Positions 1 to 29,473 of a stretch of DNA of 29,473 bases are shown here, piece by piece. The notes below the pieces were generated by a model. That model saw nothing but the letters and a program-made list of their open reading frames with translations. It made no database searches and had not been told where the DNA came from. The DNA is taken from the NCBI GenBank assembly GCA_027310185.1, contig DAIDBH010000009.1, positions 1 to 29,473 of the forward strand, in the 5' to 3' direction. Made by a program: the position numbers and the translations under genes. Each line of letters starts with the position of its first letter. Positions within the stretch are counted from its first letter, which is position 1. The stretch is from Thermoplasmatales archaeon (lineage in GTDB: Archaea; Thermoplasmatota; Thermoplasmata; Thermoplasmatales; Thermoplasmataceae).

Positions 1-1
1 T

Positions 2-307
2 GCGCTTAGCGTAATCAGGGGAAATCTGCCATCCAGTGTTTATCAAGTTGCAGATAAGTACGAGACACAGATGAATATTCAGAACCAGACAGGCTCATGG
101 TCGGCTGAAACGGGTCATCTGGTTACAATGCTGATTGTCACCGGTCCAGACGGCACATTCGTTCACTTCTGGTTCATGTATCCATCATTTTCTAACAGTG
201 TATCTCCACAAACGGTGTTCAGGAATCTTTCCACATATACACAGATCAGTAATGCTGAAAGTGAGTTCCTGAATGCACTTGGTGGATCAAACGTTGCATG
301 CGCATGA
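2..307 (+). CDS. 5'-truncated CDS, DUF929-like protein C-terminus
   Basis: Frame is open from base 2 (ALSVIRGNLPSSVYQVADKYETQM...). HLVTMLIVTGPDGTF resembles the HLPTTLIITGPNGT-type motif I recall for DUF929 proteins of thermoacidophilic archaea. Confidence 0.55.
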   Translation, partial: ALSVIRGNLPSSVYQVADKYETQMNIQNQTGSWSAETGHLVTMLIVTGPDGTFVHFWFMYPSFSNSVSPQTVFRNLSTYTQISNAESEFLNALGGSNVACA

Positions 308-404
308 ACATGCAAACTAATTTATTGAAAAGAAATTTAGATCAAATTTTATTATATCCTGCTGAAATAATTATTTGAGTTACAAAAAAATGAAAATAGG
401 AGAA

Positions 405-1409
405 TCAGGTAACAATCTTCTTTTCCTTAACGCGGGCATTATCAGATATTTCTATGGTCTTTGCCTCAACATAATCGATAACGCATCCTGCCCCTATGAA
501 TATCTCATCCCCCTTTACATACCTGGATTTTGTAGATTCAAGAGATGCCCTACTGCATAATATTTCGTCGATGTTCGCCCCTCCTGAAAAGAATTTCCTC
601 TTCTGCAGGGTTACTTCAACTATTTTGGCTTCAAGCCGTTCAATCTGGGTATCCATTTCATATATCTTCAACTGGAATCTTGTTGCGTTCACTGATTTTG
701 CCCTGACTCTTCCTGAAAAATACAGCTCTTCACCCTTTAAAGTCTCAACTTCCACTGTTCCCGAGGATTTTAATGTTATACATTCAATGCTTTCTGCAGT
801 TGCCTTTCCGGATGTGTCAATGTTCCTTGCGCTTATGGCATGTGCTATATTTGCTGATCCTGAACTCTTGAATTCTTCACATTTAACAGATTCAGCCACT
901 ATTGATCCCGATGAATCCATTTCAATGACTTCCATGGCCCCCTGCACCCTCAGTGAGCCTGATGAATCAATCCTGTTTGCCTTCACGTTTCCTCCTATTC
1001 TCATAGATCCTGAAGAATCTATTGTATCAGAGGAAATAACATCCTTTTCCACCCTGCAGCTTCCTGAGATATCCATGCAGTTTGAATCCATGGTACCCTC
1101 GACTGTTATGGAACCAGATACGGAAAGTTCCTCTGCATAAACTGAAGATATCCTGCTTGACCCTGACAGTTTGATCTTTTTTGACCTTTCCTGTCTGGGG
1201 TCTTCCTTCGTTTCCTCATCCTTCCTCTCTTCCCCTTCAAATTTTAGACTCCCTAATTTTATATTCATATTATCGACTGCCTCCTCCTTCTTTTCTTCCC
1301 CGCTGGAATCAACTTCCCCCCACCTCTTCATGATCTCATTATAGAGGGTCTCACTCATCTTCCCACTTGCCAACATTTCCTCCAGTTTTTTCTTCCTGTC
1401 TTCGTCCAT
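405..1409 (-). CDS. Bactofilin-like/polymer-forming beta-helix protein with N-terminal SHOCT-like helix pair
   Basis: About ten repeats of the type (I/M)D(S/I)SGS-x-(R/T)(V/I) spaced ~16-18 aa apart; charged N-terminal linker. Confidence 0.7.
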   Translation of the reverse strand: MDEDRKKKLEEMLASGKMSETLYNEIMKRWGEVDSSGEEKKEEAVDNMNIKLGSLKFEGEERKDEETKEDPRQERSKKIKLSGSSRISSVYAEELSVSGSITVEGTMDSNCMDISGSCRVEKDVISSDTIDSSGSMRIGGNVKANRIDSSGSLRVQGAMEVIEMDSSGSIVAESVKCEEFKSSGSANIAHAISARNIDTSGKATAESIECITLKSSGTVEVETLKGEELYFSGRVRAKSVNATRFQLKIYEMDTQIERLEAKIVEVTLQKRKFFSGGANIDEILCSRASLESTKSRYVKGDEIFIGAGCVIDYVEAKTIEISDNARVKEKKIVT

Positions 1410-1555
1410 CTGCTATCGAACTCTAATAATTGAGAAATATATTAATATATTTAGAACTTAAAATTTAAATGACTAAATTCTAAACTTGGTTAGTTCAACT
1501 TTTTAATTTACATTTGCAACCTAAAAGTTTATGACATCTTGGAGCATGATATCAC

Positions 1556-1963
1556 ATGATTTCAGAGATTAACATTCTCACCTCATCTTCCAGGGTTTCC
1601 ATTGTTGAATTGCTCAGGACACCAAAGACTCCAGATGACCTGGCTGATGCGCTGAAGATAACAAGACAGGGTGTTGACAAGCAGTTGAAGGAATTAATGA
1701 AATATGGGATTGTTCAGAGGAGGTGGTTCATTGGATATAACAGGCCTAAAATAGAGTATTTCCTGACAGAACTCGGTTCAGGATTCTATGCTGACCTTGA
1801 GAATTTGGGCAGAAAATTCAGGGAATCAGGAAAATTGATGCTGATTGAAAGACTGAAGAGCATGGACATTGACCTTGCAGATGGAAGGATTTCGGTTGAG
1901 AAATATGAGGAGGAAAAGGTTCTACTGGAAGAATCCATGGAGTGGTTTTCGAGGAGGGATTGA
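1556..1963 (+). CDS. ArsR-like winged helix-turn-helix transcription regulator
   Basis: SRVSIVELL...TPDDLADALKITRQGVDKQLKELMKYGIV...RPKIEYFLTELG. A TTTAT box about 25 nt upstream of the ATG suggests a leaderless transcript. Confidence 0.85.
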   Translation: MISEINILTSSSRVSIVELLRTPKTPDDLADALKITRQGVDKQLKELMKYGIVQRRWFIGYNRPKIEYFLTELGSGFYADLENLGRKFRESGKLMLIERLKSMDIDLADGRISVEKYEEEKVLLEESMEWFSRRD

Positions 1964-2011
1964 TGATTTTGCTTTCCCGAAATAATTGGGAACACATGCC
2001 TTATCCCATGT

Positions 2012-2581
2012 TCAAAGTTGATCATAACGGAAACATTCAACCAGATGGTCATTTATCAAACCTGCGGCCTGCATAAATGCGTAGCATATTGTTGAACCAA
2101 CAAATTTGAACCCTCTTTTTCTCAGGTCCTTACTCATGCTGTCAGACTCCCTGCTTGTTGAAGGTATCTCGTAATCATGTTTCCAGCTGTTCCTTACTGT
2201 CTTTCCATTTACAAATGACCAGATATATGAATCAAAAGAGCCAAATTCATCTTTAACTTTCAGAAACAAAGTTGCATTGGTCACGGCTGCTGTAATTTTC
2301 AGCCGATTCCTGATAATGCCACTGTTAATCATCAGATCTTCAATCTTCGCCTTATCATAAACTGCAATTTTTTCCGCACAAAAATTATCAAATGTTTTCC
2401 TGTAGTTTTCCCTTTTCTTCAGGACCGTGATCCAGCTGAGACCTGCCTGGAATCCATCAAGGATCAGTGCCTCAAACAGCTTTCTGTCGTCATGAAGTGG
2501 AACGCCCCATTCCATGTCGTGATAATCCAGATATATGGGATCACTGATCCCCTTCCACTGGCATCTTTTCAATTCACCCAT
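2012..2581 (-). CDS. tag: DNA-3-methyladenine glycosylase I
   Basis: RCxW, YHDxEWG, LFEAL.LDGFQAGLSWITVLKKRENYR, IIRNRLKI, FKFVGSTICYAFMQAAG, NDHLVEC motifs. Confidence 0.95.
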   Translation of the reverse strand: MGELKRCQWKGISDPIYLDYHDMEWGVPLHDDRKLFEALILDGFQAGLSWITVLKKRENYRKTFDNFCAEKIAVYDKAKIEDLMINSGIIRNRLKITAAVTNATLFLKVKDEFGSFDSYIWSFVNGKTVRNSWKHDYEIPSTSRESDSMSKDLRKRGFKFVGSTICYAFMQAAGLINDHLVECFRYDQL

Positions 2582-2657
2582 ACCTGTACGATCCTTTTCC
2601 TGATATTTATTCTATCACCAGACTGCAGTAGTTTTAAAAACCTGCCATGCATAGTAA

Positions 2658-3047
2658 CTACTTCAGCCTGTCCAGGACCTTTTGAACGTTCATATCGAAG
2701 GCTTTTCCCTTCTCTGCAAGATTCCCCATGTTATGCATCTTCAGGATTGCCTCCAGCTTCCTGTAAAGAACATGTGTTCCATCCTTCTCATAAACAAGTA
2801 TTTTAGCAGGTAGATCAATGGCAATCTCCGGGTTTTCCTGGATCAGTCCAGTCCCGCCCTTCGGATTTCCGAAGATGATCACCATGGCAGGAAATAATTC
2901 AAGATCAACTTCTTTAGCTGCCCCACTGTGATCGATCATACTGAATATCTTAAGACCGGAATCCTCGAGTCCATGCCTTATGAGTTCAACCGTTTCCCTG
3001 AATTTCAATCCTGGTATAATTCTTGCAAATGCTTCTTCTGATTCCAT
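2658..3047 (-). CDS. DUF302 family protein
   Basis: IFSMIDHSGAA, VIIFGNPKGGTGLIQ, AIDLPAKILVYE motifs. Confidence 0.9.
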   Translation of the reverse strand: MESEEAFARIIPGLKFRETVELIRHGLEDSGLKIFSMIDHSGAAKEVDLELFPAMVIIFGNPKGGTGLIQENPEIAIDLPAKILVYEKDGTHVLYRKLEAILKMHNMGNLAEKGKAFDMNVQKVLDRLK

Positions 3048-3126
3048 GTTACAGAATTCATTGATGGTATATATTCACTCGCGGGGTGATGGCAATTTAT
3101 TTACACAATCACCATATTTAGTGAAC

Positions 3127-5508
3127 ATGAGAATTGAGCATTATGACATAGAACTGGATTATGATGAGAAAACGAAGGAGTATAAAGGAAAAGAGAAGAT
3201 CCTGCTCAGCGGGAATGAGAAGGATTTTGTTATAAACACAATCAATCATGAGATAACTGAAATAAAGCTCAATGGAATGAAAGTAGAACTGGAGAATGGA
3301 AAGAAGGATGAGGAAAAGATCATAAAGGGGGAACTGAGGAACAACAGTGAACTTTTCATTGGTTTCAGGGCTAAGGTTCCAGAAGCTCTTACGGGACTTT
3401 ACCTTGCCAGGACCCCGGATGGCTCTGAAATGATATCAACCCAGTTTGAGGCCATAGGTGCAAGGAGAGCCTTCCCATGCTTTGATGAGCCACTTTTGAA
3501 GGCGACGTTCACTATGAGGCTTATCATCGCTCATGATCTCGAGGCAATCAGTAATATGCCTGTTGAAAGAACAACCGTTAAAGATGGAAGGAAAACAGTT
3601 GAGTTCCAGATTACACCAAGAATGCCTACCTATCTGTTATACATAGGAATCGGAGTGTTCAAGACAATGCACAGGAAGCATGGAAATGTTGATCTCTATC
3701 TTACTGGATTGAAGGGGCACATGGAAACTACCAAGTTCCCACTTGATGTTGCAGAAAAATGTATTGATTTCTTCAACGAATATACCGGTATACCATACAT
3801 GCTGCCGAAAATGCACCTCATATCTGTTCCAGAATTTGCAGCAGGTGCAATGGAAAACTGGGGTGCAATAACATTCAGGGAATCTGCACTGCTGTATAAT
3901 GAGAGCTCAGGCAATGCATCAAGAAAGAGGATAGCATCAGTCATAGCCCATGAAATTGCACATCAGTGGTTCGGTGACCTTGTAACGATGAAATACTGGA
4001 ACGATCTTTGGCTTAACGAAAGTTTTGCAACATTCATGGCAAACAAGGCGATTGAATCCATATACCCGGAATGGAACATAACAGGTGACATGCTTGTTTC
4101 AGATGGGAGAGGCGCATTCCTGGTTGATTCACTGGAGAGCAGCAATCCTGTCTCCCCCAAGGAGAGAGACATGGACAAGATGGGAGAAAGATCCACTGAG
4201 ATAACATACGGGAAGGGTGGAATGATCCTGAGGATGATTGAAAGTTATGTGGGTGATGATGCATTCAGGAGAGGGTTGCATGCATACCTGGTGAGATATT
4301 CATATTCAAATGCAGAGGCAGCAGATCTCTGGAAGAGCATCTCGGAGAATTCAGAGAGGGACGTAAGCAATATCATGGATGCATGGATAACGAGGGATGG
4401 CTATCCACTTATAAGCGTGAATGATGATTCTACAAGAAGAATTTCACAGGAGAGATTCCTTCTTAATGGAAAAACAGATGACAGGATATGGCCTGTGCCA
4501 CTGACCGTTAAGAGGAAGGGTGGTACTGAGAGCGTCCTGTTTGATACGAAGGAAGGAGATGTGAATGGAGATGGATTCATAAAGCTGAATGCAGATGAAT
4601 CTGGATTCTACAGGGTAAGATACACAGATGAATTCTACAAAAAATTTGATCCTTCATCAAAAGATTTCACTGAGTTCGACCTTATCGGGATTGTAAGTGA
4701 TCTTTATGCGCTTGTTGTCTCCGGGAGAATGGAACTGAAGCATTATACGGATATGGTTGGAAAATTCAATGAAAACAACAGGTATAACCTTTCAATCCAG
4801 ATATCAAATGAGCTTGCAGAACTCCATCATGTGCTATACAGGAATGAAGATGTGAAGAATGCATTCAGGAATTTCCATGAGTCACAAAGAAAGATGCTGG
4901 AACATGACAGGAATGATGACATAAACAGGTCAATACTTCATGGTCTTGTACTCAGGAGACTGGCAGAAGTTGATGATCATACATGCAGCGAGCTTGCAGG
5001 AAAGTTCCATCATATTGAGAAGGAAGATCCGGACATGAGGAATGCCATTGCATTTGCATTTGTAAGGAAGAACAATGATCCTGAGGCAACCATAGGGAAG
5101 TATGAATCATTGAAGAATGACAATGACCGTGTTGCCATACTGGGTGCCATGGGAAACCTCATAGGAAAAGAGGCTATGGAAGAAATATTCTCACTTGCGA
5201 AGGACGGAAAGATCAAGAAGCAGGATGAATCGAGATATTATACATCCCTTGGCCTGTCCCTGGAGAATAAGGATATTGCCTTTGAGAACATTGAGAGGAT
5301 TGTTACAAGACTGAATGAGATATCAACAGGAGGCAGAAATGTATCAAACCTCATGTCTGCAATATTACCCTTTGTGGGTGAAACCAGGATTGATGAGACA
5401 CGGAATCTCATGGATAAAATCAGGAATGACAAGAACAGGCTTGGAATAAGCAAGGGTCTTGAAAAACTTGAAATCTTCGAGAAACTGAGGGAGAAGTATA
5501 ATAAATAG
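3127..5508 (+). CDS. M1 family zinc aminopeptidase (tricorn-interacting factor F2/F3-like)
   Basis: TQFE, ARRAFPCFDEP, GAMENWG, HEIAHQWFG...WLNESFA. Start reassigned to ATG 3127 (MRIEHYDI) because the ORF-track start overlaps the DUF302 gene. Confidence 0.93.
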   Translation: MRIEHYDIELDYDEKTKEYKGKEKILLSGNEKDFVINTINHEITEIKLNGMKVELENGKKDEEKIIKGELRNNSELFIGFRAKVPEALTGLYLARTPDGSEMISTQFEAIGARRAFPCFDEPLLKATFTMRLIIAHDLEAISNMPVERTTVKDGRKTVEFQITPRMPTYLLYIGIGVFKTMHRKHGNVDLYLTGLKGHMETTKFPLDVAEKCIDFFNEYTGIPYMLPKMHLISVPEFAAGAMENWGAITFRESALLYNESSGNASRKRIASVIAHEIAHQWFGDLVTMKYWNDLWLNESFATFMANKAIESIYPEWNITGDMLVSDGRGAFLVDSLESSNPVSPKERDMDKMGERSTEITYGKGGMILRMIESYVGDDAFRRGLHAYLVRYSYSNAEAADLWKSISENSERDVSNIMDAWITRDGYPLISVNDDSTRRISQERFLLNGKTDDRIWPVPLTVKRKGGTESVLFDTKEGDVNGDGFIKLNADESGFYRVRYTDEFYKKFDPSSKDFTEFDLIGIVSDLYALVVSGRMELKHYTDMVGKFNENNRYNLSIQISNELAELHHVLYRNEDVKNAFRNFHESQRKMLEHDRNDDINRSILHGLVLRRLAEVDDHTCSELAGKFHHIEKEDPDMRNAIAFAFVRKNNDPEATIGKYESLKNDNDRVAILGAMGNLIGKEAMEEIFSLAKDGKIKKQDESRYYTSLGLSLENKDIAFENIERIVTRLNEISTGGRNVSNLMSAILPFVGETRIDETRNLMDKIRNDKNRLGISKGLEKLEIFEKLREKYNK

Positions 5509-5620
5509 GATTGCCAGTCACCTCATGGCAGAAGATTTTACACATTTTTTTAAAATCAGGATCTAAACTGTTTCCCTTAATGAAGCATAAGAATTTATTG
5601 CAGTTATTAATCGTAGTTCA

Positions 5621-7621
5621 ATGTCAGAAATGCAGTTTTCTGTTAGGAAAGGGGAGCAACTGGGAACACCTTTTGCCGGAAAGAGGGACATAATAGCAGT
5701 GAGGGTTGGAAATGAACTTCACGATTTGAGGGAAATTGCGGAAACTGACACAGATGTTTTACCAGTCACGATTGATGATGAATACGGACTCCACATCCTG
5801 AGGCATTCCGCTGCACATCTTCTTGCCCAGGCCATAATGGAAATGTATCCAGATGCAAAATTGAACGCCGGTCCTGTGGTTGAGAATGGCTTCTATTATG
5901 ATATTAAAATGGACCCTCCAGATCAGGAGGCACTTGATAGCATAGAAAAGAAGATGAAGGAACTTGCTTCAAAAAAGATACCCATTGTTAGAGAGGTTCA
6001 TAATAAGGAAGAATTGAAGAAGATGTTCCATGGTAACAGGTTCAAGCTTGACAAGATAAATGATTATGTTGGGAAGGACTCCACTGTTTACAGGCAGGGT
6101 GATTTTATTGACTTCTGTACCGGCCCACATGTTCCAGATACATCCTATATCAGGCATTTCAAGCTTCTCAATGTGGCTTCATCAAATTATAAGGGAGATA
6201 TAAAGGAGGAGAGGCTGACAAGGATGTATGGAACAGCATTTCCTGATGAGAAGTCACTGAAACAGTACCTGAAGAACAGGGAGGAGGCAGTACAGAGGGA
6301 TCACAGAAAGATAGGTTCTGAAATGGATCTTTTTGTATTCAATTCAGAAAGAGCCCCTGGATTGCCCATGTACACGGCAAAAGGCTCGGTCATCAGGAAC
6401 GAACTGATAAATTTCATGAGGGAGCTTAACACAAGATTTGGATGGGATGAAGTAACAACACCCCATCTCTTCAAGGATAACATGTGGAAGACTTCCGGTC
6501 ACTATTACAAGTATAAGGATGACATGTTCCTCTTCACACTGCCTGATGGGGATTCATATGCGCTTAAGCCCATGAACTGTCCAGGGCATATAACGATCTA
6601 TGAGAACACGAACCACAGCTACAGGGATATGCCTGTTAAGTTCAGTGAATTTGGAACTGTGTACAGGTATGAGAAATCAGGGGAAGTAGGCGGATTAACG
6701 AGGCCGAGGACTTTCACAGTAGACGACGGCCATGAATTCATGAGGCCAGACCAGATTGAGGATGAGATAAAGAGTGTTCTGGACATGATGAAGATCACCT
6801 TCAATACTTTCTTCGATGAGATTGAGGTAAGGTATGATCTGTCAATTGCGGACAAGGAAAAACCTGAGAATTATCTCATCAACTATAAGTGCAGGAAGTG
6901 TGGTTTCCTGAACGAACCGAAAAGAATGTCTGCAGAAACGAACGAGCAGAAATGCGAGCAATGTGGATCCACAGAACTTGAACCAGATTTCTCCCTGTGG
7001 GATAACGCAACAGAGCAGTTGAGGAATGCACTCATATCATCAAAGCTGGAATTTAAGGAGTATCCAGGAGAGGCTGCATTCTACGGCCCTAAGATAGATG
7101 TACACATAAAGGACGCACTTGGTAGGTCATGGCAGCTGACAACGATCCAGATTGACTTCTTCATGCCCATTGCATTCGGCCTCTATTTCATGAACCAGGA
7201 GAGCAAGAAAGAGACACCAGTGATGCTTCACAGGGCCATTTATGGTTCAATCGAACGATTCCTTGTGATCCTCCTGGAAAACTCTTACGGGAAATTGCCC
7301 ACATGGCTTTCCCCCATACAGTCATATATCATACCACTAACAGATCAGCAGAAGGAATACGCAGTTCAGATCACCCATAAACTGAAGGAAGCAGGAATAA
7401 GAACATATTTGGATGATTCTTCAGAAAGCGTCTCAAAGAAGATAAAGCTTGGAAGGAGATTCAGGCCATCATATTTCATAATACTCGGTGAAAGAGAGAG
7501 GGAGAATAATGAGGTATCAGTGAGGAACAGGAAGGACAGGATCCAGAACCTTAAGGTCGATGAGTTCCTTGCAAAGATGCAGCAGGAGATCAGGGATAGA
7601 TCTAAGGAACAGGCACTATAA
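5621..7621 (+). CDS. thrS: Threonine--tRNA ligase (bacterial-type, with editing domain and Zn-ribbon insertion)
   Basis: RHSAAH, FCTGPHV, RDHRKIG, KPMNCPGH, YRYEKSGE, GEAAFYGPKID, HRAIYGSIERF, C-terminal anticodon-binding domain. Confidence 0.97.
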   Translation: MSEMQFSVRKGEQLGTPFAGKRDIIAVRVGNELHDLREIAETDTDVLPVTIDDEYGLHILRHSAAHLLAQAIMEMYPDAKLNAGPVVENGFYYDIKMDPPDQEALDSIEKKMKELASKKIPIVREVHNKEELKKMFHGNRFKLDKINDYVGKDSTVYRQGDFIDFCTGPHVPDTSYIRHFKLLNVASSNYKGDIKEERLTRMYGTAFPDEKSLKQYLKNREEAVQRDHRKIGSEMDLFVFNSERAPGLPMYTAKGSVIRNELINFMRELNTRFGWDEVTTPHLFKDNMWKTSGHYYKYKDDMFLFTLPDGDSYALKPMNCPGHITIYENTNHSYRDMPVKFSEFGTVYRYEKSGEVGGLTRPRTFTVDDGHEFMRPDQIEDEIKSVLDMMKITFNTFFDEIEVRYDLSIADKEKPENYLINYKCRKCGFLNEPKRMSAETNEQKCEQCGSTELEPDFSLWDNATEQLRNALISSKLEFKEYPGEAAFYGPKIDVHIKDALGRSWQLTTIQIDFFMPIAFGLYFMNQESKKETPVMLHRAIYGSIERFLVILLENSYGKLPTWLSPIQSYIIPLTDQQKEYAVQITHKLKEAGIRTYLDDSSESVSKKIKLGRRFRPSYFIILGERERENNEVSVRNRKDRIQNLKVDEFLAKMQQEIRDRSKEQAL

Positions 7622-7647
7622 TTCAAATTAGTTCTAACCCTAATAGG

Positions 7648-7668
7648 AATGCCTTCTTAAGGCATTTT
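7648..7668. terminator. Hairpin between convergent thrS and DUF167 genes
   Basis: AATGCCTT-ctt-AAGGCATT, an 8-bp stem running into a short T tract. Confidence 0.4.
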
Positions 7669-7674
7669 ACAGGA

Positions 7675-7890
7675 TCAAATGCAGTTGACCTCAATCAATT
7701 TATTTCTTCTAGTTGCCCCCCTCAGCAGGCGGATGCAGTTTATTTCAACATGATAATAATCGGAAATCTGCCTCATTATATCATAATTTGCCATGTTGTT
7801 TTTCATGGGTTTATCAGTAAATATATCCAGATTTTCCCCATTAACCTGAATTTTTCCGGAGCCGGGATGAACTTTGACCTTCAGGATCAT
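7675..7890 (-). CDS. DUF167 (YggU/UPF0235) family protein
   Basis: LKVKVHPGS...P.KNNMAN...IRLLRGATRRNKLIEV. Confidence 0.85.
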   Translation of the reverse strand: MILKVKVHPGSGKIQVNGENLDIFTDKPMKNNMANYDIMRQISDYYHVEINCIRLLRGATRRNKLIEVNCI

Positions 7891-8226
7891 GTCGGTTGAT
7901 TATAAAGCTGGAATAAATCTTTTACTTTTTATAACAAACCTTGTTATATCCTAGGAATAACTGGAAATTGAAACTCGCATTATAAATTATTCCTGAAGGC
8001 CAGGAACTTGATATTGCCATGTAAAAGTGAATTAGGAGGATAATATACCTGATTTTCCATGAAAACAATGAAAGATGATCCTTTAGTCATAGAACGATAT
8101 CACACATGCTATAATCAGATTACAAGCCTACTCACAAAGAGGTACCTTTGAGCCAGCATTCAATTCTAGATGACATAGAATTAAAGAATTCGAAAAATTA
8201 TTTAATATCTATTGGTTAAGAGCATT

Positions 8227-9459
8227 ATGCCATCTTTAAAAACCTTTATACTGATCCTACTCTTTAGTGTGATTTACCTTAGTGGAGTTTTCATGGCTTT
8301 TTTATTTGGTATTCTGAATCTGCAAATAGCTGTTCCATTCATGATTTTAGATCTTCCACTTGCTGTCGCAATTGCTTTCATGGATCGTGAAATAAAGAAT
8401 GATACCACTGCCATTGAAACTGCACTGGGAAGTATGAAAACCATGTTGGATGCGGTGTATTCAAAAGTAAGCTCTGCAATCCAGGATGTACTTTCATTCC
8501 AAGAACCAAATACAACTACTGAAACAATAGACGAAAACTCACTCCGTTACATACACCAAAAAATGGATGAAGTTTCTACTATACGGTCAAACTATAATAT
8601 CGTCCCAAAACCTTTTCTTACTAAAAAGGAGATGACAGAGCACATACAAAAATTTTATGGTGAAATTGAAAAATTTGAAAACGTGCTCGCGGAAGCAGAA
8701 AAAAAGAAAAGTGATGAATTTTTTAATAGCGTTAAAAAATGTAAGGAAGAAATTGAATTCTCCGCGGTTAAATTGAGAATGTCTGGATTACTAAGCCTTG
8801 AAGGCCCTCACAGGATAGCAGAAGATCGCGATGTGAAGATGTGGGGATGGGACTCTAAAAAACTCTTGGACGAATTGATTAAATTAGATTATGAGACAAT
8901 GGCCGGACTTACAAGAGATATGGAGGGTTCAACTGATCAATGGGCCGAGGTTTTCTCTGAGTCGCCTGACACATGGAGACTGTTGGTAAATGGTAATGAA
9001 AGCATAGTAGGATATTGGCACTTTGTCCCCCTGTTTCCAGAAGACTTTCAAAAAGCCATATCTGGAGAATTAAAGGACTCTGAGATTACTGCAGAACGAA
9101 TAGTGCCACTGGACCAACAGGGAGATTATGATATATATGTCGTCTCCATTGCATTGAGAAGGGGTTACAGGAATCATGAAGATCGAGCTCTACTTTTTGG
9201 TTCTTTATTCGAAGCAATTTATTCCCTTGCAAAGGACGGGATATTTTTAAGAAATATAGTTACAAATGCATTTACCCCGGATGGGTTCAGGACATGTTCT
9301 AGGTTTGGAATGAAAGAAATGGCTCATCACCTGCAGCATGGTAGTATTTTTTACAGGACATTATTTCCTTTTAACGAAGAAGATAAATTTTTTCCAAGAG
9401 ATGGTGAGATCAGAGAATTGTACACAAAGCATTATGAAAATAATTATAAAAGTGTTTAA
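8227..9459 (+). CDS. Membrane-anchored protein: two N-terminal TM helices, helical linker, C-terminal GNAT-like domain
   Basis: Hydrophobic first ~50 aa. IVGYWHFVPL, IYVVSIALRRGYR and TNAFTPDGFRTCSRFGM fit the GNAT beta-strand/motif A/B layout. ATG at 8227 preferred over TTG at 8212. Confidence 0.6.
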   Translation: MPSLKTFILILLFSVIYLSGVFMAFLFGILNLQIAVPFMILDLPLAVAIAFMDREIKNDTTAIETALGSMKTMLDAVYSKVSSAIQDVLSFQEPNTTTETIDENSLRYIHQKMDEVSTIRSNYNIVPKPFLTKKEMTEHIQKFYGEIEKFENVLAEAEKKKSDEFFNSVKKCKEEIEFSAVKLRMSGLLSLEGPHRIAEDRDVKMWGWDSKKLLDELIKLDYETMAGLTRDMEGSTDQWAEVFSESPDTWRLLVNGNESIVGYWHFVPLFPEDFQKAISGELKDSEITAERIVPLDQQGDYDIYVVSIALRRGYRNHEDRALLFGSLFEAIYSLAKDGIFLRNIVTNAFTPDGFRTCSRFGMKEMAHHLQHGSIFYRTLFPFNEEDKFFPRDGEIRELYTKHYENNYKSV

Positions 9460-10006
9460 AATAGTTATTTATCATGCCCTTGGAAGTGATTCCACTACAT
9501 AATTTGTTCGGAAAGTTGTTAAATAGCCTATTTATCAAATTATTAATGACTCCACTGATAGAATAATGTTATGAAAGTCCAACAGAACTCACACAACAAT
9601 AGTACTGTTTATTCTTTACCTACAAGGTAGCCCGAATATCCAAATTTTAAACTGGTAACGGTATCCCATTGAATTACTTATTTAGCCTTATCAAAGCGAC
9701 TACAGTTCCCAGAATAACTAAGACTCCTATCATCTGACATTGATCAGAATTATAAGAATTGGTGAGAATCTGAATTACCTATTATACAGAATAATGGGAG
9801 TTAGAGATTAAACTGAAAATAAAATTCCTTTTAAAGTAATGATATGAATCTTATGAGACAAAAAAGGAAAAACAAAACCCCTGCATTACAATGGAAAGAA
9901 TTATGAAGAACTCTCTGAAGAATGTTTTCTTTCGAGAGACTGTGCTCAGCGATGTGGAAGATTTTGATTGCCTTTTGTGGTAGATTTCTTTGTAATATAC
10001 TTCACA

Positions 10007-11344
10007 CTACGGCTTTGTTGCCTCAATCCTGAGACCGTGCCACCTGACTGTATAGCCTGCTTCAATCAGTGCTTCTGCAGGTGTAAAGCCCATGAAATCA
10101 AGGTAGTCGACCATTGCCTCCGAATCGGGATACAGTTCACTGAGATGCCTGATCATCTTCTCTGTGAGTTTTCTACTATTTTCGACTGCATCCTTTTTGC
10201 TGATCTGTTCAGTTACCTTCTTCTTTTTCTCTTCATATTCTTGTCTCTTCAAAAGAAATTCGTATGCATCTGTGAAGTTGAATTCTGATTTCATGCAATT
10301 TGCACCCTTTGGACACTTCTGCCCTGATTCAACTATGCAGAAAAGTGCACATTCATGACCGGCATTCTTGATGCTTTCCATAATGCTGCAATCCTCTTCG
10401 TAGTAATTCGGTCTCGTTATGAGGATCATTATTTTCCTTTCGCCCAGGGACAGAGAATAATCTGCGAAGATCTTGTTGTTCTTCACGACAACAGGTTCAG
10501 GATCATCCCTGAAATATGAACTGTGCATGCCATGACTGGACTCTGTAACATTTCCAGTATATTCACTTACAGAACTGTCCAGATGATAGGAATATTCTTC
10601 CTTTCCCCTCGTATTTTTCAGGCTGACCATTGCATCCATTTCCCAGTCCTGGAATCTCATAAGAAATCGTACAAACAGTGCGAATTTATATCCGTATCTT
10701 TCACTGTGCTCCTCTATAATCAGAGGCCCGCTCAGTATAATGGTTGATTGATTAGAACCTGGCTCAAGATTATAGAGGAGGCCGAGACTCCTTGCCTTCC
10801 TAACAATACGGTTTATGTTTTCATTCATCCTTACGGTCATTGTGATGCATTTCAGGATCACAGTTTCAATCTGCTCCATGTTGAACTTTTTCCATAGTTC
10901 ATCATAGGAAATGTCCGGAATGGATTCTAGAATTTGCTCGTTCTCCTTGTCTGCGTAAATTGATCTTGTTACTTCCTCCACATTGCTACCCAGCTCCTCA
11001 GCCACCCTTACCAGTATTTGTTCCCTGCTCTCCTGCGAGACAGGAGGAATTTTCGCATGCTTGAATATTGTTGATCTTACGAGTTCAGCATTAAGCCCTG
11101 CAGGTGGAGACATCTTTGAAATACGGAACATAATCAGTGAAAGGCCACGGATAATCCTGGGGTTCTGTATCTTTAATTCCATAATCTTGATCTCCTTTTC
11201 AATTTCTTCCCTGGAAGACCCGATGCGTGATTTGAATAGATCAAGCACAGCAGAACAGTAATCACTGTTATCCTCCGTGAGGAAGACAGATCGTGCCGTA
11301 CCGTTCCTGCTTTTCCTAACTGTCATTAGTTGAACCGGGAACAC
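10007..11344 (-). CDS. bax1: DUF790 family endonuclease (Bax1-like XPB partner)
   Basis: MFPVQLM start at GTG 11344 preceded by AGGAGGAGG. SIYAD, FNMEQIET and SGPL...SERYG motifs. Overlaps the 3' end of xpb. Confidence 0.8.
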   Translation of the reverse strand: MFPVQLMTVRKSRNGTARSVFLTEDNSDYCSAVLDLFKSRIGSSREEIEKEIKIMELKIQNPRIIRGLSLIMFRISKMSPPAGLNAELVRSTIFKHAKIPPVSQESREQILVRVAEELGSNVEEVTRSIYADKENEQILESIPDISYDELWKKFNMEQIETVILKCITMTVRMNENINRIVRKARSLGLLYNLEPGSNQSTIILSGPLIIEEHSERYGYKFALFVRFLMRFQDWEMDAMVSLKNTRGKEEYSYHLDSSVSEYTGNVTESSHGMHSSYFRDDPEPVVVKNNKIFADYSLSLGERKIMILITRPNYYEEDCSIMESIKNAGHECALFCIVESGQKCPKGANCMKSEFNFTDAYEFLLKRQEYEEKKKKVTEQISKKDAVENSRKLTEKMIRHLSELYPDSEAMVDYLDFMGFTPAEALIEAGYTVRWHGLRIEATKP

Positions 11345-12667
11345 CCTTTCTCCTCCTCCTTGATGTGCTGTATTCTGAAGTGCCCTTTGCAACCACCTCA
11401 TAAAGAATAGAATGCTTTCCTTCCGATTGCCTCAGGAGTCTTCCAAGACGCTGCCTGAACTGCCTTGTACTTCCTGATCCGCTCAGAACGATGCCAACTG
11501 TGGCATCCGGAACGTCTATGCCTTCATCAAGCACCCTTGATGTTGCAAGCACAGAAACATCACCGCTCCTGAACATCTCGAAATATTTCTTTCTTTCAGG
11601 ACCTGGCGTTAGATATGTGATACATGGTACGAGGAATTCCTTTGAGATGAGGTAGGCAGTTGCTGTATCTTCTGCAAAAATCAGGGTCTTCTTTCCCCTG
11701 TTCTGGGAAAGTACATATCTAACTGCGTCAACCTTTATCCTTGCACTGAATGCGATCTCTCGTGCCTTTCTCCATGCCATGAGTGCCTCCCTGCCGTCAG
11801 GATTCCATGATGACATGATGAACTTCTCGAAGTCCCATGGACCGCGCATTGTTATGCGGTGCTTCCTCAGGTATGATGTGAATATCTGCCTGTTCTTTCA
11901 TATTCTTCCTCTTCCTCCTGCTCCAGGTCAACAGGTATTCTCACGATGTCATAACCTGCAAGAAATTCCGTTAATTCTTCGTAACCAAGTTCAAAGATCT
12001 TGCCGCCCATTGTTGTTTCCAGTTTCTCATGAAGCATGTCAAGACGCTCAAATGTTGCAGTAAGACCCAGCCTGAAAGGGGATGCAAACATTCTTGCAAT
12101 CTCCCCATACCTTTCCGATGCAAGGTGATGCACCTCGTCCACCAGCAGGAACTTGAACCTGTTACCCAGTTCTTCTGCCATGAGATATGCTGAATCATAT
12201 GTACAGACTGTTATGGGCCTGATGTCTTTTTCTCCTCCACCTATCTGTCCAACTTCGATCCCAAGCGTACTCTGAAGTTTTGTTCTCCACTGCTGTATGA
12301 GCTCTATGGTCGGAGCTATTATTATGGTTGATACTGAAAGCCTGGCAATTGCATCTATGCCTATGTGGGTCTTTCCTGCAGCCGTTGGCAGAACCACTAT
12401 TCCCCTCATGCCGTTTCCAGACCACATGTCAATGGCCTTCTGCTGGTATGATCTCAGCTTTTCACTATGCGAAAGATTCAGATCTTCCTGTTCTTCGAAA
12501 ACCATGTCCTCTGCATCGGGATATTCTTTCTTTAATGTGAAATATTCATAAGCAGGAGCCCTGAAAACCTAGATTCTCTCATCGTACTGCGCAATTGATG
12601 AAATACCTTCTGGTGGGTCACGAATGAGTATGGTTCCTCTGGAAAAGATCAGATTCATCGGTTTCAT
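11316..12667 (-). pseudogene. xpb: XPB/Rad25-family SF2 helicase, interrupted by an in-frame TAG and a 1-nt frameshift
   Basis: LRSYQ, LPTAAGKT, DEVHH, GLTAT, VLDEGIDVPD, QRLGRLLR motifs. ATG at 12667, TAG at 12569-12571 (codon 33). One A is missing near 11896-11898; restoring it gives EYEKNRQIFTSYLRKHRITMRGPW. Confidence 0.85.
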
Positions 12668-13014
12668 ATGGAGAATAGACTAATTAATGTAACCGGTGTA
12701 ATGGCACTGTTCTCACGACAATGCCGTAATCCGGTATATTTTTCTATCCTTATCTCCACCAAATGCCATGAAAAGGATATCTGTGGAAATTTTTGGGATA
12801 CCCCATCATAAAGGAATAGCCCTTTGAAGAAGAGGAATGAGAATCGTCATGGTGGTGACAGCCACGAGACTACTTGTCCTCTCATTCCAGAGGCGAAGCG
12901 ATGAAATTGTGCGGAGACTGAGAATTGATCCACAAAAAGTGCTCATGGTCTAGAAACGCCTCCCTGATGGAATACTGAAAAAGGCCTGCATGATTTTACT
13001 AAACCGGGCCAGAC

Positions 13015-13086
13015 GTGAAAGTACGGAAGCTGCACATAGTTACTGACAATCTTAAAACACATTTTGCAGGATCATTCGAGAAGACC
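13015..13086 (+). mobile_element. IS630-family transposase fragment
   Basis: RKLHIVTDNLKTHFAGSF matches the IS630 hHhVxDNLxTH catalytic segment; abuts the truncated merA. Confidence 0.5.
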
Positions 13087-13105
13087 CATGGCAATGACAG
13101 AAAAA

Positions 13106-14401
13106 GTCCATTGTGCCCCCTCAAAATACCTTCTGGAAGCCTCTCACCAGATATACCTTCCCGGGCATCCAAAGATGAGAGGACTTCCGTCTACAAAGAT
13201 TGAACACGATTTCCCCTCCATCATGGAAGGCCTTAGATCATACGTGGACCATACACGTAAGACAAAATTTGTCGACATGTTGCATAATTACCCAAATGTA
13301 ACTGTGTACGATGGACTGGCCAGGTTCGTGGATAGTAGAACTGTTCAGATAACAGATCAGGGGGGAAAAAGTTAAAGATGAGATTACCGCGCCGAATGTA
13401 CTGATTACAACAGGCTCTCACCCAACTGTTCCGAATATTGAGGGTCTCAAGGAGACTGGTTTCCTTACAAGTGACAGTATCTGGAACGGAACATTGGTAG
13501 CTTGCCGGAAAGCGTAGCGATAATAGGTGGTGGGGCTATAGGACTAGAGATTGGACAGGCTTTGTTGCACTTTGGTTCCAAGGTAACTATAATAGAGGCT
13601 TTGGATATAATTCTTCCACAGAGTGAACCTGAGATAGGACAGGCGCTTATGCTCAGACTTCAGCAGGAAGGTATGAATTTCTATCTCAGGGCAAGAGTCA
13701 GTTCTGTGGGAAAGTCAAACGGACAAAAGTATATTGAGTTCATAACACACAAGGGAAAGGAGAAAATAGAGGTCTCTGAGATAATAGTAGCCACCGGTCG
13801 TCAACCTAACAGTTCAAACCTGAATCTGGAGGCAGCAGAGGTAAAAACTGATGGAAGAGGCCTCATTGTTACCAATGCGAAGATGGAGACAACCTCAAGT
13901 GGGATATATGCCGCCGGAGACTGTGCCTCAAAGACAATGTTCCTGGAGACCCTTGCAGTAAGGGAAAGTGTCGTTGCAGTGGGCAATATGTTCGGGGAGA
14001 GCACTGAGATTAATTACATGTCCGCGACATGGGCCGTATTCACGTACCCACAGGTAGCAGGTGTTGGGATGACCGAGAAGGAATTCTCCAAACTAAAAGG
14101 ATCATGCTCGTGCAGGACGTCTTCATTGGCAAACACAATCTATGCCAGCATAACTGGTGAAACCGATGGAATCATAAAAATCACAATAGAACCGGAAACA
14201 AATAAGATTGTTGGAATGCACATTTTTGCACCCAATGCAACAGATCTCATAATTGAGGGTGCATACGCCGTGAGGTTGGGACTCACGTATGATGATATAG
14301 TTGCATCAGGACGCATATTTCCGTCATATTCTGAAGGAGTAAAACTAGCGGCTCAGTTGTTCATCAGGGACGTTTCTAAAGCGTCATGTTATGTTGAATA
14401 A
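13106..14401 (+). pseudogene. merA: Mercuric reductase pseudogene
   Basis: CAPSKYLLEAS is only the second half of the redox motif. IIGGGAIGLE, ATGRQPN, IYAAGD and CSCR are present. C-terminal SCYVE replaces the Cys-Cys pair. Frameshifts at ~13366-13370 and 13483-13492; N-terminus missing. Confidence 0.85.
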
Positions 14402-14576
14402 ACAGATACAATTTCCCCATTTATTGCTTCTCGAATTACCTATTTTCGGTGATCCTGTTTTATATCTCCCACTTCTGTGAAAAATGTCAATCCGACAATC
14501 AGGTCATCCTCCATTCACTTTAATAATTCTACTGCTTCGACCTATGGCGGAAATTGCCCTTTAGACATCTTGTACA

Positions 14577-14862
14577 TCATATGGGTTGTGGGGCACTATT
14601 CCCTTGTCCCTCTCCCCCTTCTAACTTGGCCGATGCGTCCTGTTTTGTCATGGTCCTCCCCAACATGCCCTCTGTCTCATCATCTGTTATACTCAGTTTG
14701 TTGTCAAGAATGTCTTTCCGCTTCATTGTCCTCTCAGGTTCCAACATCATCTTCCCCACGGAGTGCCTGTTCATGAGGCCTGATGCGCATCCTATAATAA
14801 GTTTTCCTAGCTCAAATTCAAAGTATGTGCCCATAGCTACCGCTAATCCGTGCCTGTTTCAT
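14577..14862 (-). pseudogene. Degraded ORF, possibly transposase-derived
   Basis: Fragmentary reading frame directly downstream of an IS110 fragment; no diagnostic motif recognised. Confidence 0.25.
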
Positions 14863-14880
14863 GTATTCCCTTTCTCCATT

Positions 14881-15172
14881 TTATTCCTGTTTCCTGAATC
14901 TTTCAGGTATCTCGAATGGCCTGTTGTTATGCCATACTGACCATATGATGTGGCACTGTTTCCTTGATGCTGCAACAAATGCCTTCTTCTTTGGCATGCC
15001 TCCATCAACCTTGCGATGGTAGAATTCTGATATGACCGGATTTCCCCATACTGCTGCAAGTGCTCTGGTATATTGCTGATCTCAGTGATGAATCTCCTCT
15101 TTTCCATATTGCCTTTTGAGATCTCTGTTTTCCACTCTCTTTAATTACAGGATCAATACCGGCGAATGCAAC
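14881..15172 (-). mobile_element. IS110-family transposase C-terminal fragment (copy 1)
   Basis: AFAGIDPVIKESGK...LRSAIYQ / ISEFYHRKVDGGMPKKKAFVAASRKQCHIIWSVW, frameshifted; homologous to 18495-18709. Confidence 0.85.
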
Positions 15173-15174
15173 CC

Positions 15175-15395
15175 TTAAGAGATCATAGAAATGTAAGGAT
15201 ACAATGAAGGACTTTGTTGAGAATACAATACCATACCTGGAACAGTACCATCAGAGAAGCAATTCTGAATCAGGATTTGCAGCAGACAATAAGATGCCTG
15301 GATAGAATATAGCACAGTGGAGGGATGACAGGATATACAATGCACTATTCTGCACAGGCGTTTGGCACAATCTGTTCAATATGGGCAGGTCATAG
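15175..15395 (+). mobile_element. IS5/IS4-like DDE transposase C-terminal fragment
   Basis: YLEQYHQRSNSESGFAADNK matches the Y-(2)-R-(3)-E-(6)-K type signature; internal TAG; ends ...WHNLFNMGRS*. Confidence 0.65.
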
Positions 15396-15457
15396 AATAG
15401 TGTCCCACACTCGTGTAGACCCTCTTCTTTATATTTTAAGATTCAATAGCCATATCA

Positions 15458-18229
15458 GTGTTTGAATCTTTCTTCTACGAGGTCGGGAAGTATGTCAGAA
15501 AGAATAAGAAAAAGGTACTTGTATTCTGGATTATCGCCTTTTTTCTCATGGCATACCCGGCAACCCTGATATTTACTGATACTTCATATAATCTTACAAG
15601 TTCACTTGTAACAAAAAATTCGCAGTCTTCCAAAGCCAATGATATACTTACATCGGAGTTTAATAGTTCTTCAGATCCTTCCATAATTATTGTTTCAAAT
15701 AATACTTCAATTAACAATCTAAATGTCAGCAGGGATATGCTCGAGTTTCAGTATTCAATGGCGGCATATTTGAAAAGCATAAATGTAGGTTATAAGGACG
15801 CAACCAGTATTTTCACTGTTGAAAATCAGACTTTAATGGGATATTCAAAAAGTACTTATAAGCTGGAAAATGCAATTGGCGGTTTAAGTCAGTATACTAT
15901 TTTCCTGAAAAGCAAAAGATATAATGTGTCTGAAGCTGTATATAATATAACAGAGCTTTCACCACAAAGTTTAACATTTGACAAATTACTTGGTGAGCTC
16001 TTCCCTGCATCTGTGTCTAACAACACCGAATTTGAAAAAAATGTAACAAATTTTGTAAAGACAGTATATCAGATAAATGAAGCCAAAGGCAAAGCGTATA
16101 TTAATAGTGCGATAGAAAATTACACTGTAAACCTGGTTGACCCCGGTCAGGTATATTTAATAAATAATGCAAAACCTCTGGCAAATCCACTCATAAGGAT
16201 TAATGTTCCATATTTCTCAAATTATCTTTATTCACTTTACAATAATTCTGGATTAAATTATACAGCTTTCGTGAGCTCCATAATAAACAATACAACATAT
16301 AATCATTATCCGGTGCTCCCATCTTCATATGCATCTTCTTCACTCATAAATCATGGCAATTCCACACTTTTAATGATATTCGGTTACAAGACAAAAATCA
16401 CTGCCGCGCAGCAGTCCCACATAGAATCCATGGAAAATATATACAGTTCAAAAATTTCAAACAGTTCATATTACCTTGCAGGTTCAACAGTTGCCAATAA
16501 TCAGCTGGCAAAAGAGTCAATACACGGACTTATCGTTGCCCTGATAATAGGCATAATAATATCCATTTCTATAGTCGGAATATTCTTCAGATCGCCTGTG
16601 GCAGCTTTTATTCCATTTCTGATTTTTATATTTTCATCAGTCATAGCTTCAGGAATAAACGGACTCCTGTATAAATACGTGTTCCATACTACAATTTCAT
16701 TTATAACGCCAACGCTACTCCTCATATTAGTTCTGGGAATAGCCTCTGATTATTCAGTTTATATCCTTTCCCGATACCGCAGTGAGATAAGGGCCAAAAA
16801 TCCTGATGCAATTCCAGAATCATCCAAATGGGCGGGTCGTGCGGTATTTACATCAGGAACAACGGTGGCAATTTCGTATCTGATTCTCTGGGTATCCAAT
16901 ATACCTATATTCAGCGATGCAGGTCTTACCAACGCAATAGCTGCCGTGGTAACAATCATACTTGGCGATACATTTTTGATAGCCATACTGGCACAGTGGG
17001 GAAAGAAGGCTTACTGGCCAAATAAACTTGAAGAAGGCAAAAAACTTCCATTTGAGAAATCCATGGAAAAGGTTGCACATGTAGCCCTTAACAACAAGAA
17101 TAAAATAATAGTTATACTTCTTGTAGTGGCTCTGGGTGCACTGTTCATATATTCAACAACTCCCACAAATATGGATGTCTTTGAACTGATACCTGCCAGT
17201 AGTGGAGTTCAGGCAACAACAGTAATAAATAGCTCACTGCATTATGACCTCTTCGATCCGGTCTATGTCATGGTCAATTTCACATCGCCGATTATGTATA
17301 CAAACGGCACAGGTGCCCTACAGTTCAACAGTACGGAATATAATCAAACCCTGGCAATAGAGAATAAACTTGCCAGTTCTCCATATGTGCATAGTATCTC
17401 AGGACCAGGCTATCCGTATGGAAAAAAGGTAAACTATACAGATATGATTTCATCGAGGGAATACAATGAACAGTATATAAGCCAGACTGTGACTTACATA
17501 GGCCACAATAACAAATCTGTGGAAATAGTGGTTTACCTTTCAAACGTTGCATGGAGCAATCCATCGGCAAATTTTGTGAATGAGATGCCTTCACTTGTAT
17601 CGAACATTGGTGGATCTTCAGATTACATGGCATATGTAGGCGGCACCACAGAATATCTTAACAACGCATATTCATTTACATCGCATTCTTTTGACGATAT
17701 GGTTCCAATTCTGGGAATTACAATATTTATAATACTACTAATACAACTTGCATCTGCATTGACACCTGTACGGCTGATACTCATGGTTATGGCAGCAGTT
17801 ATGATGGCCCTCTCCATTACGTACGTAATATTCTACTATTTCCTTCATTTACCGGTAGTAATATTCTTACCACTATTCGTTTTCATTACTTTGCTTGCTG
17901 TGGGTTTAGATTATGATATATTCATGATCACGAAGGTGCAGGAAAACATTGCAAAGGGCATGAGCAATGATGAGGCTATTAAAAATTCCATAATAGAGAA
18001 TGGTGGAGTTATAATAACACTCGGATTACTGCTATTCGCAACCTTCGGGGCACTCTACTTCAGTGGACTGGGCATCATAGAGGAGATAGGAGTTGGCCTT
18101 GCCCTCGGTGTCTTAATAGATACGTTTGTGAGCTGGATGTTCTTTGTTCCCGTAATGATGGCTGTAATGAATAAATATAACTGGTGGCCATCAAAGCTTG
18201 TAAAAGAAACAACTCCTAAGGAAAAATAA
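15458..18229 (+). CDS. MMPL/RND-superfamily membrane transporter
   Basis: Two TM bundles with LGIASDYSVYILSRYRSE and AVGLDYDIFMITKVQE; large N/S/T-rich extracellular loops; terminal NWWP. Confidence 0.92.
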   Translation: MFESFFYEVGKYVRKNKKKVLVFWIIAFFLMAYPATLIFTDTSYNLTSSLVTKNSQSSKANDILTSEFNSSSDPSIIIVSNNTSINNLNVSRDMLEFQYSMAAYLKSINVGYKDATSIFTVENQTLMGYSKSTYKLENAIGGLSQYTIFLKSKRYNVSEAVYNITELSPQSLTFDKLLGELFPASVSNNTEFEKNVTNFVKTVYQINEAKGKAYINSAIENYTVNLVDPGQVYLINNAKPLANPLIRINVPYFSNYLYSLYNNSGLNYTAFVSSIINNTTYNHYPVLPSSYASSSLINHGNSTLLMIFGYKTKITAAQQSHIESMENIYSSKISNSSYYLAGSTVANNQLAKESIHGLIVALIIGIIISISIVGIFFRSPVAAFIPFLIFIFSSVIASGINGLLYKYVFHTTISFITPTLLLILVLGIASDYSVYILSRYRSEIRAKNPDAIPESSKWAGRAVFTSGTTVAISYLILWVSNIPIFSDAGLTNAIAAVVTIILGDTFLIAILAQWGKKAYWPNKLEEGKKLPFEKSMEKVAHVALNNKNKIIVILLVVALGALFIYSTTPTNMDVFELIPASSGVQATTVINSSLHYDLFDPVYVMVNFTSPIMYTNGTGALQFNSTEYNQTLAIENKLASSPYVHSISGPGYPYGKKVNYTDMISSREYNEQYISQTVTYIGHNNKSVEIVVYLSNVAWSNPSANFVNEMPSLVSNIGGSSDYMAYVGGTTEYLNNAYSFTSHSFDDMVPILGITIFIILLIQLASALTPVRLILMVMAAVMMALSITYVIFYYFLHLPVVIFLPLFVFITLLAVGLDYDIFMITKVQENIAKGMSNDEAIKNSIIENGGVIITLGLLLFATFGALYFSGLGIIEEIGVGLALGVLIDTFVSWMFFVPVMMAVMNKYNWWPSKLVKETTPKEK

Positions 18230-18292
18230 TTATACGTTGCGGGACACGGTAATATGAAAATATTCCTTAAGGTGATATTTATGCATAACGCC

Positions 18293-18484
18293 TTAAGTTA
18301 TTACGCATAACTTTCTCAACTCCTCGTTGGGTTTGAAAAGTTTGCTGAACTCGTCCGAAAGGGCACCCTTCAGGTCGCTCAATAACTGGAAATACCTGTT
18401 GTATGTTGCGTGCTTTTTTACGAGCTTCAATACCCGTTCTATTGGATTCAACTCCGGTGAATACGAGGGAGGAAGTAGCAGCAT
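18293..18484 (-). mobile_element. IS630-family transposase C-terminal fragment
   Basis: LPPSYSPELNPIERV motif. Confidence 0.85.
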
Positions 18485-18489
18485 CCTAT

Positions 18490-18799
18490 AATAAGTTTCC
18501 TTGATGCTACAACAAGTGCCTTCTTCTTTGGCATGCCTCCATCAACCTTGCGATGGTAGAACTCAGATATGATCGGGTTTTCCCTTACTGCTGCAAGTGC
18601 TCTGGTATATTGCAGATCTCAGTGATGAATTTCCCCTCTTTGATATGGGCCCCTGGGATCTAGGTTTCCCGCTCTCCTGTATTACAGGATCAATGCCAGC
18701 GAATGCAACAAGCTTCTCTGCGTTCTCAAAACGATTGATGTCACATATCGTTCCAAGAATTACAGATCCTGTTACTGGTCCTATTCCTGGAACGCTCAT
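18490..18799 (-). mobile_element. IS110-family transposase fragment (copy 2)
   Basis: SVPGIGPVTG...RFENAEKLVAFAGIDPVIQESG...ISKRGNSSLRSAIYQ. Confidence 0.9.
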
Positions 18800-19300
18800 T
18801 ATGACATGATTTTATCATATCTTCTCTTCGACACATATTTCTCAATATCTATGGGATCATCTGAGATTGAATCCTCTGCTGATACATAATTGCTCAACAT
18901 GTCGACAGTAACTGGAGGCTTCTTTCTTTCATTTTTACTAGGATCAGACTCAATGAATGTAGCATCCTGAACAGTTTCCTTCTTTATCCGTTGTACCACG
19001 ATCTTCTTCAAGCTGCTTCTATACATGGTTTCATATAACAGAATCCTTTCCGGTCGACGACAGTCTCTCCCTGAAAAGCCACATTGTTATTGAATCAGGA
19101 ATCGTATCTGGATAACGCAGGAAGTTCCTGAAACCAATACGGTTGTACAGTTCCTTCTCCCTGACATCATCGGAGCAGTTGTACACACTCTACAGGAACA
19201 ATACCTTTATCATGACGATCTCATCAACATTGGGCTTTCCACCTTTGTCTGTATCCTTTCGATAAAGATCCTTGACCAGTGTCCTTAACGCTTTCCCCCC
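18800..19300 (-). mobile_element. IS5-family transposase N-terminal fragment, degraded
   Basis: KGGKPNVDEIVMIKVLFL*SVYN, FRNFL.YP..IPDS.TMWLFRERL, VQDATFIESDP; contains stops and frameshifts. Confidence 0.85.
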
Positions 19301-19444
19301 ACAATATACACGATTCACGGCTGAAATGCGAATTTTGTATTGCGATCAACCGAAAGTATGAATGGAGAAAGGATCAATTGGCATTATGTTTTTTATGGGA
19401 AGTATATAGGAAAAGTCCAATACGTGTAACATAATGCCAGCACA

Positions 19445-19786
19445 ATGGCAAAAGTATTGTTTCTCATAATAAGCGGGGAAAAGGACAAGGATAAAGCTGA
19501 TCTTGGAATTGCTACAGCTTCCAGAGCAATCGAGAAAAACAGGTACGAAGACGTTAAGGTTTTGTTCTACGGCGCAAGCGAAGTCTACGTACCTAAACTC
19601 GAGGGTCAGATCAAGGATCATTTTGATAAATTGATCAAAGCAAATGCCGTAGATTCCGCCTGCGTAGGGATCGCCAAAATGTATAATGTGGAAGAACAGC
19701 TGAAGAAACTCGGCGTAGTTTTGCTTCCTGCTGGAGAACAGATTTCGCATTATGTTAATAATGGGTACGTGGTGCTTTCGTTCTGA
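19445..19786 (+). CDS. DsrE-family protein
   Basis: KVLFLIISG, VKVLFYGASE, single-Cys ACVGIA, C-terminal GYVVLSF. Confidence 0.85.
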   Translation: MAKVLFLIISGEKDKDKADLGIATASRAIEKNRYEDVKVLFYGASEVYVPKLEGQIKDHFDKLIKANAVDSACVGIAKMYNVEEQLKKLGVVLLPAGEQISHYVNNGYVVLSF

Positions 19787-19866
19787 AAGCATCAAACCAC
19801 ATAACTTAACAACAGCCACTGAAGAGGATGACTACACCCCGTGAACCTCTTTCAATCGTACACGTA

Positions 19867-21338
19867 TTAATCCCTGTGTTTTGCAAGTACATATGCAAGG
19901 CTGAATGGAACAATCATCCATAACAAGCCGGCAACTATCAGTATAGGACTTATGATTCCATATGCTGCTGGATTTATTGTCTCGGCACCAAAAAGGCCAA
20001 ATTGATCTGTAAACATTGCCCGAACCAGGCTGGAATATCCTGCAGGACTTGAATAGTCGAATGCAATGTTCGCAATGATATACGAAGATGTGGTTGATGA
20101 TACGTCGAGGGCAGACAGTACAGCTACGGGTATGATTGACCAGAACAGATCAAATACTACAAACGTTCCGATCGATCCTCCAAGTAATGCACTCTGTGAC
20201 TTCACGACGTGCGAGAACAGATATACTATGGCAAGGAATGCAATACCCTCCACAATGTATGTCCATATAAAATATAGGCTGAAAAAAGTGGAAAGATACA
20301 TCCCGAAGTAATGATGTATTATCAGGTCGGAGAAGATCATTGACAGCCCCACGGCGATTATTATGGTGATCGCGTTGGATGCGAATCTTGACGAGATAAG
20401 CTCACCCCTAGTTACAGGTCTTTTCAACACAGATTCAAGCACGCCACTCGTCCTGTCCCTGCCATACGTCAGGTATCCTGCAAATATTGCAAGTATGGGT
20501 ATCAGGAACCCTAGTATTTGCGATATTCCTGAAAATACAAGGTCCTGCAGTACGCCCTCAGTCATAGGCGTATAATCTGTCAATGGTCCTATTACGCCAA
20601 TATACCTGGATTTTGGATTGGTTGATATCACCTCGGATACACCACTCGCATTCTTCACCACCACCGCATACGTGTTATTTCGATTCGCATAGGTCACAAC
20701 CGGAAAAACGTCTTTACTATGAAGCCTGACGAATTGAACTCGAAAGAATGGTTTGTCGCAAGGGATTGTGATAATTCCCCTGATGAATAGCTTGAAACAT
20801 AGATTTCTAGAGGTGGTGCTAGAGATCCATTATTCCCCACATACAGAATCTGGAACCCAAAGTTGCTTGAGTTTGCTGGGTCAACGGTTCCCGGTATGAG
20901 GTCAATGCCGGAAAATTTCTGGGACGGATTTATTGAGTATTCCACTTGGCTAGTTGTTCTTTGGCTCCTGAAGGTCGAATACGTGTAATTGATCCCGACA
21001 TTGAACTGTTTGCTGGGCTTTATATGGAACGTTTTATTGGCAAATCCCATTGAATTGCTACGTCCTGAGTAAAACGAACCATTGTATTCAAAATGTGCAA
21101 TTACTCCACTGGTCGGCTCACCATAAACATTGTGGGCAAAGCCTACCATGGTGATATTTGAGCCTTCAATGTAGTACCCATAGTTCAGGTTGGGTCTTGC
21201 AAATGTTGAAGAGGGTGAATTAAAAGTTGCAGCAGATTCATAGGACAGGAGCGACGAAAGCCCAACTATGGCTATAATCAGGATTATGACGAATTTGCTG
21301 GTCAGTGTCCTCTTTGTTTCATAAATTATGGATCTCAC
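19867..21338 (-). pseudogene. ABC-2 type transporter permease split by a 1-nt frameshift (possible sequencing error)
   Basis: N-terminal TM plus extracellular domain (20694-21338) and permease domain YGRDRTSGVLESVLKRPVTR (19867-20697). Adding one base near 20701-20708 joins them (KTFFPVVTYANRN). Confidence 0.75.
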
Positions 21339-22252
21339 TGTTTATCACCGATCAGTTTAAAGAAGAATTCTTCAAGACTTTCCCCTACCGGATCGAATTT
21401 CCGCAGTCTAAACCCTGATTTTATGAGACTGTCCGATATATTTGCGATTTGGTTACCTTCTACTGTCAGGTTTCTAATCGTTATTTCATCGCTAGAAATT
21501 TCCACGTTTCCGTATTGTTCAAGTAATTTTTTGCAGTTGTCATTGTAGTTGTCCACCGTAATGTGTAATACAACATTACCCAGTGACTTCATTTCATTCC
21601 TGCTAAGCATCTTTATAAGTTTTCCGTGATCTATTATTGCAACCCTGTCAGCAAGACCCTCTATCTCGCTCAGTATATGAGATGAAAGGAGGACCGCTTT
21701 TCCTTGTTTCTTCATTTCAATTATAAGGTTTCTCACAAAAAAAACCCCCTCGGGATCAAGACCGTTCAGAGTCTCGTCAAAAAGAACATTTTGCGGATCG
21801 CCAATGATTGATTCGGCTATTGCAAACCTTTTCTTCATCCCCTGCGAATAATCTCTCAGCTTCTTGTTAAGGTGATCCGATAACCCTACATTTTCTAATA
21901 GACTATTGATCCGCTTGTCAATATTCACGCCTTTAAGCTGGTAGAATCCGGCGTAGTATTTCATCAACTGGACGGGTTTCGCATTTGGTTCAAAATTAGG
22001 CAATTCCGGAATCCACCCTACGCCTGCCGAAGCCTTTACCTTTTCTTTCACATTATCATAGCCGTCAACGATTATTCTTCCTCTTGTTGGCAGTATAATT
22101 CCTGAAGACATGCGTATAGTAGTGGTTTTCCCGGCTCCATTCAACCCTACAAGTCCAAGAATTTCGCCATCCATCAGGTCCAGTTCGAGACCATCAACGG
22201 CCGGACTGGCTTTTGCAGAATAGGATTTGCTTACCGACTCTATGTTAATCAC
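21335..22252 (-). CDS. ABC transporter ATP-binding protein
   Basis: GLNGAGKTT, YSQGMKKR, LFDE, SSH. Likely start is GTG 22252 after GAGGATGG. Confidence 0.93.
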   Translation of the reverse strand: MINIESVSKSYSAKASPAVDGLELDLMDGEILGLVGLNGAGKTTTIRMSSGIILPTRGRIIVDGYDNVKEKVKASAGVGWIPELPNFEPNAKPVQLMKYYAGFYQLKGVNIDKRINSLLENVGLSDHLNKKLRDYSQGMKKRFAIAESIIGDPQNVLFDETLNGLDPEGVFFVRNLIIEMKKQGKAVLLSSHILSEIEGLADRVAIIDHGKLIKMLSRNEMKSLGNVVLHITVDNYNDNCKKLLEQYGNVEISSDEITIRNLTVEGNQIANISDSLIKSGFRLRKFDPVGESLEEFFFKLIGDKQ

Positions 22253-22309
22253 TGCTAATCCATCCTCAAATTGCAGCATCGAAATCGATATCTTAACATT
22301 TGTTATTTT

Positions 22310-22933
22310 GGTCAACACCCCTTGATAGAAGCACCTCTATCTCATTCACTATGAAGCTGTTATCGACAATTATGGTTTCGTCACCGTCCTTCCTCAAGGT
22401 GAATGATGAGTTTTTTCTTCCTCTTCTCGTTGAATGTCCCTCACTGGAATCATTCCTGTAAAAACTGCACCTTGGGATATGAAGGATCCTCGCAACATCA
22501 CTCACTCTTAATCCCCTGTCTATGTATTCATTAGCAATGCTCATTATTTCCTCACCGTCTTTTTTTTAAAGCATCACTCAGCAGTGCATTCTCCAGCTCC
22601 TTTTCAGCTAGCAGTCTCTTCAGCTTCTCATTCTCCTTCATGATCTTCCTCATTCCTGGTTCCTTCCTCCTGTAGTGTGGTTTCAGGCCATCCAGGCCAA
22701 AGGAATCATAGGATTCCTTCCACTTGTAGTACATACCAGGATCTATGGAGTATTTCCTGCATGTCTCAACAATCCTGCCATTCTCCTTTACATCCTTTAT
22801 GATGGCAAGCTTCTCTTCCGCCTTCCACCTTTGTCGTTCTGTCATTGTTCCCCCCAGACCCCATTCAATTCTTTATTTAATATATATCTGTTACTATAGG
22901 ACAACTTTGTCTCATTATTAAGAGGGCAGACCA
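22310..22933 (-). mobile_element. IS3-family element, left part (terminal IR, intact orfA 22552-22845, truncated orfB)
   Basis: HTH orfA with leucine zipper (ENEKLKRLLAEKELEN); orfB start with VARILHIPRCSFY; end TGGTCTGCCCTCTTAATAATGAGACA (minus strand, 22908-22933). Confidence 0.88.
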
Positions 22934-22948
22934 ATAGCGTTAAAAAAA

Positions 22949-23088
22949 GGTATACTATAGACCCCTACATGAAGTGTAAAAACATATCAAAACAGTACTA
23001 AACCGTAGTAGAATTAACTACGCTTCAGATTTTAGACAAGGAAAAAATAGGGATTAAAAAAAAGATGTTGCATGCAACTATGCAACAC
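22949..23088 (+). repeat. Module 1: ~140-bp non-coding repeat unit with dyad core
   Basis: Shares GGTATACTATAGACCCCTACATGAAG, CGTAGTAGAATTAACTACG, AGATTTTAGAC and ATGCAACAC with 24954-25094. Confidence 0.9.
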
Positions 23089-23114
23089 CTAAAAATTAAT
23101 TAATTGCTTAGATA

Positions 23115-24203
23115 TTGTATATCGTGCCATTCTCAACTGATTACTATAATATTTACAGGGAAATCCTGAATACAGATGACTATCTGAATTACATAGCGAT
23201 CAATGATAAGATAGAGTATGCCACAAAATTAACAGAAGATGAACGAGAAAACCTGCGAAAGAAATACAGTGAACTTCTGGATAGTAGATTTCTTCATCCT
23301 GATTGCAGTTCCATAGATGAGATTAAAGTACCTTATGGCAAAGGAGATTTTACCCGATACAGTTATGAAAAGGCTGAGCAGAAGTGTATTTTTGCGAAAG
23401 AGCTTGGCATGACACTTGCAGATTACATGTTACGAATCGAGAATGACAGTAATTTTATAATAAAGGTAAATCCAGCAAGAAGCAGTGAAAATGCACAGGA
23501 AGTAATCAGGAGATTAAACAGGAGATCAAGTGTACAGAACAGGGAAGAAAATCTTGGTAATATAGATGAAGAACTCATGGTTAAGGATATGAAACTCAAT
23601 ATTAATCAGGAAAATGCCAACAGCACAAAGATAGAAGAACTCGGTGAAAATGTCAACGATCTCCGTGTTCTTATCACTAAACTCCAAAATGATATAAGAA
23701 ATATTCTACAAAGAACCGATACTACAGTTCAACCACCAGCAGCACGTGAACCTGAAAACAGGGCATTGCCACAAAGACCTTCCAGAGTGCAGAGACCGCC
23801 GTTAGAACCGGTGCATAACGAGGAAAGGAAGCCAAAAGTTTTCACGTTCCCCCGTAAAAATGCACGCCCTGCACCAGTGCCGCCACCGCCGGTGAAGCTA
23901 CCTGAACCGGATTACAGTGCCATATTCAATGGAATGCAGAAAACAGACATTTATTACACGCTGTTGTTTTCCATCTTTGTACACTATGATAAATCACTTT
24001 TACGAAAATCTATTATATTACCAGAGCTTACGAATCATATAGTAACGGGTGAAGAATTGGCATATATTTATGATCATAGGTTGGATTACGGATTTTCAGA
24101 ATCGGCGATCAGGATGGATCCTGACAACCCTATTCAGGTTGCAGTTTATTGCAAATATGTGCTGGGGAACAACCCGCACTCGCAGATAAATCACAATGCT
24201 TAA
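23115..24203 (+). CDS. Hypothetical protein (helical N-domain, coiled coil, Pro-rich linker, C-domain)
   Basis: 362-codon ORF with TTG start directly after module 1; no family recognised. Confidence 0.75.
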   Translation: MYIVPFSTDYYNIYREILNTDDYLNYIAINDKIEYATKLTEDERENLRKKYSELLDSRFLHPDCSSIDEIKVPYGKGDFTRYSYEKAEQKCIFAKELGMTLADYMLRIENDSNFIIKVNPARSSENAQEVIRRLNRRSSVQNREENLGNIDEELMVKDMKLNINQENANSTKIEELGENVNDLRVLITKLQNDIRNILQRTDTTVQPPAAREPENRALPQRPSRVQRPPLEPVHNEERKPKVFTFPRKNARPAPVPPPPVKLPEPDYSAIFNGMQKTDIYYTLLFSIFVHYDKSLLRKSIILPELTNHIVTGEELAYIYDHRLDYGFSESAIRMDPDNPIQVAVYCKYVLGNNPHSQINHNA

Positions 24204-24459
24204 ATGCATTTAAGGATTTTACAGAGGGATGGAACTATGGAAAATAAAGTGCTATTAGATACCAAGCAGGAAGCGACAGAACTTATCCAGCAATAATAGT
24301 TTACGTTAAATGAATAGCTTGCCATAATATTAGCAGAAATTCACACTTTCGGATTTATTCTTTATTTTTTCCTAATTTCATGCCGTCTAACAGCAATGAG
24401 AGCAAACGAAGGAATGATCGACGGATCTACTTATCCCATATGGTGTTTCAGAGAGTGTC

Positions 24460-24945
24460 ACTTAACGTGTAACCAGGTGGTAACTGAGGTATCGATCTTA
24501 GTGTAAACTGGTGAAAGACCCCATTTTTGCATTGTTTTTAGAGTTTCTGATTTTCTTTACTATTTACATGTCCATGGGTGTTAAGTTACATGTAACCAGT
24601 AGTCAGTTTACAAAGTTACATTTGTAAAGATGTAAACTGGCATGTAACATGGTGATCACGCATTGTAACTGTACCTATTTTAACCTATGAATTGCTTGCT
24701 CTGTGTTAAATCTACGATCCGGCAGGCTTCAGTATTACAGTGATCAATTTTGTTGTTTTTTTAAGATTTTTATGTTGTGTGGTTTACATCGCTTTACATG
24801 TAATTAACATGTAATTAACATGTAACCAGTAGATCGCTTACAGTGTAAACTGGTAAAAAGCCCGATAAATACGCTGTTTTTAGTGTTCGTAAGTTTACAT
24901 GTAAGTTACATGTAAGCAGTGTAAAGTGGTGTAAACTTGTAAACT
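24460..24945. repeat. Dense TGTAA/TTACA motif array with internal duplication
   Basis: About 25 TGTAA/TTACA pentamers in ~480 bp (hand count); GTTACATGTAAC palindrome at 24585-24596; tandem 11-bp ACATGTAATTA at 24796-24825. Confidence 0.9.
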
Positions 24946-24953
24946 TAAAAAAT

Positions 24954-25094
24954 GGTATACTATAGACCCCTACATGAAGGGTAAGATGACCCTAAAACAG
25001 ACCTATGTCGTAGTAGAATTAACTACGATTGAGATTTTAGACGGTAAAAAAAATTGGATAAAAAAATAGAGGCGTTACATGTAACATGCAACAC
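24954..25094 (+). repeat. Module 2: second copy of the ~140-bp unit
   Basis: Imperfect direct repeat of 22949-23088; dyad at 25009-25027; GTTACATGTAAC at 25074-25085. Confidence 0.9.
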
Positions 25095-25135
25095 TTGGAA
25101 AGTTCTATACAGAATTTATACGAAAGTATAGGGAG

Positions 25136-25375
25136 TACATATGGAAGCATTCAACTCGATCCTGGAAAGGGAGGTAATAAGAAGATTCGAGTTTGAAGGT
25201 CTTGAGGAAGCGAAATCCACAATCGGAAGGTATGTGGATTTCTATAACAATGAAAGATTGCACAGTGCCATAGGATATATTACACCATGGGAGATGAACA
25301 GGAAATGTATGGAAAGGATTCAGAAAGCTTGAAATCTTATAAGACAATATTGTCTCCAATTAGGGGAGCTAACCA
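25136..25375 (+). mobile_element. IS3-family element, right part (orfB C-terminus plus terminal IR)
   Basis: EAFNSILERE...YVDFYNNERLHSAIGYITP; end TGTCTCCAATTAGGGGAGCTAACCA (25351-25375) resembles the IR at 22908-22933. Confidence 0.88.
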
Positions 25376-25827
25376 TTGTTATGATCATTTTAAGGTAGAC
25401 TGTAAACGTCAGATGCTTTTTACAATTTAAACATCTTCAATATCTGAAGCATTGACTAAGACTGGGAATATAGGGAACAACAAAGGCTTTTTCCATTCTA
25501 TTCATATCTCTAGCTGAATGGAGTTCTTTAGGGAGAACTGTTAAAACACTCTAAATCCTGATACTTCCTTTTTTCCATCATGGAGCACACAATAATTTCT
25601 GTTAAGTTATATTTACAAGGTACACTTGTGCAGTTGTCATTTTCATGTTGTCTATCTTCTGTCTAACTTTGTTCCAGTCAACTTTTTTCTCTTCTGTGAA
25701 TATTTTTCAAGGTAGCCGAAAAATATAGTCGTAGTAGAATGTACTAAGGTTAAGCTATACTTTCCTCACTTTATACACGTATACTTAGGCTAACATGGAA
25801 CCTATTTTTAGTCACATTATTTTATGT

Positions 25828-25909
25828 TAGACAAAACTTAGACAGGAAATAGACATGAATTAGACGGGACTTAGACAGCAGGTAGACATGGGTTAGACAA
25901 TTATTAGAC
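25828..25909 (+). repeat. Eight TAGAC motifs at exact 11-bp periodicity (iteron/centromere-like), part of module 3
   Basis: TAGAC starts at 25828, 25839, 25850, 25861, 25872, 25883, 25894 and 25905; the intervening 6-mers vary. Confidence 0.95.
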
Positions 25910-26068
25910 ACCAGTTTAATGAAGTGGGAAGACCAATAATAAACACAATCTTATTTTCAGTGTGGCATACCGGATATTTATAAAGGGGAGACATGGTTTA
26001 AATCAAAAGATTCTCCTTGATTTCATGGAATGACTTTATTTGAATACTATCTCCTAGAACCATGTGAG

Positions 26069-26250
26069 TCATAAAGCACAATTTCCTTTCTGGTCTTCTA
26101 TCATCTGGAATTTCTCAAGTTCTAGAAGCATCCTCTCCAGGAAATACTTCTTCATCAGTCCTGTTGAGATCATTCCCCTCATGAGTGCATTTTTTATAAT
26201 GAGGGAAAGGAAGAACATAAATATGGTTCCCATAATGGTGGGTTCGTTCC
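26069..26250 (-). mobile_element. IS1634-like transposase C-terminal fragment
   Basis: TIMGTIFMFFLSLIIKNALM...KKYFLERMLLELEK...IEDQKG resembles archaeal IS1634 C-termini as I recall them. Confidence 0.6.
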
Positions 26251-26486
26251 TCTTCCTGAGGTGATCATAAACCATGCACTCCTTCCTGCACAATGGGCAG
26301 CGAAACTTTGATCCCTTCTCATGAGCTATGTAAATGTCAACAGTCTTGTTCGCAGAATCAAGGGATACTCTTTCAACCTTCCATGGTGACTTCATATCAA
26401 GCAGTGTAGAATATAGCTGGCATTCGTCCATGAAATAATATAACTAAGGATTGGATAAAATTACCCACATGAAAGTGGGAAGAACC
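26251..26486 (-). mobile_element. ISL3-family element left end and transposase N-terminus
   Basis: LL.MKSPWKVERV...CPLC...VYDH zinc-finger start; terminal GGTTCTTCCCACTT (minus strand) beginning at 26486. Confidence 0.8.
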
Positions 26487-26498
26487 AATATTATTTCC

Positions 26499-26726
26499 TT
26501 ATTTACTAAACGTTTGTTCATTAATAATATTTTCTTGGGTCTCTTTAACATTTTGAGGATAAATTGGTAAATTAAGTATAGATAAAAAATGGTTTACATC
26601 CCTTTCGGAAATAAAATTCTGCAAAAATTGGCAAATTAGGTTGAAAAGCGGAGATTGTGCTTTGTAGTTCTCGCTTCTGAGTAAATATAGTTCAAAAGAA
26701 TTTACCCACACCGAACTAAGGTCCAT
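26499..26726 (-). CDS. Short hypothetical ORF or gene remnant
   Basis: 75-codon ORF co-oriented with and just downstream of the PAPS-reductase-like fragment. Confidence 0.3.
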   Translation of the reverse strand: MDLSSVWVNSFELYLLRSENYKAQSPLFNLICQFLQNFISERDVNHFLSILNLPIYPQNVKETQENIINEQTFSK

Positions 26727-26746
26727 TTTCTTTAATATTGTGTCAA

Positions 26747-27118
26747 TTATTCTTCCATACTAACTAGTTTTTCTGAAAATGGATAAACAATCTTCATTTC
26801 GGCAGGATACTTCTTCCCTATAGACTTCAAGAATGTATGAGCAACCACAGACATTTGAGGGAACTCCATCATTGTGCCTGAATAGGTAATGTTCAGGTCA
26901 ATATCAGGATGGACTGTTTTCATGTACAGTGATAGAACCACAAGGGCGGTACTATAATTTCCTCCAGAATAGGTGACAATCCTTCTTTTATTCCTTTTGT
27001 AAAGTTGTTCTAAAATGTTTATGCTTTCCTGGAACTTCTCACTAAAGGTATTGCTAATATAAGAAGGAAGACGAGATGTGTCATACTTCCCTATAGGTTC
27101 CCCTTGAATTTCCATCAT
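26747..27118 (-). pseudogene. Truncated PAPS-reductase-family (DndC/SspD-like) gene
   Basis: IVTYSGGNYSTAL is a degenerate SGGKDS PP-loop; ITYSGTMMEFP corresponds to the DTxxE motif; only 123 aa. Confidence 0.7.
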
Positions 27119-27346
27119 TATAATATCATCTAATATTTAAAGATCTTACGGTCAAAGGTGCGGAATAAACTTTGTAAATTGTCGACTGAAAAGAGGGAGA
27201 TCGAAGAATGACGCAGAAGTTTTCTCTCTCAAGTTAAAAGACTTATAGATGCGATAGAGGGTAACAAATATTCAGTGGTGTTGGAACGTTGCCCTTATAA
27301 AGAATACGACGGCGAAACATTTTATACTGTTTCCCCTTGTTAAATC

Positions 27347-28096
27347 ATGATTTCTATAAACGATTATGACACTGGTTTTAAAATGAATTCAACTGTGATT
27401 GGAAAACTTAAGTCCAAGTGTACGATTCTCATTGACCAGTTAAACTGTGTTCCGATATTTTTTGTAAAGGAGTCAACCATGGACAATTATTGCACAGCGA
27501 AATGCTTGAGAAGAGATTGCACCAAGGAGTTTCTAATGACCTATGAAAGAGAAATAGAGAATAGGAATTGGCCACGAACCGAAGAAACGATGAAAAAAAT
27601 GGAACGTTGCCTGGGAAAATGCAATGCAGTAGGATGTTATATTCCCCATACTGACGATATTTCAGACAAACCCCACATTCTGATTTGTCCTGAAAGAATT
27701 AACCATCGAAACAATGTTCAATTCCAAGATTTACTCTTGGAAATAATAATTCACGAACTAACCCACGCCTATTTTTCTACTGGTAGTGATTTGAATGACC
27801 TTAGCAAACATATAATTGAAGAATCTTTGTGCGAAGCATATGCATTTTCCAAATTTGAAAACACAGAACAGCTCTTTGACTTCATAGCGGATCCGAAAAG
27901 GCCCCCTGAATATACTGCATTCAAGTTTTGGACAGAAATTTCCAGGAATGTACCCCTAATATTGCTTATGAATGAATGGAAGAACAAAAATTACAAAATG
28001 TTCCCTTTTGGAATTTTTCCATTTCCTTATGAACGATTTTTTTTGCAACCCAGATCTCTGGAACAGATTGCGTTGCTTGTTCTCTCATTCTCTTAA
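27347..28096 (+). CDS. Zincin-type metallopeptidase-like protein, Cys-rich
   Basis: IIIHELTHAY (HExxH) followed by IIEESLCEAYA (gluzincin-like third ligand); TTTTATA box about 25 nt upstream of the ATG. Confidence 0.7.
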   Translation: MISINDYDTGFKMNSTVIGKLKSKCTILIDQLNCVPIFFVKESTMDNYCTAKCLRRDCTKEFLMTYEREIENRNWPRTEETMKKMERCLGKCNAVGCYIPHTDDISDKPHILICPERINHRNNVQFQDLLLEIIIHELTHAYFSTGSDLNDLSKHIIEESLCEAYAFSKFENTEQLFDFIADPKRPPEYTAFKFWTEISRNVPLILLMNEWKNKNYKMFPFGIFPFPYERFFLQPRSLEQIALLVLSFS

Positions 28097-28255
28097 AAAT
28101 ACAAGCAAATACTTTAAAACCTTAACTCCCCGATTGTTTGGGGAATGCATATGTCCCCAGCTGTTTTTCCAGCTTCCTGGATGAAGCAGCTATTTCCGAT
28201 ATTATTGTTTTTCTGTCATCAACTATCTCATATACCCTTGAGAACTACAGCAGCA

Positions 28256-29473
28256 GCTTCAATAGGGCCATGATTTTTCAATCATGGATAGACCGAATGC
28301 CATATAGCATAATTTTTAACAAATATGCTTCAATAGGGCCATGATTTTTCAATCATGGATAGTTATCAAAGCCAGGGAAATACCCGATGCTTCAAGAAGG
28401 GCTTCAATAGGGCCATGATTTTTCAATCATGGATAGTTTGTGCTATCACCAAGAACGCATCGGGAAAGATATAGCTTCAATAGGGCCATGATTTTTCAAT
28501 CATGGATAGCCGCTCGAACAATTAAAAATTGTCAAGCCCACCCAATGCTTCAATAGGGCCATGATTTTTCAATCATGGATAGATCCAGTTGCCCGTAAGG
28601 GCGGAGATGCAAGAATGTATAGCTTCAATAGGGCCATGATTTTTCAATCATGGATAGTATCCTATCTATCTATCTATCTCTATGTGATAAACATGAATGT
28701 GCTTCAATAGGGCCATGATTTTTCAATCATGGATAGGTACGGACTACGTCATCAAGAGATGCCCTAATAAGGACGCTTCAATAGGGCCATGATTTTTCAA
28801 TCATGGATAGACAATTATCATATTGAGGAATATGGCAAACATAACCGAAGCTTCAATAGGGCCATGATTTTTCAATCATGGATAGACAATATTATCCTGT
28901 CACCTATTCGGTCAAATGGATCTGGCTTCAATAGGGCCATGATTTTTCAATCATGGATAGCTGTGTATGTAAGAAAGCATCCTGCTTTCACGTTGTGTAG
29001 CTTCAATAGGGCCATGATTTTTCAATCATGGATAGGGGAATGGCGGTATAACCTGCGTGTGATACACAGTTCCTGCTTCAATAGGGCCATGATTTTTCAA
29101 TCATGGATAGCCCTTTTTATCTTTAGGATTTTCCTTCACCGTAGGCAGCTTCAATAGGGCCATGATTTTTCAATCATGGATAGGCGAGAATATGTGGGAC
29201 TGCAAGAGCATGCAATGTGGCTTCAATAGGGCCATGATTTTTCAATCATGGATAGATCCTTCACAATATTCTGACATCCGGGGGATACCTTGGCTTCAAT
29301 AGGGCCATGATTTTTCAATCATGGATAGAATAATGTCATTAACCCAACTAATATTATCATGGTAGCTTCAATAGGGCCATGATTTTTCAATCATGGATAG
29401 TGTGGAAACTTACCCAGAGGTTGTGGATTGTCTTATTGCTTCAATAGGGCCATGATTTTTCAATCATGGATAG
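28256..29473 (-). CRISPR. CRISPR array, 17 identical 36-bp repeats and 16 spacers (35-43 bp), runs to the window end; type I-G(I-U)-like repeat
   Basis: Plus-strand repeat GCTTCAATAGGGCCATGATTTTTCAATCATGGATAG. On the minus strand it has an 8-bp stem CCATGATT-GAAA-AATCATGG and a 3' ATTGAAGC handle, which implies minus-strand transcription. Confidence 0.99.

Follow-up and report, generated by a model that had tools for sequence, protein, structure and literature searches.

Three related DNA modules are true copies of a site of approximately 260 bases, and these copies probably mark joining and control points of small mobile DNA elements. They lie in the window analyzed here, i.e., a stretch of 29,473 nucleotides of contig DAIDBH010000009.1 from a Thermoplasmatales archaeon. 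Our best reading, to which we give a probability of roughly 0.4, is that of an attP-like joined-ends or recombination site whose arm arrays double as promoter operators. The three dyads proposed by the sequence-only reading were confirmed, with exact occurrences of CGTAGT-N7-ACTACG at 23004-23022 and 25009-25027 and an occurrence with one mismatch at 25730-25748; three matches in the window compare with 0.02 expected, and this number was reached in none of 100 shuffles. The family comprises 12 cores at eight loci in 4 of the 17 genomes of one Thermoplasmata genus, and the proposal of one architecture with exchangeable motifs is supported by these 12 cores of four congeneric genomes, where five motif types occur at conserved distances.

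The features of the three modules are as follows.

22293-22933, minus strand: truncated IS3-family copy (orfA at 22552-22845, Pfam HTH_Tnp_1)
22940-23003, plus strand: module 1 pre-core spacer, homologue of 24946-25008 in module 2 (direct repeat, 79-80%)
23004-23022, plus strand: module 1 core dyad, CGTAGT-AGAATTA-ACTACG
23023-23066, plus strand: module 1 A-rich spacer, 73% AT and 51% A on this strand
23067-23088, plus strand: module 1 proximal copies, palindrome GTTGCATGCAAC plus TATGCAAC
23089-23123, plus strand: AT-rich stretch, putative BRE/TATA of a leaderless ORF362 promoter (sequence and RNA contig starts)
23124-24203, plus strand: ORF362, an orphan of 359 aa from GTG 23124, between core 1 and the module 2 array
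24468-24945, plus strand: module 2 array, 21 copies of TGTAA[AC] in both orientations, some at an exact 11-bp period
24946-25008, plus strand: module 2 pre-core spacer
25009-25027, plus strand: module 2 core dyad, exact match
25028-25072, plus strand: module 2 A-rich spacer, 76% AT and 51% A
25073-25094, plus strand: module 2 proximal copies, palindrome GTTACATGTAAC (25074-25085) plus ATGCAAC
25137-25375, plus strand: IS3-family remnant, C-terminal end of the rve domain and right tip (Pfam rve_2, rve_3)
25649-25669, minus strand: module 3 proximal pair, 11 bp apart and inverted relative to the array (GTCTA at 25650 and 25661)
25670-25729, minus strand: module 3 A-rich spacer (A-rich on the minus strand)
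25730-25748, minus strand: module 3 core, CTTAGT-ACATTCT-ACTACG
25749-25826, minus strand: module 3 pre-core spacer, colinear with the G086 copy
25827-25910, minus strand: module 3 array, eight TTAGACA repeats (reading TGTCTAA on the module strand), each exactly 11 bp from the next
25919-25938, no strand assigned: solo IS3-family terminal-repeat-like sequence, 85% match to 22917-22936, adjoining the module 3 array at its distal end

Architecture and distribution of the site

Every complete copy follows the order array, core, A-rich spacer and two proximal motif copies. The array consists of four to nine direct copies of a type-specific motif of 6-8 bp, often at an exact 11-bp period; its end nearest the core lies 71-88 bp before the core, and the direct copies span -71 to -185. 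After the core comes an A-rich spacer of 45-65 bp, which is 64-80% AT (compared with 60% for the genome) and showed the same-strand A bias in all ten copies measured. The proximal pair, located at +63 to +94, carries the array's own motif with at least one copy inverted. Both copies of this right-side pair are inverted in module 3, G086 and G075A, and the pair is palindromic in modules 2 and C17a; in these five complete modules the motif of array and pair is identical. The registers are kept across species (-84 and +83/+94 in module 3, -84 and +82/+93 in G086), and the conserved unit of these two copies spans -162 to +99. Five motif types are thereby carried on one conserved core with conserved distances. 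The family thus constitutes a natural experiment, and as candidate binding proteins are encoded beside some arrays, the swapping of specificity is directly testable.

The motif copies reported for each module on the proximal side were recovered as three TGCAAC at 23067-23088 (inverted at +63, direct at +69 and +77), GTTACATGTAAC at 25074-25085 and GTCTA at 25650 and 25661. The large arrays described on the opposite side of modules 2 and 3 exceed the genome 6-mer background by far, with 15 occurrences of CATGTA near module 2 against 0.56 expected and nine of TAGACA near module 3 against 0.36 expected. Within the 1.88-Mb genome, such motif clusters were found only beside other core copies. In module 2, the last three array copies are direct (at -89, -79 and -71), and in module 3 the eight TAGAC copies start at 25828, 25839 and so on to 25905 with a step of exactly 11 bp. 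Tandem Repeats Finder likewise reported a period of 11 at 25827-25910 (7.6 copies), 24796-24825 and 25649-25669, and six of the nine copies in the C17b array are at an exact 11-bp step. The assignment of module 3 to the minus strand also stands: the module is colinear with the G086 copy from -162 to +99, and both the layout of array and inverted copies and the A-rich strand of the spacer agree with it. The proposed plan of array, core, motif copies and gene start applies overall, except that the gene start is present in some copies only.

As had been suggested, the matching flank of module 1 is replaced by an IS3 end: the element ends at 22933, 71 bp before core 1, and a BLAST comparison with a fuller copy on contig C18 places the tip that removes the left arm at -71. 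The remnant at 25137-25375, a 95% match to the C18 copy, takes the place of the original sequence downstream of module 2. A related IS3-family tip at approximately 26470-26500 is part of a repeat seen at three contig ends.

The window's own genome holds six known copies, to which nhmmer added none. Modules 1 and 2 form a direct repeat of 79-80% identity over about 150 bp with a spacing of 2005 bp, and the likeness between copies is mostly 69-84% with different motifs, the exceptions being the pairs C5/C17a (90%) and G075C/G077 (97%). Two pairs of cores on one strand surround a single gene each within roughly 2 kb: cores 1 and 2 with ORF362 (2005 bp), and C17a and C17b with P0002 (1974 bp). Cores 2 and 3 are oriented oppositely at a distance of 721 bp. 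The search for the core elsewhere returned other occurrences with flanking arrays, and the modules are neither ends of a known IS or MITE nor coding repeats. All related copies belong to the one genus, none having been found outside it in the genome, viral and metagenome contigs searched. The core string gave no match in viral contigs and seven in metagenome contigs, the latter all with unrelated flanks; of the 45 matches to the core pattern in genome contigs, the flanks agreed only in L073, which is the G077 contig. Pattern matches in G027, G035 and G125 were rejected as coding DNA with flanks of no similarity, and the model gave weak matches in other genera (G102, 17.9 bits; G163, 17.3 bits). 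Four TAGACA copies at 11 bp matched viral contigs 57 times, with the core profile matched by none of the 57; the 18 listed arrays of at least five copies were disregarded as perfect tandem repeats in unrelated contexts. The CATGTAA array pattern had no match in viral contigs.

The core dyad and the divergence of copies at the core

All 12 cores are 6-7-6 dyads, i.e., two inverted half-sites of 6 bp around a spacer of 7 bp. The symmetry is kept by paired changes (CGTAGT/ACTACG versus CTTAGT/ACTAAG), and one copy is a perfect 9-1-9 palindrome. Folded as hairpins, two cores gave energies of -5.1 and -5.2 kcal/mol, and the other two folded were no better than shuffles (z of +0.27 and -1.24). The hairpin of the single strand is weak, and the core is more in keeping with a duplex that would take up two inverted protein subunits.

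In one pair of copies, a break falls at this dyad. From -154 to +10, G075C and G077 share 97% identity, and at the spacer edge of the core their relationship ends; around the core, the identity is 98% on the left and 53% on the right, with a shuffle baseline of 54 ± 5. G075C keeps CTTAGT and the spacer AGAATCT of its own motif type, as in C17b, and has lost only the right half-site. No displaced right half was found within 7 kb, and a search with the right flank for an empty site gave patchy repeats only. A truncation at a palindrome could alternatively come from illegitimate recombination. Judged from sequence, three further cases may be weaker signs of reassortment at the core. In C17b, a TTGNATTA array is joined to a right arm resembling the CATGTAA type (left 50-58%, right 69-71%), the right-arm similarities being about 3 sd above an AT-rich baseline with a maximum of 70%. 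The core of module 3, CTTAGT-ACATTCT-ACTACG, has half-sites of different types (CT-type on the left, CG-type on the right). Finally, a complete module of G075 is followed after 100 bp by a second core, whose right arm is in common with G075B.

Neighboring genes and genomic surroundings

The start of ORF362 follows the 359-aa database entry and homologues beginning MAFSTDYY. Two RNA contigs cover the gene, 23150-24523 and 23166-24383 (two metatranscriptome runs of one sample), and start about 60 bp past module 1; together with the sequence, these starts suggest a putative leaderless ORF362 promoter at 23089-23123. The RNA contigs listed touch only the array edges at 24468-24523 and 25855-25909, which does not imply that the modules are silent. 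ORF362 has two close homologues and two remote ones that share only the N-terminal 200 aa, and it matched no family in Pfam, PHROGs or NCBIfam. A PADLOC match to Cas11a was disregarded as weak (19 bits, apparently below threshold). P0002, a gene for an HTH protein, lies divergently beside the TTGNATTA array in two species, and the array motif is kept even though the P0002 proteins of the two species are only 30% identical. The AlphaFold models of ORF362 and P0002 are poor (pLDDT of 44.6 and 49.4, respectively). P0002 and P0007 are orphans as well, no relationship was detectable among ORF362, P0002 and P0007, and viral contigs contained no relatives of ORF362 and P0003.

The mobile-element context proposed earlier is borne out by the surroundings of the copies, where IS pieces, an integrase pseudogene, an integrase-family gene and defence islands occur. 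A Phage_integrase pseudogene lies approximately 680 bp from the C5 core, and at C17b a gene that belongs to a large integrase family of Thermoplasmatota ends at a distance of 300 bp from the core; only two of the eight loci thus have an integrase or integrase-like gene within 1 kb. The other 24 loci of that family fetched from the genus have no module within about 1.5 kb on each side. Defence genes (a cas operon or CRISPR array, restriction-modification or Abi-like genes) occur within about 5 kb at 6 of the 8 loci, and in four copies a defence gene is located downstream on the same strand. Rep, ParA, ParM, TubZ and Orc1 genes were sought with Pfam, PHROGs and NCBIfam next to all eight loci and found at none, and Pfam revealed no HUH Rep gene in any neighborhood. 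The window and four related loci contain no tRNA, and the window gave no Rfam match at gathering thresholds. Inspection by eye of the chromosomal orc1/cdc6 loci revealed no similar arrays, no att-like direct repeats were found around the C17 island, and the assembled contigs of the runs contained no joints, circles or coverage steps.

Possible functions of the site

We propose that each module may be a site of approximately 260 bp at which proteins assemble, left behind by one family of small mobile elements. An element-specific DNA-binding protein would coat the phased array and also bind the two copies across the core, and the A-rich spacer would aid the folding back of the DNA, bringing the conserved dyad to the tip of the loop. 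Crossover by a site-specific recombinase, the enzyme class that we infer, would take place at the dyad, and the module would therefore be the joined-ends (attP-like) form of the element, with the arrays as arm-type or accessory sites. The proximal copies would abut the promoter of the next gene and probably serve as its operator. Features in favor of this reading are the core geometry, the weakness of the core hairpin, the arms, the AT-rich spacer, the junction at the core, the weaker signs of reassortment, the IS and integrase context, the one-gene pairs of about 2 kb, the RNA contigs past module 1, and the precedent of KplE1 for att arms that regulate a promoter. Replication origin, centromere and recombinase core with arm sites had all been considered in the sequence-only reading; the evidence leans to the last of these because near-identical copies diverge at the core. 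However, neither a cognate recombinase nor a Rep or Par protein was found, and excision or circular forms were not seen. Against the attP-like reading, most copies are complete two-armed chromosomal sites and not the expected split attL/attR pairs, the half-site junction is a single case (G075C) for which no partner and no empty attB were found, and integrases are linked at few loci.

In lambda-type attP sites, arm-type sites are bound by heterobivalent tyrosine integrases. The modules resemble such sites in their length (about 240-260 bp), in the inverted core half-sites with a spacer of about 7 bp, and in the short repeats on both arms in opposite orientation with bendable AT-rich DNA separating arms and core. 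They differ in that one arm carries as many as nine contiguous sites with a period of 11 bp, in that no cognate integrase is linked and no tRNA target was found, in their archaeal host, and in being complete chromosomal sites instead of attL/attR pairs. Sets of eight to nine contiguous sites at this period exceed the arm-site sets known to us and are more like iterons or centromere repeats. An att arm that overlaps and regulates a promoter, as the arms of the modules may do, is described for KplE1 (PMC2951348). The archaeal integrase systems of the SSV, pNOB8 and SNJ2 types, named in the abstract of PMC5861418, rely on short core repeats, which in SNJ2 are 14 bp long. Should the core be a crossover site, the modules would represent an archaeal att site with arm arrays, a design that the abstract of PMC5861418 does not name, and would help to account for the build-up of small gene cassettes next to CRISPR-Cas and restriction loci in these genomes.

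The main rival, which we regard as possible but doubtful, is an iteron-type replication origin or a plasmid-partition centromere of integrated plasmid-like elements. The array would then be bound by an element-specific initiator or centromere-binding protein, with the proximal copies as the operator of its own promoter and with the dyad and A-rich stretch providing a site for a host factor and a region that bends or melts readily. The exact 11-bp direct repeats (eight in module 3, six among nine in C17b), the A-rich spacer of 64-80% AT, and the inverted or palindromic copies right upstream of a TATA-like stretch and the ORF362 start, with RNA contigs beginning some 60 bp after module 1, all agree with such a role. 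So do the several motif types per genome, as expected of compatible replicons, and the divergent HTH gene P0002, beside which the TTGNATTA motif is kept in two species. The layout may further recall that of pSC101, R6K and R1 parC. Iteron origins with an autoregulated rep promoter, such as those of pSC101, R6K gamma and P1 oriR, resemble the modules in having direct repeats in tandem, a segment that is AT-rich or bent, inverted copies at the promoter of the neighboring gene, and repeat sequences that are plasmid-specific within a common layout. Iterons are, however, about 17-22 bp long in contrast to the 11-bp unit of the modules, which have no Rep gene, place a strictly conserved dyad between array and operator, and have their mosaic junction at that dyad. 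In type II/III partition centromeres (R1 parC with ParR, tubC with TubR), repeats are bound co-operatively by a small DNA-binding protein, and arrays of 11-12 bp repeats lie on both sides of a promoter core, as in the modules; the modules differ by their unequal sides (eight to nine copies versus two), the conserved dyad mid-way, and the lack of a nearby ParM, TubZ or ParA gene. The rival is also weakened by the lack of Rep, ParA, ParM, TubZ or Orc1 genes at the eight loci, by chromosomal orc1/cdc6 loci without such arrays, and by candidate neighbors (ORF362, P0002, P0007) that are mutually unrelated. Viral and metagenome collections held no extrachromosomal copy, and a divergence of near-identical copies exactly at the dyad is not predicted by an origin or centromere. 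If the site nevertheless had this role, it would define functions by which unknown plasmids are maintained, in a group for which hardly any genetic tools exist.

The proximal copies abut a likely promoter and the downstream gene is present in RNA contigs, which would also suit a purely transcriptional control region of mobile-element or defence-island genes with no role in replication or recombination. Arrays would then be activating or operator sites for element-encoded regulators and the dyad the site of a shared regulator, in line with the P0002 gene divergent from the array in two species, the defence genes near 6 of the 8 loci and the four copies with such a gene downstream on the same strand. 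We consider this unlikely. Downstream genes vary or are missing; in G077, for instance, the module points at the 3' end of a type I restriction-modification operon that runs towards it, and no module precedes the orthologous cas3 of G075. For a promoter, 260 bp with as many as nine phased repeats and a strictly conserved dyad would be an elaborate design, and the break at the core is left unexplained. Sites in opposite orientation flanking a dyad, the topology of the attP-like reading, would equally arise from abutted transposon ends at a circle or tandem junction, with the arrays as transposase-binding sites and the dyad as two terminal inverted repeats. IS3-family tips abutting two modules and the copy truncated at the dyad fit this; it is nonetheless improbable given that no transposase is consistently adjacent, the IS3, IS110, IS256 and DDE pieces being separate repeated elements, that no target-site duplications or near-identical multi-copy set were seen, and that nhmmer detected no copies in this genome beyond the six known ones. 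Least credible of all is that the site encodes a structured RNA or signals through a single-strand hairpin, for example as a rolling-circle double-strand origin, in which a conserved nick hairpin would be combined with variable binding repeats. The conserved stem with one compensatory pair speaks for it, and the conserved core with variable repeats may recall the nic and bind loci of the pMV158 family, but the hairpin is weak and absent from two of the four folded copies, neither a tRNA nor an Rfam family at gathering thresholds was found, and the neighborhoods have no HUH Rep gene.

The core string was absent from the literature searched, where archaeal integrases, arm-type sites and attP together led to bacterial prophage work only, and Thermoplasmatales plasmid iterons to Thermococcales plasmid work only. 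A complex multi-protein DNA site of this kind was found neither in this literature nor in the data searched.

The attP-like reading can be extended, with considerably less likelihood, to cores that would act as recombination joints of an archaeal cassette system with units of about 2 kb stacked head to tail. Each unit would comprise a right arm, one gene and a left array with a DNA-binding specificity of its own, and a recombinase supplied in trans would reassort the units at the 19-bp dyad. Such cassettes would populate the defence islands around CRISPR-Cas and restriction-modification loci, in functional parallel to integron cassettes, to which the site design is unrelated.

Core dyads, motif arrays and distribution of the modules

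The sequence-only reading had described three modules in the window, each with a dyad core and a repeated motif, and an IS3 end next to the first of them. This description was borne out at every point checked. The dyad CGTAGT-N7-ACTACG occurs three times, while 0.02 matches are expected and no shuffle reached three:

23004-23022, exact match, core of module 1
25009-25027, exact match, core of module 2
25730-25748, minus strand, one-mismatch variant, core of module 3

Modules 1 and 2 form a direct repeat of approximately 150 bp, with 79-80% identity and a distance of 2005 bp. Against a background of the genome's own 6-mers, CATGTA was found in 15 copies around module 2 (0.56 expected) and TAGACA in nine around module 3 (0.36 expected), and the 1.88-Mb genome holds no motif clusters elsewhere except adjoining other core copies. 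Tandem Repeats Finder detected a period of 11 at 25827-25910, 24796-24825 and 25649-25669, and TAGAC is present in eight copies with an 11-bp step, the first at 25828. The IS3-family copy ends at 22933, i.e., 71 bp upstream of core 1.

A core search detected three further cores in the same genome, one on contig C5 (C5:1554) and two on contig C17 (C17:29869 and C17:31843). Wider searches (169 genomes of the order by pattern, 103 of the family by a sequence-only covariance model, and 185,579 species genomes by a scan) added copies in the same genus only, with four cores at three loci in genome G075 and one core each in G077 and G086. This gives a total of 12 cores at eight loci in 4 of the 17 genomes of the genus. 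The covariance model also gave two weak matches in other genera, and no relatives were detected in viral and metagenome collections. We conclude that the modules are a real, well-defined family of non-coding sites, confined to one genus within what was searched. The core string was not found in the literature searched, and a keyword search for comparable archaeal sites matched only bacterial prophage papers and one Thermococcales plasmid paper. Core-pattern matches in three other genera were rejected, as they lie within coding DNA and their flanks have no similarity.

Common architecture and the core as a putative junction

For comparison, every copy was oriented so as to place the large array upstream of the core; in complete copies, the core is followed by the post-core spacer and the proximal motif copies.

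Arrays and proximal motif copies of the modules (offsets counted from the core; letters after a genome or contig name denote its copies)
Module 3 (minus strand): eight direct array copies, -161 to -84, exactly 11 bp apart; proximal copies inverted, +83 and +94
G086: array registers as in module 3, -172 to -84; proximal copies inverted, +82 and +93
C17b: TTG[CTA]ATTA in nine copies, -185 to -88, of which the final six are spaced by 11 bp; right arm belongs to a different type
G075C and G077: arrays end at -87 (G075C) and -86 (G077); proximal copies not applicable
G075A: TGTCACA up to -71, mixed orientation; proximal copies inverted, +63 and +72
Module 2: TGTAA[AC] up to -71, mixed orientation; proximal palindrome, +65/+71
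Module 1: array lost to IS3; proximal TGCAAC at +63, +69 and +77

Module 3 and the G086 copy are colinear from -162 to +99 with approximately 70% identity and unrelated outside this range, and thus the unit is bounded at approximately 260 bp. The post-core spacer is 64-80% AT (genome 60%); in each of the ten copies measured, including module 3 on the minus strand, the A bias falls on the same strand. In the alignment, the core is the sole element conserved across all motif types; its half-sites vary as pairs, either CGTAGT with ACTACG or CTTAGT with ACTAAG, and a perfect 9-1-9 palindrome is present in one copy.

Sequence comparison points to the core as the junction where copies break and rejoin, a claim that rests on the pair G075C and G077. 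These copies have the TTGNATTA array in common and show 97% identity between -154 and +10, with nothing in common beyond (98% on the left and 53% on the right, for a shuffle baseline of 54 ± 5). In G075C only the right half-site is missing; the left one is intact, and the 7-bp spacer is AGAATCT, the sequence of its motif type, which C17b also carries. No displaced right half was found within 7 kb. Weaker signs of a core junction are the combination in C17b of the TTGNATTA array with a right arm resembling the CATGTAA type, the half-sites of two types in the core of module 3, and a second core in G075, 100 bp after a complete module, whose 230-bp right arm is common to G075B. Right-arm identities of 69-71% are approximately 3 standard deviations over the AT-rich baseline, which itself reaches a maximum of 70%.

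Candidate functions of the modules

A looped nucleoprotein complex, which a type-specific protein would assemble around the common core, is indicated by the fixed distances, the opposite orientation of the copies on the two sides, the A-rich spacer and the conservation of the dyad. Considering that copies appear to break and rejoin at the core, we favor, with a probability of about 0.4, an attP-like site in which the core would be the recombination site with joined ends, the arrays would be its arms, and the proximal copies would double as operator. In bacteria, an overlap of att arms with a promoter is described for KplE1 (PMC2951348). On the other hand, most copies are complete two-armed chromosomal sites, no cognate recombinase was found linked to the modules, and no excision product was seen in the assembled contigs. 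The main rival, an iteron origin or centromere whose promoter would be autoregulated, accounts well for the length and phasing of the arrays and for the inverted copies close to the promoter but leaves the junction at the dyad unexplained, and no Rep or Par gene was found near the modules; we consider it somewhat less probable than the attP-like reading. A purely transcriptional hub seems improbable, and abutted transposon ends even more so. The least probable is an RNA or hairpin signal, as the single-stranded core forms a weak hairpin, and for two of the four copies folded the result did not surpass that of shuffled sequence; for this reason, a duplex site occupied by two subunits in inverted arrangement fits better.

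The modules have the core and arm features of a lambda-type attP but lack its linked integrase, and they have the repeat feature of iteron origins and parC-type centromeres but lack the adjacent initiator or NTPase gene. As to the hybrid sites expected of an integrated attP element, one junction (G075C) resembles an arm attached to half a core, and neither a partner for it nor an empty site was found. Since neither set of features is present in full, we place the modules outside both families, as sites that may work like attP or like iteron or centromere sites. For comparison, the archaeal integrase systems named in PMC5861418 use short core repeats.

Cores 2 and 3 lie 721 bp apart in inverted module orientation, with an IS3 remnant between them. 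If cores recombine, this segment could invert; the assembled contigs of sequencing runs gave no evidence of such an inversion.

Neighboring genes and genomic setting

Defense genes are present within approximately 5 kb at six of the eight loci. A cas operon lies directly downstream of the C5 module, CRISPR arrays adjoin the window modules and G075A, and the other neighbors are MvaI/BcnI and type I restriction-modification genes, a C5 methylase, HNH, and weak SIR2-like and AbiV-like matches. No module lies upstream of the orthologous cas3 in G075, and therefore the modules as such do not belong to the cas promoter. Only two of the eight loci have an integrase-type gene nearby. A Phage_integrase pseudogene lies near the module on C5, and C17b is adjoined by P0003, a member of a large family labeled site-specific integrases by the sources; at 24 other loci of this family in the genus, no module was found in the approximately 1.5 kb examined per side. 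In the window's genome, the TTGNATTA array has a divergent HTH protein gene (P0002) beside it, and so does that of G075, where the gene is broken and the identity is 30%. Downstream of the G086 module lies the gene of a protein of 645 aa with HTH and coiled-coil regions (P0007). P0002, P0007 and ORF362, the product of the gene downstream of module 1, have no relation to one another or to any known family, and the predicted structures for this group were too poor for use.

ORF362 (23124-24203) starts with a GTG at 23124. Two metatranscriptome runs of one sample gave RNA contigs at 23150-24523 and 23166-24383, which begin approximately 60 bp past the proximal motif copies of module 1 and reach the edge of the array of module 2, and an AT-rich stretch at 23089-23105 would be at the TATA-box position of a leaderless transcript. 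The depth of the contig was 454 in one run (49-95 for neighbors), although contig depth is a poor proxy for expression. The protein is an orphan, with two close and two remote homologs among billions of proteins, and has a conserved N-terminal domain of approximately 200 aa and a small C-terminal domain, besides a coiled coil and a proline-rich linker.

The window is an entire contig of 29.5 kb. Ordinary chromosomal genes (M1 peptidase, threonyl-tRNA synthetase, MMPL transporter, ABC transporter) are found in its first 22 kb, and the three modules lie in the last 7 kb, together with IS3 pieces, a few orphan ORFs and two features related to defense:

26747-27118, minus strand, 123-aa ORF with weak PADLOC matches to the PAPS-reductase-type defense proteins SspD, BrxP and DndC (E 7e-5 to 4e-3)
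28255-29473, up to the window end, CRISPR array with at least 17 repeats of about 36 bp

The ORF, located between module 3 and the array, is probably a fragment of a degraded defense gene. Deep RNA contigs were observed over the array. The same CRISPR repeat ends contig C5 on the other strand (11405-11438 of locus L048), after an operon of cas3, three large cas genes, a cas4/cas1-sized gene and cas2, assigned from gene order and orthology to G075; this order resembles that of type I-G. With the same repeat at both contig ends, the window contig and C5 probably join through the array, and inward-facing modules would then bracket the locus, with the C5 module ahead of cas3 at one end and modules 1 and 2 at the opposite end.

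Several mobile-element remnants were also observed. Directly after module C17a, approximately 250 bp (C17 29975-30235; L047 7975-8235) bounded by the inverted repeats GATCTGCTCC ... GGAGCAGATC look by eye like a MITE. A conserved non-coding IS110-family end lies near two modules (C5 1-170 and, in G075, L046 ~9640-9710; 90% over 69 bp), and the G075 one takes the place of the array, 48 bp upstream of the core, adjoining a DEDD transposase fragment. A repeat of approximately 250 bp at 26250-26501 covers the start of the ORF at 26069-26431, ends in a tip related to the terminal sequence of the IS3 type and is found again at the ends of three contigs (C12, C13, C14) with 90-92% identity; it looks like an unassembled multi-copy IS. 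Besides, a truncated pyridine-nucleotide disulphide oxidoreductase gene at 13084-14434 has >90% protein identity to a gene located approximately 10 kb from the G075 CRISPR locus, far above the 30-53% seen between the cas proteins of this genome pair, which suggests a recent transfer.
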